Positions 1-64,000 of a stretch of 64,000 bases of DNA are shown here, in pieces. Origin of the DNA: a bacterium (GTDB lineage Bacteria > Zhuqueibacterota > Zhuqueibacteria > Residuimicrobiales > Krinioviventaceae); NCBI GenBank assembly GCA_963693055.1, contig OY843751.1:5440001-5504000 (forward strand), in the 5' to 3' direction. The translations under genes were made by a program, and so were the position numbers. Numbering within the stretch: position 1 is the first letter of the stretch; the number at the start of each line of letters is the position of its first letter. The notes under the pieces were generated by a model. It searched no databases. It was not told the DNA's origin and was given only the letters and a program-made list of their open reading frames with translations.

Positions 1-33
1 AATACTCCCCAATAGACTACTATTTCCTACTCA

Positions 34-63
34 AAAAACCCGCAATTTTGATTGCGGGTTTTT
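34..63. terminator. Probable intrinsic terminator
   Basis: AAAAACCCGCAAT-tttg-ATTGCGGGTTTTT, a perfect 13-bp stem with A/T tails. Confidence 0.7.
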
Positions 64-183
64 CATTACCCCTTAATCTCTATTAAAAAATCTTTTTTCA
101 TTGTAATAATGATTTCTTATTTTAACCAACAGGGGATCACCAAACATCCCAAAATAGAATCATCAACAAACATAGGGGTTTTT

Positions 184-1242
184 ATGAATCTTAAAGCAGT
201 AAAAATACTTGCGCTTACAGGATTATTGTTTTACACATCCGCATTTGCCGTCAATTCCACAGCAAGGTATCTGCTATGGCAGCCATCCGCCAGAGCAATC
301 GCAATGGGTGGTGCCGGCAATACTGTATCGAACGGAGTATTCGCAACATTTTATAATCCCGCATCTCTGGCGTTTTTGAAAAAATTTCACTACAGCAGCT
401 CATACGGTAAGCCTATTCCGTTTTTGACTCATACAGCACATGCATTGGATGCTGTATCCTATTCTTTTGATAAAATTGGTACAATCGGTTTTACCTACAA
501 CCGTTACTGGCAGGAAGCTCAACTCCTCACCAATGAATCTGGGCCGGAGGGCTTGGGTGGAACCGGATACGCATATAATTATTGGCAGCCTTCTCATTGG
601 CAGCTAAAACTGTCTTATGCAGCACTGCTTTCCAAAAATCTGGCTTTTGGTATCAGCTCAAGTGTTTTGAGAATTAAACTCTCCAGTATTGGCGCAGGAA
701 GGGAAATGGGAAGTGGAGAAACCTGGGCTTTTCTGTTTGATGGAGGATTACTTTACAGAAATATTCTTACAAAGTCAACCTGGCATCCAAAATATGACCA
801 CCAATATGAGATGTTTAAAAAATGGGCACCACCAAAACCTGATAATGGTATGGCAATTGGTATTTCCATCAGCAATGCAGGTATGGGCATCGCTTATATT
901 GATGAGAGGCAAAAAGACAATCCACCCACTATTGCAACTCTGGGTTTATCATATTGCCCGATATCTTCTCCACTAATATCACTTTTGATTGCTGCTGATT
1001 TTGACAAGGAAATATTCGAAGAATCAACCTTGGACTATATACACATGGGAAATGAAATACGTTTTCTTGATGTCTTTGCCGTACAAACCGGATATTTCCT
1101 GGACACCTTTGAACCCAACACATCTTACTTTACCTGGGGGCTGGGTTTTGTAAGCAAGTATGCTTCAGTGTATCTGGCCAGGTTCAAGAGAGCATATTTA
1201 CCGTCTACCTATCTGGATTTCAATTTATCATTGGAGTTTTAA
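184..1242 (+). CDS. PorV/PorQ-family outer-membrane beta-barrel protein
   Basis: Signal peptide from ATG 184; 'SARAIAMGGAG...ATFYNPASLA' N-terminal motif; terminal Phe. Confidence 0.75.
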   Translation: MNLKAVKILALTGLLFYTSAFAVNSTARYLLWQPSARAIAMGGAGNTVSNGVFATFYNPASLAFLKKFHYSSSYGKPIPFLTHTAHALDAVSYSFDKIGTIGFTYNRYWQEAQLLTNESGPEGLGGTGYAYNYWQPSHWQLKLSYAALLSKNLAFGISSSVLRIKLSSIGAGREMGSGETWAFLFDGGLLYRNILTKSTWHPKYDHQYEMFKKWAPPKPDNGMAIGISISNAGMGIAYIDERQKDNPPTIATLGLSYCPISSPLISLLIAADFDKEIFEESTLDYIHMGNEIRFLDVFAVQTGYFLDTFEPNTSYFTWGLGFVSKYASVYLARFKRAYLPSTYLDFNLSLEF

Positions 1243-1243
1243 T

Positions 1244-1648
1244 ATGAAAAGATCAATTATTTTAATAGTAATACTATTGTCAACTATTTCCTTTCTTTCT
1301 TGTACTGATAATACCATAGAAGTTCTGACAGGGATTCAGGACGGAAAAGAGCTTGATGAGGGAGCGTCCGTACCCTTTGAACTCGCGCAAAATTATCCCA
1401 ATCCTTTCAATCCATCCACATCAATACATTATTTTGTCTCGCGCGAAATGCATCTTGAAATGCATGTATATTCAGATGACTGGCAAAAAGTTGCCACATT
1501 ATTAGACGAAACAAAACCAAAAGGATATTACGTTGTTCTTTTTGGAGACGGACGGTCAGAGGACAAACCTATTCCAAGCGGCGATTATTATTATACACTC
1601 GAAGGAGATGGGATAGTTTTGATTCGAAGAATGAAATTGATTAAATAA
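1244..1648 (+). CDS. Small lipoprotein consisting essentially of a T9SS-type/FlgD-Ig C-terminal sorting domain
   Basis: Lipobox FLSC; 'FELAQNYPNPFNPSTSIHY...SGDYYYTL...RRMKLIK'. Confidence 0.7.
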   Translation: MKRSIILIVILLSTISFLSCTDNTIEVLTGIQDGKELDEGASVPFELAQNYPNPFNPSTSIHYFVSREMHLEMHVYSDDWQKVATLLDETKPKGYYVVLFGDGRSEDKPIPSGDYYYTLEGDGIVLIRRMKLIK

Positions 1649-1725
1649 AAAACCTTTTTTAGGCAGTATTATAAGCGCTCCCCAGGCAGGATAGACTGTG
1701 TGAAAATTAGAAAAAAAAGTGTTTT

Positions 1726-1898
1726 TGGAGTGCATCGCGTTTATGCGATGCGTCGGACCAAAGGTCCGAAATAAATCTGCTTTTATTCTCAAATATCAAG
1801 TAATTTTAGTGTCATTATAAGTTCAATGTTTTTATAAATATACAATCTTGTCAAGGCCGTCTTCGACGGCCCGCATTCCTTAAAAGTAATGCACTCCA
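1726..1898. repeat. Inverted pair of REP-like double-hairpin elements
   Basis: TGGAGTGCAT at 1726 is inverted against ATGCACTCCA ending at 1898; each arm carries two internal hairpins. Confidence 0.6.
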
Positions 1899-1999
1899 CC
1901 TATTTTATATTAAATTTTAAAAACGCTATATTATTTATTTCATTAATATGATTCAATTTCACACAATCTGAGGAGCCTGGGTACCAGAAAAGAGACGAT

Positions 2000-2057
2000 G
2001 CCGACCTCTGAGTGATCCGTACACCGGGTGGTGTACGGATCGTATCATAGGACCGGC
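2000..2057. repeat. Palindromic repeat of the GATACG-hairpin-CACTC type
   Basis: Perfect 12-bp stem GATCCGTACACC/GGTGTACGGATC (2014-2041); flanks resemble the modules at ~4346-4395 and ~5851-5903. Confidence 0.55.
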
Positions 2058-2077
2058 GAATTAACCGAAATACTGAT

Positions 2078-2425
2078 TTACTTTTTAATCCACATACTTT
2101 TGTCTACTGTCATCTTTTTCGTAAAAGCCTCTGCACCCTGCTCACGGATCATCTGAATACCCGCAGCGCGGTCATACCTGAATATCAAAGAAAAGAACCG
2201 GTCAATGCCACCATTTATTTTCTTACATGCAGATGTGTCCGCATAGGTTTCACAATCCGCACAAGTGGTATAACTGCGGTCGATACAGCAATTCCGGATT
2301 TTGCATTTGGCTTTTTTCAATGTCTCTGCACAACCCTCACACTTGCCCTTTAAATACGCTTTACACGCGCCACAATACAATCCGCATTTGGTAACCAGAC
2401 TTGCATCCGCAACAATGTCTTTCAT
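2078..2425 (-). CDS. DUF3795-like Cys-rich metal-binding protein
   Basis: CGLYCGAC..CEGC..CKIRNCC..CADC pattern; GAGGAG RBS; alternative TTG start at 2431. Confidence 0.8.
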   Translation of the reverse strand: MKDIVADASLVTKCGLYCGACKAYLKGKCEGCAETLKKAKCKIRNCCIDRSYTTCADCETYADTSACKKINGGIDRFFSLIFRYDRAAGIQMIREQGAEAFTKKMTVDKSMWIKK

Positions 2426-2445
2426 AGTCAATACTCCTCGACTTA

Positions 2446-3570
2446 TTATCCCGCCTTGTTTACAATTTTTTTCAGTTTGGAATATTTTGATATTAATTTG
2501 CCGGCTGCAACGTCTGCCTCTGTAAAGCTTGCCATCATTATTTCCATTTGGTCTTTTCTTGAAAAATCGTAAATGATATGTATAGTCCCATCTGCTGCCT
2601 GTTTGCCATCAGGATACGATATACTCTCCCGCTCGTCCAAAAGTAGTCCGCCATACCATGAAGCACCATCATCATCAGACAAATATGCCGTGAGATGAGA
2701 TCGCCCGGTCTGTTCATCCAAGGGTCCATGTTTTACCAACAACAGTTTACCGGAATCCAACCGACGTATAAAAAACCTTGCTGCCGGATGCTGAATGGAT
2801 GATGGAGTCAATTCCGGCCAGGTTTCACCTTTATCTGTGGAAACACTTTCGCCAATACCGTATCGGGTACGGGCCAGTAACCACAAGGAACCATCCGTTT
2901 TTTCTATGATCATGTGCTCATCAAAGCTCCGCACTTTTTCAGGGACATTGCAGCCACCCCGGACCGTCCAGGTTTCACCCTTGTCTGTGGATACCACTAC
3001 TCTGGCACTGTTGTCGGCTTTGCGCCAGGTGGATGCAGGTAGCACCCATTCACCAGAGCCCAACACGGTGGGCTTGCACATCATCACCCCATCGGTTAAA
3101 CGCTGTGGAGCTGACCAGTTGGGCTTTGCTTCACCCGGATTCTCTGTGGTCATGGCCCATACGCCGCCTATGGTTCCATCGTGACCAATCGCTTGTGCCC
3201 AGAACGCCCACAGCTTGCCGGTGGGATCAATCCACAATTCCGGATCAAAAACACGCACGGGCCCCGAAACATCCGGATCAACAATATGAGAGATCTGCCA
3301 ATTCTCTCCGTCGCCGCTGGTCATAACAACCACATAGTTATTACTGTCTTCCGCAGCGGTTGGGCCCGCATACCATGTTGCCCACATACGCCCATTTTCG
3401 GCAACTTCAATACTGGGAATGCCCTGAAAAGTACGATTGGATTCCAGGTAATAGTCGGTTACATTGCTAATGACTTTTGGCGTCTCTAAAAAAGCCTTTT
3501 TCGTTGTGTTTGAACTGCAAAAAATCAATACGGGCAAAAAAATCAGGATACTCCATTTCACTGTTTTCAT
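2446..3570 (-). CDS. Sialidase-family (BNR/Asp-box) secreted protein
   Basis: Asp-boxes STDKGETW (twice) and SDDDGASW; SYP motif; signal peptide with Cys. Confidence 0.85.
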   Translation of the reverse strand: MKTVKWSILIFLPVLIFCSSNTTKKAFLETPKVISNVTDYYLESNRTFQGIPSIEVAENGRMWATWYAGPTAAEDSNNYVVVMTSGDGENWQISHIVDPDVSGPVRVFDPELWIDPTGKLWAFWAQAIGHDGTIGGVWAMTTENPGEAKPNWSAPQRLTDGVMMCKPTVLGSGEWVLPASTWRKADNSARVVVSTDKGETWTVRGGCNVPEKVRSFDEHMIIEKTDGSLWLLARTRYGIGESVSTDKGETWPELTPSSIQHPAARFFIRRLDSGKLLLVKHGPLDEQTGRSHLTAYLSDDDGASWYGGLLLDERESISYPDGKQAADGTIHIIYDFSRKDQMEIMMASFTEADVAAGKLISKYSKLKKIVNKAG

Positions 3571-3581
3571 ATCAGTCCTTT

Positions 3582-3992
3582 TTATTTATGTAATTGTTTA
3601 TAAATCAACCAGGGTGCCGCAGCAAGGAACAATAAAAATAAACCCCATGTACGACCACGGAGCAAGTTATAATCCGCCAGCAAGGTTTGAATGGAATTAC
3701 CCATTACCAGACTGCCAAACACAAATTCAAATGCAATGGTTAGCACCAGCCATAACATGCCTATACGCAGGGCATCCGGTTGTGTATGCGGGGCATGGGT
3801 GCGTTTCAAAAACAGCCACGCGGTAATCCAGATATAGATCCACGTGACCGGCAACAACACGGCACGAGCCAGGGTGCCATTCATGCCTGTTATCGGAATA
3901 AACACAGCTTCCCGAAAAGCCCCATACATGACAGTCAACACTGCCAGCATACACCATACACCCAATGCCTGATAATAGATCCTATGATTCAA
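3582..3992 (-). CDS. Small multi-pass membrane protein, function unknown
   Basis: 136 aa with four hydrophobic segments; co-oriented with the sialidase gene. Confidence 0.7.
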   Translation of the reverse strand: MNHRIYYQALGVWCMLAVLTVMYGAFREAVFIPITGMNGTLARAVLLPVTWIYIWITAWLFLKRTHAPHTQPDALRIGMLWLVLTIAFEFVFGSLVMGNSIQTLLADYNLLRGRTWGLFLLFLAAAPWLIYKQLHK

Positions 3993-4143
3993 CGGCCTGC
4001 TCCGCTCCAGATATCAGAATAATATTTATAGTATTAAATTAATATATCAATTCTGGGATTAATAACCAAAATAAAATGGTGTCGAGGACGGGCTGTTTAA
4101 AAGGGTGGGAACGCAAACCCAGTCCTATAAATCCTATTAATAA

Positions 4144-4667
4144 TAATTCAGACAAAGACCAAACGCAAAGGACGCCAAAGATTCGCAGATGTCGCAAAGG
4201 AAAAACAAAAAAGATACACTGGTAAAAGCCAGAGGATCAGAGTAAATTTATATTGAATTCATGGGCGGGAACAGTCTGAGACCGTTCCCTACTATGAAAA
4301 TTTTCTTTCGTAATTTTTCGTATGTTTCGTGGGTAAAAATAAACGCGGTTGCTTCGATACGCTCGTCAGCATTACGGACTTGCACTCTGCAACCAGCTAC
4401 AACAATAAAAAAAGATCGAATCAAGGTAATCCTATAATCTTTTTTATCATGGTCTTTAAGCTCATTCATCCTAATTCAGACAAAAAACAAACGCAAAGGA
4501 CGCCAAGGCTTCGCAGAGGGCGCAAAGGAAAGATAAAAAGGGTACACTGGCAAAAGCCTGAGGACCAGAGTAAATCTATATTGACTTCATAGTAGGGAAC
4601 GGTCTGAGACCGTTCCCTACATGAAAATTTTCTTTCGTAATTTTTCGTATGTTTCGTGGGTAAAAAT
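4144..4667. repeat. Imperfect tandem duplication (328-bp period) of a composite repeat containing GTAG-type REP palindromes
   Basis: 4144-4340 aligns with 4472-4667; REP GTAGGGAACGGTCTGAGACCGTTCCCTAC at 4592-4620, variant at 4264-4292. Confidence 0.9.
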
Positions 4668-4716
4668 TTTCAAGCCACGGATCCACACAGATGTTCACGG
4701 ATAAACAAATTGAATA

Positions 4717-5733
4717 TTAATGATTTTGATACTCTACCCTGCCAATAGAAAAGAAAAAATCATTCCATAGGTTTTTATTGTATTCAGTTGTTTTGTCTGA
4801 AAGATTTAAATCTTCAATTAAAAACAAATCTCCCCCGCTATTATATTTTGCAATTATTTTAGACATGTTCAACTCTAGCATAATAGGAGTTTCATCTTTT
4901 TTATAACGATTTTGCCAATAAATCCAATACATTCTATGGTTCTGAGATGCATTATAAGCAGAAAGCGATACAAATTTAAAACCGCATGCAATACAATCTG
5001 CATAAGGGGGCTTTTGCGTTACAAGCAAAGTATCTTCATTCTTTAATGCAATCTTGTATTCATTCAAGTCAGAAATAATTGTTTCAACATTATCGTGTTT
5101 AAATTCTTGTTGTGTATATTTTATATTTTCCGAATATTTTTGGTACTTTTCAGGAACACACGGTCTTTTCTTATAGTCCTCTTTGTAATAACGAATAAAA
5201 TAATCAGTCATTCCTTTAATTAGCTGAACATCCGCATATAACATCTTGTGTTGAACTCTATATCCTAAAATTGAAACAAATTTGTGTTTTGTAACAGAAA
5301 TATCTATCATTTTGTATAACAACGGAGTTCCATAATACCCTACCCCTATTTTCACAGTATTGTATGTACTTGAATAAAAATTAGAATAACCCAGGTCAAA
5401 TTCTATAGATGAATTATAATTTGTAGCAAACAAATCATTCATATGAAACTGCATATTATAAAACGAGTTGTTTAGATCCCAATAGTGCGCCAAAGAAATA
5501 TGACTCGGTAAAAAGTATACAAAATTATTCAATGATGTACCAATTACATCCTGATCGGTTAATCCATGAAACATTGAAAACTGTATGGAAGGTGTGCTAA
5601 AATTATTTCCGGAAAGATTCAAGCTCACCCGTAATTCATTTTCTCCTTTTAATAAAGGCCGTGGAGGTACAAAATTTTGTGTTGTACAGTTAATAAAAAG
5701 AAAAACTATTATTATACCCCAAATCTTGCTCAT
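4717..5733 (-). CDS. AT-rich hypothetical lipoprotein (orphan)
   Basis: 338-aa ORF, FINC lipobox-like signal, visibly more AT-rich than its neighbours. Confidence 0.75.
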   Translation of the reverse strand: MSKIWGIIIVFLFINCTTQNFVPPRPLLKGENELRVSLNLSGNNFSTPSIQFSMFHGLTDQDVIGTSLNNFVYFLPSHISLAHYWDLNNSFYNMQFHMNDLFATNYNSSIEFDLGYSNFYSSTYNTVKIGVGYYGTPLLYKMIDISVTKHKFVSILGYRVQHKMLYADVQLIKGMTDYFIRYYKEDYKKRPCVPEKYQKYSENIKYTQQEFKHDNVETIISDLNEYKIALKNEDTLLVTQKPPYADCIACGFKFVSLSAYNASQNHRMYWIYWQNRYKKDETPIMLELNMSKIIAKYNSGGDLFLIEDLNLSDKTTEYNKNLWNDFFFSIGRVEYQNH

Positions 5734-5771
5734 AACACCCCTTTTTCATACAACATTTTTAATAATCCACT

Positions 5772-6005
5772 GTAGGGAACTGTCTTAGACCGTTCCCTAC
5801 ATGAAAATATTCTTTCGTGCATGTTCTTGTATTTCGTGCGCCAATATAAACGCCGGTGCTTTTATACGCGTGTCAGCATTACTGCTCGCACTCTGCAACC
5901 GGCCACAACAATCAAAGAATTGATCGAATCAAGGTAATCCTAAAATCCTATAAATCAGGGTCTTTAATCCCTTTAATCAAGGTCCTTAATCCTGAAAATC
6001 TGAGT
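5772..6005. repeat. Third partial copy of the composite repeat (REP, GATACG module, AATC 9-mer array)
   Basis: REP variant at 5772-5800; 5772-5961 aligns with 4264-4453; AATC-led units of 8-9 nt run to ~6005. Confidence 0.85.
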
Positions 6006-7460
6006 CTAGTTACCAACCACCTTGATCTTGCTGCCCGCTTTGAGAGACGCGTCCAGTTCCATTCCATTCAAAATAGCAAACTCGTCCAGTTTGTCCTCTG
6101 CAATTCCGTTCTTTTTCAGTTCCGCACGAAGCGTACTTGGTGTAGATACGGTTTTTACATGCAATGTCTTGGGTTTAACATTGAGCTTTGCCGGATCAGT
6201 CAACTTTTTAAAATGCCCCATGGTCCCGGTAAACGAGTTCTGGTAACCGTTAAAACTGGCCGTATCCGTAAAACCGTGAAATACATAAATTTTATTATCT
6301 TTTTGAATAAAGTAGGATACAACCTTGAGCTCGCTCTCTTCACTGGTAACTGTGCTGTATACACGCTGGGTTTTGTAATTGTTAACTGTAATAGCGTCAG
6401 ACGCGGTTATAGTTGCACCTGCGTTCTGCGTAAAAGACTGCGAGGCCGCCAAAGGAGTTGAAGAATTGTCCAACGTAAACATGATAGCTGCATTCTCTTG
6501 CGGAGATACCATTTGCACCTGCTCAGGAGTATTGTTCAATTTCCATTCCGAGGGTACGGGAAATGTGATCTGTAATTCGGGATGATAAAAGGCATTGCCG
6601 TCCACATACCCCTGGCGTGGATCTTCGCCAAAGGTGATCCCATCCACCTGTGCCAAATAGTTGTCGCGATTATAAACAAACTCCTTACCGGCAAGCTGGC
6701 TCTGCCATTCTTTGGTTTTGTTCCTGACCGCTTCAACACGATTCACAGGATTCGGGTGCGTGGAGAACCACTCTGGCAGGCCGCTGCCGTCTGAACTGGG
6801 ATGCATACGTTCAAGCGTATTGAAAAAATCTGCCATAGCCATCGAGTTATAGCCTGATCTTGAAGAATACTCTACACCCAAATCATCGGCTTGTCTTTCA
6901 TTATCTCGACTGTATTTCAAAAACAACATGCTCACACCAAACTGAGCTAGTCCCGCATAGTCGCGAAACTTTTCAGAAAAAATCATGCCTACACCCAAGC
7001 CTAGTTGTGCCAGTTGAGCACGGCTGTACTGTACCGCGGAATGTCGTGCGTTGACATGGCCCAGCTCATGCCCCAAAACGCCTGCAAACTCGGCTTCGTT
7101 ATTCAGATAGCCCAGAATACCCCGGGTAAAATAAACATATCCGCCGGGTACGGCAAACGCATTTACCACCGGTGTATCCAACACTTTGAATGTGTATGGC
7201 AGATTGGGACGGTGGGTTTTAACTGCCATCTCCTGCCCGAGCTTGTCCAGATATGCCGTTAATTCAGGATCATCATAAATGCCGTATGTCTCAATAATCT
7301 GCTGGTCGGTTTCTTTACCCAGCGCAATCTCATCGTTTTCAGTGAGTAGCATAAGCTCATGCTTGCCGGTTACCGGATTCACAGCACAAGAGATCAGCCA
7401 GGCTGTGAAAAAAAACAACGTGACTCCAACCAGTATATAGGCAACATTCCTTGCTTTCAT
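6006..7460 (-). CDS. M48-family zinc metalloprotease lipoprotein with a LysM-like C-terminus
   Basis: CAVNPVTG; NAFAVPGG; HELGH; YSRDNERQAD; STHP. Confidence 0.9.
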   Translation of the reverse strand: MKARNVAYILVGVTLFFFTAWLISCAVNPVTGKHELMLLTENDEIALGKETDQQIIETYGIYDDPELTAYLDKLGQEMAVKTHRPNLPYTFKVLDTPVVNAFAVPGGYVYFTRGILGYLNNEAEFAGVLGHELGHVNARHSAVQYSRAQLAQLGLGVGMIFSEKFRDYAGLAQFGVSMLFLKYSRDNERQADDLGVEYSSRSGYNSMAMADFFNTLERMHPSSDGSGLPEWFSTHPNPVNRVEAVRNKTKEWQSQLAGKEFVYNRDNYLAQVDGITFGEDPRQGYVDGNAFYHPELQITFPVPSEWKLNNTPEQVQMVSPQENAAIMFTLDNSSTPLAASQSFTQNAGATITASDAITVNNYKTQRVYSTVTSEESELKVVSYFIQKDNKIYVFHGFTDTASFNGYQNSFTGTMGHFKKLTDPAKLNVKPKTLHVKTVSTPSTLRAELKKNGIAEDKLDEFAILNGMELDASLKAGSKIKVVGN

Positions 7461-7481
7461 TATCAATTCCCTCCAAATTTC

Positions 7482-8993
7482 TTAATAAACACGTTTGATT
7501 CGTCCCTCAAGCTTTGAATCCACTTCCGGATACTTTTTCAAATAACTAATCACCATATCAGAAACCACGGTTCCGGTACTGGTTGTAGACTGGGGGACAA
7601 ATCCCAAATACTTTTCAGCCTGCCCCTGTAATATAAAATCTACGGTTGCTACGGTATAAGTACCCTTGGGGTCCAGTGGCTTGCCATTGACTTGAGCAGA
7701 AACCAGATCCAAAGATTTATCCTGTTTGATACGATATGTATAATGTAAACCCGATATCTGCATCACACCCCGATATCCGTCCATTTCACCCGAGTTCTGA
7801 TTAATCAAAGTGATCAAATCCTGACCACTGCACTCGAATGTTTCAACAACATTGGTAAATGGCAAAATTTCAACAATATCCAGCTTGGTAATGGGACCTG
7901 CCGGCAGGTCTTTACGGATACCACCACTGTTCATCATGGCAATATCGGCTCCACTCTCTTCACGGATTGCATCAGTAATGAAATTACCAAGATTAGATTC
8001 GCCATCGTTGTTACGGATCCAAGCAGTCTTTAATGTACCAAATTGCTCATTATATTCTTTATCGATCTCGGCCTTGTAGGTATCTACCAGCTTGACCATT
8101 TCAGGATTCGGATCTTTGACACTGTCTACCCAAGTGTTCAAAAGTTCATAATCATACGAAGCAATGCTGTCGCCTTTAACATCTAATGTTAAACGGCCAA
8201 GGTTGGTAGTTTTAGCACCTGCCTGGAAAACCAGCATACCGTTAACTTTTCTGGGCTTGGGCAACCGTGTATGACTATGGCCACCCAAAATCAGGTCAGC
8301 GTTTTTCACTGTTTTTGCAAGATCCATATCCTCCTGAATGCCATTATGTGTTAACAGAACAATCAGATCCGTTTTCGGGTCAATCTCGTCAATATACTTT
8401 TGTGTTATGGAAATAGGATCAATTACTTCAACACCCTGCAGGTTTTTTTGCGCTGTTACCTGGTCCAGCGCTTTCAGCATTACACCTATAACACCAACAC
8501 GTACACCATCTACCTTGTATATCATATAAGGCTTTTCAACAGCAGGTTTCCCATAGATGTTCATATTGCAGCAAACCACATCAAAGTTTCCCATGTTCAA
8601 CAGCTTGTGCAGGTTATCCTGACCATTATCAAATTCGTGATTTCCAACCGTTATCACATCGTAATCGATAATATTCATCATTTTTACAAAAGCACCACCG
8701 GTAGCGCCATCCACATCAACCTTGGCGAGGGGTGTTCCGGTAAGGAAATCGCCTGCATCAATAACCAGCGAGTTGGGCCATTGTTCGCGTAACTGACGGA
8801 TGTGATACTCGAGCGCAACCATACCACCAACCTGAGGTTGCGGCGAACGGTCAACCCAGGTAGCTGTGAGCGGGATATACTGACTGTGCATATCATTGGT
8901 ATGAATGAGTGTTACCTCTCCTTCTTTAGGGCCTGAACAAAAAGTCAGTAATAATCCACTAATGATCAAGAGCAAAAACAGATACTTTTTCAT
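7482..8993 (-). CDS. Bifunctional metallophosphatase/5'-nucleotidase lipoprotein
   Basis: HTNDMH, DAGD, GNHEFD, GGHSH, NSGGIR motifs. Confidence 0.92.
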   Translation of the reverse strand: MKKYLFLLLIISGLLLTFCSGPKEGEVTLIHTNDMHSQYIPLTATWVDRSPQPQVGGMVALEYHIRQLREQWPNSLVIDAGDFLTGTPLAKVDVDGATGGAFVKMMNIIDYDVITVGNHEFDNGQDNLHKLLNMGNFDVVCCNMNIYGKPAVEKPYMIYKVDGVRVGVIGVMLKALDQVTAQKNLQGVEVIDPISITQKYIDEIDPKTDLIVLLTHNGIQEDMDLAKTVKNADLILGGHSHTRLPKPRKVNGMLVFQAGAKTTNLGRLTLDVKGDSIASYDYELLNTWVDSVKDPNPEMVKLVDTYKAEIDKEYNEQFGTLKTAWIRNNDGESNLGNFITDAIREESGADIAMMNSGGIRKDLPAGPITKLDIVEILPFTNVVETFECSGQDLITLINQNSGEMDGYRGVMQISGLHYTYRIKQDKSLDLVSAQVNGKPLDPKGTYTVATVDFILQGQAEKYLGFVPQSTTSTGTVVSDMVISYLKKYPEVDSKLEGRIKRVY

Positions 8994-9148
8994 CTTGTAT
9001 TCAATCTCCATATTAACAATCAACGATAATAATTCTTTATTGGTAAATCAAGTTAAATTAATAAAAATTCCCGTAATAACAAACCGGAATACTATTGGAC
9101 AATTACAGTTAAAATTTGTATTTTTGGATAAATTCTGAGGGCTGGTAC

Positions 9149-9739
9149 ATGAAAGCAGATATACAAAAACGCCAAAAAATCTATGATGGCTTTTTTACAT
9201 TTGAAGAAGCTACTGTAAGCTTTGAACAGTTTAACGGAGAGATGAGCAAATCCGTTTCCCGATTACATGTATACCGTGGTGACGCTGCCGCGGTGCTATT
9301 GTACAACTCTCAAAAAGAGACCCTCTTTTTTGTAAGACAATTCAGATACCCCCTGTATACATTTGATCCCAATATTGCATGGCCGTTAGAGATCGTTGCC
9401 GGTTCTATAGAAAAAGGTCACTCGGAAACAGATACCGCTGTGCGCGAAGTGGAAGAAGAAGTTGGATTTTCAATATCCGAAAATGATTTACAATTCATTT
9501 CCAAATGCTGGCCCAGTCCCGGAGGCACATCCGAGCAGATCTATTGCTACGCGGCAGACATAGCCACTGCTAAACGCATACATGACGGTGGCGGACTTGA
9601 GCATGAGGTAGAAGACATTCAGGTTGTTGAATTGACATACAAAGAGGCATTTAAAAAAATCAATGCAGGAGAAATCTGCGATGCTAAAACGCTAATCTGC
9701 CTGCAATGGCTGCAAAACAGGATACTAACAAAATCATGA
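9149..9739 (+). CDS. NUDIX hydrolase (ADP-ribose/GDP-mannose pyrophosphatase type)
   Basis: Nudix box AG...AVREVEEEVG; RQFRYP; SPG; DAKT. Confidence 0.9.
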   Translation: MKADIQKRQKIYDGFFTFEEATVSFEQFNGEMSKSVSRLHVYRGDAAAVLLYNSQKETLFFVRQFRYPLYTFDPNIAWPLEIVAGSIEKGHSETDTAVREVEEEVGFSISENDLQFISKCWPSPGGTSEQIYCYAADIATAKRIHDGGGLEHEVEDIQVVELTYKEAFKKINAGEICDAKTLICLQWLQNRILTKS

Positions 9740-10353
9740 TCGCATTTTTACTCAAGGGAATGATATTGGGTCTCTCAGCAGGTTTCAGTCCGGGACCGTT
9801 AACCATGCTGGTTTTATCCGAAACGTTGAATCACAACAGTAAGGCAGGAATCAAAGTGGGAATGGCCCCACTTGTAACTGACGCGCCTATAGTATTACTC
9901 TGTTACTATGTACTTGCCAAATTTCAAAATGTAAACCTGCTTTTAGGTTCCTTGTCACTGATAGGTGCGCTTTACATAGCATATTTGGGTATTGAAAACT
10001 TTAGAATAAAACCCGTTACCGTAGAGACCAAAAACATTAAACCCAGATCTCTTTCCAAAGGCATAATGGTCAATTTCCTAAGTCCCAATCCTTATGTCTA
10101 CTGGTTAACCGTTGGCGCTCCTTTCATGATCAGCGCCAAACAAAACAGCATCTGGCATTTAATATTGTACCTGGTTGGTTTCTACGTTTGCCTTTTAGGC
10201 GCCAAAACCACAATTGCAATTATCGCGGGCAAATCAAAAACATTTATCAGCGGAAACATCTATCTTTGGATCAACCGAATATTGGGAATGCTTTTAATAT
10301 TGTTTGCAGGTATTGTTTTCATGGAAGGTCTAGATCTTTTATATACATTCTAA
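9736..10353 (+). CDS. LysE-family translocator
   Basis: SPGP motif; NFLSPNPY; six TM segments; ATGA overlap with the upstream gene. Confidence 0.88.
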   Translation: MIAFLLKGMILGLSAGFSPGPLTMLVLSETLNHNSKAGIKVGMAPLVTDAPIVLLCYYVLAKFQNVNLLLGSLSLIGALYIAYLGIENFRIKPVTVETKNIKPRSLSKGIMVNFLSPNPYVYWLTVGAPFMISAKQNSIWHLILYLVGFYVCLLGAKTTIAIIAGKSKTFISGNIYLWINRILGMLLILFAGIVFMEGLDLLYTF

Positions 10354-10392
10354 AATCAACCAGATTTTTCATAAACAGATGGGAACATCAAA

Positions 10393-12519
10393 ATGACAAA
10401 AAAATCAATCATCAGTTTACTGTTGTTACTGAGTATATCTGTATTTGCTCAGAACAAAGATTTTGATTTTCTGACAGATTGGCCAATTTTTTCTGATAAT
10501 CAAAACGCACAGTATCACCACTATAGCGCTATTGCAATGGAACAGTTACAGCAGCGTAAAGACATAATCAACAGCATCACAACACCGGAGCAGTGGCTAC
10601 AGCGGCAGCAGCAAGCGCGCCAAACATTGATGGATATTGTGGGTCCTTTTCCTGAAAAAACGCCCCTGAATGCTCAAGTAACAGGCAAAGTAAAGAAAAA
10701 TGGATTCACCATTGAAAAAGTCATATTCGAGAGTCGTCCGGAATTTTACGTAACCTGCGCGCTTTTACTTCCTGATAAATTGCAAAAGAAAAATCCTGCT
10801 GTAATATTTGTTTGCGGTCACTCTGCTGTAGGATTTCGCAGCGAAGCATATCAGCGTTCAATCCAGAACCTGGCAAAAAAAGGATTCATTGTGCTTGCGG
10901 TTGATCCATTTGGACAGGGTGAACGCTTGCAGTATTTTGATCCCGAGACCGGTGAGTCTAAAATTGGGAGTCCTACCCGGGAACATTCTTATAGCGGCGC
11001 GCAATGCTTCATTTCAGGATCCTCCGCGGCTAAATACATGATTTGGGACGGTATCCGTGCCGTAGACTATTTGCTCACCCGTAAAGAAGTGGACCCCAAA
11101 CGCATTGGCATTACCGGTCGTTCTGGCGGCGGCACACAATCTTCATATATTGCCGCTTTTGACGATCGTATTTACGCTGCGGCACCTGAATGCTATCTCA
11201 CCGGATTCAAACGCCTGATAGAGTCACGCGGTCCCCAGGATGCCGAACAAAATTTTTTCCACGGACTGGCAAATGGGATCGACCATGCAGATCTGCTTGA
11301 AGTACGTGCACCCAAACCTGAACTGCTCATTTCAACGACACGCGACATGTTTAGCATTCAGGGCGTCAGGGAGATAAGCGCGGAAATCAAATCTTGTTAT
11401 GCTATGCTGGGTGCAACTGACAATTTTGAAAAATGCGAAGACAATGACGTGCACGCATCAACTAAAAAAAACCGTGAGGCCATGTACGCGTTTTTCCGCA
11501 AACACCTTGATCTACCGGGCAACTGTAATGATGAAGAACCGGAACCTTATGTTGAAGAAGAATGGAGAGTAACAAAAACCGGGCAATTAATTTCATCGCT
11601 GGGAGGAGAAACCGTTTTCTCTGTTAACGCTAAAGAGAGTCAGCAACTCATTTCTTCCCTAGATGAAAAACGCAAAGCCCCGGAATATCCAGAAAACATG
11701 GTCAGGGCTGCCAAATCCCTTAGCGGATATACCTGCCCCGAATCGCCATCGTTCCCCGCATTTACAGGCCGTTTCGAAAAAGAAGGATACGTGATTGAGC
11801 GTTATTTCATTCAGGGTAACGGTGACTATGTTATACCTTACCTGTTATACAAACCTGTAACCGACCAACCATGTCCGTCTATACTTTACCTCTCCCCGGA
11901 AGGCAAATCCCATGTTGCTGAAAGCGGTACACCAGAAACTCTCGTAAAGCAGGGGAATATAGTCATGGTGCCCGATCTATTGGGTATAGGTGAAATGGGT
12001 CCCATAAAATTTCACGGAGACGCCTATGATTTCAAAGTGGGCAATGGAGCTTACAATATCTGGTTTTTCGGAATACTAACCCATAAAAGCCTGGTGGGTA
12101 TGTTCGCTCAAGACATACAATTATTAACCGCGGTTTTAAAACAACACGAAAATGTTGATCCGGCTCAAATCAAAGCGGTAGCAAAAGACAAACTCTGCCC
12201 CGCATTGATTCATGCGGCAGTCTTTAACCCTGTCTTTTCAAATATAGAATTGGTTAAACCGCTCACATCTTACGAAAGTATAGTAATGAACGAAATTTAC
12301 GATCCGGCTCTCATACATGGTACGGTTGCAGGTGCATTGACCGGTTACGACCTGCCCGATCTTATGGCAGCAATCGCTCCAACACCGTTACAAATCATCA
12401 ATCCGGTTGATCACTTCAGCAAAGCTATGGACAAGTCTGCTGTTCAAGATGTATTTAAAAACGTTGAAAAGCTTTACAAAGATTCAGATGCAGAAAACAA
12501 TCTAACAATTGTTTATTAA
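10393..12519 (+). CDS. Secreted alpha/beta-hydrolase (acetylxylan esterase-like, two domains)
   Basis: Signal peptide; CGH; nucleophile elbow GRSGGG; 'WDGIRAVDYL'. Confidence 0.8.
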   Translation: MTKKSIISLLLLLSISVFAQNKDFDFLTDWPIFSDNQNAQYHHYSAIAMEQLQQRKDIINSITTPEQWLQRQQQARQTLMDIVGPFPEKTPLNAQVTGKVKKNGFTIEKVIFESRPEFYVTCALLLPDKLQKKNPAVIFVCGHSAVGFRSEAYQRSIQNLAKKGFIVLAVDPFGQGERLQYFDPETGESKIGSPTREHSYSGAQCFISGSSAAKYMIWDGIRAVDYLLTRKEVDPKRIGITGRSGGGTQSSYIAAFDDRIYAAAPECYLTGFKRLIESRGPQDAEQNFFHGLANGIDHADLLEVRAPKPELLISTTRDMFSIQGVREISAEIKSCYAMLGATDNFEKCEDNDVHASTKKNREAMYAFFRKHLDLPGNCNDEEPEPYVEEEWRVTKTGQLISSLGGETVFSVNAKESQQLISSLDEKRKAPEYPENMVRAAKSLSGYTCPESPSFPAFTGRFEKEGYVIERYFIQGNGDYVIPYLLYKPVTDQPCPSILYLSPEGKSHVAESGTPETLVKQGNIVMVPDLLGIGEMGPIKFHGDAYDFKVGNGAYNIWFFGILTHKSLVGMFAQDIQLLTAVLKQHENVDPAQIKAVAKDKLCPALIHAAVFNPVFSNIELVKPLTSYESIVMNEIYDPALIHGTVAGALTGYDLPDLMAAIAPTPLQIINPVDHFSKAMDKSAVQDVFKNVEKLYKDSDAENNLTIVY

Positions 12520-13266
12520 AAATTGAGTGTGGCGCGGACCTGTGCAGGGTAGGGTCCGCCCTACCTCAAATCCACTCTTTTTTTCATCATCCAGATAAAT
12601 TTTATACCCCCCAATAAATTCGCGTTTAATTCGCCTGATCTTTTTTACATGAATGATCACACTCTTGTGTATACAAATAAAATTGGAAGGATCTAGCAGA
12701 GTTTCCAGATTTTTCAATGTCTCATTTACAATATAAGATTTGTTGAATGTGTTCACAAACACATACTTGTCTTCGGCATGTATCCACCACACATCGTTTA
12801 CAGGCACCAACAAAATTTCATCCCCAATCTTGATAGTAAAGCGGGATAAATAACTTTTCGCCTCGATTGAATTCTTGAACAAACGAATAAAATCAACATC
12901 AATTGCAGGGCTACTCTGATTCACAACTTTGGCAATTGCGGCAGACAAGCGCTCAGGTGTGGTGGGTTTAAGCAGGTAATCAATTGCATTTTCATCAAAA
13001 GCTTTAATGGCATATTCATCAAAAGCAGTCACAAATATAACCATTGGCCGGTGTTTGATCTTTTCAAGTACCTCAATTCCTGAAAAGCCCGGCAGTTGCA
13101 CATCCAGAAATACAAGGTCCGGTTTTAGACTGTCTATATTCCGCACAGCATCGGGCCCATCCTGTGCAACCGCAACCACCTCGATTTCAGCGTGCGCTTC
13201 CAACAACGTCATTAACCTGGCCCGGGAATGCGGCTCGTCTTCTACAATCAGTGTTTTATACTGCAT
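12502..13266 (-). CDS. LytTR-family response regulator with a probable +1 frameshift in the last ~15 codons
   Basis: REC motifs EDE, FLDVQLP, TAFD, KP; LytTR 'FICIHKSVII'. Confidence 0.88.
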   Translation of the reverse strand: MQYKTLIVEDEPHSRARLMTLLEAHAEIEVVAVAQDGPDAVRNIDSLKPDLVFLDVQLPGFSGIEVLEKIKHRPMVIFVTAFDEYAIKAFDENAIDYLLKPTTPERLSAAIAKVVNQSSPAIDVDFIRLFKNSIEAKSYLSRFTIKIGDEILLVPVNDVWWIHAEDKYVFVNTFNKSYIVNETLKNLETLLDPSNFICIHKSVIIHVKKIRRIKREFIGGYKIYLDDEKKSGFEVGRTLPCTGPRHTQFLINNC

Positions 13267-13909
13267 AAGGCAATACTATCCTCACCAATGTTCCGCTTGC
13301 AGGCTTGATTATATCAAATTTTGCATTATTGTATAAAAGCTGCAGGCGTTGTTGAATGCTTTTTAATCCAAATCCGTTTTGTGGCTGTCCAGGTTCAAAA
13401 CCGACTCCGGTATCCTCTACTTCAAGCTTTACAGCATTATCAAGTTTACTTATATTTACAGAAACTTTCCCGCCTTCCCGTTTTGGTGACAAGCCATGTT
13501 TGACAGCATTTTCAACCAGCATCTGAATGACCATGGGAGGAATCCGGATCATCTCCACATCCGTGTCAACCTGAAAAGTATAATCCAGCCGCTCACCCAT
13601 ATGTACTTTTTCGATTTCTAAATATTCACGCACCACAATAATGGAATAACGCTGCAACGCAGATGCGTTTGCGGCCCGAACTCCCGCGGATAAAATCTCA
13701 TCTATTTGATTTGAAGGGATTTCCTGATCGGTAAAATTACCATGAATGGTACGTAAGCTTTGCAACGTTTTCAAGGTTTCGTTGCTGCCAGCGGCTCCAC
13801 TTCCCATACCCGCCAATGCCCTCCCGGTAAAAGGGCGGGCAAACATAGCTGAGCCTCCTATTGCGAGACTTTTTTGGAAAAAATGTCTGCGACCTGTATT
13901 TAAATTCAT
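13256..13909 (-). pseudogene. Chimera of a Tat-nitroreductase N-terminus and a LytS-type histidine-kinase HATPase C-terminus
   Basis: RRHFF...LRTIHGNF...AANASALQRYSIIVVR joined in frame to EYLEIEK...IPPMVIQMLVENAVKHG...DTGVGF...GFGL. Confidence 0.8.
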
Positions 13910-13929
13910 TTTAATCTCCTGTATTGCTG

Positions 13930-14611
13930 TTAAAATTTATCAGCTACAATAAAAGAATCATATTCTTTTTTGGATGGCGCTTCCGGCCATGCTTCAGGTA
14001 TACCGATGGGGGTAAAACAAACACGCTCATACGGGTCCGGGATATTTAATACTTTTTTTGTAACAGACGCGGGCACCGAATCGGTATAATGGACCGTACC
14101 ATAACCCAGCGACCGAGCAGCAATCATTAGGGTTGCCGCCGCAAGTGGACCGTCCCAGTGATTATATGTGGGGTATTTGGATTCATTGTCTGTCAGGATG
14201 GCCACATATACCGGTGCTGAAAAACATTTATCATAATACGCTTTTGCTTTTGCCATCTGCTCGCTCATCTTTTTCTGATCAGCTCCCATCCACTCTTTCA
14301 TTCTTTCTCGGCTGTTTTCGAGACAGGCTTTTTTCAATTCGTCAATCACTTGAGGGTCTTTGACCACAATAAATTGCCAGGGCTGCTGGTTTCCCGATGT
14401 TGGGGCCATTCGGGCGGCATCCAGAATGATTTTCAAATCTGCTTCCGGTACAGGTGTGGATTTGTAATGACGTACTGAACGGCGGCTCATTATGGCTTCC
14501 AAAGCGGGCAGACTTTTGGTTTTTCCCATTGCAGTAGCGGGTTGGGTCAAGCATTCCAGCCGCAGCCAGGGTACCTGCTGCCAGAAACTTTCTACGCTTT
14601 ATTTCAGACAT
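13930..14611 (-). pseudogene. Tat-signal nitroreductase with a +1 frameshift near 14550
   Basis: MSEIKRRKFLAAG leader in one frame; SRRSVR, APTSGNQQPW, ARSLGYGT in another; removing one T joins them. Confidence 0.8.
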
Positions 14612-14625
14612 TTCAGTTCTCCTTT

Positions 14626-15051
14626 TTAAAAAGTTAAAACTTTCCAGTCAGATTTCAGCATTTCCGTTAATGGTTCTCCCATATATTCGACTTTAATACC
14701 CAGCTCTGATAATATACCGTCAACCTCGTACTGCTCTGCGCACCATTTACAGGCCTGCAATTTTACACCGGCATCTTTTAATTGCTTGATCTTTTCTTTT
14801 AATTCTTCATCGTTGGCTATTGTTTTATTAGACGGGCCCCAGGTAATTAAAGTTACATCCTGCCACCAGCCCTGTTTTTTCGCATTAATCGCATAAACAA
14901 ATGCAAATTTGGTAAATACTTCTTTATCCGCCGAAGAGTAGATAATCAACAACTTGTTCAGCTCGGAATTTTCTTTTGCTGACAATACAGGAATAAAAAA
15001 GCAGGACATTAAATAAAACAAAACCAACAGCAATAATGCATTTTTTCTCAT
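14626..15051 (-). CDS. DsrE-family protein with a signal peptide
   Basis: 'WWQDVTLITWGPS', 'GVKLQACKWCA'; AAGGAG RBS. Confidence 0.85.
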   Translation of the reverse strand: MRKNALLLLVLFYLMSCFFIPVLSAKENSELNKLLIIYSSADKEVFTKFAFVYAINAKKQGWWQDVTLITWGPSNKTIANDEELKEKIKQLKDAGVKLQACKWCAEQYEVDGILSELGIKVEYMGEPLTEMLKSDWKVLTF

Positions 15052-15347
15052 AACATACTCCTTCATGTTTATGATTCAACATCAATATAACAATACACGT
15101 AAATTCATCAATGGAATTCAGAAAAGCGTCACAATTTACATGATAAACCGGGGGATTCAGGGTTTAAACAGAGTTTACAATGAAACCTTGCAGACTGTAT
15201 TACGTAAGAAAGGATTCCTGATCTGGTACCAGACAAAAATCCACCCTCCTCCAGGGAAAAATCTTGTAAAAATCATTGTATTTTACTTTTAGTTTTCTAT
15301 TAACAATAGATATAGTATATTCATATTTACAAATCACAGGTAAATCC

Positions 15348-16547
15348 ATGAAACGATTGCTTTCACGATATTTCGCCGCATACAAGGGTCTTCCTAAACA
15401 AGCCTGGCTGCTGTTCTGGGTGATTCTGATTAACCGCAGCGGTATGATGGTTATGTTTTTTCTCACCCTGTTCCTGACACAGGAAAGAGGATTCAGCACC
15501 ATACAAGCCGGACAACTGGTCAGTTCTTTCGGTATAGGTTCATTGGCGGGATCATATATTGGCGGACTCTTGGTAGACCGTATTGGCACGTTCAAAGTGC
15601 AATTTTACAGCCTGGTTCTGACCGGAGTGGGATTCCTTAGCATCAGTTTTATTCATTCTTATTGGGGATTGGCAGTATCGCTTGCAATTGTATCTGGAAT
15701 TAACGATGCGTTCCGTCCCGCAAGCATATCTGCATTTGCTGAAATCTGCCCCCCGGAAATGAGAGCACGTGCGTTTGCATTCAATCGCCTGGCTGTGAAT
15801 CTGGGTCTTGCTGTGGGACCTGCCATAGGCGGATTTCTGGCCGCTGTCAATTATAATTTTATTTTCTGGGCAGATGGCACTACCTGCATTATTGCGGGTA
15901 CATTGTTTTATATTTTATTCAAAAAATATCATGCCAGTTACCAAAAGCCCGTTGAAACCCATGAAAAGCCTGCAAAATCACCCTGGAAAGACGGCACCTT
16001 TATGGCGCTGATGGGAATACTTTTGGTTCTGGGTACCATGTTTTTCCAAATCATGAGCACCTGGCCTTTATATATGCGGGAATTCGCCATGCTATCTGAA
16101 AACAAGATTGGAATGCTGCTCTCTATGAACGGTATCATGATCACTTTGGTTGAAATGCCATTGATTCACAAACTTGAAAAAAGGCCACCGTTGTCTGTCA
16201 CCTGGATTGGCACGCTTTTCATGTTTTCAGGGTTTACCATGTTGACCCTGAGCCGTAATTTCAATTTTATTATTTTAACTATACTTGTTTGGACTCTGGG
16301 TGAAATTCTGGTCTTGCCACTTTTGGGCGCTTTTGTAGCAAACAGAACGACCGATTCCAATCGGGGTCAATATATGGGTATCTATACTTTGGTATTCTCA
16401 TTAGGATTTGTATTAAGTCCTATCTTTGGGACCCGTATCTATGACCGATGGGGCCCCAATGTTTTATGGTATACGGTAGGCATTATTGGTTTGTTTATCT
16501 CTTTTGGATTGTACAAAATGTCTAAACTGGCTGAAAAAACAGCCTGA
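15348..16547 (+). CDS. MFS transporter
   Basis: Motif A GGLLVDRIG; GPAIGG; about 12 TM segments. Confidence 0.92.
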   Translation: MKRLLSRYFAAYKGLPKQAWLLFWVILINRSGMMVMFFLTLFLTQERGFSTIQAGQLVSSFGIGSLAGSYIGGLLVDRIGTFKVQFYSLVLTGVGFLSISFIHSYWGLAVSLAIVSGINDAFRPASISAFAEICPPEMRARAFAFNRLAVNLGLAVGPAIGGFLAAVNYNFIFWADGTTCIIAGTLFYILFKKYHASYQKPVETHEKPAKSPWKDGTFMALMGILLVLGTMFFQIMSTWPLYMREFAMLSENKIGMLLSMNGIMITLVEMPLIHKLEKRPPLSVTWIGTLFMFSGFTMLTLSRNFNFIILTILVWTLGEILVLPLLGAFVANRTTDSNRGQYMGIYTLVFSLGFVLSPIFGTRIYDRWGPNVLWYTVGIIGLFISFGLYKMSKLAEKTA

Positions 16548-16552
16548 ATTTG

Positions 16553-16585
16553 GGGAGAGTGATATAATTCAAATACCACTCTCCC
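16553..16585. terminator. Hairpin between convergent genes
   Basis: GGGAGAGTG...CACTCTCCC stem. Confidence 0.5.
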
Positions 16586-16598
16586 TTGCTTCAACATT

Positions 16599-17405
16599 CT
16601 AGTCAATCATCACAATTAATTCTGTCAAATAATTTTTGGGATTCCCCTTGAATATCATTCCCGGCCCCTTTATATAAATCTCACGGTGCGGCAAAGCAAT
16701 CTCATATTCCTTTTCTTTGATATAATCAAACAGCTTTTTATATGACTGGCCCAGGGTATCATACGGTCCTTTATGGATCAAAGAAACACACTTGCCGCCT
16801 TGCAGTTCACGAACAGATATCTCATTATCACCTGTACCTTTACGCACCGGGAAACAGGGTTCAAACTCTGCATCCCCTTCTTTGTACTCTCCGTCATAAT
16901 AGAGATTCATGGGCTTGCCGCAAATATGCCGCCCCATTCTTTTCCCCAGCAGCGCAAAGCCTTTGCCTACCTCGTCATATCTGCCTGTCATCCGGTATCC
17001 GGCAATGAGCAGGGTTTCCACATTTTTTTCTTCTACTACAAATTCGCTATTATCACTCATGGTACTCTCCTTTTCAATTTCAACAATCATGTGAATCGAT
17101 CGGGAAACTGTTTCATAATGCTTTATTCGATCTTGAATTTCCTGCAGTTTTGCTTCAAGATACGTCATCATGTCCGCTTCTTCTGAGCAGTCCTGCAATA
17201 TCTCATTAATCTCGGCAAGAGAAAAATCAAAATCTTTGAGGACCTTTATTGTGCGGGCAGTGTCAAAATTCCGATCATCATAATAGCGATACCCGGTAAA
17301 CTCGTCTACCGAAGCGGGCACAAGCAGCTCTTTGTCATGATACAAACGCAAAGATTTTATAGACAATGCGGTAATTTTTGAAAACTCGCCAATGGTATAA
17401 AGCAT
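16599..17405 (-). CDS. MerR-family regulator with a C-terminal GyrI-like domain (BmrR type)
   Basis: YTIGEFSKI..SIKSLRLYH..TGYRYY; C-terminal HKGPYD...REIY. Confidence 0.92.
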   Translation of the reverse strand: MLYTIGEFSKITALSIKSLRLYHDKELLVPASVDEFTGYRYYDDRNFDTARTIKVLKDFDFSLAEINEILQDCSEEADMMTYLEAKLQEIQDRIKHYETVSRSIHMIVEIEKESTMSDNSEFVVEEKNVETLLIAGYRMTGRYDEVGKGFALLGKRMGRHICGKPMNLYYDGEYKEGDAEFEPCFPVRKGTGDNEISVRELQGGKCVSLIHKGPYDTLGQSYKKLFDYIKEKEYEIALPHREIYIKGPGMIFKGNPKNYLTELIVMID

Positions 17406-17458
17406 AGCTTCCCTTTCCTTTTTATCATTTGGTTGAAACCGGCCGGATTTCTACATAT

Positions 17459-17489
17459 AATATAAGCACTGCCCCTGGGGGAGAGTCAA
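17459..17489 (-). promoter_or_regulatory. MerR-type promoter with a 19-bp spacer and dyad operator
   Basis: TTGACT-ctcccccaggggcagtgct-TATATT on the minus strand; spacer counted as 19 nt. Confidence 0.8.
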
Positions 17490-17709
17490 GTGTTTTTTTG
17501 ATTTTTTTCGATTATTTTCTTGATTCTTTAGCATAATTTACGGATATTGGCTCAATCACTCAATTGAAAAGTATAATTTTCAAACAGTTATACAGATTAT
17601 TTCCTGAATTTTCTATGTATGTCATGGTTACTCGTTACCTGCCATAATTTAAATCATTTGGGGAACCGGGGTCCATACATATTTCATTAACAAACATTGG
17701 AGGATTTTC

Positions 17710-18450
17710 ATGTTTAATAAACACTGGACTGTTTTATTGGGCATCTTGTTTCTGATTTCATCTGCTTTTGGTGACATTTATATGAAGCAAAAACAGCATA
17801 CTGATCCCATCTCTATTATGGGGCAAACCCAACCCGCACAGGATGTGGTAAGCGAAACCTGGATAACCGAAAAAAAAGTTGCAGTTTCAACACCAGATCA
17901 AAAAATTGTAATTGACGCGGCACAACAAACCATGACCATGGCAGACCACCAAAAAAGAACACTTGCAACCATTCCTATGGATTTTACCAAAATGGCGGAA
18001 GAAGGCGGCATGTCTGATGATGAAAAGGCCCAGTTTCAGCAGTTTATGGGTGGCATGATGAATATAGACATTACTATCCAGAAAACCAGTGAAACCAAAA
18101 AAATTGGTAAATGGAACTGTACAAAATATATCCAAACCATGAATATGGGCATGGGAACCATAACCTCTGAGATCTGGGCAACAACAGACATCAAGGTTGA
18201 TCAGACCATGTATACAAAATACACAGCGGGCATGATGGCGCAATTGCCGGGCGTAAGCCAGAATCTCGAAAAGATCACCAAAGAATTGGAAAAAATCAAG
18301 GGTATTCAGGTATATACCAGTCAATCTATGGATATGATGGGACAAACCATCAAAACCACATCAGAATTGTTGGAATACAAAGAAGGCAATCCTCCATCAG
18401 ATGCGTTTACACTGCCAACTGGCTATAAAACAACCAATCCCTTTCAATAA
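17710..18450 (+). CDS. Secreted DUF4412-like protein
   Basis: Signal peptide; 'ETKKIGKWNCTKY', 'EIWAT', 'FTLPTGYK'. Confidence 0.7.
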   Translation: MFNKHWTVLLGILFLISSAFGDIYMKQKQHTDPISIMGQTQPAQDVVSETWITEKKVAVSTPDQKIVIDAAQQTMTMADHQKRTLATIPMDFTKMAEEGGMSDDEKAQFQQFMGGMMNIDITIQKTSETKKIGKWNCTKYIQTMNMGMGTITSEIWATTDIKVDQTMYTKYTAGMMAQLPGVSQNLEKITKELEKIKGIQVYTSQSMDMMGQTIKTTSELLEYKEGNPPSDAFTLPTGYKTTNPFQ

Positions 18451-18457
18451 AATATTC

Positions 18458-18482
18458 AACCCCCGGTTTTACCGGGGGTTTT
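18458..18482 (+). terminator. Intrinsic terminator
   Basis: AACCCCCGGT-ttt-ACCGGGGGTT followed by TT. Confidence 0.75.
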
Positions 18483-18504
18483 CATTCAGGATTGAGGTAT
18501 AAAC

Positions 18505-19098
18505 ATGAACAACGGATTGAAAAATACAGCAAAAATAATCGCAATTCTCTGTATATCCGCTTTGATCTATTTTATCAATCAAAAACTGGTACTTGTTCCA
18601 TTAACGGTTAAACCGGATTTCAATGTGTCAGACCTCTTTAATTACCTGGGATTCTTGATTTTTGTTTCTCTGGTACTTGAAAAATCTCTGGATGTTTTTT
18701 TAACCATTTTTCTTGCCGAAAATGCGGATCTGGAAAAACAGGAAATCCGCCGTCTCAAATCAAAATCAGAAAAATCAACCAATACGGATCAATCGGAATA
18801 CCAGCAAATCATGCTTGAACTGGACAAGGCAGTAAAAACCCGAATAGCCTCTCGCAGTAAAACCCGCAAAATCGCGCTCTATTCCGGATTGGCGTTTGGC
18901 ATAATCATCAGCGCTTTGGGCGTACGTGCATTAGATCAGATCTTTGACCTTCAAGCGGATTCAGTTACAACCATACAACATGACCTCTTTGCCACCATAG
19001 ACATTCTGGCAACGGGTATGCTGCTTGCCGGCGGCAGCGAAGGACTCCACAAGCTCACCGAATTGTATCGTACGTTTATGGATAAAAGTAACAGATGA
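18505..19098 (+). CDS. Hypothetical membrane protein
   Basis: GAGG RBS; hydrophobic segments around a charged helical region. Confidence 0.7.
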   Translation: MNNGLKNTAKIIAILCISALIYFINQKLVLVPLTVKPDFNVSDLFNYLGFLIFVSLVLEKSLDVFLTIFLAENADLEKQEIRRLKSKSEKSTNTDQSEYQQIMLELDKAVKTRIASRSKTRKIALYSGLAFGIIISALGVRALDQIFDLQADSVTTIQHDLFATIDILATGMLLAGGSEGLHKLTELYRTFMDKSNR

Positions 19099-19105
19099 TT
19101 TACAT

Positions 19106-19618
19106 CTATTCCTGAACCGGTATCAACACCTCTGTTTCTAATTTTTCTTTGGAAACCTTGCCCGGATCATTGAGATAGATCTCAAAGGATTCGTTCTGAA
19201 TGGCAATCCCCTTTTGTTCTGCAAATGCTGTCATTAGCTTGTAGGTATCTCCCACCTTTTGATAGGGACCGTAATGGATAGTGCGGATGTATCGTCCCTC
19301 GGGTAACCCGCCTAGTTTAATATCTCCCCGCTCCTCCAGCTCTTTTTTCACCGGAAATCCAATAGCCATATCCCATTTTCGGGTAAACACACGGATGAAT
19401 CCCATCAGCTTGTTTTCGTTCAACATGGTATCCCAGTTTAAATTCAGATACCGCACATAGGGCATACCACTCATCTCTTTACCCAATTCTTCCAGATAGG
19501 TCAAAATCAGCATATACGACTGCCGTATCATTAGCGGCATTTTCAGCATGGTGCACTGCATCCGGATTTCAAGCGTCGGCTCGTGTTCTTTTTTGATGAT
19601 TTTGATGGGGATTGGCAT
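19106..19618 (-). CDS. Stand-alone GyrI-like small-molecule-binding protein
   Basis: 'HYGPYQKVGDTY', 'FEIYLNDP', 'LETEVLIP'. Confidence 0.88.
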   Translation of the reverse strand: MPIPIKIIKKEHEPTLEIRMQCTMLKMPLMIRQSYMLILTYLEELGKEMSGMPYVRYLNLNWDTMLNENKLMGFIRVFTRKWDMAIGFPVKKELEERGDIKLGGLPEGRYIRTIHYGPYQKVGDTYKLMTAFAEQKGIAIQNESFEIYLNDPGKVSKEKLETEVLIPVQE

Positions 19619-19759
19619 TTTAACTCCAAATTATTATAAATTTTCAGGATATATTATAAATACAATTTTCAAAAACAACATGCAACAAAAAGTTATTCTG
19701 AAACATAAAACATCCAATTCCGTAAAAAATAGAGTGTGTGAAGAAAACAGGAATTAAAA

Positions 19760-20251
19760 ATGATCGTACCCGCCTTGCCCAAAGACGCAGAGGCCATTGC
19801 CAACATTTATAACCACTATGTTGCCGAAACCATTGTCACTTTTGAAGAGTTACCCGTCTCAATTCAGGAAATGGAACACCGCATCCGCAAGATTACCCAA
19901 TCGTACCCTTGGCTCATTGCCTTACAGGATGAACAGATCGTAGGATTCGCCTTTGCAAGTCCGTGGAAATCGCGTTGCGCCTACCGATACTCTGCTGAAA
20001 GCACCGTCTACCTCCATCCCGATCACACCTGCAAAGGATACGGGTCCCGACTTTACAGCCAGCTCTTGCAGGAGCTGAAATCCCAAAATCTGCACAGTGT
20101 GCTAGCTGGCATTTCTTTGCCCAATCCTGCCAGCATTGCCCTGCATGAAAAATTAGGATTTGATAAAGTAGCCCATTTCAAAGAGGTGGGATTCAAATTT
20201 GAACAATGGATTGATGTGGGGTACTGGGAACTCGTCTTAAACCAACCATAA
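19760..20251 (+). CDS. GNAT N-acetyltransferase (phosphinothricin/ArsN-like)
   Basis: IYNHYV..TFEE; AYRYSAESTVY; NPASIALHEKLGF; VGFKF..WIDV. Confidence 0.9.
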   Translation: MIVPALPKDAEAIANIYNHYVAETIVTFEELPVSIQEMEHRIRKITQSYPWLIALQDEQIVGFAFASPWKSRCAYRYSAESTVYLHPDHTCKGYGSRLYSQLLQELKSQNLHSVLAGISLPNPASIALHEKLGFDKVAHFKEVGFKFEQWIDVGYWELVLNQP

Positions 20252-20333
20252 CCATGATTCAAAGGATTCTCGGGATTACCTTGATATAACCCAGATGCAA
20301 AAAATAAAACCCAGATTAACAGGATTACCTTGA
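20251..20333. repeat. Inverted copies of the AATC module
   Basis: GGATTACCTTGA at 20273 and 20322; 20251-20285 is near the reverse complement of 4420-4453 and 5928-5961. Confidence 0.75.
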
Positions 20334-20455
20334 CTATAACTTTTATCAATACTAAATTACTTTTTCTAGTTGATTAAATTCAAAAAATCCATATCTTTTT
20401 TTAAACTAGCATAGGGTGCATTAATAGACTTCCTTAATAAATTTTAAAATTCAAT

Positions 20456-21688
20456 ATAAAAACAAAAATCTTTATACTAATCACTGTTTTATCAGCATTT
20501 TCCTTTTCACAATCATTCTATTATATCCCCGAACATTTTAATGAACTAGCGATCATAAATGATCCGGATGGATACACCAACATGAGAGCAGGTGAAAATT
20601 CTGATTTTGCGGTAATTGACACCCTTCAGGAATCAGAACTATTTTATTGCAATTACTCAGAATCCAGCGACTGGACCAAGGTAAAAAAATGTGAAGGTGA
20701 TTCCGGTTATGTACACAAAAGCCGTATTCAATTAATCAAAAACATGTCAAAGCAAGAAATTCATAAATTATTCAAATCCGTTTTCGCTAAAGAGTCTGAA
20801 TTGTTTTATTACCATTTATTAAACTCATCTTCACAGGCAAAGCGTATCAAAATGGAAAAGTACTCTGAGCAGATTTTAAATCCATTGCTAAAAATTTTAC
20901 CAGAGTATATATCCACAACAAAAGATACCGCATTGTTTCAGGATTTTCTGGATATTATCAACCTGGAAAAACATTCTGCAGACGAACTCCCTTCTTTTGT
21001 TTTGGGACAAATTTATATCGAAAATCCTGATTTTACATTAGAATCCGTTTCCCTTAAATACACCCCCCAATTACATGAGGCTCTTAAATGGGGATTCGAT
21101 AACATAATTTTTGAAAAAGAAAAACAAATAAATAACTATTCCACATTAAAAGATAAACTCGCAAACCTGAAAGAATTTAAGTTTCCGCCAATAATCCCGC
21201 AATGTGCAGACATTGCAGTTAATAGTCTGTATTTATGGGATCGAAACAGTGTTGAAGAAATGCTAGGCAGCGATATACATTGGGAATATCAGGATGATGA
21301 TATTTTTCCCCGCTATTGTGTCAGCAACAGGGACCAAACCCAATTTCTAACCCTGATCTTCCATCCCGGCAGTATAAAGAATGAATTCAGTGAATGTATC
21401 ATTTCATATCAACCACCAGAAGAACAAATTCACACATTGGATTTTATTGAAGAATTTGAGACTTTAAAAAATATACAGTTAGGAACAAAAAAAGACAAAC
21501 TCAAAAACGAGTTAGGATATCCACACAACGAAACCAGCATTAATGATACAACAATAGTACAATACAAAATTGATAATCTTAAAGATTCAGATTTTCTAAA
21601 ATTTTATTATACACCGATATATTATGGTAACTATACTTTTGCTAAAGACAGATTGATTCAAATACAATTTGGTTTTGAATATCCATAA
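20456..21688 (+). CDS. AT-rich secreted protein with an N-terminal SH3b-like domain; canonical start codon missing
   Basis: Frame is open upstream of ATG 20582 through 'AIINDPDGYTNMR' to a signal peptide '(ATA)KTKIFILITVLSAFSFS'. Confidence 0.65.
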   Translation: MKTKIFILITVLSAFSFSQSFYYIPEHFNELAIINDPDGYTNMRAGENSDFAVIDTLQESELFYCNYSESSDWTKVKKCEGDSGYVHKSRIQLIKNMSKQEIHKLFKSVFAKESELFYYHLLNSSSQAKRIKMEKYSEQILNPLLKILPEYISTTKDTALFQDFLDIINLEKHSADELPSFVLGQIYIENPDFTLESVSLKYTPQLHEALKWGFDNIIFEKEKQINNYSTLKDKLANLKEFKFPPIIPQCADIAVNSLYLWDRNSVEEMLGSDIHWEYQDDDIFPRYCVSNRDQTQFLTLIFHPGSIKNEFSECIISYQPPEEQIHTLDFIEEFETLKNIQLGTKKDKLKNELGYPHNETSINDTTIVQYKIDNLKDSDFLKFYYTPIYYGNYTFAKDRLIQIQFGFEYP

Positions 21689-21710
21689 CTAAATTATGTT
21701 AAATGAAAAA

Positions 21711-22514
21711 TCACTTTTTTATTATTATTGCAGAACCACTCATGTCAACCATAGGAATTGCTATTTCTTCTTTTCCCCTTAAAAAATCGTCAACCGCTTT
21801 TCTAGCCCCAACCCAAGCATTATAATCGTGAATTACAATAATACCATTTTTAGACATCCGGGGATAAAAAAATGTCAACCCTTCAAAAGTAGGTTCATAT
21901 AAATCTGCATCCAAATGAACAAAAGAAAAAGTCTTTTCCAATAATTCGTCTGTTATTGTGTCAGGGAAATAACCCATATAAAAATGTATATTATCATTTT
22001 GTGGATTAATAGCTGATTTTACAATATTTATTGATGTGTCTGCAAAAACATCTAATGAAACACTATGATCCATATTACTTTTTTCAGCTTCAACTCCTTT
22101 TTGGGTAAATCCTTCAAAAGTATCAAACAAATGTAATTGACGATTCGGAGAATAATAATGAAAGAGCTTTGCTGTTGCCCCCTTGTAAACACCAAGTTCT
22201 GCAAAATCACCCGGTATTGCATGCTCTTCTATGGTACGGAGTAAAAGTATCAACATATCGCGTCTAACAGAATCATAATGCTGCAACGAATGAATTTGCC
22301 GATGAATAAAGTCATCTTTTAAATAATATCCACCAGAAAAATCTATAAATTTTTCATCATACCATCTTGATGAAGGATGTAAAACCATCTGACCTTGCAT
22401 AAAATATGCTGAATCCTTTAAGATATAACTCAACTGCTTTAACATCCATTTTTTAGCTAACGGTATGTTATGTTTGGGATTAAATACCAATCGCTTAATA
22501 TATGACAAAAGCAT
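21711..22514 (-). CDS. TylF/MycF-family O-methyltransferase
   Basis: GDFAELGVYKG; FDTFEGF; HLDADLYE; HDY. Confidence 0.9.
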   Translation of the reverse strand: MLLSYIKRLVFNPKHNIPLAKKWMLKQLSYILKDSAYFMQGQMVLHPSSRWYDEKFIDFSGGYYLKDDFIHRQIHSLQHYDSVRRDMLILLLRTIEEHAIPGDFAELGVYKGATAKLFHYYSPNRQLHLFDTFEGFTQKGVEAEKSNMDHSVSLDVFADTSINIVKSAINPQNDNIHFYMGYFPDTITDELLEKTFSFVHLDADLYEPTFEGLTFFYPRMSKNGIIVIHDYNAWVGARKAVDDFLRGKEEIAIPMVDMSGSAIIIKK

Positions 22515-22778
22515 ACTCCCCTCCGGTAATAATTATTATTTGATAATCATTTTTTCTAAATACAGTCAAAATTTATGCCAAACGACAAATGTTTGTAATT
22601 AAAGAACTTGCAAAAAGTATCCCCTTAAAATTTCCTGCATAGATTTCCTATATACTAAAAATTTTCATACCTCAAAAACAATTAAACAATGCATCTATTT
22701 TGAAGAGAAATTTTTAAATTACAAAAATCATACAGTCTTATTTACTGTAATCCCCAAGTTAAACGACTTCTCTAACTA

Positions 22779-24680
22779 TTATGGAACAGTTAACAACCCC
22801 AGTATTTTTTCCCATTGAGCAAAATCAGGAACCACCAATTGCGCACCGGCCTTGATCAAACGTTCACGTTTAAACGTATTTAATCCGTGTCTGCGCTGTT
22901 CATCGCTGGCAACCCCAATTGCCAGTCCGTCATACTTGCGGCATGCCCGAATTTCAACGGGACCATCAGAGATAACCGCAAACTCGGGAGCATGCAAATT
23001 GTGTTCTTTGATTATTTTTTCAACCAATGCGTCTTTGCTAAAAGCATCTGTATCGCTCATGGCACCGTAAATGCCACCCTTGAACAGATGATTGTATTCC
23101 AACAACTCGGCTTCCTGCTCTACAGTAGCAACATCAATACTGCCCGCCAAAATCAAGGTAACTCCCCGGTCATCAAGACCTTCCAACAAAACCTCAACAC
23201 CCTTTATAGTAAAATCCGTGGGTTCAAGCTCCCCTTTTTCAATCCTCGAGATATTCTTACGTACCGGCTCCATCAACGTTTTTGTAAAAATCCTGAAATA
23301 CTCTTTTGGCTCCAAAACCTGATCTTCCGAAACAAGATTAAATTCTTTTACCATTTCAGTCAACTCTTCCATCTGCAGCAGAGGATGCAGCCCCGTTGAC
23401 ACATTAACAAAATTGCTAACACGTCTGGTGATCTTTTCGCACAGGGCTACCGGTATGGTATGTTCCTGCTCGCCCACAATACATTTTTTCATAACACGTT
23501 TCAACGTATCACGGGAATTCTCACGCAGGGTGCTGATGGTTCCATCATGATCAAAAATCACATACTGCACTCTTCCCAATCCCAGCGACTCACGGGGTAC
23601 ACAAATCTCTATCTCACTGTCTTCAATATAGTGAGCCTCTTCCAGATCTCTTGCCAGTTCAGGTTGATGCATATAGACTGCGTGTGTTTTTAAATCCAAA
23701 ATCTCCTGAATAGAAGCAGTTCCGGTTTGAAATAGCTTTTGAACCGTCACACCCGCTGCCAGATTGGCAATTTCAGCAGCTTCCGCTGGAGAACTTCCAG
23801 CAGCCAGGCACACTGCCAACGCACTGATCACCGTATCGCCGGCACCTACGGTATCCAATTTGTTGGTAAACAAGAGTCCCGGAACGTGGGCAATTCCTTT
23901 GTTATCAGCTATTATAACCCCGCTGTCACCCCGTGTAATGAACACAGGTTTGCGGGATTGCTTGTACAACATTTGGGCGTGTTCACGGGAAACACGATCA
24001 GGGATAATTTCGTCGGGTTGTGCGTCAACCCCCGACAAGTTGGCAGCTTCTACCGCATTGGTTTTGCGGTAAACATTTACAAGCATTTCTCCAAAATGTC
24101 GGGAATCCGCAATAATAATTTTATCACTAAAATCCTGAAAAACCCGGTTGGCCTGTTCTAGAAAGGCCTCTCCAATACTATCGGGAACCTGTTGGTTGAA
24201 AATCATAACATCGCATTGTGGCAACAAATGTCGGATATTCTCAATAATCTTGCGGTCCGTTTCCGGAGAGCGTTGATTATAATATCCAAAATCGATACGC
24301 GGCAACTCGCTATCACCCATGTATCGTTTACCATAAGTATAGGTATCAAAATCATTGGGCTGCACTACCAAATAATCGGTATTTACACCTGCGGCATTCA
24401 TCTGGTATTTCATTTCACGTCCGTAAATATCCGGACCAATTGCGCCAACCACATGGATTGATGCCGGTTTTAAAGCCGCCAGATTTGCAACAACATTAGA
24501 AGCACCACCCAGTGAATAGTAATGACGCGCTACTGCCTCGGTCTGCATACCGGTCTCGACCGATACTTCACCACCTCGGGCATCAAGTACCCAATACGCG
24601 TCAATACAAAAATCACCATACACCAAAACACGAACATTACTAATTTTATCCAACACTGCTTTTATTTGTTGTTCATCCAT
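22779..24680 (-). CDS. PfkB/HldE-type sugar kinase fused to a HAD-family domain
   Basis: GDFCID, GGASNV, DTVGAGD, ANLAAGV; C-terminal FDHDGT and DGPVE. Confidence 0.85.
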   Translation of the reverse strand: MDEQQIKAVLDKISNVRVLVYGDFCIDAYWVLDARGGEVSVETGMQTEAVARHYYSLGGASNVVANLAALKPASIHVVGAIGPDIYGREMKYQMNAAGVNTDYLVVQPNDFDTYTYGKRYMGDSELPRIDFGYYNQRSPETDRKIIENIRHLLPQCDVMIFNQQVPDSIGEAFLEQANRVFQDFSDKIIIADSRHFGEMLVNVYRKTNAVEAANLSGVDAQPDEIIPDRVSREHAQMLYKQSRKPVFITRGDSGVIIADNKGIAHVPGLLFTNKLDTVGAGDTVISALAVCLAAGSSPAEAAEIANLAAGVTVQKLFQTGTASIQEILDLKTHAVYMHQPELARDLEEAHYIEDSEIEICVPRESLGLGRVQYVIFDHDGTISTLRENSRDTLKRVMKKCIVGEQEHTIPVALCEKITRRVSNFVNVSTGLHPLLQMEELTEMVKEFNLVSEDQVLEPKEYFRIFTKTLMEPVRKNISRIEKGELEPTDFTIKGVEVLLEGLDDRGVTLILAGSIDVATVEQEAELLEYNHLFKGGIYGAMSDTDAFSKDALVEKIIKEHNLHAPEFAVISDGPVEIRACRKYDGLAIGVASDEQRRHGLNTFKRERLIKAGAQLVVPDFAQWEKILGLLTVP

Positions 24681-24704
24681 TTCTGTTCCCGAATCATAGT
24701 TTTT

Positions 24705-25985
24705 CTATTCTGCAATAGCTTCCAGTTTTTCTAACCGTTTTATGCTTTCAACCATGCAGCGAATAGTATGATAGTTGACCTTCCAGGAATGGCTCATATG
24801 GTTCCAGACCTTTTTATCGCCTTCCCTGTTCATCAATGGCCACCATTCACCAACCGGATGATTGATCATTTTGTCAAACACAAAACGGTGCACATTTTCA
24901 TATGCAGGCCAGTATTTTTCATCATTGAACAGCAATACACCATCTAACATGCCAATCATTACTTCTGCCTGCTGCCAGAATTCTTTTTCCCGGTCATGAA
25001 CGCCACCCGCGTGAGATCCTTCAACATACACACCGCCATATTCCCAATCAATACCATGAGCAAGAGCATGGTCAAGCTGCAATCTTATCAGATCCAGATA
25101 TGGGGTTTTGTCAATGCTCAAAATATCAAGCGCACGATTCAATAACCAGGCAAATTCACAGTTGTGGCCATAGGATGTATTATCATCCGCATTATCTTTA
25201 GCGCCACTGTCTGAAAATCGGTCCCAGCCCCATACAATATCAAACTTGATTTGGGGGGCTACTTTCCAATCCCGCCAGAACTGTGGAATTCCGGTTCGAT
25301 ATTCAGGGTGCAATATTCGTTCCAACAACAGCTCTATGCTCTCAATTAATGCACGACGATGCGTAGATTTCCCTGTACATTCATACAGAGTGGTAAAAGC
25401 TTCCATCAAGTGCATGTGAACATCCAACGTCTTGCGATCGCCACCCTCACTGCCGGGGCCGCAAAGGTCCCAATTTTTCTCAAACATTTCAAAAAATCCG
25501 CCATACATTATGTCAAGACCATGGGTTTTGATCAATTCAAAAACGCGTTCGGCATATTTTTGACCTCGTGGGTCACCGGTTGCCAGGGTATATTCACTCA
25601 AAGAGTACATACAAAACGACAAACCATACATTATTTTCTTTTCAATCTCGGGTTCGCCGCTTCTATATGTGGTCCAGATAAATCCTTCATTCTCCTTGTC
25701 CCACATTTTATCAAGAAGAAAATCCACACCATGGTCAGCAAAATCTTTACAGCTTCCTTCTCCCCAACCGGCTCTATGCGCCTGGGCAAAACTGAAAACC
25801 GTACGTGTTTGTGCAATCAGAGATTTTTGATCATCACCGCTGTCATTTCCATCTTTATCAAAGTGGGTAATAAATCCCCCGTATGTGTCATCTTTACTTC
25901 TATCCATCCAAAAAGGCAATAATTCTTTAGTTAAATGATGTATTGCCTCATTTTTCAATGCAGTAACGTTTTCTTTTTTCAACAT
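24705..25985 (-). CDS. AGE-family sugar epimerase/isomerase
   Basis: QTR; HMHLMEAFT; SYGHNCEFAWLL; FWQQAE; WKVNYH. Confidence 0.9.
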   Translation of the reverse strand: MLKKENVTALKNEAIHHLTKELLPFWMDRSKDDTYGGFITHFDKDGNDSGDDQKSLIAQTRTVFSFAQAHRAGWGEGSCKDFADHGVDFLLDKMWDKENEGFIWTTYRSGEPEIEKKIMYGLSFCMYSLSEYTLATGDPRGQKYAERVFELIKTHGLDIMYGGFFEMFEKNWDLCGPGSEGGDRKTLDVHMHLMEAFTTLYECTGKSTHRRALIESIELLLERILHPEYRTGIPQFWRDWKVAPQIKFDIVWGWDRFSDSGAKDNADDNTSYGHNCEFAWLLNRALDILSIDKTPYLDLIRLQLDHALAHGIDWEYGGVYVEGSHAGGVHDREKEFWQQAEVMIGMLDGVLLFNDEKYWPAYENVHRFVFDKMINHPVGEWWPLMNREGDKKVWNHMSHSWKVNYHTIRCMVESIKRLEKLEAIAE

Positions 25986-26045
25986 TGAACGCTCCTTTTG
26001 TTATTTATATGAATTAATTTAGTCCAAATAAAGAAACTACTTTTT

Positions 26046-26231
26046 TTACTGCTCCTCTTCACTTGATTCAACCATAAATATTTTACCATTTTTAACATCC
26101 GTAAGATGATCATATTTGGGATACCGGGAAGATAATGCATCCAGTTTTTCCAATAATAGTGTCTCTTGTTCTGTAATGGATTGATCAGTATCTACCCATC
26201 TTTTGTTCCGTTGCTTGAACCATTTAAACAT
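26046..26231 (-). CDS. Small hypothetical protein
   Basis: 61 aa; fills the gap between co-oriented genes; no recognisable motif. Confidence 0.4.
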   Translation of the reverse strand: MFKWFKQRNKRWVDTDQSITEQETLLLEKLDALSSRYPKYDHLTDVKNGKIFMVESSEEEQ

Positions 26232-26237
26232 GATACT

Positions 26238-27443
26238 TTACTCCTTCATATCCAGCTCAAATAAGCGGCCCTCTCCCGCTTTAAAAACAAGCTCACACTT
26301 GAAACGATTATTTTCCAAATCTATATCCGTGTTTTCAACTTTGCCAAAGTTTATCTGTCGTAAATGTTTTACCTTTTCATTAAAAAACAATTTACAGACA
26401 GCCCCTGTTTGAACATTTTTGTTTACCAACCATATCCAATAATGATTACCTCTCTTGTAAATACCGGTTAAAAATTGATTACCCATCATATTAACAAGAG
26501 GTAAACCCGCTTTTAAAGAAACACAGCCCTTGGGTACCGGGTCTGTATGAAAGACACCAACTGAACTTACATCATTCAGAAACGGAGCAAAAGATTGAAC
26601 CACATCATTTAAATATCGAATATGTGTGATGGTACTTGTTGATCTGTTGATATCAAGAATAATACCTTCTTTATTATCACGTTCAAAAGCATTCGGATAA
26701 TAAGCAATTCCCTTTGCACCATATGCCAGCACACTGAAAAACTGAACATCCAGTTGACTTTTTTCCACCGCTGGGCTAAAATGATGTGTTTGAGTCATTG
26801 TGGCCCACCAGGGGATGTTTTCTTCTTCACAAATACTTTTCAAGATTTCCAAATTCTGAAAATAATCCGTATCGGCAGTAAATACAGGAAATTGTTCAAA
26901 ACAGATCAGACGTGGAGAAACCCGGTCAACCAGATTCCACAGATCGCGATAAAAATAGTTCAAACCATTAATATCATTCTGGCGATGCAAAGGCAGCATA
27001 TTCACCAAAGCAGGATGCTCAGGATCTTGTGCATTCAAATAGTGAATACTGTTTGCAAACCGGGAATACATACTTGAATCTGGCTTGTCAAAAGTATAAT
27101 AACCATAAAACGATGAATGAATAGAATAATCTGCTATCATACTATCCAGCATTTGTTGCTTTTGCGGATTTTGCATAAATTGATCAATGCGCTGATCTGC
27201 AAGAATCAGTTTTATATCCAGAGAATCTGCCAACCCTAACCATTTAATATTTTGTTCTAATCCCACAAATGGCATTGCTACAATATTAAATCCTGCTTGC
27301 TGCAATTCTATCACTTGCGTATTTTCTATTTTTTTTTGTTCAGAATTCAACAAAGCCATCACCGGAACAGGAGTAGTGGTCTTGTATTGTTGACAGCTGA
27401 TTAGGAAAAACAGTAGGATAACAAATCGGGTATAAAATCTCAT
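26238..27443 (-). CDS. Lipoprotein, probable glycoside-hydrolase-like TIM barrel
   Basis: Lipobox LISC; 'AGFN', 'DPEHPALVNMLP', 'LAYGAKGIAYY'. Confidence 0.55.
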   Translation of the reverse strand: MRFYTRFVILLFFLISCQQYKTTTPVPVMALLNSEQKKIENTQVIELQQAGFNIVAMPFVGLEQNIKWLGLADSLDIKLILADQRIDQFMQNPQKQQMLDSMIADYSIHSSFYGYYTFDKPDSSMYSRFANSIHYLNAQDPEHPALVNMLPLHRQNDINGLNYFYRDLWNLVDRVSPRLICFEQFPVFTADTDYFQNLEILKSICEEENIPWWATMTQTHHFSPAVEKSQLDVQFFSVLAYGAKGIAYYPNAFERDNKEGIILDINRSTSTITHIRYLNDVVQSFAPFLNDVSSVGVFHTDPVPKGCVSLKAGLPLVNMMGNQFLTGIYKRGNHYWIWLVNKNVQTGAVCKLFFNEKVKHLRQINFGKVENTDIDLENNRFKCELVFKAGEGRLFELDMKE

Positions 27444-27570
27444 ATCTGCCTTGAATTAGATCACGTTGTAATAATAAAGTATTACGATAGTAAAGTCAAG
27501 AAAAAAAGATTTCATTTGCTCAAATGTCAAGTTTTGTTATCTTATAAAAATAAAAATGGGAGTAGATATA

Positions 27571-29109
27571 ATGTCATTCAATACCAATGGTAGTATATCT
27601 CGCAGGGACTTTATCAAAACCTCTTCGGCTGCGGCCATTGGGGCACCATTCGTCCACTGCGCAAGTCGTAAAGAAAAACCAAATCTGTTGTTTATCTGGA
27701 CAGACGAACAACGCGCCGACACAATGGCAGTATATGGTAACAGACGTATCCATGCGCCAAACCTGAATGCATTGGCGAGCGAAAGTGTGGTTTTCAAGAA
27801 CGCCTATATTAGCCAACCGGTTTGCACTCCTTCCCGTTCAACCGTAATGACAGGTTTGTGGCCGCACAATAATACCTGCACACAGAACAACATACCACTA
27901 CCTGAAACGACCCCCTGTTTCCCGGAATTGATTGATGATCCCGATTATCGCACCGGCTATTTTGGAAAATGGCACCTGGGTGATGAAGTTTTTGCCCAAC
28001 ATGGGTTTGAAGAATGGAAAAGTATAGAAGACGGCTATTGGAAATATTATAGCGAAACACGCAACAAAGACCAGAAAAGTGATTATTGCCAGTATCTTAA
28101 ATCACTGGATTATAAACCCAATACCAGCCGGAATGACTATAGCCGCAGCTTTGCGGCTAAATTGCCTCTTGAACATTGCAAACCCAAATTCCTTGAATCT
28201 CAGGCCATCGATTTTTTAAACAGGCACCAGAACAATCCCTTTATGCTGTATATCAATTTTCTTGAACCGCACATGCCTTTCTTTGGACCGCTGGATTATG
28301 AACACCATGTGTCTGATATAGATTTACCAAAAAATTTTTGGGACCCCCTGGAAGAGAACGAACCCTTGCGTTATAGATTGCTGCGAGAATACTATAGAAC
28401 CAATGGGTATGACAATAATGACCTAAGTACTGAAGCCGGTTGGCGAAGATTGATTGCAAACTATTGGGGCCTGGTAACCCAGGTAGATCTCAGTGTTGGC
28501 GCTATTCTTGATCATCTAGAAAACCTGGGACTGGCAGACAATACCATTGTGGTTTATACCAGTGACCACGGAGATATGATGGGTTCTCACAATCTGTTAG
28601 CCAAAACCGTAATGTATGAAGAATCGGTAAGAGTGCCTTGGCTTATGCGTGTTCCGGAATTTGGCAAAACCCAAAAAATAATTAAGAACAGAGCAAGTCA
28701 TATTGACCTTGTTCCCACATTATTGGAATTAATGCAGGGGAAAAATCGTTCAGACTTGCCTGGAAAGAGTCTTTTGCCCAATTTTAGAGAAAACCGCAAT
28801 TTAGATAATGATATATTTCTAGAGTGGAATCCTCCAACGGGCAGCAAACCATCACGAATGGTCAACAATATTCCAGAAAACGAACAGCTGAATGCTTACA
28901 ATGCAAGCATTCGTACAGTAATAACTCAAAACGGTTGGAAACTCTGCCTGAGCGATAAAGATAAAAGCCAGCTCTTTAATCTTGATAAAGATCCATACGA
29001 GACCATAAACCTGTTTGATTCTGGCCAACATAATGATGTTATTAATGATTTGACTGACAGAATTGTGAACTGGCAGCAAAACACCCGGGATACAATACAA
29101 ATAATCTGA
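27571..29109 (+). CDS. Tat-exported formylglycine-dependent sulfatase
   Basis: SRRDFIK; PNLLFIWTDEQR; CTPSR; GKWHLG; SDHG. Confidence 0.93.
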   Translation: MSFNTNGSISRRDFIKTSSAAAIGAPFVHCASRKEKPNLLFIWTDEQRADTMAVYGNRRIHAPNLNALASESVVFKNAYISQPVCTPSRSTVMTGLWPHNNTCTQNNIPLPETTPCFPELIDDPDYRTGYFGKWHLGDEVFAQHGFEEWKSIEDGYWKYYSETRNKDQKSDYCQYLKSLDYKPNTSRNDYSRSFAAKLPLEHCKPKFLESQAIDFLNRHQNNPFMLYINFLEPHMPFFGPLDYEHHVSDIDLPKNFWDPLEENEPLRYRLLREYYRTNGYDNNDLSTEAGWRRLIANYWGLVTQVDLSVGAILDHLENLGLADNTIVVYTSDHGDMMGSHNLLAKTVMYEESVRVPWLMRVPEFGKTQKIIKNRASHIDLVPTLLELMQGKNRSDLPGKSLLPNFRENRNLDNDIFLEWNPPTGSKPSRMVNNIPENEQLNAYNASIRTVITQNGWKLCLSDKDKSQLFNLDKDPYETINLFDSGQHNDVINDLTDRIVNWQQNTRDTIQII

Positions 29110-29117
29110 GGAGATGA

Positions 29118-30515
29118 ATGAAAAAAATAGCTATTTTACTGATTATTATTGCTACCGGCTTTCTGAATTGTACCTCAACATCTCAGGAAAATTTATCACA
29201 GCATATTCAGCTTTGTATTCAAAATCCGCACTATTTTGCATACAAGGGAAAACCCGTTTTACTACTAGGGGGATCAGACGAAGACAATTTATTCAACAAT
29301 CCATACCTGATGGAAGAAAACCTTGAAACATTGTACGAGGTGGGCGGAAATTACATCCGGTGTACAATGTCAAGTAGGGATAACGGTAATGTATGGCCAT
29401 TTGCCCAAAAACAAAATGGATTGTATGACCTTGATCAGTATAACCAAGAGTACTGGAACCGTTTTGAAAACTGTCTTGTCAGAGCCAGAGACTATGATAT
29501 CATTGTACAGGTCGAAATCTGGGCAACTTTTGATTTTTATAGAGATTACTGGACAGTCAATCCATTTAATCCTGCAAACAATATTAATTATAGCATAGAT
29601 GACACACAATTAAAATCAACCTGGCCGCATCATCCGGCAAGCAAGCCGCAACCTTTTTTCTTTTCTGTTCCTGAACAGAATAATGATTCTTTGCTAATCA
29701 AATACCAGCGCAAATTTGTAGATAAACTTTTGAGCATCAGTCTGAATTATGATAACGTACTGTATTGTATGGATAATGAAACACGGGCGCCTGCTGAATG
29801 GGCCTGGTATTGGGCTGATTATATTCAAAAAAAAGCCTATCAATCTGGTGTTCCGGTTATGCTCACAGAAATGTGGGACGCTCATGATCTTCACAACAAA
29901 GAACACCGTCGCACCTATGACCATCTTGAACTTTTTGCCTATTTTGACATCTCTCAAAACAACTGGCAGGAAGGCCAAACACATTACGAAAATGCCCTCT
30001 GGGTTAGAAACTTGCTTCAAGACCACGGAGGCGTTCGCCCCCTTACCAATATCAAAGTATATCATCGTCGTCATAACAACATGCCAAATACTCCCTCAGT
30101 TGGTGTTGATCGCTGGTGGCAAAATATCTTTGCAGGATGCGCAAGCACCCGTTTTCATCGCCCTACCGGAGGCACAGGTTTAAATCCGCTTTCTCAACAA
30201 AATATTAGAGCGGCACGTACTTTTACAGATGCTTTTAATATTTTTGCATGCCAACCCCTTCCCGATCTGCTAAGTGACACGGATCCAAATGAAGCGTACT
30301 GCCTGGCTGATCCTGGTAATACATATGCTTTATATTTTCCAACCGGTGGTAATGTTACCCTCAAGCTTGAAGAAACCTCAAAACAATACAAAATAACCTG
30401 GTTTGATCCGGTTACTCTTAAATTTTATAAAGCAAAAACTATTACCGGCAATCCCGCACAAATTCAATCACCCAATATGGACCAGATATGGCTGGCACTG
30501 ATCAATATCCAGTAG
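29118..30515 (+). CDS. Lipoprotein with a glycoside-hydrolase-like domain and putative collagen-binding C-terminal domain
   Basis: Lipobox FLNC; GGNYIR; MDNE; C-terminal 'YALYFPTGG...WFDP'. Confidence 0.65.
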   Translation: MKKIAILLIIIATGFLNCTSTSQENLSQHIQLCIQNPHYFAYKGKPVLLLGGSDEDNLFNNPYLMEENLETLYEVGGNYIRCTMSSRDNGNVWPFAQKQNGLYDLDQYNQEYWNRFENCLVRARDYDIIVQVEIWATFDFYRDYWTVNPFNPANNINYSIDDTQLKSTWPHHPASKPQPFFFSVPEQNNDSLLIKYQRKFVDKLLSISLNYDNVLYCMDNETRAPAEWAWYWADYIQKKAYQSGVPVMLTEMWDAHDLHNKEHRRTYDHLELFAYFDISQNNWQEGQTHYENALWVRNLLQDHGGVRPLTNIKVYHRRHNNMPNTPSVGVDRWWQNIFAGCASTRFHRPTGGTGLNPLSQQNIRAARTFTDAFNIFACQPLPDLLSDTDPNEAYCLADPGNTYALYFPTGGNVTLKLEETSKQYKITWFDPVTLKFYKAKTITGNPAQIQSPNMDQIWLALINIQ

Positions 30516-31495
30516 ATTTACCTTACCCGGACCAGATTATTGACATGCTTGTGCCGGACAACCAGGGAAAAGAGCGTCTTGACAAATTTCTTTGCGATCA
30601 TCTCCCCTCTGTTACACGAGCCAAGATCAAAAAACTGATCGATGTTGCTGGTGTTACGGTGAACGATGTTCCTGTTAAAGCAGGTTACAGTATTAGACCG
30701 GGAGATAAAATACGTATTCGTTTTCCAAGACCACCCAAAACCGAACTGGAGCCCGAAGATATTCCTCTTGATATCATTTATGAAGATGACCACCTTCTTG
30801 TAGTAAATAAACCGCCGGGCATGGTTGTGCATCCCGCTTATGGAAACCGGACCGGAACACTGGTAAACGCATTACTTGCCCATTGCGGCCAGCTTTCAGA
30901 TGTAGGCGGAGAAACCCGTCCGGGACTGGTACATAGGTTGGACAAAGATACATCCGGCTTGTTGGTCGTAGCTAAAAACGATGTCACCCATGTAGAATTG
31001 GCAAGACAATTGTCCTCACGCAAAATGGACAGAGAATACCGGGCAATTATCTGGCGGCACCCCAAAGCAAAATCCGGTACAATTGAAGCCGCTTTAGGCC
31101 GTAACCCCAAAGACAGAACCCTAATGCGCATCGATCCGGAAGGCAAGCACGCAATTACCCACTATGAAGTGCTTGAAAGGCATTCGCTAACCAGCTATAT
31201 AAAACTCAATCTGGAAACCGGGCGCACACATCAAATCAGAGTTCACATGACTTCACTGGGGCACCCCATTTTTTCGGATGCCGCTTATGGGGGCAGAGGC
31301 AAACAGCTAGCCGGAATGAATAACGAACGAACAAAGTTTATAAACGGCCTGTTTAAAGACTTTAAACGACAAATGCTGCACGCAAAAAGTTTGGCATTTG
31401 TTCATCCGGCAACCCACGAACTCATGAGATTCGACTCTCCCATTCCTCAGGATATGCAAGATTTGTTGGAACAACTCAGGTCTACACATGTGTAA
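30488..31495 (+). CDS. rluD: RluA-family 23S rRNA pseudouridine synthase with an S4 domain
   Basis: RLDKFL; NKPPGMVVHP; VHRLDKDTSG; LETGRTHQIRVH; exact start uncertain. Confidence 0.88.
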   Translation: MAGTDQYPVDLPYPDQIIDMLVPDNQGKERLDKFLCDHLPSVTRAKIKKLIDVAGVTVNDVPVKAGYSIRPGDKIRIRFPRPPKTELEPEDIPLDIIYEDDHLLVVNKPPGMVVHPAYGNRTGTLVNALLAHCGQLSDVGGETRPGLVHRLDKDTSGLLVVAKNDVTHVELARQLSSRKMDREYRAIIWRHPKAKSGTIEAALGRNPKDRTLMRIDPEGKHAITHYEVLERHSLTSYIKLNLETGRTHQIRVHMTSLGHPIFSDAAYGGRGKQLAGMNNERTKFINGLFKDFKRQMLHAKSLAFVHPATHELMRFDSPIPQDMQDLLEQLRSTHV

Positions 31496-31658
31496 ATATC
31501 CTACAGTTGTATATTTTTCACATGTGTAAAAAACCTACACTTGGAATTTTCTTTAACGATCCACTCTGAGCGAGATAGCCGCAAATCAATCATTTACAAA
31601 CACTTACGAAAAATACAATCTCCATTCATTTTATCCTTTCTTCTGGCATACCTATTGC
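31491..31658 (+). promoter_or_regulatory. Sigma-54 promoter with an IHF site and three upstream activator boxes
   Basis: TGT-N9-ACA at 31491, 31508 and 31525; AATCAA-tcat-TTA at 31584-31596; TGGCAT-accta-TTGC at 31644-31658. Confidence 0.75.
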
Positions 31659-31696
31659 CTGTACCCTATTGAAGAAAGATAAAAGAGAGGTTAATC

Positions 31697-33439
31697 ATGG
31701 AAAATACTAAAGCGAAACAAATGCTGCTCTTTTTGTGGATTACAGCCGCAGTTCTGATCCTGCTAAGTATGGTATTATGGGGTCAGTCTCATGCAGCCGT
31801 GACTGAAGAATTTACAATCAATTCAGATAATGATATTTCCGTCAGCGAGATGGAATCCAAATACCTGGGCCCTGACAGTTCTCCGTTGCGCTTCAATGGT
31901 GACACCACTATTGAAGAAGACCAGTTGATCAGACGAGATGTTGTCGTTGTAGATGGCACAATCCAAATCAAAGGCGAAATTGAAGGCAATGTACTTTGTA
32001 TATATGGTGATATTGAATTGGATGAAAACGCCCGCGTTTTGGGTAATGTTGTCAGCATCGAAGGAATAATTTGGACCAATGAAGGTTCCTTTGTTGAAGG
32101 TGATATCATTGAAACCAGCGGTTCAAAGAGCAATAAACGAATTGAAAGATCTGACAAATACGATGAGAATGAGAATGACAATGACTCGGACAGAGCAAAG
32201 CGCAGATCAAAAAGAAAATCAAACATTTCTGTTCGATATCGTGATTACGAATATGATGATGAGCCCATGTGGTTTGAATACAGCAGTGTTGACGGATTAA
32301 CTCTTGGTATGAAATTCCCCGAACCAGGCTGGTGGCAGTATCGTGACCATGACTTTGCGATACTCGGCAAAATAGGGTACTCTTTTGCCCGCAAGGAATG
32401 GCAATACAAAGTAGGTCTTGAAAAATGGTTCCTGCAAGATAATCGTATGGCATTTGGCGGAGAATATCATGATCTTACAGCATCAGAAGATAACTGGATT
32501 ATTTCTGATACCGAAAACACCCTGGCGTCTCTTTTATTCAAAGAAGATTTTCGTGATCATTATTTAAAAGAAGGTTTTTCAGTCTATATGAAAAATTACC
32601 TTACTCATTATTTAAATTTCAAAATTGCTTATAATGAAGACCGTTTTAAAAATCTTCAAACCCGTGCTGATTGGGCAGTATTCGGTGGAGACGATAAAAA
32701 GTTCAGACCCAATGCGGCCGCGCTTCCTCAAGGTCTGGTAGATCAGGAATTGGCCAAACCGGCAGGATTTCAAAATCCATATTTGGATTTGACCAGCTAT
32801 ACTCTTGATGCGGAATTTGATACACGCGACAGTTACAAACACCCGCAACGAGGTTGGTACGTACAAGCCTTTGCTGAAAGAGCAACTTATACTCAGCTTG
32901 AAAACAGTGAATTTGACCGATATGTACTTGATATCAGACGTTATCAGCCGCTGGGTTGGGATGAGAATCTCAACATTCGTTTACGTGGCGGCACTACCAA
33001 GGGTGATGTGCCCCCTATGTACTGGTTCAATCTTGGCGGACTCTCAACCTTGCGTGGTTATGAATTTAAAGAATTTACCGGCGATCGTATGGTTTTGGGA
33101 AATATAGAGTACCGAATGCGCACAAGTGATGATGACTGGTTTATATTTGACACCTTTGACATCGTATTGTTTGTAGATTCCGGTCTGGCATGGTTTGCAG
33201 ACAGTGAAACCCCGAACCGGGTAAACGCTTGGAATTATGATAATGAAACAGAAAATCCTGATGCAACAAACAGTGACCCACAAGACACGTTCGATTCTTT
33301 GACCTGGAATTCGCTGAAAACCAATGTAGGCGTTGCCCTTGCAACTGAAGATGATGAATTCAGAATTAATTTTGCACGTAGAACAGATGTCGGTGGAAGA
33401 GATTTTGTTGTAACATTTCGCATCAATCACCCGTTTTAA
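31697..33439 (+). CDS. Omp85/BamA-TamA-family barrel with an N-terminal bactofilin-like beta-helix
   Basis: Repeated 'GDVV/GNVL/GDII' turns; LGGLSTLRGY lid motif; 'LFVDSG.AW'; terminal Phe. Confidence 0.75.
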   Translation: MENTKAKQMLLFLWITAAVLILLSMVLWGQSHAAVTEEFTINSDNDISVSEMESKYLGPDSSPLRFNGDTTIEEDQLIRRDVVVVDGTIQIKGEIEGNVLCIYGDIELDENARVLGNVVSIEGIIWTNEGSFVEGDIIETSGSKSNKRIERSDKYDENENDNDSDRAKRRSKRKSNISVRYRDYEYDDEPMWFEYSSVDGLTLGMKFPEPGWWQYRDHDFAILGKIGYSFARKEWQYKVGLEKWFLQDNRMAFGGEYHDLTASEDNWIISDTENTLASLLFKEDFRDHYLKEGFSVYMKNYLTHYLNFKIAYNEDRFKNLQTRADWAVFGGDDKKFRPNAAALPQGLVDQELAKPAGFQNPYLDLTSYTLDAEFDTRDSYKHPQRGWYVQAFAERATYTQLENSEFDRYVLDIRRYQPLGWDENLNIRLRGGTTKGDVPPMYWFNLGGLSTLRGYEFKEFTGDRMVLGNIEYRMRTSDDDWFIFDTFDIVLFVDSGLAWFADSETPNRVNAWNYDNETENPDATNSDPQDTFDSLTWNSLKTNVGVALATEDDEFRINFARRTDVGGRDFVVTFRINHPF

Positions 33440-33466
33440 ATAGTATCACACAACTCCAAGCCCGTA

Positions 33467-33497
33467 CATGAAGAAGCGGAAACTCCGCTTCTTCATG
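33467..33497. other. Perfect 14-bp intercistronic hairpin
   Basis: CATGAAGAAGCGGA-aac-TCCGCTTCTTCATG; no U-tract. Confidence 0.6.
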
Positions 33498-33530
33498 CAT
33501 TATATAAAAATGCAGGGAGGTTCCAAACCA

Positions 33531-34379
33531 ATGAAAAATTTATTGCTACTATTATTCTTGATTTTATTCCTGACGAATAATACCTTCGCCTATAATGATA
33601 TGACTCTGGAAGAGCATTTCACAATTTCAGAAAAGCTTGATATTGATATCAATATTGACGCGGGAGAGATCAAAGTCAGACAAAATGAAATTGATGACCA
33701 ATGCCATGTCCGCATTCAATACAATACAGATCGCGCAGAAGCTGATATCCGTTTTAATGATAAAAAAAACGCTCTTGACGTTATTGTAGATTATGATTCA
33801 TGGAAATCCGTTGGTAAAGATCATGAAGACCACAACAGGGGTCCTGAAGTATTGATTGAACTCCCTTCCAGTGCAATTCTGGATATCAATGCAAAGCTCA
33901 AAGCCGGTGAATTTGATTTAAGACTTGGCGGTCTTAAAATACGCAGTTTCCAATTCACCAATTGGGCGGGAGAAGCAGATATAAATTTTGTCTCACCCAA
34001 CCAGATTGAAATGGAAACCCTGGATATTAATTTCAAAGTAGGCGAGCTCAATATCCGCAACTTGGGGAACGCGCGTTTTAAAGAAGCCGATATCAACAGC
34101 GGCATTGGAGAATTAAACATTGATTTTAGAGGAGATCTGCTCGAAAGGGCCATGGCACGCATTGATCTGGATATTGGTGAAACACAAATCACCGTCCCGG
34201 AAGAGGTTGGCTCTAAATTACGCGTATCAAAATTTCTGTTTTTAGCAGAGATCAGCTATCCCCATTGGTTTGAAAAAAGAGGCAAATATTATTATTCAGA
34301 AAACTATTCGGATAGTGAAAAAAATTTGTATCTTATAATATCGGCAGGAATTGGTGAACTATCTATAGATGTTAAATAG
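33531..34379 (+). CDS. Secreted toast-rack (LiaF/LiaG, DUF2154/DUF4097-like) beta-solenoid protein
   Basis: GGAGG RBS; signal peptide; repeated 'xGExxIxx' units (AGEIKV, AGEFDL, AGEADI, VGELNI, IGELNI, IGETQI, IGELSI). Confidence 0.65.
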   Translation: MKNLLLLLFLILFLTNNTFAYNDMTLEEHFTISEKLDIDINIDAGEIKVRQNEIDDQCHVRIQYNTDRAEADIRFNDKKNALDVIVDYDSWKSVGKDHEDHNRGPEVLIELPSSAILDINAKLKAGEFDLRLGGLKIRSFQFTNWAGEADINFVSPNQIEMETLDINFKVGELNIRNLGNARFKEADINSGIGELNIDFRGDLLERAMARIDLDIGETQITVPEEVGSKLRVSKFLFLAEISYPHWFEKRGKYYYSENYSDSEKNLYLIISAGIGELSIDVK

Positions 34380-34384
34380 TAGAC

Positions 34385-36109
34385 ATGATTATGAAATTTC
34401 TTAAAATTCTTTTACTCCTTTTTATCTCTGCTTCGGTCTTGTTTTCTAGTGAATCAACAAAACCAGCCGTAAACATTGACAATACAGGTCTGAAAAACTG
34501 GGCGGTTAAAGCATTCACAATTGACCATGATATGTATTTAACCATCACAGCTACCGGTCAGGCTGTAAATGATCAATGGCAAGCAAAAGCATGGATATTA
34601 AATGCTCAAACCCGACGCCCCGTCTGGGAAATGAACTTTGATAATTCTCACAAAATAAACGACAATGGTCGTAGAAGATTCCTGGGAGAACAATTATTCA
34701 CAGCAGGTTCGTATGAAGTCTATTTTGGCACAGATGCATATGTACAGCAAAAAGCCAAAGGATGGACGGGAATTGTAGACGACTTGTTTGACAATCTTGA
34801 TTATTATGAAAGAGACAAACGCTATTGGGGAATAACTGTAGAATCACAGGATGATGAACAAAACGCATTTCATCCTGTACAGATAAATGAAACAAAGGGC
34901 ATCAATCCGGATATCCACATGGCCCCAATTGGAGATAACGCTAAAGAAGAAACCGGCTTTTTGCTGGAACAGGAAACCACTATTCAGATATATATGGTGG
35001 GCGAAGGGACCCGTAAAAACGATCAAATGTATGATTACGGATGGATCACAAATTCCGATACTCATCAAAGAGTATGGCAGGCCCAGGTCAAAGAGACGCT
35101 ATATGGGGGTGGAGCAGAAAAAAACCGCATTGTAGATGAAACCTTTCTTCTTCCGGCAGGGCATTATACACTGCATTACATTACAGATGACTCTCATTCT
35201 CCCGACATGTTTAATCAAATGCCCCCCTATGATCCTCTAAGCTGGGGGATATCTGTATGGTCAAGTGATGGTGATATTATTCTGAATGAAAAGCAGGCCA
35301 TTACCTCTATATCATCACTTGCACCTATTGTCAGTTTTACCAAAATGCAGAATAATGAATATAATTGTGAGGGTTTTGAAATCCGTGAACCTATGGATAT
35401 TTACATCCAGTGTGTGGGTGAGTACTCTAGAATTTTTAATACTTTTGCAGATTATGGTTGGATCACAAACGCACATACACGTGAACGTATCTGGACCATG
35501 ACACTGGACAATTCTTTTCATGCAGGTGGCAGCAGAAAAAACCGCAAAACCCAGGACCATATACACCTGGAACCGGGGGCCTATACCGTTCACTATATAA
35601 CAGATGATAGCCATGCTTTTAATTCCTGGAACAGCAGCAAACCATCAGAACCGGAGCAATGGGGTATAACCATAACTCCCGAAGACAATTCAGCAAACGT
35701 AAAAATATATCCCTATTCAGAAAAGGACGATCCGGCTATACTGGCATCAATAAAACAAGTAAATAAAAATGAACACAGACGAAAATCCTTTGACCTTGAT
35801 CAGGGTGCAAATATACGAATTTACGCACTGGGAGAAGGTGAAAAGGATGAAATGTACGATTATGGTTGGATAGAAAACCAGGACGGTGACTGGGTATGGG
35901 AAATGGAATATGACGACACATTTCATGCAGGTGGTGCCAGAAAGAATAGATTGTTTAATGATATAATTTATTTACCTGCCGGCAAATATACCGTTCACTA
36001 TGAATCGGATGACAGTCATAATTATAATGATTGGAACGCAGACCCACCAGATGATGCAATGAGTTGGGGAATTACTTTGATCAATACTGAATGGATAGAA
36101 AATCAATAA
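34385..36109 (+). CDS. Secreted protein with four ~135-aa internal repeats
   Basis: DYGWI..VW..GG..KNR..L.AG.YT.HY..DDSH..WGI three times plus a degenerate first copy. Confidence 0.85.
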   Translation: MIMKFLKILLLLFISASVLFSSESTKPAVNIDNTGLKNWAVKAFTIDHDMYLTITATGQAVNDQWQAKAWILNAQTRRPVWEMNFDNSHKINDNGRRRFLGEQLFTAGSYEVYFGTDAYVQQKAKGWTGIVDDLFDNLDYYERDKRYWGITVESQDDEQNAFHPVQINETKGINPDIHMAPIGDNAKEETGFLLEQETTIQIYMVGEGTRKNDQMYDYGWITNSDTHQRVWQAQVKETLYGGGAEKNRIVDETFLLPAGHYTLHYITDDSHSPDMFNQMPPYDPLSWGISVWSSDGDIILNEKQAITSISSLAPIVSFTKMQNNEYNCEGFEIREPMDIYIQCVGEYSRIFNTFADYGWITNAHTRERIWTMTLDNSFHAGGSRKNRKTQDHIHLEPGAYTVHYITDDSHAFNSWNSSKPSEPEQWGITITPEDNSANVKIYPYSEKDDPAILASIKQVNKNEHRRKSFDLDQGANIRIYALGEGEKDEMYDYGWIENQDGDWVWEMEYDDTFHAGGARKNRLFNDIIYLPAGKYTVHYESDDSHNYNDWNADPPDDAMSWGITLINTEWIENQ

Positions 36110-36136
36110 AAAAGGCGGCAAATGCCGCCTTTTTTA
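36107..36136. terminator. Bidirectional intrinsic terminator
   Basis: TAAAAAAGGCGGCA-aa-TGCCGCCTTTTTTA between convergent genes. Confidence 0.85.
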
Positions 36137-36493
36137 TTTTTGCGCTTTTGCTTTACAGCACTCGCTTTGACTTTCTTTGCAACAATCCTTATTGCATGTC
36201 TTTACTGCAGGACACTGGTTATCAACAACTTTGAAACCAGTTTTATTAACAGCCTGAGTAATTTTTGCTGCATCTGCTTTGTCGGTCTCATATGTAACTT
36301 TGGCAGAATTACTGGCTAAAACCACATCAGCCTCTGTAACGCCATCCACTTTCTCTATTGCAGCTTTAACAGCGTGAACACAACCATTACAGGTCATACC
36401 ATCAATTTTCAAATCAACGGTTTCTTTCTCGCCTGCTAAAACAGCAACTACTGCAATAATAGAAAAAAGAATTATAAATTTTGTCATCTTCAT
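36134..36493 (-). CDS. Exported heavy-metal-associated (CopZ/MerP-like) protein with a Cys-rich tail
   Basis: Signal peptide; GMTCNGC; tail C..C..CC..CC. Confidence 0.85.
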   Translation of the reverse strand: MKMTKFIILFSIIAVVAVLAGEKETVDLKIDGMTCNGCVHAVKAAIEKVDGVTEADVVLASNSAKVTYETDKADAAKITQAVNKTGFKVVDNQCPAVKTCNKDCCKESQSECCKAKAQK

Positions 36494-36626
36494 TTCATCT
36501 CTCCTTTTTCAAAATACAACCTGACTCTGCCAAGTATGAATACAACCTAAAAGACCATTTGAATGAATATTCCTGTTTGTTATATAACAAATATATAATT
36601 ATATTGCAAAAAACAAAAGAGGACAT

Positions 36627-37796
36627 TTGAAAATAATATTAACATGCCTTACTCTGCTGATGGTATATTGGATGTATGAATACCTTATGTTGAGTATAAA
36701 AAGAAGAAAAATACCAAACAGAATATTGGTAACCGGTACCCGGGGTAAATCTTCTGTAACCCGGCTTGTAGCCGCAGGTCTAAATGCCGCAGGCATAAAA
36801 ACAATAGCCAAGGTTACCGGTAGTGCTGCCAGAATAATAATGCCGGATGGAACAGAACACACCATCCAAAGAAATGGCATGCCAACTATCCTTGAACAGA
36901 AAAAGATCATATCCATTGCAGTTGAAAATAAAGCACAATGCCTCGTTGTTGAAGGCATGGCAATACGCCCGCAAATGATCAAAACCGAATCATTTTCCAT
37001 CATTAAACCCAATTCAATCATTGTTTGCAGAATTGGTCCCGACCATTTGGATATAACCGCGGAAACCATCCCCGGACTGGTTAAAGCCTATTCAAAAACC
37101 ATTACAGAAAACAGTATGGTTTTCACATTACCAGAAAACCGGGAGCTGTTTGCCAAACGTTGTTTTTATATGGACGCCGAGCTTTACGATCCTGTTGATA
37201 TGGAATCAAATGCTTTAGAAATCCCACTTGATCGTTTCTCATATATAGAACACAAAGAAAATATTGAACTCGCACTTCAGGTATGCAATTACCTTGGAGT
37301 TGATTCCGGAACTGCGCTTTCGGGCATGCTTCGTGCCAATCCCGATCCTGGTGCCCTTGCACTATATAAATGCGATATTGACAATTCAACGATAACATTC
37401 ATACAGGCATTTGCAGCTAACGACACCCATGCACTGTCTATCATTCAGGAAAGTCTAAAATCACATCTGGAGGGCAATGTAATCATCATAATCAATACAC
37501 GCAAAGACAGGCCCTTTAGAAGCCGTGAAATGCTTAAATATGTACAAACGCATTCTCACGTCAAGGAATGCATACTGACCGGAAATGGACATTTGGAACC
37601 CTTGCGTCAGGAACTTGAAAAATCTATCAAAACCATAATACTTGAAGATACCGAATCTATTATAGCATTTATTTCTAAAAATACATTACAGCCTGCTACT
37701 ATTCTGGGAATAGGAAACCTATATGGAGCGGGTCAGGAACTTTGTTCCTATTTTAAAAACAAATGCACAACATCGTCAAACAATGTCGTGCATTAA
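36627..37796 (+). CDS. pgsB: Poly-gamma-glutamate synthase PgsB/CapB
   Basis: VTGTRGKSSVTRL; AKVTG; ILEQ; DHLD; PDPGAL; FAAND; AGAGG RBS with TTG start. Confidence 0.85.
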   Translation: MKIILTCLTLLMVYWMYEYLMLSIKRRKIPNRILVTGTRGKSSVTRLVAAGLNAAGIKTIAKVTGSAARIIMPDGTEHTIQRNGMPTILEQKKIISIAVENKAQCLVVEGMAIRPQMIKTESFSIIKPNSIIVCRIGPDHLDITAETIPGLVKAYSKTITENSMVFTLPENRELFAKRCFYMDAELYDPVDMESNALEIPLDRFSYIEHKENIELALQVCNYLGVDSGTALSGMLRANPDPGALALYKCDIDNSTITFIQAFAANDTHALSIIQESLKSHLEGNVIIIINTRKDRPFRSREMLKYVQTHSHVKECILTGNGHLEPLRQELEKSIKTIILEDTESIIAFISKNTLQPATILGIGNLYGAGQELCSYFKNKCTTSSNNVVH

Positions 37797-37869
37797 AAAA
37801 AAATCAAGAAAATTTAATTTTTTTGTTGTTTAATTATTAAAAATTTATTACATTTAATTCTGTAAGGTT

Positions 37870-37942
37870 GAGGGCGTAGCTCAGCCGGTAGAGCAGCGGC
37901 CTTTTAAGCCGTCGGTCGTGGGTTCGATTCCCGCCGCCCTCA
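37870..37942 (+). tRNA. tRNA-Lys(TTT)
   Basis: Acceptor stem GAGGGCG/CGCCCTC; anticodon loop CTTTTAA; GTTCGATTC T-loop; CCA not encoded. Confidence 0.95.
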
Positions 37943-37949
37943 CTTCTTC

Positions 37950-40487
37950 TTACATTTCCAACATCTCTTCCTCATAATAATTTCCATTTCTATAAGAAGC
38001 AACGTTTCTATTATCACTATCGGTTAATTCGAATTGTGCTGTCATGCTGCGCATTTCTTCAGCCTGACTTGATAACTCTTCAGCAGTACTTGCTGATTCT
38101 TCCGCATTTGCAGCATTCTGCTGAGTCAACATGTTCAACTGTTCCAGAGCTTTATTGACCTGTGAAATACCTTCAGTTTGTTCACTTGAACCGGCTGCAA
38201 CTTCAGCCATCAGATCACTAACTTTGGCTACCTGTTCAAGAATTCCATGCAACTGCTCAGCAACCTGTTTGTTATATTCAAAACCCGATTCCGCGTTTTG
38301 TACAGCTTCTGTAATTAACTGTGAAGTATTTTTAGATGATTCTGCACTCTGTATAGCAAGGTTTCTCACTTCTTCTGCAACAACAGCAAAGCCCTTGCCT
38401 GCTTCACCTGCTCTTGCAGCTTCAACAGCAGCATTCAAAGCCAGCAGATTGGTTTGAAATGCAATATCATCAATTGTCTTGATAACTTTGATAGTTTCAT
38501 CAGATGACTTTTTGATCTTTTCAATAGCACCAGACAAAAGGTCCATACTTTTCATACCCTGGTCAGCACTTTCTCGTGTTGCATCTGTAAGATGCTTGGC
38601 TTCACTTGCATTATTCGAGTTATGCATTGCCATTGAAGATACTTCATGCAGTGAGCTCGATATTTCTTCAAGTGAGCTTGCCTGTTCTGATGCTCCCTGG
38701 GCCAAAGCCTGTCCACCGGAACTAATCTGATCCGATGCTGATGCCACCTGATCGGAACTAACAGCAACCTGATGTAAACTGGTATCTAGATTATCCAGTG
38801 CGGTATTTAAAGAAACTTTAACTTTATTAAAATCGCCCTTGTATTCACCTTTCATTCTAACGGTTAATTTTCGGTTTGCTACTTTTGAAAGAACATTCGA
38901 AGCTTCATTTATTGGACGTGTAATTGCTGACACGATACTATTAATACCTATAATTATATTTTTAAAATCATTTTGAAATTGATCCGAGTTCGCGCGTTTA
39001 GAAAGATCTCCTCTCACAGCACTGGAAGCCAAAGTCTCAATCTCAGACAAAAGCAGTTGGATCCGTTTTTTCATCTTTGCCATTGCTTTGCCCAGATTAT
39101 CATCTTCAGATGCAATCTGCTCTTCTGCTGATAAATCTCCTTCAGCAATTTGTTCTGCTAAATGGGTTTTTGCTTGCAACGCTGTTATCATTCTTCTAAA
39201 AGAATCTGCCAATTCACCTGTTTCATCAGAAGATACATGATCAATTTCCTGGTTAATATCTCCCAATGCCAATTTGTCAGCACTTTTGCTCATCCGGGTT
39301 ATGGGCTTGGCAATTCGTGTGCTCATAAAAATTGAAGCTAACGTACCCAAAACAAGTATAACAAGTCCTGTTCCAGCTATGCCCATTAACAACTGTTTCA
39401 AAGCATCATCAATTCTATACAACGCTTGATAATAATCATCCTCATATGTTCCCACACCTATCACCCAATCCCAGGGTTCATAATATGCAATGGATGCAAT
39501 TTTCATTCTCGCTCTAGTATCACCTTCATTCAACCAGGGATACCTTTCAAAATCAATCTGGGTACCTTTTAATTTTAATGCCTTGTTAATTACAGATTGT
39601 ATAAAAAGGTTCCCATCAGAGTCTTTGGCATTCCAAATATTCTCACCATCGCGCTCACCACCTTTTGAAATGATATATTCACCCTGCTGCTCGCCTTTTC
39701 CCTGCAAAACATATACATACCCTGTCTTTCCAACTGTAATGTCAAGAATTGCATGGCGCAAACTCTTTATGGCTTCTTGTTTAATACCTACATATAGCAC
39801 ACCAATTACTTTATCATTATTATCAAATAGCGGCTTGTATGCTGTGATATACCAATCATTGACAACATAAGCACGGCCATAAAAGGTTTCCCCTTTTAAA
39901 ATAGTAGAAATCACTTGATTCGCTTGCCCATCAGGATTTATAGCAGGAATAAAGGTACCCATTGCCCGGTTTCCACTCAAATTTTTAACATTGGTAGCTA
40001 CTCGTAACATATCTCCGGACTCATTCATCCTTTGGAAAATTGTGCAAGTCCCTCCAACTAAATTTTCAATATCATCAATAAAAGGCACCTTTTGATCAAA
40101 ATCCTGAATCTGCCCCAGCCAGGAACTTCCGATATTAACTTGAGGCAATTCAACAGATAGTGATTCATTTGTATATTGATTTTTAGCTTCCCAGGTTACC
40201 GTACTTGAACTGAAATTGATCCCACCATTTCTATTAAACAGCTCACTCGCAACAACAAGATCATCCTTTACCTTATCTTTCAATACGTCATTCATTGAAT
40301 CACATAAATGATATACATCCTTGGCTATTTGAGAGATATTTTCCTTAATCAAAACATCAATTTCATCTGTAACTTTGGCCTTTAAAGCTCCTTTTTGAAA
40401 ACCAACCTGAATCAAAATAATTACAATCGGTATCAAAACAAATAAAAAAGACAAAGCCATGATTTTGTATTTAATTGTAAATCGCAT
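37950..40487 (-). CDS. Methyl-accepting chemotaxis protein with Cache sensor domains and HAMP
   Basis: [34 protein letters not shown]; two TM segments; '[10 protein letters not shown]'. Confidence 0.95.
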
Positions 40488-40519
40488 TGCACACCTCAAC
40501 TTTTTTTATATTTGTTAAG

Positions 40520-40701
40520 GCAATTGTAATGCCAACTTGCAACATGATAGATATAATCATATAACAACAAGCAAAACCATGCAAATGGAAAGCGAATAAA
40601 AACAATACCTTGCAAGCAAAACATACTAAATTCAGACTAATGAAAGCAAAATTTGCACCAACATGGTTGTTGAGAGTCATAGCTGTAAAAATTTCTTACA
40701 G
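40520..40701 (-). promoter_or_regulatory. Sigma-54 promoter and candidate enhancer of the MCP gene
   Basis: TGGCAT-tacaa-TTGC at 40534-40520; dyad CTGTAA-N7-TTACAG at 40683-40701. Confidence 0.65.
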
Positions 40702-40750
40702 TAGTGTAAAATAATTTTTCTTTTCAGGAAATAATAAAAGGGATGACATA

Positions 40751-40775
40751 AAAAGCCCTGTCTGAAACAGGGCTT
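40751..40775 (-). terminator. Terminator of the nqr operon
   Basis: AAGCCCTGT-ctgaa-ACAGGGCTT with a minus-strand T run. Confidence 0.75.
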
Positions 40776-40780
40776 AAATT

Positions 40781-41035
40781 TTAGTGGTTACCGCAGCTGC
40801 ATTGATCTCCACAAGACTTTTTGTTCAAAGCATCATACTTTTCTACAAATTTCATTTTCTCGTCATAACAACCGCATGAATGATCATCATCATGTTCATC
40901 GGTATCACAATGACCGCCCCCACAGCAGCCTTCGGTACCTGGTCTTTTCTTATATTTGCTAAAATTCAGAGCAAACGCGAAAAAGGAAAAAAGAACAACC
41001 ATTACCAAAGCTACTAAAAGTATTTGCACAATCAT
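40781..41035 (-). CDS. Small membrane-anchored Cys/His-rich protein (NqrM-like)
   Basis: One N-terminal TM segment; GCCGGGHC; located directly after apbE. Confidence 0.5.
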   Translation of the reverse strand: MIVQILLVALVMVVLFSFFAFALNFSKYKKRPGTEGCCGGGHCDTDEHDDDHSCGCYDEKMKFVEKYDALNKKSCGDQCSCGNH

Positions 41036-41039
41036 AATA

Positions 41040-42116
41040 TCACCTGTTATTAATAGTATTAATTAAATTCTCAAAACCGGGTGTCATCTTTTCAACAAAG
41101 TCTTTTTTTTCTCTAATGATCATAAAAACCAAAAGTTCCTCGTCAATAGCAAACTGGTATCCTTTTTCCGGTCCTAATACGGAAATTGCAGTAGCATAAG
41201 CATCCGCTATTTGGCATGACGGATGGATAACTGTTACAGATGCAAGATTATGAGTTATAGGTCTACCGGTTCTTGGATCAATTGTATGTGAATAACGAAT
41301 CCCGTTTTTTTCAAAATAGTTTAAATAGTCTCCTGATGTAGCTACACCCACATTATTTACAGAAAGAGCTTTAACATAGCCTGGCTCTGTCTTTGGAGAT
41401 GCAATACCAATGCGCCATTTATCTGTATTAGCGTTATGCCCCCGGGCTCTAATTTCGCCGCCTATTTCTACCAAATAGTTTTCATAATCCTGCTGTTCAA
41501 GATAATTGGCAACTATATCCACTCCATAACCTTTTGCAATGGACGAAAGATCACAATACAATTCAGGAATAGTCTTGCTTACAACAGAGCGGCTTGTATC
41601 GACAGATAAATTATGGTAACCCACCCTGCTTAAACGTTCAGTAATTTCATCGTCTGGCGGAACCTCATCTTTATGGTGCTCGGGCCCAAATCCCCATAGG
41701 TTTACCAGGGGACCCACTGTAACATCAAATGCACCATCAGATTTTTCACTGGTTTGGATTGCATTGTAAAACACAAAGGATAACGCTTTTGAAACAGGAA
41801 ATTCAGTAGTCTCTGAAAATTTATTAAATCTGGAAAGCTCGGAAGAATCAATATAGGTAGACATTTGCATATTGACCTGCTCAAGCAGCGAATCAATATC
41901 ATTCTTTACTTTTTCTATATCAATCACATCATCTGGGGCAGTAACAATCTTTATTGAAAAACTGGTCCCCATTGTGCGGCCGGCCAGTGCATGTTCGTTA
42001 AATTTGTGCCGGTCACACCGGGTCCAATAACTGGCAAACAGTAAAACAGTAAAAAAAACAACCAGAAGAACAGCTTTATTTTTTCTTTTTCCATTGCCAG
42101 TTTTCATAGTATTCAA
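41040..42116 (-). CDS. apbE: FAD:protein FMN transferase
   Basis: TMGT; FDVTVGPLVNLWGF; SIAKGY; ATSGDY; HTIDPRTG; ADAYATA; start may be 42107. Confidence 0.95.
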   Translation of the reverse strand: MNTMKTGNGKRKNKAVLLVVFFTVLLFASYWTRCDRHKFNEHALAGRTMGTSFSIKIVTAPDDVIDIEKVKNDIDSLLEQVNMQMSTYIDSSELSRFNKFSETTEFPVSKALSFVFYNAIQTSEKSDGAFDVTVGPLVNLWGFGPEHHKDEVPPDDEITERLSRVGYHNLSVDTSRSVVSKTIPELYCDLSSIAKGYGVDIVANYLEQQDYENYLVEIGGEIRARGHNANTDKWRIGIASPKTEPGYVKALSVNNVGVATSGDYLNYFEKNGIRYSHTIDPRTGRPITHNLASVTVIHPSCQIADAYATAISVLGPEKGYQFAIDEELLVFMIIREKKDFVEKMTPGFENLINTINNR

Positions 42117-42540
42117 AGCTTATCATCTCGTTTAAATTTTTAATTTCTTCATTTTTTTCAATCAAAATGGTTTTTGCGACATCACCCATTGAGAGAAACC
42201 CAATGTATTCACCTTCTTTTTCCACCAGAATATGCCTGAACCGATGACCCAAAAATTTATCCATTAATTGATAAATAGAGTCAGAATGCTTTGCCGCAAT
42301 CAGGTTTGTTGTCATATAGTCACCTATTTTGGCATTTTTTATATCAAGACTATCATCAAGAATGTCTTGCATTAAATCACGTTCGGTCCAAATGCCAGTG
42401 ACAACATCATCTTTTGTTACCAGGATAGCACCAATCTTGTGCTCGTTCATAATCTTTAAAGTTTCAGCAATCGTTGAATCTACCGGTACGGCAATTACCT
42501 GTTCTGATTTAAGGTTAACAATTTCTTCGGCTGTTTTCAT
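42076..42540 (-). CDS. CBS-domain protein
   Basis: KIGAILV; GIWTERD; YMT; FRHILV; SMGDV. Confidence 0.9.
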   Translation of the reverse strand: MKTAEEIVNLKSEQVIAVPVDSTIAETLKIMNEHKIGAILVTKDDVVTGIWTERDLMQDILDDSLDIKNAKIGDYMTTNLIAAKHSDSIYQLMDKFLGHRFRHILVEKEGEYIGFLSMGDVAKTILIEKNEEIKNLNEMISFEYYENWQWKKKK

Positions 42541-42659
42541 AAAGCCTCCTTTATATTTATTAATTTAAATATAATTGTCAACCGCACTTTATTTATTCCC
42601 ACAAAAGCAGAAATAATACAAGATCGGCTTTAAATCCTCTAGCAATCATTTAAAATCGA

Positions 42660-43067
42660 TTATTTTACACCTTTGGCTTTGAAAAATTCCGAATAGGCCA
42701 TATCAGTTTTCAAAATATGATTGGCCAACCACTCTTTCAGGAATTTACTCAAATCAATTACCATCAATGTACTGCCATTTTCAAATTTTGCTTTATATTC
42801 CATTACTTTTTGTTTCAAGTCATTATGCTCTTTTTGATGTGTGAAAATTGCAGAATAACCAAAACGGGTCATCAATTCTTCTTCGGTATCAAAATGGATG
42901 ATCGTATAATTGATCAATTCCTCAAATATCTCTCCCAACACCGAATTAGCTTTGCCGGCACTCATGGCTTCATAAAAGTCATTAACCAAACTAACTAATT
43001 TTTGATGTTGCTTGTCAATTTTATCTATTCCAACACAATAAGAATCTTTCCATTCAAAATAAGCCAT
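42660..43067 (-). CDS. Bacteriohemerythrin
   Basis: IDKQH; HFDTEE; HQKEH; WLANHILKTD. Confidence 0.95.
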   Translation of the reverse strand: MAYFEWKDSYCVGIDKIDKQHQKLVSLVNDFYEAMSAGKANSVLGEIFEELINYTIIHFDTEEELMTRFGYSAIFTHQKEHNDLKQKVMEYKAKFENGSTLMVIDLSKFLKEWLANHILKTDMAYSEFFKAKGVK

Positions 43068-43178
43068 TCTCTCCTACGGCCTAAAAATATCAAGAAAAAA
43101 ATATATCCTTTTATCATATAAGCCAATTCAATTTAATTTATTATAGAATCTGAACAAAAAATTCAAACGTTTAATAAC

Positions 43179-43589
43179 TCAGGAAATAATCTTGTTGTCT
43201 CTTAAAAATTTTACATACTGCATATCCGTTTGCAAAATATGATTTGCCAACCACTCTTTAAGATATTTGCTCAATTCAATTACAACGCTTGAACTACCTG
43301 CAAGATATTTCTCCTGACTGGATTTAATCTTGCTGGTAAAGCCATCATGATAGGCTTTATGTGCTGTAAAAGTGGGATAATTATACTTTTCCAGCAGCTT
43401 TTCTTCGGTAGAAAAATGGGTGATCGTATAATCCAATAGATTTTGCAAAATCGGTCCCATTACTTCTTTACTTTTTCCGGCACTCATTGTTTCATACAAC
43501 TGATTTATATATTCAACCAGTTTTTTATGCTGTGTATCAATTGTAGGTATAGTGGTGCTATAGCTGTCTTTCCATTCAAAAAAAGCCAT
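43179..43589 (-). CDS. Bacteriohemerythrin
   Basis: IDTQH; HFSTEE; HKAYH; WLANHILQTD; AGGAG RBS. Confidence 0.95.
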   Translation of the reverse strand: MAFFEWKDSYSTTIPTIDTQHKKLVEYINQLYETMSAGKSKEVMGPILQNLLDYTITHFSTEEKLLEKYNYPTFTAHKAYHDGFTSKIKSSQEKYLAGSSSVVIELSKYLKEWLANHILQTDMQYVKFLRDNKIIS

Positions 43590-43617
43590 TTCATAACTCC
43601 TTATTTTTGATTTTTTA

Positions 43618-44850
43618 TTAACCAAAATCATCAAACAAGATATTTTCGGGCTCTACACCAAGATCATCAAGCATTTTGAAAACAGCATTAATCATCATTG
43701 GAGGACCACATAAATAATATTCGCAATCTTCAGGTGCCTTGTGTTTGCCAAGATATTCATCAAGAATAACCTGATGTATAAAACCTACATATCCTTCCCA
43801 GTTGTCTTCTGGCAAAGGTTCAGACAGTGCTACATGCCACTTGAAATTATCATGATTGGCCTGCAAAGTATCAAAATCTTCCTGATAGAAAATTTCTCGT
43901 TTACTTCTTGCGCCATACCAGAATGTCATTTTTCGTTTTGAATCCAAACGTTTTAACTGATCAAAAATATGAGACCGCATGGGTGCCATACCTGCACCAC
44001 CACCAATAAAAACCATTTCATTATCGGTTTCGCGTGCAAAAAATTCTCCATAAGGACCGGATATTGTTACCGTGTCTCCCGGTTTTAAATTAAAAATAAA
44101 TGAAGACATCTGGCCCGGCGGTACACTTGGCTTGTTTGGAGGAGGCGAAGCAATACGTACATTCAGCATAATGATGCCCTTCTCCTCGGGATAACTTGCC
44201 ATAGAATAAGCTCGCAAAACGGGCTCATTCACTTTTGAGACAAATTGCCACATGTTGTACTTGTCCCAATCGTCTCTATATTCTTCTTCAATATCAAAAT
44301 CTTTATAACTTACAGTATGTGGTGGTGCTTCAATTTGAATATAACCACCCGCTCTAAAGTTAACATCTTCACCTTGGGGCAGTTCAAGCACCAGCTCTTT
44401 GATAAAAGTAGCAACATTATGGTTCGATTTTACTTTACATTCCCACTTTTTAATTTCAAATACTTCTGCAGGTACTTCCAACTTCATATCACCTTTAACA
44501 GGAAGCTGGCAGCTCAGGCGATATCCTTCACGCACCTGTCCACGGGTCAATTTTGAACGCTCTGTAGCAAGCACATCACCACCACCTTCTGTGACGATGA
44601 TTTTACACTCACCACAAGTACCACCTCCACCGCAAGCGGATGGAATAAAAATACTCTGATCTGCCAGAGAGTTCAAAAGCTTGTCACCCATTGGGACTTC
44701 AAAAGTATGGTCCGGATCATCATTGATAACAATTTTGGCTTTGCCGCTTTGAACAAGCTTTGACTTGGCCAGTAAAATAATTAATACAAGGACCAGTACA
44801 ATCAGCGTGAACATGAACACGCCGAGTAATATTAAACTAAATCCCGACAT
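43618..44850 (-). CDS. nqrF: Na+-NQR subunit F
   Basis: [12 protein letters not shown]; RAYSMA; [12 protein letters not shown]; CGPP; LFDDFG. Confidence 0.97.
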
Positions 44851-44865
44851 CTATCCTCCTTCCCC

Positions 44866-45477
44866 CTATAATTGAATACCAGAAAATATCATAAATGCAA
44901 TGGCCATTAACCCTACAGTTATAAAGGTTATGCCCAGCCCACGCAAACCAGTGGGAACATTGCTGTATTTCATTTTTTCGCGAATACCTGCCAGAGCGAT
45001 AATAGCCAAAGCAAAACCAATACCAGAGCCAAAGCCAAATACCACACTATCTGGAAAATTATATCCACGTTCTACCATAAACAACGATCCACCTAAAATA
45101 GCACAGTTTACAGTAATAAGGGGTAAAAAGATACCCAAAGAGTTATAAAGTTTGGGTACATATTTATCAAGAATCATTTCAAGGATCTGCACCATAGCTG
45201 CAATAACACCAATATAGGTAATAAGCCCTAAAAATGTGAGATCCACATCCGGTAGCCCAGCCCATGACAAGGCGCCAGCTTTTAACACATGATTATAAAT
45301 CAAATTGTTCACCGGCAGGGTGATGGCTTGCACAACCACAACAGCCAAGCCCAAACCTACTGCAGTGTCCACTCGTTTGGAAACCGCAAGAAAAGTACAC
45401 ATGCCCAGGAACAGAGCCAGGGCCATGTTTTCCATAAAAATGGATTTTACAAATAAACTCAGATAATGTTCAAACAT
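44866..45477 (-). CDS. nqrE: Na+-NQR subunit E
   Basis: [12 protein letters not shown]; [12 protein letters not shown]; LPLITVNC. Confidence 0.96.
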
Positions 45478-45479
45478 GG

Positions 45480-46100
45480 TTATTCCTCTTCAACTTGCTC
45501 AGGTTTCCAGGTTCTAAAGATCCAAATTAACAGACCAATTATAAAGAAAGCGCTAGGTGACAAAACAAACAAACCATTGGGTGCATACCAACCGCCTTCT
45601 GTAACGGGTTGCAGTACAGTAAATCCTAAAAGCTTTCCAGAGCCCAACAGTTCTCTGAAAAACCCTACAAACAGCAATACAAAACTGTAGCCCAATCCAT
45701 TACCAATACCATCCAGAAAACTTAGCCATGGTGGATTTTTAAGGGCAAACGCTTCAGCACGTCCCATAATAATACAGTTTGTAATGATCAAACCAACGTA
45801 AACTGACAACTGTTTGCTGACATCAAAAGCAAAAGCTTTGATCAACTGATCAGCAATAATAACCAATGAAGCAATAATGGTCATTTCTACCAGAATACGT
45901 ATTGAACTGGGAACATAATTACGAATTGAACTGACCGCAAGGTTTGAAAACGAAACTACAAACGTTACCGCTAGTGACATAACGATAGCTGTTTCAAGCT
46001 TTGAAGTAACCGCTAATGCGGAACAGATTCCCAATATTTGTTTTGCAATAGGATTATTGTTAAATATAGGATCCAATATTATTTGTTTATATTTACTCAT
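45480..46100 (-). CDS. nqrD: Na+-NQR subunit D
   Basis: [10 protein letters not shown]; [17 protein letters not shown]; KPEQVE. Confidence 0.96.
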
Positions 46101-46888
46101 TTCAAGCCCTCCCTTAATTGCTCAATATAGGGGCCATATCCATCATTACCTAACCAGAATTTCACAGTGTTATCCAATCCACGAGTTGTCAATGTTGCAC
46201 CAGAAAGACCATCTACCTGATATTTTGCATCGGGAGAAGATTTATCAACTGTGCTCTTGATGACCGTTATTTTTACATTACCCTCGTCATCAAATGCCTG
46301 CTTGCCCGGCCAGATCGCTTTCCACTTGGGATTATCGATTTCACCACCAAGCCCGGGGGTTTCGCCATGTTCATAAAAAGTCAAACCCCGAATGGTTTTA
46401 ACATCATGATCAATAGCGATAAATCCGTACATTGTAGACCACAAACCGAACCCATAAATCGGTAAAATCACTTCGTCCAATTCACCATCTTTTATCACCT
46501 GATAAACAGTCATGTATTTAGGCATACGTTTAATATCCGCTATATCTTTTTCAGCGGGAATACTTTTTCCATATTCCGAATCTTCTGCCATTGCTTTTAT
46601 ATCAAATTTTTCAACATTCAATTCATCATTATAATCTGATTCGGGAATGGGTTCACCGGTTTTCATGTCAATAATTTCGCCTCTTACCAGATCTTTATAG
46701 GTTTGAGTTACATCTATATTATCTTTATACAAATCACCGGCAACTAAAATATTCTTCAACTTGTCCAGCTTTTTGTTTTCCTGCTGTATACCATGCAGGG
46801 AAACAGCCGCAGAGGAAACCAATATCGAACACACAAGGCAAACACCCAGTGCTACGATAAGAGTTTTTTTTGTGCTATCATTAGACAT
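46097..46888 (-). CDS. nqrC: Na+-NQR subunit C
   Basis: GLWSTMYG; ETPGLGGEI; DGLSGATLT (FMN-Thr). Confidence 0.95.
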
Positions 46889-48080
46889 TACGTAACAGCC
46901 TCCTCTTGATATTTTTATTGATATACACCTTGTCAATAATAGGTGCAAATACATTCATAAACAGGATCGCAAGCATCATTCCTTCAGGAAAGGCAGGATT
47001 AATAACACGAACCAGTACGGTCAACGCACCAATTAAAAATCCGTATATCCAATGTCCTTTTATTACCTGGGGGGCGCTTACAGGATCTGTCGCCATAAAC
47101 ACAGTACCAAAAGCAAACCCACCCAAAACCAGATGCCACATGGGGGTAACTGCAAACATGGAATTGGTATCGCTTCCTATTACGTTTAGCAATAACGAGA
47201 ATGCTGCCATACCCACCACAGAGCTCAACATAATTCGCCAAGATCCTATACCGGTAACAATCAAAATAAAAGCACCAATTAATATTGCAAGTGTAGAGGT
47301 CTCACCCATAGAACCGGGGGCCAATCCGATAAAAGAATTCCACCAAGTCGCAGACATTTTCATAACCGGATCAGCAAGCTCACCCAGCGCGGTAGCGCGT
47401 GACAATCCGTCAACAGCAACCCACACTTTATCTCCAGAAATCTGAGCAGGATAGGCAAAGAATAAAAAGACGCGTGCGGTTAATGCGGGGTTAAGAATAT
47501 TCATACCCACGCCACCAAAGACTTCCTTTCCAATAACAACACCAAAGGTGATACCTACGGCAACCTGCCAATAAGGAATTGTTGGAGGAAGAATAAGTGG
47601 GAACAGAATACTGGTTACGAAAAAGCCTTCATTTACTTCATGCTTACGTATAGTGGCAAACAAAACTTCCCAAATACCACCAACAGCCAAAGTAACAATA
47701 TATACAGGAAAGAAGTAAAGCGCTCCATGCAGTAAATTTAGCCATAAATTAGAGGGATCAAAACCGAGTCCCATCCAATTCATAAAACGGGCCTGCCATA
47801 AAAGATCAGTCGCTCCCGCATTGGCTGCAAGCGCAAGATTAGCCTGGTAACCTGTATTGTAAAGCGCCATACCAATGGCAGGAAACAATGCTATCATTAC
47901 CATCATCATCATTCGTTTTAAATCCAACGAATCACGGATATGTGTTCGCTTCAGTGTCACTGTGCTGGGAGTGTAGACTAGTGTGTCTAACATCTCCCAC
48001 ACATAGAAAAGCTTTTCATACTTGCCACCCTTATGAAAGTGCTTTTCCTGCTTGTCAAGAAAATTTCTTAAAGATTTCAC
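46881..48080 (-). CDS. nqrB: Na+-NQR subunit B
   Basis: [10 protein letters not shown]; VNEGFFVT; DGLSRAT; FMATDPVS. Confidence 0.96.
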
Positions 48081-49429
48081 TATCCTTCCTTCTCTATGAC
48101 GGTTAACGTTTTTCTCAAATTCTCACCATGATCAATTTTTGACGGACAGACAAAAGTACACAATGCCAAATCTTCTTCAATCAATTCAAGGCAGCCAAGT
48201 TTTTCACTTTCTTCAACATCTTGAATTGCGAGAGCTTTTAACAAATGTGCAGGTAAAATATCCAAAGGCATTACTTTTTCATAACTACCTATTGGAACGA
48301 TTGCCCGAACGCCACCGTTTTGCGAAGTATTGAAATCAAAGCGTTTATTCGGTATCAGTTTAGACATTACTATATTCTTTACAGAATAATGTTTTGGGCC
48401 GTAATCCAGCCATCCCAAAAAGTGTCTTTCGCGTCCTTCATGAATCACTGTTATCTGCTGATGAAAACGTCCCAAATAATTTCTTTCAGGAGTTGAAGTA
48501 TGACCATTAAATACAGAACCCGAAATTGTTCTGTTATCACCTTCCTTTAATTCCCCTTCAAGCAATTCACTCAAACAAGCACCAACCCGGGTTCGCAATA
48601 GACGAGGTGATGTTGCTCCGGCACCTCCCAAAGCAACAACATGTTCAACACTCAATTTACCGGTTGTAAACAATTTACCAACCTTAATTACATCCTGTGC
48701 TTGTATATGCCATACAATTTTGTTTTTCCCAATGGGATCCAAAAAGTGAATGTGAGTTCCGGGCAAGCCGGCAGGATGCGGACCATCAAACGACTCTACA
48801 GAAAATTGAGGTTTATCAGGAACGGGTATTTCCTCGGACGGTTTCTTACAAACAAATACTTTACCTTCAGTAAGACGAGAGAGAACCAATAGTCCATTCT
48901 TAAAATCCGTTTCCTGACCTTGAACAATCTTTTCAACTACAGGGGCCAATGGATTCGTATCCATAGCTGTTACAAAAATAGAATTGGGCACTGTTTCAGG
49001 ATTCGCAACATGACCAAAGGGCCTGGCTAATAAAGTTGTCCACAGACCGGAATCTACCAACTGTTTCACAACCATTTCACGGTCCAGTGTTGCCAATGCA
49101 TTCTCACCAAATGCAGTAAAAGAGACTTCTTCATCGCCTTCCAGCTCTATCACAAGCGACAAAAATGCGCGTTTCTCACCCCTGTTAATTTCTACTACTT
49201 TACCAGCCCCTGGAGCAGTATATTTTACTCCTGGAAGCTTTTTGTCAGTTAATAAAAGCTGACCTAGTTTAACAGAGTCTCCTATATCTACTTCCATGGT
49301 TGGTTTCAAACCAACATAGTCTTCTCCCAACAGTGCCACCCGTTTTACTGATTTTCCGTTTTCAATTTCCTGACGGGGTTCACCATTAATGGGAAGTGTG
49401 TTTCCTTTTTTTATTTTGAACGTTCCCAT
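48080..49429 (-). CDS. nqrA: Na+-NQR subunit A
   Basis: [11 protein letters not shown]; GPHPAG; [21 protein letters not shown]. Confidence 0.96.
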
Positions 49430-49739
49430 GTACACCCTTTATTTTACTAAAATACAGTGTATTAGTTAACAAATTTTTCTCCTAACCTTTTAAATTATAA
49501 AAAAACAATACTAATTACAATTATTTTTTTTGAGATCATGGATTAATAAAGTGCTTTGCTATATAATTTACCGGGCTTTTATCTTGTGAATACTGGTTGA
49601 CTTTTTGAAAAAAAATCATTAAAATAATAACTTACGTAGTATGGTCATTCCATTCATGTATTTTCGTACTACATTTGTATATTTATATTTTTGCCGGTCC
49701 CGGATGTAGACCACCTTTGAAATATTGGAGGAAACAAAC

Positions 49740-50195
49740 GTGAGAATTGCAGACTATTTAAGTGACGGTCTGATTTTTTTAGACATAGAAGCTACTGACA
49801 AAGACACCACTATTGCAAAAATAGTAGAACTGATGGATAATAACAAAATCCTTTCAGACGCCAGCGGTTTCCTGAGTGAAGTTAATCAACGAGAAAGTCT
49901 TGGTAGCACCGGTATCGGTTACGGAATAGCATTACCCCATGCCAGAACACAAAATGTGAAAAACATTGTAATTTCTGTAACCCGTTTAAAAAATGGGGTA
50001 GATTTTGGTGCCGAAGACAAGAAACCCGTAAAACTCGTTTTTTTGTTGGGGACCCCCCTCAAAGCAGTGGGTGAATATCTCAAAGTTCTTGCAAAATTAT
50101 CCAAATTATTAAGAGACGAAAAAATTCGTGACCAAATCCTGGTTGCACAAACTCCCTCGGAAATCCGTAGAATTTTCGAAGATGCTGAAAATTAA
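49740..50195 (+). CDS. PTS IIA (PtsN/fructose-type) domain protein
   Basis: RESLGSTGIGYGIALPHAR; GGAGG RBS with GTG start. Confidence 0.92.
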   Translation: MRIADYLSDGLIFLDIEATDKDTTIAKIVELMDNNKILSDASGFLSEVNQRESLGSTGIGYGIALPHARTQNVKNIVISVTRLKNGVDFGAEDKKPVKLVFLLGTPLKAVGEYLKVLAKLSKLLRDEKIRDQILVAQTPSEIRRIFEDAEN

Positions 50196-50223
50196 AACTC
50201 ATTCTGGTTGAACTGTTCCCATT

Positions 50224-52011
50224 ATGTTCCAAATTCAAAAAACCGGTAAATTTTTAAATCCTTTTGCAATAAATTCTTCCGGCAGGTTGTTCCTCATTAG
50301 CATAGTAGTAGGAATCATCTCCGGTTTGGGGGCAATTGCTTTTTTTTCATTGCTTAATCATGTATCTCATTTTTTCTTGCATCAATTGGCAAATTATTAT
50401 CCCCCGGAACCCTCTGGTGAGCTTTCCGGATATCACAATGCCGGTGGTGAACTTCGGAGATGGGTTTTAATCTTTGCTCCTGTTATTGGCGGATTGATCT
50501 CAGGAATACTTGTTTTTACATGGGCACCTGAAGCTGAAGGTCACGGAACCGACGCGGTTATTGATTCCTTTCATCACAAGCGTGGTGTAATCAGAAAACG
50601 CGTTCCCATCATTAAAGCCATTGCATCCATTGTTACAATTGGCAGTGGGGGAAGTGCAGGACGTGAGGGTCCTATTGCTCAAATTGGTGCGGGATTCGGC
50701 TCGTATCTTGGTACCGTATTAAAACTCAGTGACGACGAAAAGCGCATTCTGGTTATTGCGGGTGCGGCAGGCGGCATAGGCGCTATTTTCCGTTCTCCTC
50801 TTGGCGGTGCATTGTTTGCTGTAGAAGTATTGTACAAAAGAGATTTTGAATCCAAAGCATTGATTCCCGCGTTAATATCTTCAATCGTTGCCTTTTCCAT
50901 TTTTGCTTCGCGTTTTGGTTGGGGACAACTATTTGAAACTCCAGATTATCAATTCAGCAATCCCTCAGAATTATTGTTTTACCTTTTACTGGGCCTGTTT
51001 TGTGCATATATGGGCCTGTTTTACATCAAGATTTTCTACGGCATGCGCGATCATTTTTTTCACACCATCAAAATTAAACCACAGCTTCGCCCCGCTATTG
51101 GCGGTTTAATGATCGGTATTACTGGCTTTTTTGCCCCTCATATTCTTGCTTCCGGATACGGATATTTGCAGCAAGCCATGAACGGAAACCTGACTATTCA
51201 ATTCATGCTGATTGCAGCTATTTTAAAAATATTTGCCACATCTTTTACAATTAGCTCCGGTGGTAGTGGTGGTGTATTTGCACCTTCACTATTCATAGGC
51301 GGCATGTTGGGTGGCGCTTTTGGTCAGGTTGCCGAACAGCTTTTTCCCTCCCTCATAAGCAATCCCAATGCTTTTGTATTGGTGGGCATGGGTGCCTTTT
51401 TTGCAGGAGCTGCCAAAGTACCTATATCTTCAATGATCATGGTGAGTGAAATGACCGGTGGATATCACCTGCTGGTTCCCATGATGCTCAGCTCATCCGC
51501 TGCTTATGTAGCAACATCACGAACAACTCTGTACGAAAAACAAGTGCCGCGCATGGCAGACTCTCCCGCTCACATGGGCGATTTTACAATCGATGTGTTG
51601 GACACATTAGTAGTTGACCAGGCATTCCGAAAAGAAAAAGTGCCCATATTAAAAGTCGACACTCCGCTTCTTGAATTTCAGAATATTGTACAGGAAGGGC
51701 ACGACAATCATTTTCCTGTGGTTAACCACACAAACGAAATTGTGGGAATTATTTCACTTAGAAATACCCGTTCTATATTGTTTGAAAATGACATGTGTGA
51801 TCTGCTAATAGCACAGGATCTTATGAGTCCGGCAGTAACTGTAACCCCCGCAGAAAGTCTGAGAAGCGCATTAAAGAAATTTATGGATTATGAATACGCC
51901 CAGATCCCGGTTGTTGATTTACGTGACGAACGCAGAATACTGGGCATGTTAAATCACGGAGATGTTATTGTAGCTTATAATAAAGAAGTAATGAAACGCA
52001 AAACCAATTAA
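50224..52011 (+). CDS. ClC chloride channel/antiporter with two CBS domains
   Basis: GSAGREGP; GGSGGVFAPS; C-terminal CBS pair. Confidence 0.93.
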   Translation: MFQIQKTGKFLNPFAINSSGRLFLISIVVGIISGLGAIAFFSLLNHVSHFFLHQLANYYPPEPSGELSGYHNAGGELRRWVLIFAPVIGGLISGILVFTWAPEAEGHGTDAVIDSFHHKRGVIRKRVPIIKAIASIVTIGSGGSAGREGPIAQIGAGFGSYLGTVLKLSDDEKRILVIAGAAGGIGAIFRSPLGGALFAVEVLYKRDFESKALIPALISSIVAFSIFASRFGWGQLFETPDYQFSNPSELLFYLLLGLFCAYMGLFYIKIFYGMRDHFFHTIKIKPQLRPAIGGLMIGITGFFAPHILASGYGYLQQAMNGNLTIQFMLIAAILKIFATSFTISSGGSGGVFAPSLFIGGMLGGAFGQVAEQLFPSLISNPNAFVLVGMGAFFAGAAKVPISSMIMVSEMTGGYHLLVPMMLSSSAAYVATSRTTLYEKQVPRMADSPAHMGDFTIDVLDTLVVDQAFRKEKVPILKVDTPLLEFQNIVQEGHDNHFPVVNHTNEIVGIISLRNTRSILFENDMCDLLIAQDLMSPAVTVTPAESLRSALKKFMDYEYAQIPVVDLRDERRILGMLNHGDVIVAYNKEVMKRKTN

Positions 52012-52034
52012 TCATCTTTCCTGCTAAATCAATT

Positions 52035-53255
52035 CTAACGGACCGGCTCCAAACTTTCACCCTCTAGATGTGCAACAACCACAACACCTGATGAATCGCT
52101 GATTACATTTGTAGTTGTACGAAACATGTCTAAAATCCGGTCTACAGCCATAATAATCCCAACACCTTCAAGGGGCAAGCCCACTGCATGTAAAATTATC
52201 GACATCATAACCAAACCTGCCATGGGAATTCCTGCGGCGCCAATGGATGCAAGCAATGCGGTCAAAGCAACCGTAAACTGTTGGGTAACACTTAGATCAA
52301 CTCCATAAGCTTGCGCAATGAAAATAGTGGCAACACACTCGTAAAGCGCTGTTCCGTCCATGTTAATAGTAGCTCCAATAGGCAGAAAAAAATTGCTGAT
52401 TTTTTTCGAAACACCCGAAGCCTCACTGGCATATTCCATGGTCAAAGGCAAAGCAACCATAGAAGAACTGGTTGAAAACGCTGTGAGATATGCAGGTAAC
52501 ATATTTCGGTAATGCTTAAAGGGTTTAACTTTTCCTACAAACTTTAATACGAGTGGAAGAACAATTAATGTATGAATAAACAAGCCCATCAATACAACAA
52601 TAAAATATTTACCCAGAGAATAAAACGCTCCAAAACCGGTAGTAGCTACTATTTTAGCATTAATACCCATAACACCTATAGGAGCAAGCCAAATAATAAC
52701 GTGTGTCAGTTTCATCATGGCTTCAAACGAAGCCTGCACAATGTCAGTAAACCGGGAACGTAGTGGATCTTCAAGCTTTGTAATAAAAAATCCAAACAAT
52801 ATGAAAAAGAAAATTACCGGCAGCACATCTCCATTTGCCATGGACTGGAAAGGATTCTCTGGTATGATGCGGAATATCAACTCCATGGGAGACTGGTTAG
52901 CAGCGGAGATTGCAGAAACATCACCTGTCAGACCAATATCTGCACCTTTGCCGGGTTGGAAAACATTTACAAGAAACTGTCCGGTTAAAATGGCAACCAG
53001 GCTGGTAAATATATAATATATTGCGGTTCGAATTCCCAGTGTTCCCAGATTTTTTCCGGTCCCCACGCTCAACACTCCAGACAAAATCGAAGTGATAATC
53101 AATGGCATGATAGCCATTCTCAACAAGCGAAGAAATAACTGCGCCATGGGCTCAGCAAATGGCAAAATACTTTCACCGAACAACCATCCGGCAAATACCC
53201 CTAAAAAAATTCCGATAAAGATATAAAGCGTTAAAGAGTGTTTTTTCATAATCAT
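52035..53255 (-). CDS. Dicarboxylate/amino acid:cation symporter (GltP/GltT family)
   Basis: AFSTSSS; GATINMDGTALYE; AVDRILDMFRT. Confidence 0.95.
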   Translation of the reverse strand: MIMKKHSLTLYIFIGIFLGVFAGWLFGESILPFAEPMAQLFLRLLRMAIMPLIITSILSGVLSVGTGKNLGTLGIRTAIYYIFTSLVAILTGQFLVNVFQPGKGADIGLTGDVSAISAANQSPMELIFRIIPENPFQSMANGDVLPVIFFFILFGFFITKLEDPLRSRFTDIVQASFEAMMKLTHVIIWLAPIGVMGINAKIVATTGFGAFYSLGKYFIVVLMGLFIHTLIVLPLVLKFVGKVKPFKHYRNMLPAYLTAFSTSSSMVALPLTMEYASEASGVSKKISNFFLPIGATINMDGTALYECVATIFIAQAYGVDLSVTQQFTVALTALLASIGAAGIPMAGLVMMSIILHAVGLPLEGVGIIMAVDRILDMFRTTTNVISDSSGVVVVAHLEGESLEPVR

Positions 53256-53354
53256 AAAACCTTAAATACTAGAGTAATTGTGGCAGGGCGCCAAAATTGT
53301 CTATCAACATAACAAAAATTTTTGAAAATTACAAATATTGAAATCCATTTTTGC

Positions 53355-54005
53355 TCAAATATATCCTTTGAATTTATAATAGATAAATTTTGCATATTCT
53401 CCATATACTCTGCGAATACCGGAAAGCGACTTCCACCAGTTTTGTGCATTCACATGTATGGGAACCGAACAGGCAAGAACATGAATTTCATTGGGTTCAA
53501 ATACTTTTCGATAAGCAAGCAGGCTCCGTTTGATATGAAAGGTATCCTGCAACAGAATCAAAGTATCTGTTGTTGCGGGGTTGTTTTCAAGGTATTGAGA
53601 TATTGAAACTGCGGAATTGCGGGTAAAGGGGTCTTGTATGTGAGACAAAAGTATATGGTATTGCGATTTTAAAACATTTCTTTTTATCAAAGCAGTGTCA
53701 AGCAATGCGGGATAATTGTCAACACCAAAAGCATCAACAGCACCATCTGCAGTGTTTAACACGATCAGCAGTTTTTCTGCTTTACCGTTTTTAATTAATT
53801 CAATGGCTCTTTCCATAAAGACAGCAGGAACAATATTGCCCCCTTCTACAATAACAAGGTCGGCATGTTCACCATCGTAAGGAACATCTAAAACTGACGC
53901 CATAGAAGCCAGCCACAGTTTTTTCGTACTAAGCAATGTTATTAGAGCCAGTATAAAAACCGAAAAAAACACAATGCGGAATAAACGTCTTTTATGCTTT
54001 TTCAA
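53355..54005 (-). CDS. YdcF/DUF218-like membrane-anchored protein
   Basis: N-terminal TM; ADLVIVEGG; FHIKRS; WW..EYAKF; TTG start after GAGGG chosen to avoid overlap. Confidence 0.7.
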   Translation of the reverse strand: MKKHKRRLFRIVFFSVFILALITLLSTKKLWLASMASVLDVPYDGEHADLVIVEGGNIVPAVFMERAIELIKNGKAEKLLIVLNTADGAVDAFGVDNYPALLDTALIKRNVLKSQYHILLSHIQDPFTRNSAVSISQYLENNPATTDTLILLQDTFHIKRSLLAYRKVFEPNEIHVLACSVPIHVNAQNWWKSLSGIRRVYGEYAKFIYYKFKGYI

Positions 54006-54018
54006 AGTGCCCTCGAGA

Positions 54019-55110
54019 TCACTTTTCAACCAGCATGGGTACCGTAAAAGTAACTTGTGTGCCCTTGCCAAGCTGACTTTCCGCAGATATTTGCCCCCCA
54101 ATTCTCTTAACATAGACTTTGCATAACGAAAGCCCAAAGCCCATACTAAATTCATCTGAAGATTTTACATCAGAACCAAACGCGTCAAAAGCCATTACTT
54201 TATTTAACAATTCAGAACTCATTCCGGCTCCGGTATCTGATACAGTAATGCTCTTGTGTTTTGCATTATTTTCAGCAGAGATCCTGATCTTGCCTCCCGA
54301 TTCCGTGTACTTGATCGCGTTTGAAAGCAGGTTCCGTAAAATAATACTAAACATTTCTTTATCAACAGTAATCTTTTGTGAAGCAATATCACTAATTATT
54401 TTAACATTACAAAGATCAGCCGTTCCCTGGTACAACTGTGTTACATTGTTCACAATGTCTTTCAAGTCATATTCTTGAGGATTCTCTTCAAGAGTGCTCA
54501 TTTGTGTTTTCGACCAGTCGAGAATCGTATTTAACAAATGAAAAGCAGAACTTGAAACCCGGCTCATATGATCATAAATTTGCTGCCACTCTTTATTCTT
54601 TTCCGGCGTCCGCTGGTACAATAATTTTAATCCACTTTGTATACTGATCAACGGATTTCTTAAATCATGAGACAATACAGACAATAGATCATCTTTTGAT
54701 TGATTGATGGCTTTTAAACGTTGTTGCGTAGACCGTAATGTTAATTGAGATTTTACACGTAAAGTGAGTTCAAGGGCATTGAAAGGTTTTGTAATATAAT
54801 CTACAGCACCCAGTTCAAAGCCCTTTACAACATCTTTATAATCATACCTGGCTGATAAAAACATCAATGGAATATCATTAATTCTTGGATCATTCTTGAT
54901 CTGTTTACACAATTCAAAACCATCAATTCCCGGCATTATGATATCAAGCAATATCAAATCCGGACGTCCGGTTTTCAAAAAATCAAGGGCCTTTTCTCCA
55001 CTGTTAACGGATTCAATAAAATATCCTTCAGGTTTCAGGATCATCACTATTGTTTTGACATCCTTGGCATCGTCATCAACTACAAGTATATTTTTATTAT
55101 TTACAATCAT
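54019..55110 (-). CDS. Hybrid response regulator/sensor histidine kinase
   Basis: REC motifs VDDD, LLDIIMP, KPF; SHDLRNP; NLLSNAIKYT; DTGAG; GFGL. Confidence 0.93.
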   Translation of the reverse strand: MIVNNKNILVVDDDAKDVKTIVMILKPEGYFIESVNSGEKALDFLKTGRPDLILLDIIMPGIDGFELCKQIKNDPRINDIPLMFLSARYDYKDVVKGFELGAVDYITKPFNALELTLRVKSQLTLRSTQQRLKAINQSKDDLLSVLSHDLRNPLISIQSGLKLLYQRTPEKNKEWQQIYDHMSRVSSSAFHLLNTILDWSKTQMSTLEENPQEYDLKDIVNNVTQLYQGTADLCNVKIISDIASQKITVDKEMFSIILRNLLSNAIKYTESGGKIRISAENNAKHKSITVSDTGAGMSSELLNKVMAFDAFGSDVKSSDEFSMGFGLSLCKVYVKRIGGQISAESQLGKGTQVTFTVPMLVEK

Positions 55111-56366
55111 CAAGCATTCGCTCTGCTTTTTTCCTCCCAAACACAAACAAGCTCAACAATCACATCTACTGCCTTTTGCATATCCTGTACAGATATCCAT
55201 TCTTGTCGTGAGTGGAAATTGTGACCACCGGTAAAAACATTCGGAGTCAATAAACCTTTATATGACAATTGCGCACCATCTGTTCCACCACGAATAGAAT
55301 TGCGGATGGGCTTAACGCCGGCACGCTCAACTGCTTCCAACGCGTAATCTACAACTTTGGGATCTTTATCAAGCTGATATTTCATGTTCCGGTAATATTC
55401 ATCGATCTTGAATTCAAAAGAAGCTTTAGGATAAGCGACAATTACCTTTTCTGTAAGATCTTTGAGATACGCTTCTTTTTCTTTCAAACCTTCAACTGTA
55501 AAATCACGGATCAAAAACTTTGCCGTTGTTGTTTCAACATCTCCATTAAAGCCGATGGGATGAACATAACCCTCCCGTTTTTCGGTTGTCTCTGGTGATA
55601 GTTTATCCTTGGGTAAACGTTCAATAATTTCTGACATGATCTTGATAGAGTTTACCAGTTTATTCTTTGCATAACCAGGATGCACATTCACACCAAATAT
55701 GGTCAACGTTACAGAATCCGCACAAAAGGTTTCATCTTCAACCTCACCAAGGGTTTCACCATCTATGGTGTATGCATAATCGGCAGCATACTTTTCAATA
55801 TTGAATTTTTCTGATCCTCTTCCCACTTCTTCATCTGGCATTACCGCAACTTTAACAGTTCCGTGAGGAATTTCAGGGTGCGTTACCAAATGGTTAACAG
55901 CATCAAAGATCTCGGCAATACCGGCTTTGTTGTCGGCTCCCAGCAATGTAGAGCCATCAGACGTCACAATATCATGCCCCAACTGGTTCGCCAGCTCTGG
56001 ATTTTCATCCGCTTTAATCACAATACCAGACTCTGGAGAAAGCTTGATGTCTCCACCTTTATAATTATGATGGACCATGGGTTTTACATCCTTGCCTGAA
56101 ACATCAGGAGAGGTATCAAGGTGGGCAATAAGACCAATAACCGGGACCTTGTGTTCCACATTCGCTGGTAATGTGGCAGTTACATACCCCCACTCATCCA
56201 TTTCAGCATCCATGAGACCAATTTGCTCAAGCTCAGTCACCAGATCTTTTGCCAGAATTTTTTGTTTTTCTGTTGTAGGAAAGGTTGAGGATTCTTCTGA
56301 AGATTGTGTGTCATATTTTACATATTTCAACAATCGATCCAGACACGTGTACTCGACATTAGCCAT
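55110..56366 (-). CDS. pepT: Peptidase T
   Basis: AHLDTS; LGADNKAGIAEI; PDEEVG; IRGGTDG; HNFHS. Confidence 0.96.
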   Translation of the reverse strand: MANVEYTCLDRLLKYVKYDTQSSEESSTFPTTEKQKILAKDLVTELEQIGLMDAEMDEWGYVTATLPANVEHKVPVIGLIAHLDTSPDVSGKDVKPMVHHNYKGGDIKLSPESGIVIKADENPELANQLGHDIVTSDGSTLLGADNKAGIAEIFDAVNHLVTHPEIPHGTVKVAVMPDEEVGRGSEKFNIEKYAADYAYTIDGETLGEVEDETFCADSVTLTIFGVNVHPGYAKNKLVNSIKIMSEIIERLPKDKLSPETTEKREGYVHPIGFNGDVETTTAKFLIRDFTVEGLKEKEAYLKDLTEKVIVAYPKASFEFKIDEYYRNMKYQLDKDPKVVDYALEAVERAGVKPIRNSIRGGTDGAQLSYKGLLTPNVFTGGHNFHSRQEWISVQDMQKAVDVIVELVCVWEEKSRANA

Positions 56367-56438
56367 CAGAGTTCTCCTGTTTTAAAAGTGTTTTTTCAAT
56401 ATCTCTAATATAAAAAAATAGGTTTTCTATACAAACAA

Positions 56439-58370
56439 TTAATAATTTTTCCAATCCAATTGTACTGAAATCTTGCTGATATGGTCACCCAATACAAGAT
56501 TATTTCCAGTTCCCACTGTGACAAGGTTATCGTATCGTGTTATTTCATATTTTAAGGACAGCTTTATTTTCCCTAGTTTAATTCCCGCAACCGCATACCA
56601 GCGAACACCCCGATTTTGTAGCATTTGCAGTTTCATTACGCCTGCAAGATCATTTTCAAATTGGTAAAATCTCAAATCATATAACGGTGCATCAAAAAAA
56701 GACCATCGGGTTCTCAAATCTAAAAACTTTTCAGGTTTATACCGTATATCATGAAATAGCAATATTGCTGAACTGTCTGTTAATCCATCCACATTTTTTA
56801 AATAATCCCAACCCAAATGGTTATAAGCAATACGGCTTTTCATTTCCAGCTTTTCTGCTTTATAGTAAACCTGAATTTGAAAAGAACTTAAATTCTTAAC
56901 GTTCTGCTTGCGACTTTTATTTCCCCAGATATCATAAGCATTTACAAACAATTCTCTCTGTGTAGACTTTATTCTTGCTTGTATTTTAAAATTCCGGATC
57001 GCTTGTTCAAAACCAATCATCCACTCTTTACCCCAATGTTCTCCTGTTGACTGTTCATCAAACACAGGGTGCTTAAAACTGTCAAAGTTCAAAGTGAGCA
57101 AAGTTTGCTTAAAGAAATTCCATTTCCAGCCCCAATACATACCTTGCTCATTATTAGGCGAATAATTATCACCAAAAGCCCGACCAAAGGGAGAATGAAA
57201 TGATTGATTATAGTTCCTGAACAGCCAAACAGCCTGAAATCGATTTTCATTCAGCATAAAACCGGTTACAAATCCATTACCCGTTTGATTGGTTATGCCT
57301 CCTTCTCCAAAAAAGCTGAGCGAACGAAAATCAAAATTGTAATAAACAGACGATGCTGTCTTTTTATCATCAAAGGAATCAACAGACAGCATAAAAGGCT
57401 TATCAAACTGCTGCATTAAATAGTTTACCCCAACCTGGGCTGCCGACGCAGGATGCCACTCAACTACAGCCCCATGTGTTGAAACGGTTACAGCATCTTT
57501 GAATTCCCACTCGCTCCCAAAACGATGATATCCGGTCGTATGTAAACTTTTGATCTGTTCATTTTCAAGAGAAGCGTCTATTTTACGGTTACTGTAAAAC
57601 CCTGTCAATTTCACAGAATGAAACGGTACAGACACCCCCGCACCAAACAAAGAACCATTTTCGTCCACAGACAATGAAGGCTTTAAACCACTTTCAGGTT
57701 TAATTGCAGGCACAATAGGATCAAATCCTTTGTACATTTTATAGGGTCCCCAAAATACCAATCCCTGACCGCTTTTTACGATATAGTTCCCCAACACAAT
57801 CTGAACCGGGCTTTTCAGTGGCGTGTACTGAGCATATACACCCTTATAATCCGCAACAGAGGCTTCGCCTGCATCCTTTTCGGCGACAACACCAGCCTTA
57901 ACAACATCTCCATAAATTACATCAAAACGGTTATAAAGCTTATCCGCATTTCCTCTATACTTGTTTTCATGGTATGCTTTGCTTTTCTCAACCGGGTGAC
58001 TGTATCGATCTCTGGCCCTTACCTTGAGCTGCTCTGAATGAGATTCCTCTATGGTAAAAAAATGAATCACTATATTGGCAACCGGACGAACACTTTTAAT
58101 CTCATTTAAAACCTCGACAGATTGAAATTCATTATGCTTGAGGCGAAAGTCAAGAATATCTCGCACCATTGTTTCTGAAACAAATGGCAATTCTTTCAAC
58201 TCTTTTTCTGAAACACGATTTATATCCAAAGGATTATCGATGTAATACTGCACTGCCTGATACAACTCTGAATCCTGCTCGTCGCTTTGTGATTCAAACA
58301 GCATTTCAAGTTCATCCGCAGACAAAATTGTTGAAAATAACAGCAACAACAGCGATAAAGTGTTTTTCAT
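56439..58370 (-). CDS. Exported helix-hairpin-helix (ComEA-like) domain plus beta-barrel protein
   Basis: NPLDINRVS..L..LP; AEKDAGE; GQGLVFW; NEQGMYWG; YQFEND. Confidence 0.75.
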   Translation of the reverse strand: MKNTLSLLLLLFSTILSADELEMLFESQSDEQDSELYQAVQYYIDNPLDINRVSEKELKELPFVSETMVRDILDFRLKHNEFQSVEVLNEIKSVRPVANIVIHFFTIEESHSEQLKVRARDRYSHPVEKSKAYHENKYRGNADKLYNRFDVIYGDVVKAGVVAEKDAGEASVADYKGVYAQYTPLKSPVQIVLGNYIVKSGQGLVFWGPYKMYKGFDPIVPAIKPESGLKPSLSVDENGSLFGAGVSVPFHSVKLTGFYSNRKIDASLENEQIKSLHTTGYHRFGSEWEFKDAVTVSTHGAVVEWHPASAAQVGVNYLMQQFDKPFMLSVDSFDDKKTASSVYYNFDFRSLSFFGEGGITNQTGNGFVTGFMLNENRFQAVWLFRNYNQSFHSPFGRAFGDNYSPNNEQGMYWGWKWNFFKQTLLTLNFDSFKHPVFDEQSTGEHWGKEWMIGFEQAIRNFKIQARIKSTQRELFVNAYDIWGNKSRKQNVKNLSSFQIQVYYKAEKLEMKSRIAYNHLGWDYLKNVDGLTDSSAILLFHDIRYKPEKFLDLRTRWSFFDAPLYDLRFYQFENDLAGVMKLQMLQNRGVRWYAVAGIKLGKIKLSLKYEITRYDNLVTVGTGNNLVLGDHISKISVQLDWKNY

Positions 58371-59188
58371 AATTTGGTTTTAAAAAATGAAAGCGTAAAT
58401 AAATGTGTACCATTTAAATACTGATGTGATTGAAAAGCATACCGGGCATTAATCCAACCCAACTGCACAGACACCCCTCCGGTCATGCGTTGCGGAAAGT
58501 TTCCGCAGCCGGCGCGTAACGACACCGCAGGCAGCACAAGCCATTCAATACCTGTGCGGTAATCGGTTTTAAATCGATTGTCTTTGTACACGTCAAAAAC
58601 CACTGAAATATGGGGCACCGGATTTAAAGCAATTCCTGATATATAAATCTGCGGTAGTTTTTCCCTGTTTTGGCCAATACAAGCGGCATTCACATTTCGA
58701 ACGGCCCACCCCCATTTACACATGGGTAAAATCTCGGCACAGCCTCCCAAATCTAACAAAACCGACCCACTATTGCCATAACGTATGATATCTATTCCCG
58801 CATAACGCAGTGTTGCACCCAGATGAAATTGCGATGTTATAGGAATAGCTGCACCTAAAGCATAGACATACTCTTGATATGCGGAGTTCCCATAAACATA
58901 TCCCCCACCAGCAACAGTAAACGTATTGAAATTCAAAGCACCAGTTGCAGCGTGTAACCCAAGATCCTTGATCCCATATAAATGACAGGAATGAAAATCT
59001 ACTTTCCACCCTTTATCAAATACTAAAGCACCCGGATTATAAAAAAGGTTTCCCGTTGAACCATAAATGGCGCTACCGGCCCCGCCCACACCCGCAAGGC
59101 GAGCATTCAAAGGCAAATCTTCAACCGCAGCCATTAAATTTAAAGAAAAACAACAAATCAAAATTAATGCGGAACGTTTATTAGTCAT
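58367..59188 (-). CDS. PorV-like outer-membrane barrel protein
   Basis: ARLAGVGGAG; FYNPGAL; aromatic C-terminus; overlaps the downstream gene start. Confidence 0.65.
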   Translation of the reverse strand: MTNKRSALILICCFSLNLMAAVEDLPLNARLAGVGGAGSAIYGSTGNLFYNPGALVFDKGWKVDFHSCHLYGIKDLGLHAATGALNFNTFTVAGGGYVYGNSAYQEYVYALGAAIPITSQFHLGATLRYAGIDIIRYGNSGSVLLDLGGCAEILPMCKWGWAVRNVNAACIGQNREKLPQIYISGIALNPVPHISVVFDVYKDNRFKTDYRTGIEWLVLPAVSLRAGCGNFPQRMTGGVSVQLGWINARYAFQSHQYLNGTHLFTLSFFKTKL

Positions 59189-59276
59189 ATCGCGTACAAT
59201 TGTAAAATGTTCTTGATTATCTGCTAAAATTCTTTAATATTACAGTTTATATAAATTACTATTTTGGAGGCAATTC

Positions 59277-60137
59277 ATGCCGAAAAATCTTTTCTTAATT
59301 ATTTTTTTATCCACCCTCTTGCTTGCAGGTACATCTTTTTCACAACGTATAGATGCTTATGTATCTATTGCAGAAGATGCCTTGTCTGATGAAGCCAAGG
59401 AAAAGCTGGCCGACTTTACAGACAAGGTTGAAACCTACATCAACAACAATGATCGCTGTCCTAACGAGTGGAACACAGAAGTAATTGTTAATATAAATAT
59501 GGTTCTTTCTGATATCAGTTCCGGTGCTGAAGAAAAATATAATTGCCAAACCTTTCAAATCGGAACAAATTATGACATACAACTTTCTGACAAACGCTGG
59601 AAATTTGCATATGACAGCAAAGACAACCTGACGTATGATGACACCAATTACGATTCTTTTACCAGCATGATCGAGTTTTATCTCTATCTTATACTGGGTT
59701 TTGAATATGACAAATGGGGAACTTTGGCCGGTGACATTTATTATGAAAAAGCCAAATATATTGCCGAACAAAGCAAGTTTGGTCTGGGCCGTTTTGTCGA
59801 CGGTTGGGACAAACGTCTTGACCTTGTAAACTATTTTTTGAGTGACAGGCACAAACCGTTCCGTGAAATGGTTGATTATTATTTTTATGGTCTTTCTTTT
59901 GTCAATGAAGACAATGAAAAAGTAAGAAAACATATTGCAACAGCTATAGAAAAACTGGACCGCATACTGGCTGACGATCCCGAAAATGAATATGCAGAAT
60001 ATTTCCTTAGCGCGCATCGAGGTGAATTAATTGATATTTATAGAAATGCAATTAATAAAGAGCCCATACGGTTATTAATGATCATGGACACTGACGATGC
60101 TTACAAACGTGAATATCAAGACATCTTGAACAACTAG
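59277..60137 (+). CDS. DUF4835-family (PorD-like) exported protein
   Basis: Signal peptide; 'FYLYLILGFEYD..G...G..YYEKA'; 'GW..R'. Confidence 0.7.
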   Translation: MPKNLFLIIFLSTLLLAGTSFSQRIDAYVSIAEDALSDEAKEKLADFTDKVETYINNNDRCPNEWNTEVIVNINMVLSDISSGAEEKYNCQTFQIGTNYDIQLSDKRWKFAYDSKDNLTYDDTNYDSFTSMIEFYLYLILGFEYDKWGTLAGDIYYEKAKYIAEQSKFGLGRFVDGWDKRLDLVNYFLSDRHKPFREMVDYYFYGLSFVNEDNEKVRKHIATAIEKLDRILADDPENEYAEYFLSAHRGELIDIYRNAINKEPIRLLMIMDTDDAYKREYQDILNN

Positions 60138-60181
60138 GTTCCAGTCTTACTGCCCCTGGAAAGTACTTCCCCAAAAAAATA

Positions 60182-60215
60182 ACAACCCCGGAGCGAAATT
60201 CGCATCCGGGGTTGT
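60182..60215. terminator. Hairpin terminator between convergent genes
   Basis: ACAACCCCGGA-gcgaaattcgca-TCCGGGGTTGT. Confidence 0.8.
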
Positions 60216-60219
60216 CTAT

Positions 60220-62712
60220 TTATTTTTCTACTGTTTCAGTTTTGGTAAATTCATCAGGATCAACACTGTTTTCATTATCCACATGTGTGAATTCCAGTCC
60301 ATCACCTTTTTTCTTAACATGGATATGGCTGCCATCTACAAAGACACCCTTTAACATTTCTTCCGCTATAGGATCTTCTATGTGTTTCTGTATCGTTCTC
60401 TTTAATGGCCGCGCACCATAGACAGGATCAAATGCAAGTTGTGCCAGATACTCTTTGGCACCCTTGGTGAGATCAATGCGAATATTACGGTCTCTAACCT
60501 TGTCCAACATTTCCTCAATAACGATATCAATAATAACAAGCATATCATCAAGTCCAAGCTGGCGGAACACAACAAGTTCATCAACACGGTTCAAAAATTC
60601 AGGATTAAAAACATTTTTTACTTCTTCAATAATGCGAGATCGCATAGTTTCATAGTTCGTGTCTGCATCATCTTTGGAGAAACCAAAGCCGCCACCCTTG
60701 GTAACCTTGCGCGCTCCAATATTACTGGTCAAGATTAAAACAGTATTTTTGAAATCAATCTTGCGGCCCAATCCGTCAGTTATATGGCCTTCGTCCAGAA
60801 TTTGAAGCAAAATATTAAACACATCCGGATGTGCTTTTTCAATCTCATCAAACAGGATGACAGAATAAGGATGTCTGCGAACGCGCTCAGTTAACTGGCC
60901 GCCTTCTTCAAAACCCACATATCCCGGAGGAGCTCCTGTCAAACGAGATACTGAAAATTTCTCCATAAATTCTGACATATCAATACGGATCAATGAATCT
61001 TCTGATTCAAACAAATACTTGGCAACTTCTTTTGCCAGATAGGTTTTACCTACACCGGTAGGGCCTAAAAAGATAAATGACCCAATAGGACGATTAGGAT
61101 CTTTTAATCCGGCTCGTGTACGCTGAATAGCCTTGCTAATAATCTCTATTACATTATCCTGGCCAACAATCCGGTTTTTCAACTCGGAAGGCATTCTGAG
61201 CAATTTTTCAGATTCGGACTGTGCTACGCGGGTAACCGGAATACCCGTTATCATAGAGATAACATCGGTTACATCTTCCAAATCTACATCGGCATAGGTG
61301 CCGTCTTGTTCTTCATTCCAGCGTTGCTTGGTATCTTCAAGTCTTTCAATCAAAGATTTTTCACTATCACGAAGTTCGGCTGCTTTTTCAAAATTCTGAG
61401 AACGAACGACATGTTCCTTCTCACTGCGAACTTTTTTAATTTCTTCTTCAAGCTCGGTTATTTCCTTGGGCACAACAATATTTGCCAGGTGCACCCGCGC
61501 GCCGGTTTCATCCATCACATCAATTGACTTGTCCGGTTGAAAACGATCAGAAATATACCGGTCTGACATATAAACAATATTTTTTACTACATCGTCACTG
61601 TAATTTACACGATGATGCGCCTCATAGCGGGACTTTAAGCCCTGAACAATTGCCAAAGTCTCTTCAAGAGACGGTGGATCAACCATAACTTTTTGGAAAC
61701 GACGTTCAAGCGCACCGTCTTTTTCAATAAACTGCCTGTATTCGTCCAATGTGGTTGCACCAATACACTGCAGCTCTCCACGTGACAGAGCAGGTTTAAA
61801 CATATTTGATGCATCCAGAGATCCTGATGCACCACCTGCACCTACTATGGTATGCAATTCGTCAATGAATAATATAATATCTTTCATCTTGGCCAATTCA
61901 TTCATAATAGCTTTCATACGTTCTTCAAATTGACCTCTATATTTGGTTCCGGCCACAATTGAGCCTAGATCTAAAGTTACTACACGTTTACTGTGTAAAA
62001 TTCTCGGTACTTTTTTATCAACAATTCGCAATGCCAGGCCTTCAGCAATAGCTGTTTTACCTACACCCGGTTCGCCAATCAATACAGGATTATTCTTTTT
62101 GCGTCTGCTCAAAATTTGGGCCACGCGCTGTATTTCGTTTTCACGACCGATTATAGGATCAAGCTCGCCTTTACGGGCAAGTTCAGTTAAATCCCTGCCG
62201 AAATGGTCAAGCGCTGGCGTTTGGGACTTTGATTGTCCCTGCGGATCTGTTGAATCAGGTTGTACATTTTCAGACCCTTGCATAACACGCTCCAATTCTT
62301 CAGATGCATTTTCATAAGTAACACCAAAACTCTTTAATATCTGAGCGGCAAGTCCATCTTTTTCCTTAACCAGCGCTAATAGTAAATGCTCTGTTCCAAT
62401 AATATCCGATTTATGTCTATCTGCTTCTACATAAGCGCTTTTTAATATCTTTTCAGCCCGTTTGGTAAAGGGAATGTTGCCAATGGTCATGGTGTCACCC
62501 GATGCTCTACCAGCATCTTCAATTGCTCGTTTCACCTCATCCAAATCACAGCCCAATGCCGCCAGTATCTCTATCGCTATGCCTTCACCTTCACGTATTA
62601 GTCCCAACAACAAATGTTCTGTACCAATATAATCATGTCCCAGACGTAAAGCTTCATCACGTGCAAACTGTATGACCATCTGTACTCGACTAGAAAAGTT
62701 GTTTTTCATCAT
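60220..62712 (-). CDS. clpC: ATP-dependent Clp protease ATP-binding subunit ClpC
   Basis: Two ClpN repeats; GEPGVGKT; UVR domain; GPTGVGKT; GGFGF ClpP-binding loop. Confidence 0.95.
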   Translation of the reverse strand: MMKNNFSSRVQMVIQFARDEALRLGHDYIGTEHLLLGLIREGEGIAIEILAALGCDLDEVKRAIEDAGRASGDTMTIGNIPFTKRAEKILKSAYVEADRHKSDIIGTEHLLLALVKEKDGLAAQILKSFGVTYENASEELERVMQGSENVQPDSTDPQGQSKSQTPALDHFGRDLTELARKGELDPIIGRENEIQRVAQILSRRKKNNPVLIGEPGVGKTAIAEGLALRIVDKKVPRILHSKRVVTLDLGSIVAGTKYRGQFEERMKAIMNELAKMKDIILFIDELHTIVGAGGASGSLDASNMFKPALSRGELQCIGATTLDEYRQFIEKDGALERRFQKVMVDPPSLEETLAIVQGLKSRYEAHHRVNYSDDVVKNIVYMSDRYISDRFQPDKSIDVMDETGARVHLANIVVPKEITELEEEIKKVRSEKEHVVRSQNFEKAAELRDSEKSLIERLEDTKQRWNEEQDGTYADVDLEDVTDVISMITGIPVTRVAQSESEKLLRMPSELKNRIVGQDNVIEIISKAIQRTRAGLKDPNRPIGSFIFLGPTGVGKTYLAKEVAKYLFESEDSLIRIDMSEFMEKFSVSRLTGAPPGYVGFEEGGQLTERVRRHPYSVILFDEIEKAHPDVFNILLQILDEGHITDGLGRKIDFKNTVLILTSNIGARKVTKGGGFGFSKDDADTNYETMRSRIIEEVKNVFNPEFLNRVDELVVFRQLGLDDMLVIIDIVIEEMLDKVRDRNIRIDLTKGAKEYLAQLAFDPVYGARPLKRTIQKHIEDPIAEEMLKGVFVDGSHIHVKKKGDGLEFTHVDNENSVDPDEFTKTETVEK

Positions 62713-62951
62713 TCACTCCCGCGGTGTTGCAACATTCAAAGTATTTCTCAGCTCACTCTACTTGAATAACACCAGTTTATTCTTAAAAGATTCCAACAAT
62801 TTCATCTAAAGCAAAATTCTTTTGCTTTTTCCTGCTGAATAATTCATCAGGACTCTACTAAACATTACTACAGTGATATTTAGTCCCAAAATACTCTATA
62901 CAGAATATTTTGCATTCTATTTTTATTACAATTTTTATGCCAAACAAACAC

Positions 62952-63641
62952 CTAGCCGGGTTTGAGATTGTTTTTTATTTTACCATCATACAGTTCAATT
63001 ATCCGGTCAGCCTTATCAGCAAGCTCCAGGTTATGTGTAACAATAACAAGGGTTTGCTTGAATTGCCGGCTAATGGACCATAAAAGCTCATGAAGTGAAT
63101 CTGCGGTCTTGTGATCCAGGTTACCGGAAGGTTCATCGGCAAGCAACAATCTTGGCTCATTCATGAGCGCGCGTGCCACAGCAATACGCTGTTGTTCACC
63201 ACCGGACAATTCATTGGGCTTGTGGTCCGCACGGTCAAGCACACCAACCTTTTCGAGCAGCTCAGAACTGCGTCGTTCCAAATCTTTGGGCACTCCGCGG
63301 GCGATCATCCCCGGCATCATAATGTTTTCACGTGCGGTAAATTCAGGCAACAAGTGGTGGGCCTGAAACACAAAACCAATAGTCTTGTTGCGCAATTGCG
63401 CAAGCTGCGAATCGCTGTAACGGGTCAATTCCTTTTCATCAATCCATACCTGACCACGTGTGGGACGGTCAAGGGCACCAACAATTTGCAGCAAGGTACT
63501 TTTCCCTACTCCTGATGGACCAATAACCGCAATGATCTCGCCTTCTTCCACCTCAAGGTCAACGCCGTTCAACACATCTACCTGGGTGTGGCTTCCAGGA
63601 TTATAAGTTTTATATACATCTAACAGTTTCAATACTGACAT
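62952..63641 (-). CDS. lolD: Lipoprotein-release ABC transporter ATPase
   Basis: GPSGVGKST; GFVFQAHHLLPEFTA; LSGGEQQR; ADEPSGNLD. Confidence 0.85.
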   Translation of the reverse strand: MSVLKLLDVYKTYNPGSHTQVDVLNGVDLEVEEGEIIAVIGPSGVGKSTLLQIVGALDRPTRGQVWIDEKELTRYSDSQLAQLRNKTIGFVFQAHHLLPEFTARENIMMPGMIARGVPKDLERRSSELLEKVGVLDRADHKPNELSGGEQQRIAVARALMNEPRLLLADEPSGNLDHKTADSLHELLWSISRQFKQTLVIVTHNLELADKADRIIELYDGKIKNNLKPG

Positions 63642-63651
63642 GATTTACTTT

Positions 63652-64000
63652 CTATTCATAGCGTATACTTTCTACAGGGTCATGTTTTGCAGCTTTGACC
63701 GCAGGATATATTGCCGCAATATAGGTAATTAAAACAGACGCGGCAGAGATCATGATAAAATCCTGCCATTTCATCAAAATGGGCAGCCAGTTGATAAAAT
63801 AAACATCACCCGGCAGTGCCAGAAATTTATATGTATATTGCAGCCAGCACAAGCCATACCCAAAAACATTACCCAGAATGGTCCCTAAAATTCCTACAAA
63901 TAAACCTTCATAGGTAAAAATGCGCCTAATGCCCAGGTTGGTTGCCCCCATAGATTTCAAAATACCAATATCCCGTATTTTTTCCATGGTAACCATAATC
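63652..64000 (-). CDS. LolC/E-family permease, 3' part (truncated by the window edge)
   Basis: EKIRDIGILKSMGA; DVYFI; YPA..AA..DPVESIRYE. Confidence 0.88.
   Translation of the reverse strand, partial: IMVTMEKIRDIGILKSMGATNLGIRRIFTYEGLFVGILGTILGNVFGYGLCWLQYTYKFLALPGDVYFINWLPILMKWQDFIMISAASVLITYIAAIYPAVKAAKHDPVESIRYE

Follow-up and report, generated by a model that had tools for sequence, protein, structure and literature searches.

An undescribed operon, widely conserved among KSB1 bacteria, encoding a POTRA-less Omp85-superfamily barrel and a toast-rack protein

Organization of the locus

The window analysed here is a stretch of 64,000 nucleotides from a KSB1 genome. It contains a hitherto undescribed operon, widely conserved among KSB1 bacteria, with three open reading frames on the + strand (Table 1). 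The second frame spans 33468-34379, and the likeliest start codon of gene 2 is that at 33531, downstream of a GGAGG, rather than the first codon of the frame. A perfect hairpin between genes 1 and 2 is therefore intergenic. A sequence-only reading of this DNA had described three exported proteins between a sigma-54 promoter and a strong terminator, and had interpreted them as an inducible system for outer-membrane stress repair or dedicated surface display. The observation is confirmed and the interpretation partly supported. All three proteins carry N-terminal hydrophobic segments, from which export was judged by eye, and a terminator hairpin flanked by A/T tracts follows gene 3. The 14-bp hairpin is real but not a conserved element: a strong hairpin lies 3' of gene 1 in just 23 of 68 loci, and the sequences are unrelated.

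Table 1. Features of the operon, in window coordinates
Feature	Position	Strand	Evidence or remark
Enhancer site 1, TGTGTA-N7-TACA, predicted sigma-54 activator binding site	31489..31507	+	TGT-N9-ACA dyad
Enhancer site 2, predicted, 34 bp after site 1	31523..31541	+	Conserved spacing
IHF-consensus match AATCAATCATTTA, between enhancer and promoter	31584..31596	+	Sequence
Predicted sigma-54 -24/-12 promoter TGGCATACCTATTGCC	31644..31659	+	Conserved in relatives; RpoN in genome
Gene 1, POTRA-less Omp85-superfamily barrel, 580 aa	31697..33439	+	Pfam, AlphaFold2 model, fold searches
Bactofilin-like beta-helix of gene 1, residues 64-140	31886..32116	+	AlphaFold2 strands; optional in family
Charged low-confidence linker, residues 141-190	32117..32266	+	pLDDT <50 at 143-162; 27/50 residues charged
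Loop-6 lid motif LRGY, residues 452-455	33050..33061	+	R in 81/93, G in 88/93 homologues
Strand-13 lid-lock motif FVDSG (FxDxG), residues 492-496	33170..33184	+	F 89/93, D 92/93, G 93/93 homologues
Weak internal ECF-like promoter candidate, TGTAAC-N16-CGTT, last codons of gene 1	33409..33437	+	Score 14.8
Perfect 14-bp hairpin between genes 1 and 2	33467..33497	+	-28.1 kcal/mol, z -5.3
Gene 2, toast-rack protein, DUF2154/LiaF-C type, 282 aa, predicted signal peptide	33531..34379	+	Pfam
Gene 3, four PPC/CUB-like jelly-roll repeats, 574 aa	34385..36109	+	No Pfam family
Bidirectional intrinsic terminator, common to operon and convergent HMA-domain gene	36105..36138	.	Hairpin, A/T tracts on both sides

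Linkage was counted in those 102 KSB1 loci for which 1.2 kb or more of downstream sequence was available; the genomes are kin, so that the counts are not independent, and some of the metagenome loci mentioned below duplicate training genomes. The genes do co-occur elsewhere, as had been predicted, but not as a fixed triple: some toast-rack gene lies downstream of the barrel in 85/102 loci, while the exact three-gene order recurs in 11/102. The conserved core is thus barrel plus toast-rack.

A barrel of the Omp85 superfamily

Gene 1 matches Pfam Omp85 above the cut-off (E 3e-17), and its AlphaFold2 model shows a C-terminal barrel of 16 strands. POTRA domains were detected neither by Pfam nor in the model. 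Together with the LRGY lid motif, this upholds the earlier description of an Omp85-type barrel that keeps RGY and has no POTRA. The barrel and both lid-lock motifs place the protein in the Omp85/TpsB superfamily. BamA was the top match in two fold searches, including the Foldseek comparison proposed earlier (E 5e-15), and by fold the protein stands nearer to BamA/Sam50 than to FhaC/CdiB (Z 22.5 to BamA versus 16.9 to FhaC). Lid-lock motifs are common to all Omp85 proteins and are no proof of insertase activity. The strand-13 motif has the FxDxG form of the BamA/TamA insertases, that of FhaC being GxDxG (PMC4490367).

The protein falls outside both the BamA and the TpsB family. It lacks the POTRA domains of BamA and scores 30 bits against TIGR03303, where the cut-off is 297; a canonical BamA is encoded elsewhere in the same genome (508 bits). 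It differs from TpsB proteins in the missing POTRA, in FxDxG instead of GxDxG and in having no obligate linked cargo, and its ShlB Pfam score is below the cut-off. Pfam reported a partial DUF5686 match and no Leptospira DUF5982 motif. No TamB or Bam lipoprotein genes were found alongside gene 1.

Where POTRA domains would be expected, a beta-helix and a charged linker had been noticed. Both are present in gene 1, but the beta-helix is an optional module, found in 67/116 KSB1 barrels and missing from 49/116, some of which are cut at contig ends. It sits after the predicted export signal and ahead of the barrel, and has the bactofilin fold (Thermus bactofilin 6ria: Z 9.3, rmsd 2.9, 72 residues aligned); the Pfam Bactofilin match of gene 1 itself is weak and below the cut-off (E 0.0099), which relatives pass. 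Where present, the beta-helix comes in one to three copies, and N-terminal modules are swapped across the family, with bactofilin, POTRA, DUF4252, LamG/HEAT and CBM48 all represented.

The toast-rack partner

That gene 2 is a toast-rack protein was borne out by Pfam matches to LiaF-like_C and DUF4097, both above the cut-off, and to Toast_rack_N; it thus carries the toastrack domain as defined by Pfam DUF4097/DUF2154/LiaF-C. Gene 2 accompanies the barrel in 77/102 KSB1 loci and is directly the next gene in 63/102. No toast-rack gene lies near the barrel in 17/102 loci, and in one family (f9) the barrel mostly stands without companions. Barrel and toast-rack were linked in 37/61 metagenome loci. 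A Latescibacterota protein joins a whole gene-2 relative to a barrel in one chain (E 8e-42; P0416/P0476); the fusion is full length in several assemblies and occurs in 1/150 representatives. At E 1e-20 the barrel had no match in 14/151 genomes, ten of them in the source genome's own order, in which gene 2 was detected in every genome.

The four-repeat protein

The four repeats of gene 3 proved homologous, as proposed (pairwise E 1e-7 to 3e-33), and belong to a family of 2866 homologues. No sequence match was found in Pfam or PDB. The fold resembles jelly-rolls (Z 7-8, best Z 8.2), values within the range of a common arrangement, with CUB domains (Z 7.1-7.7) tied with PPC domains. Repeats 2-4 have invariant E, D and DxSH residues, and repeat 1 is without the acidic site; an invariant His and a GGxxKN motif are further features. 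The E..D(+10)..DxS pattern is similar to the calcium ligands Glu216/Asp226/Asp263/Ser265 of MASP-1 CUB2 (PMC5300068), a likeness seen in the sequence pattern only. Copies of the repeat further occur as insertions within the periplasmic propeller regions of histidine kinases and SpoIIE phosphatases. Many operons do without gene 3, which is present in just 28/102 KSB1 barrel loci and keeps an ECF promoter where it stands alone. As to the suggested conservation across FCB and Acidobacteria, loci were found in Calditrichota and Ignavibacteria, but the single Acidobacteriota genome tested has gene 3 and no barrel match at E 1e-20.

Two types of promoter

The sigma-54 site alone is not above chance (one match, 0.35 expected, 28/100 shuffles), but such a site lies upstream in 59/105 relatives versus 0/105 on the reverse strand, the background being 61/3455 ORFs of the source genome (1.8%). 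The proposed sigma-54 promoter stands, although only some KSB1 lineages show the predicted control. A tandem TGT-N9-ACA element, newly described here as a predicted enhancer, accompanies it: the dyad occurs in 52/59 sigma-54-positive promoters versus 3.35 in shuffles, the spacing is 32-35 bp in 42/46 pairs, and the pair at the locus scores 20.5, the next best in the genome 6.1. Between enhancer and promoter lies AATCAATCATTTA, which agrees with the IHF consensus; a strict match occurs in 6/59 promoters versus 1.08 in shuffles.

The candidate activator is an NtrX/AtoC-like receiver-AAA-HTH protein. Its gene lies within the fetched stretch in 18/116 loci, and all 13 of the 13 neighbouring activators tested map to one ortholog in the source genome. 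It scores best against the AtoC and NtrX models, below the cut-offs; identity with NtrX was rejected on the score (419-439 bits versus 600) and on the lack of a linked NtrY kinase, and no kinase gene stands beside the activator in the source genome. A candidate kinase was likewise dismissed, as it is full length in just 3/151 genomes; no conserved kinase was found. In 19 genomes the activator is present but the two promoter elements do not both pass the threshold. With a -24/-12 site, an enhancer, RpoN and a candidate activator of predicted binding, the operon has the make-up of a sigma-54-dependent one.

In loci that lack the sigma-54 site, among them those of Calditrichota and Ignavibacteria, a predicted sigma-W-like ECF promoter is often present, which is a new finding. 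Gene 2 is preceded by (GT)AAC-N16/17-CGTA sites in 27/80 relatives (reverse 3); AAC-N16/17-CGTA sites precede gene 1 in 23/108 (reverse 4) and other genes in 9/219 (reverse 13). These elements match the sigma-W-type promoter consensus (PMC5758882). A matrix built from KSB1 loci alone, with a threshold score of at least 14, recovered 25/64 further loci (reverse 0) and 9/11 barrel-linked non-KSB1 loci. The 63 metagenome loci comprise 27 with sigma-54 site and enhancer, 3 with sigma-54 only, 15 with ECF only, 1 with enhancer only and 17 with neither; none has both promoter types, which largely alternate between lineages. The internal ECF-like site of gene 1 is weaker than the sites ahead of gene 2 in relatives and may mirror coding constraint only.

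Scanning the source genome at a score of at least 18 gave 27 ECF sites versus 11 on the reverse strand (about 2.5-fold). The top genes include a PspC/LiaF pair, a LiaF-type gene, a DUF4097 toast-rack, DUF2884 and exported peptidases; such a site is missing from several LiaF-type and toast-rack genes. LiaI/LiaF-type genes occur in 10/116 loci, not at the source locus, and YciC-like membrane proteins also occur in the operon. ECF-type promoters and LiaI/LiaF-type neighbours strengthen the proposed inducible response to envelope stress. The PspA/LiaH effector of Psp/Lia systems was not found: a search of the source genome, which is 100% complete, gave no PspA (PF04012), a control being positive in 9/14 genomes.

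A candidate outer-envelope stress module

On balance, we lean slightly towards an inducible module against outer-envelope stress, whose POTRA-less accessory barrel would use the toast-rack as its periplasmic substrate-handling arm. This reading builds on barrel fold and motifs, the missing POTRA, the toast-rack linkage, the natural fusion and two conserved promoter types. Envelope damage would activate a sigma-W-like ECF sigma factor at all nine non-KSB1 tree loci and in some KSB1 lineages; in many KSB1 bacteria, including the source genome, it would instead lead the NtrX/AtoC-like regulator to bind the TGT-N9-ACA enhancer and open the sigma-54 promoter. The barrel would reside in the outer membrane alongside housekeeping BamA. 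Clients would be brought to it by beta-helical surfaces (those of the bactofilin-like domain, of gene 2 and of other DUF4097 proteins) docked at its periplasmic side. The barrel likely helps to fold, insert or clear damaged envelope proteins. Gene 3 would be an optional member that binds ligands in the periplasm; like calcium-binding CUB domains, it may take up calcium and cationic peptides at its acidic E/D/DxS site.

With low probability, the operon encodes an envelope-sensing or tethering scaffold that reports the state of the outer membrane inward, rather than a foldase, and that may span the periplasm if the gene 1 helix stays uncleaved. The N-terminal hydrophobic run of gene 1 is unusually long (median 19-24 residues versus 14-15 in partner proteins), but most of the homologues shown have an A-x-A type cleavage motif after the helix. 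Gene-3 repeats within sensor kinases and SpoIIE phosphatases, the LiaI/LiaF-type and YciC-like proteins and the proposal of toast-racks as signalling scaffolds (PMC11237479 section 27) fit such a sensor; the want of a conserved kinase and the retained lid-lock motifs do not.

Two-partner secretion or display, in which the barrel would export gene 3 (or gene 2) to act on the cell surface as adhesin or decoy, is improbable. Dedicated surface display, suggested earlier, is a weak reading for gene 3: in 54/80 of its loci the surrounding 8 kb contain no barrel, and the repeat is inserted in periplasmic sensors; gene 3 is moreover absent from 74/102 barrel loci. Barrel and gene 3 are linked in 24/80 gene-3 loci, in three lineages and differing gene orders, which would favour export but can be ascribed to their common promoter type. 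No type IX sorting domain was found in gene 3 by Pfam, and noNterm Omp85 genes of Leptospira adjoin adhesin-like genes (PMC11358297), both in line with display; FxDxG, a fold nearer BamA/Sam50 and the missing POTRA argue against it.

Slightly less credible is peptide or solute capture under a nutrient-type sigma-54 two-component regulator, with the barrel as gated channel and its partners as binding proteins. The AtoC and NtrX scores, although below cut-offs, and the M1 and S49 peptidases, fucosidase and CBM-type domains in or fused to some loci would agree with it. Against it, no transporter, TonB system or catabolic enzyme is a regular operon member, the promoter used in place of sigma-54 belongs to the ECF stress class, and NtrX controls envelope genes in Rhodobacter (PMC7240162). 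That the genes are merely co-regulated stress-regulon members clustered on the chromosome, forming no complex, is very improbable given the natural fusion and the frequent adjacency of gene 2, even with loose membership outside barrel and toast-rack, and may still apply to gene 3 with its own ECF promoter.

If the stress-module reading holds, with repair or protection of the outer membrane as the module's task, this would be a kind of envelope-stress system unseen in model Proteobacteria. How POTRA-less Omp85 proteins receive substrates, and what their role is, are questions posed in PMC4104836 and PMC11358297; the KSB1 family offers a testable answer with a named partner, gene 2, mostly the next gene and fused in one lineage. 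Toast-rack domains, regarded as intracellular in PMC11237479 (section 27), are placed by predicted export in the periplasm beside an outer-membrane barrel. An unnamed repeat family common to a stand-alone exported protein and sensor kinases is defined, and promoter, enhancer and candidate activator make this one of few worked-out regulatory circuits in KSB1. A bolder proposal, tentative and rather doubtful, is that the operon represents a new class of Omp85 machine, accessory and stress-inducible, in which beta-helical proteins (toast-rack and bactofilin-like), in trans or fused, would replace POTRA. The Lia/Psp toast-rack toolkit would then be extended from the inner to the outer membrane of FCB-group bacteria, a new family of calcium-dependent cationic-peptide-binding repeats would act as sentinel, and regulation would have been switched between an ECF sigma factor and a sigma-54 enhancer circuit of the operon's own.

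Comparison with known systems

Gene 1 shares with BamA/TamA and Sam50 the fold (Z 20-22.5), both lid-lock motifs and the FxDxG form, and differs in lacking POTRA and in an NCBIfam BamA score far under the cut-off. The enterobacterial sigma-54 psp operon has an enhancer, an IHF site and a -24/-12 promoter; this layout recurs here with an IHF-like site, but the candidate activator is a receiver-AAA-HTH protein and not PspF. The AAC/CGTA elements are those of the Bacillus sigma-W-type ECF regulon (PMC5758882). Gene 3 resembles calcium-binding CUB/PPC domains in jelly-roll fold and E..D(+10)..DxS pattern, unlike them in sequence and in the residues described above.

PspA-free Toastrack/LiaI-LiaF-TM neighbourhoods likewise combine multiple toast-racks and, as in a minority of the loci studied here, LiaI/LiaF-type proteins, without PspA, under a two-component regulator or sigma factor (PMC11237479). 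The toast-racks studied here differ in having predicted signal peptides and an outer-membrane barrel as partner; the terms 'Omp85', 'outer membrane' and 'bactofilin' do not occur in the main text of that paper. The closest relatives in architecture are the noNterm Omp85 proteins (Heinz and Lithgow 2014, PMC4104836; Leptospira paralogues, PMC11358297), which are also 16-strand, POTRA-less barrels additional to BamA, and for which an auxiliary foldase or translocase role under stress has only been proposed. Gene 1 with its beta-helix lies outside the noNterm definition, which complete helix-less KSB1 relatives would fit. The KSB1 family is set apart by exchangeable N-terminal modules (bactofilin-like beta-helix, toast-rack, DUF4252 and others), which are not among the ten architectures in section 10 of PMC4104836, and by the placement of its barrel in a toast-rack operon with defined promoters.

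Operon layout and genomic setting

The three open reading frames, hairpin, terminator and -24/-12 site that the sequence-only reading had described were all found at the positions it gave. Gene 2 most likely starts just 3' of a GGAGG ribosome site, so that the perfect 14-bp hairpin indeed falls between genes 1 and 2; comparison of relatives led us to reject the idea that this hairpin is a conserved RNA element. The window's genome, a single contig of 6.54 Mb, encodes RpoN, 32 sigma-54 activator matches (27 of them strong) and a canonical BamA along with 14 Omp85-domain matches; a search of it for PspA found none. Genes 1 and 3 have their closest named homologues in candidate division KSB1.

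An RluD-type pseudouridine synthase gene, whose stop codon is overlapped by enhancer site 1, is the usual gene 5' of the operon in several families. Beyond the terminator lies a Mur-ligase gene (Pfam Mur ligase), also present 3' of the operon in some relatives, which we take to resemble the poly-gamma-glutamate synthase CapB/PgsB. Two small adjoining genes, hemerythrin-like by eye, are located 5' of an NqrF-like gene.

Positions of the operon, its surroundings and related loci (G000, the window's own genome; L numbers, fetched loci of relatives and further stretches)
Feature	Window	G000	Fetched loci
RluD-type pseudouridine synthase gene	30488-31495
Enhancer, tandem TGT-N9-ACA dyads	31489-31541
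Sigma-54 -24/-12 site	31644-31659
Gene 1, Omp85 barrel	31697-33439
Hydrophobic run of gene 1	31697-31795
Hairpin	33467-33497
Gene 2, toast-rack protein	33531-34379
Gene 3, four-repeat protein	34385-36109
Terminator hairpin	36105-36138
Mur-ligase gene	36627-37796		L112, L132, L135
Two hemerythrin-like genes	42660-43634
Best match of barrel-adjacent regulators		109163-110521
DUF4390-linked HAMP kinase		4387326
Closest relatives of ECF genes following gene 3		5302297; 5766240
Second POTRA-less barrel relative		870695-873223	L229:6696-9221
Stand-alone beta-helix gene		29992-30684	L237:3995-4684
Gene 3 followed by ECF gene			L062:7950-11446; L083:7989-10566; L109:6541-10008
Interleaved promoters			L113, L114
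M1 aminopeptidase genes			L151:7221-10169; L156:728-3673; L159:7553-10609
Epimerase/dehydratase gene			L137, L138, L141-L143, L145, L147, L148, L151, L152, L156, L159, L171
210-237-aa protein			L170, L180, L191, L200, L202, L204, L206, L216, L217, L219, L221, L222
Repeat in sensor proteins			L321-L328 (e.g. L325:3782-8056)

An Omp85 barrel without POTRA domains

An AlphaFold2 model of gene 1 built from 93 sequences (mean pLDDT 85.3) comprises an N-terminal helix, a beta-helix (residues 64-140), a linker that is charged and disordered, and the 16 strands of a barrel (191-576). No POTRA domain is present, in agreement with the Omp85-type barrel that had been proposed. BamA ranked first in Foldseek (E 5e-15), and a wide structural search matched the protein to BamA, Sam50 and TamA (Z 20-22.5), to FhaC/CdiB (Z 15-16.9) and, through its beta-helix, to a Thermus bactofilin (Z 9.3 over 72 residues). 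The lid motif is kept, both lid-lock motifs being conserved among homologues, and the strand-13 motif has the form FxDxG, that of BamA/TamA rather than FhaC (PMC4490367). A PDB sequence search gave no relevant match for gene 1, and an ESM Atlas search with the beta-helix gave leads below 0.9 only. The beta-helix is optional: it occurs in 67 of 116 KSB1 barrel loci, 16 of the 67 being long forms (both long proteins read have three modules), and in 86/130 near-complete distant barrel representatives. Among 51 relatives selected mostly for long N-termini, the N-terminal slot was filled by bactofilin, POTRA, DUF4252, LamG/HEAT, CBM48 or toast-rack domains.

At its N-terminus gene 1 has a long hydrophobic run (median 19-24 residues vs 14-15 in the partner proteins) that is conserved in character and closer to a transmembrane helix than to a typical signal peptide, although an A-x-A type motif comes after it. 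The window's genome also holds a second POTRA-less relative of the barrel (401 aa), which adjoins another Omp85 gene and upstream of which a search for an ECF-type promoter site found none, and a stand-alone beta-helix protein, predicted to be exported and kin to the N-terminal domain of gene 1, with a moderate ECF-type site (score 13.3).

Linkage of barrel and toast-rack genes

Pfam identifies gene 2 as a toast-rack protein, as had been suggested, and a signal peptide was predicted by eye. Lipoprotein status of the partners was rejected, a lipobox-like pattern being present in just 3/80 gene-2 and 0/28 gene-3 proteins. Across 151 sampled genomes of the phylum, the barrel was matched (E 1e-20) in 137, gene 2 in 126 and gene 3 or its repeat in 74. 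Neighbourhoods were surveyed at the best barrel locus from each of 116 genomes, leaving out weaker paralogue matches, and downstream neighbours were counted at the 102 loci with at least 1.2 kb 3' of the barrel. Gene 2 is present in 77 of these 102 KSB1 loci (as the next gene in 63), some toast-rack gene in 85, gene 3 in 28 and a YciC-like membrane protein gene in 26; a LiaI/LiaF-type gene was found in 10/116. Metagenome loci agree (toast-rack 37/61, gene 3 21/61). The expected co-occurrence was found in relatives, chiefly for barrel and toast-rack; the exact three-gene order recurs in 11/102 loci. In one of 150 barrel representatives, P0416, a whole gene-2 relative is joined to the barrel in one protein; this fusion, shared by the full-length cluster mate P0476, is from Latescibacterota by source name and is present in several assemblies. 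At one locus (L199) a separate beta-helix gene sits between barrel and gene 2. Two observations count against tight linkage, namely a family (f9) in which the barrel usually stands by itself and ten genomes of the window's own order in which gene 2 was found with no barrel match.

Further genes accompany the barrel in certain lineages. An NAD-dependent epimerase/dehydratase gene (356-371 aa) lies 3' of it in long-barrel lineages (13/102 loci), and M1 aminopeptidases of ~980-1020 aa, one of the three with a C-terminal Omp85 match, are encoded within the operon in one family. A protein of 210-237 aa without Pfam match is found among the toast-rack genes in 12/116 loci, in lineages without a sigma-54 site.

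Gene 3 and its repeat

Searches with gene 3 gave no Pfam match, no PDB sequence match and, in the ESM Atlas, unnamed clusters only; 2866 homologues were collected. Its four repeats, recognized from the sequence, appear in the model (pLDDT 91.1) as four jelly-roll domains. In structure these come closest to PPC, collagen-binding and CUB domains, with Z 7-8.2, a range that may reflect a common arrangement. Each of repeats 2-4 has an invariant Glu, followed after 8-10 residues by an Asp, and DxSH. The calcium ligands of MASP-1 CUB2 are Glu216, Asp226, Asp263 and Ser265, through which a ligand lysine is bound (PMC5300068), and by analogy the gene 3 site may be similar. In 8/9 fetched stretches the repeat, with DxxH and GGxxKN kept, is inserted once or twice in long proteins, and all five long proteins scanned were Reg_prop/Y_Y_Y histidine kinases or SpoIIE phosphatases. 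Because the repeat is inserted in sensor kinases and phosphatases, it points to a putative role of gene 3 in periplasmic ligand binding. In KSB1 hybrid histidine kinases and SpoIIE phosphatases it lies within the propeller sensor region as an unnamed sensor insert. Among 80 gene-3 loci across phyla, a barrel is encoded within 8 kb in 24 and not in 54, with 2 uncalled; the order is barrel-gene 3-DUF4097 in Calditrichia and gene 3-barrel in Ignavibacteria and Chlorobi.

Two promoter systems

The sigma-54 promoter withstood comparison: a -24/-12 motif with at most one mismatch precedes 59/105 barrels vs 0/105 on the reverse strand, against a background of 1.8% of the window genome's ORFs. Of the 59 positive promoters, 52 have a TGT-N9-ACA dyad upstream (3.35 in shuffles), in tandem 32-35 bp apart in 42/46 pairs; the dyad also occurs at variant promoters outside the training set. 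A wider regulon was sought across the window's genome and not found, this operon having the only strong tandem site. A receiver-AAA-HTH gene adjoins the barrel gene in 18/116 loci, usually after hflX, and all 13 tested have as best match one gene of the window's genome, likewise after hflX. Where hflX directly adjoins the barrel gene, as in three loci, promoter and enhancer are both lost. This candidate activator is NtrX/AtoC-like, but under the cut-off of both models. Strong activator matches occur in the genomes of 56 of 59 loci with promoter and enhancer, and 19 genomes have a match without both promoter elements. A DUF4390-linked HAMP kinase was rejected as the activator's kinase (full-length match in 3/151 genomes).

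Genes 2 and 1, but not other genes, show upstream enrichment of a second motif, (T)G(A/T/C)AAC-N16/17-CGTA, which sigma-W-type promoter elements match (PMC5758882). The two promoter types seldom occur together at gene 1 (n=104: 65 sigma-54 only, 16 ECF only, 5 both, 18 neither). Internal ECF sites, many of them a weak site within the last codons of gene 1, are commoner in sigma-54-led operons (31/51 vs 5/28). A matrix trained on KSB1 loci (score at least 14) detected ECF sites upstream of 25/64 further gene-3 or barrel loci and none on the reverse strand, among them 9 of the 11 loci of Calditrichota, Ignavibacteria and Chlorobi that are linked to a barrel; sigma-54 with enhancer was found in just 1/76 loci of this further gene-3/barrel set. 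Of 63 metagenome loci, some duplicating training genomes, 27 had sigma-54 and enhancer, 3 sigma-54 only, 15 ECF only, 1 enhancer only and 17 neither, with reverse-strand controls of 0. In a FastTree tree of 96 KSB1 and nine other barrels, with truncated loci left out and looser promoter thresholds, sigma-54 promoters were confined to KSB1 and all nine others were ECF-type; there were 15 promoter-label changes, for which no order of events is claimed. Upstream of two barrels the sites interleave, AAC standing just before the -24 GG and CGTA just after the -12 GC.

In the window's genome the best ECF sites stand upstream of a PspC/LiaF pair, another gene of LiaF type, a DUF4097 toast-rack gene, DUF2884, DUF4870 and genes for exported peptidases. 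Sites outnumber those on the reverse strand by just ~2.5-fold, and other Lia-type genes are without a site. A search for the cognate sigma factor among the 22 ECF genes of this genome revealed none that is itself preceded by a strong site (best score 10.2). In three loci gene 3, with an ECF-type site upstream, has an ECF sigma factor gene immediately 3' of it, accompanied in two by a zf-HC2 anti-sigma gene; these ECF genes, whose closest relatives in the window's genome are listed in the table, are a lead to the cognate factor.

Proposed function

The architecture, the barrel/toast-rack linkage, the one fusion and the two conserved promoter systems are observed. We somewhat favour a stress-inducible auxiliary module, in which envelope stress would induce the operon, the toast-rack protein would dock on the periplasmic face of the barrel in place of POTRA domains, the barrel would assist in folding, inserting or clearing envelope proteins, and gene 3 would serve as an optional ligand trap. 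That the proteins instead form a scaffold for sensing or tethering is unlikely; a dedicated display system appears rather improbable, and solute capture still less probable. Mere co-regulation of the genes is very improbable.

Comparison with known systems

Gene 1 belongs to the Omp85 superfamily, yet is neither BamA nor TpsB nor strictly noNterm (compared with the subfamilies in PMC4104836 and PMC11358297). The operon resembles in its working the PspA-free toast-rack neighbourhoods of PMC11237479, the main text of which names no outer-membrane or Omp85 partner for toast-racks, while its supplements could list such contexts. A literature search, with subscription journals and supplements outside its coverage, found among the top-ranked papers no account of the operon, of a bactofilin-Omp85 fusion or of an Omp85/toast-rack pairing. 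The operon is a real, conserved and apparently undescribed system.
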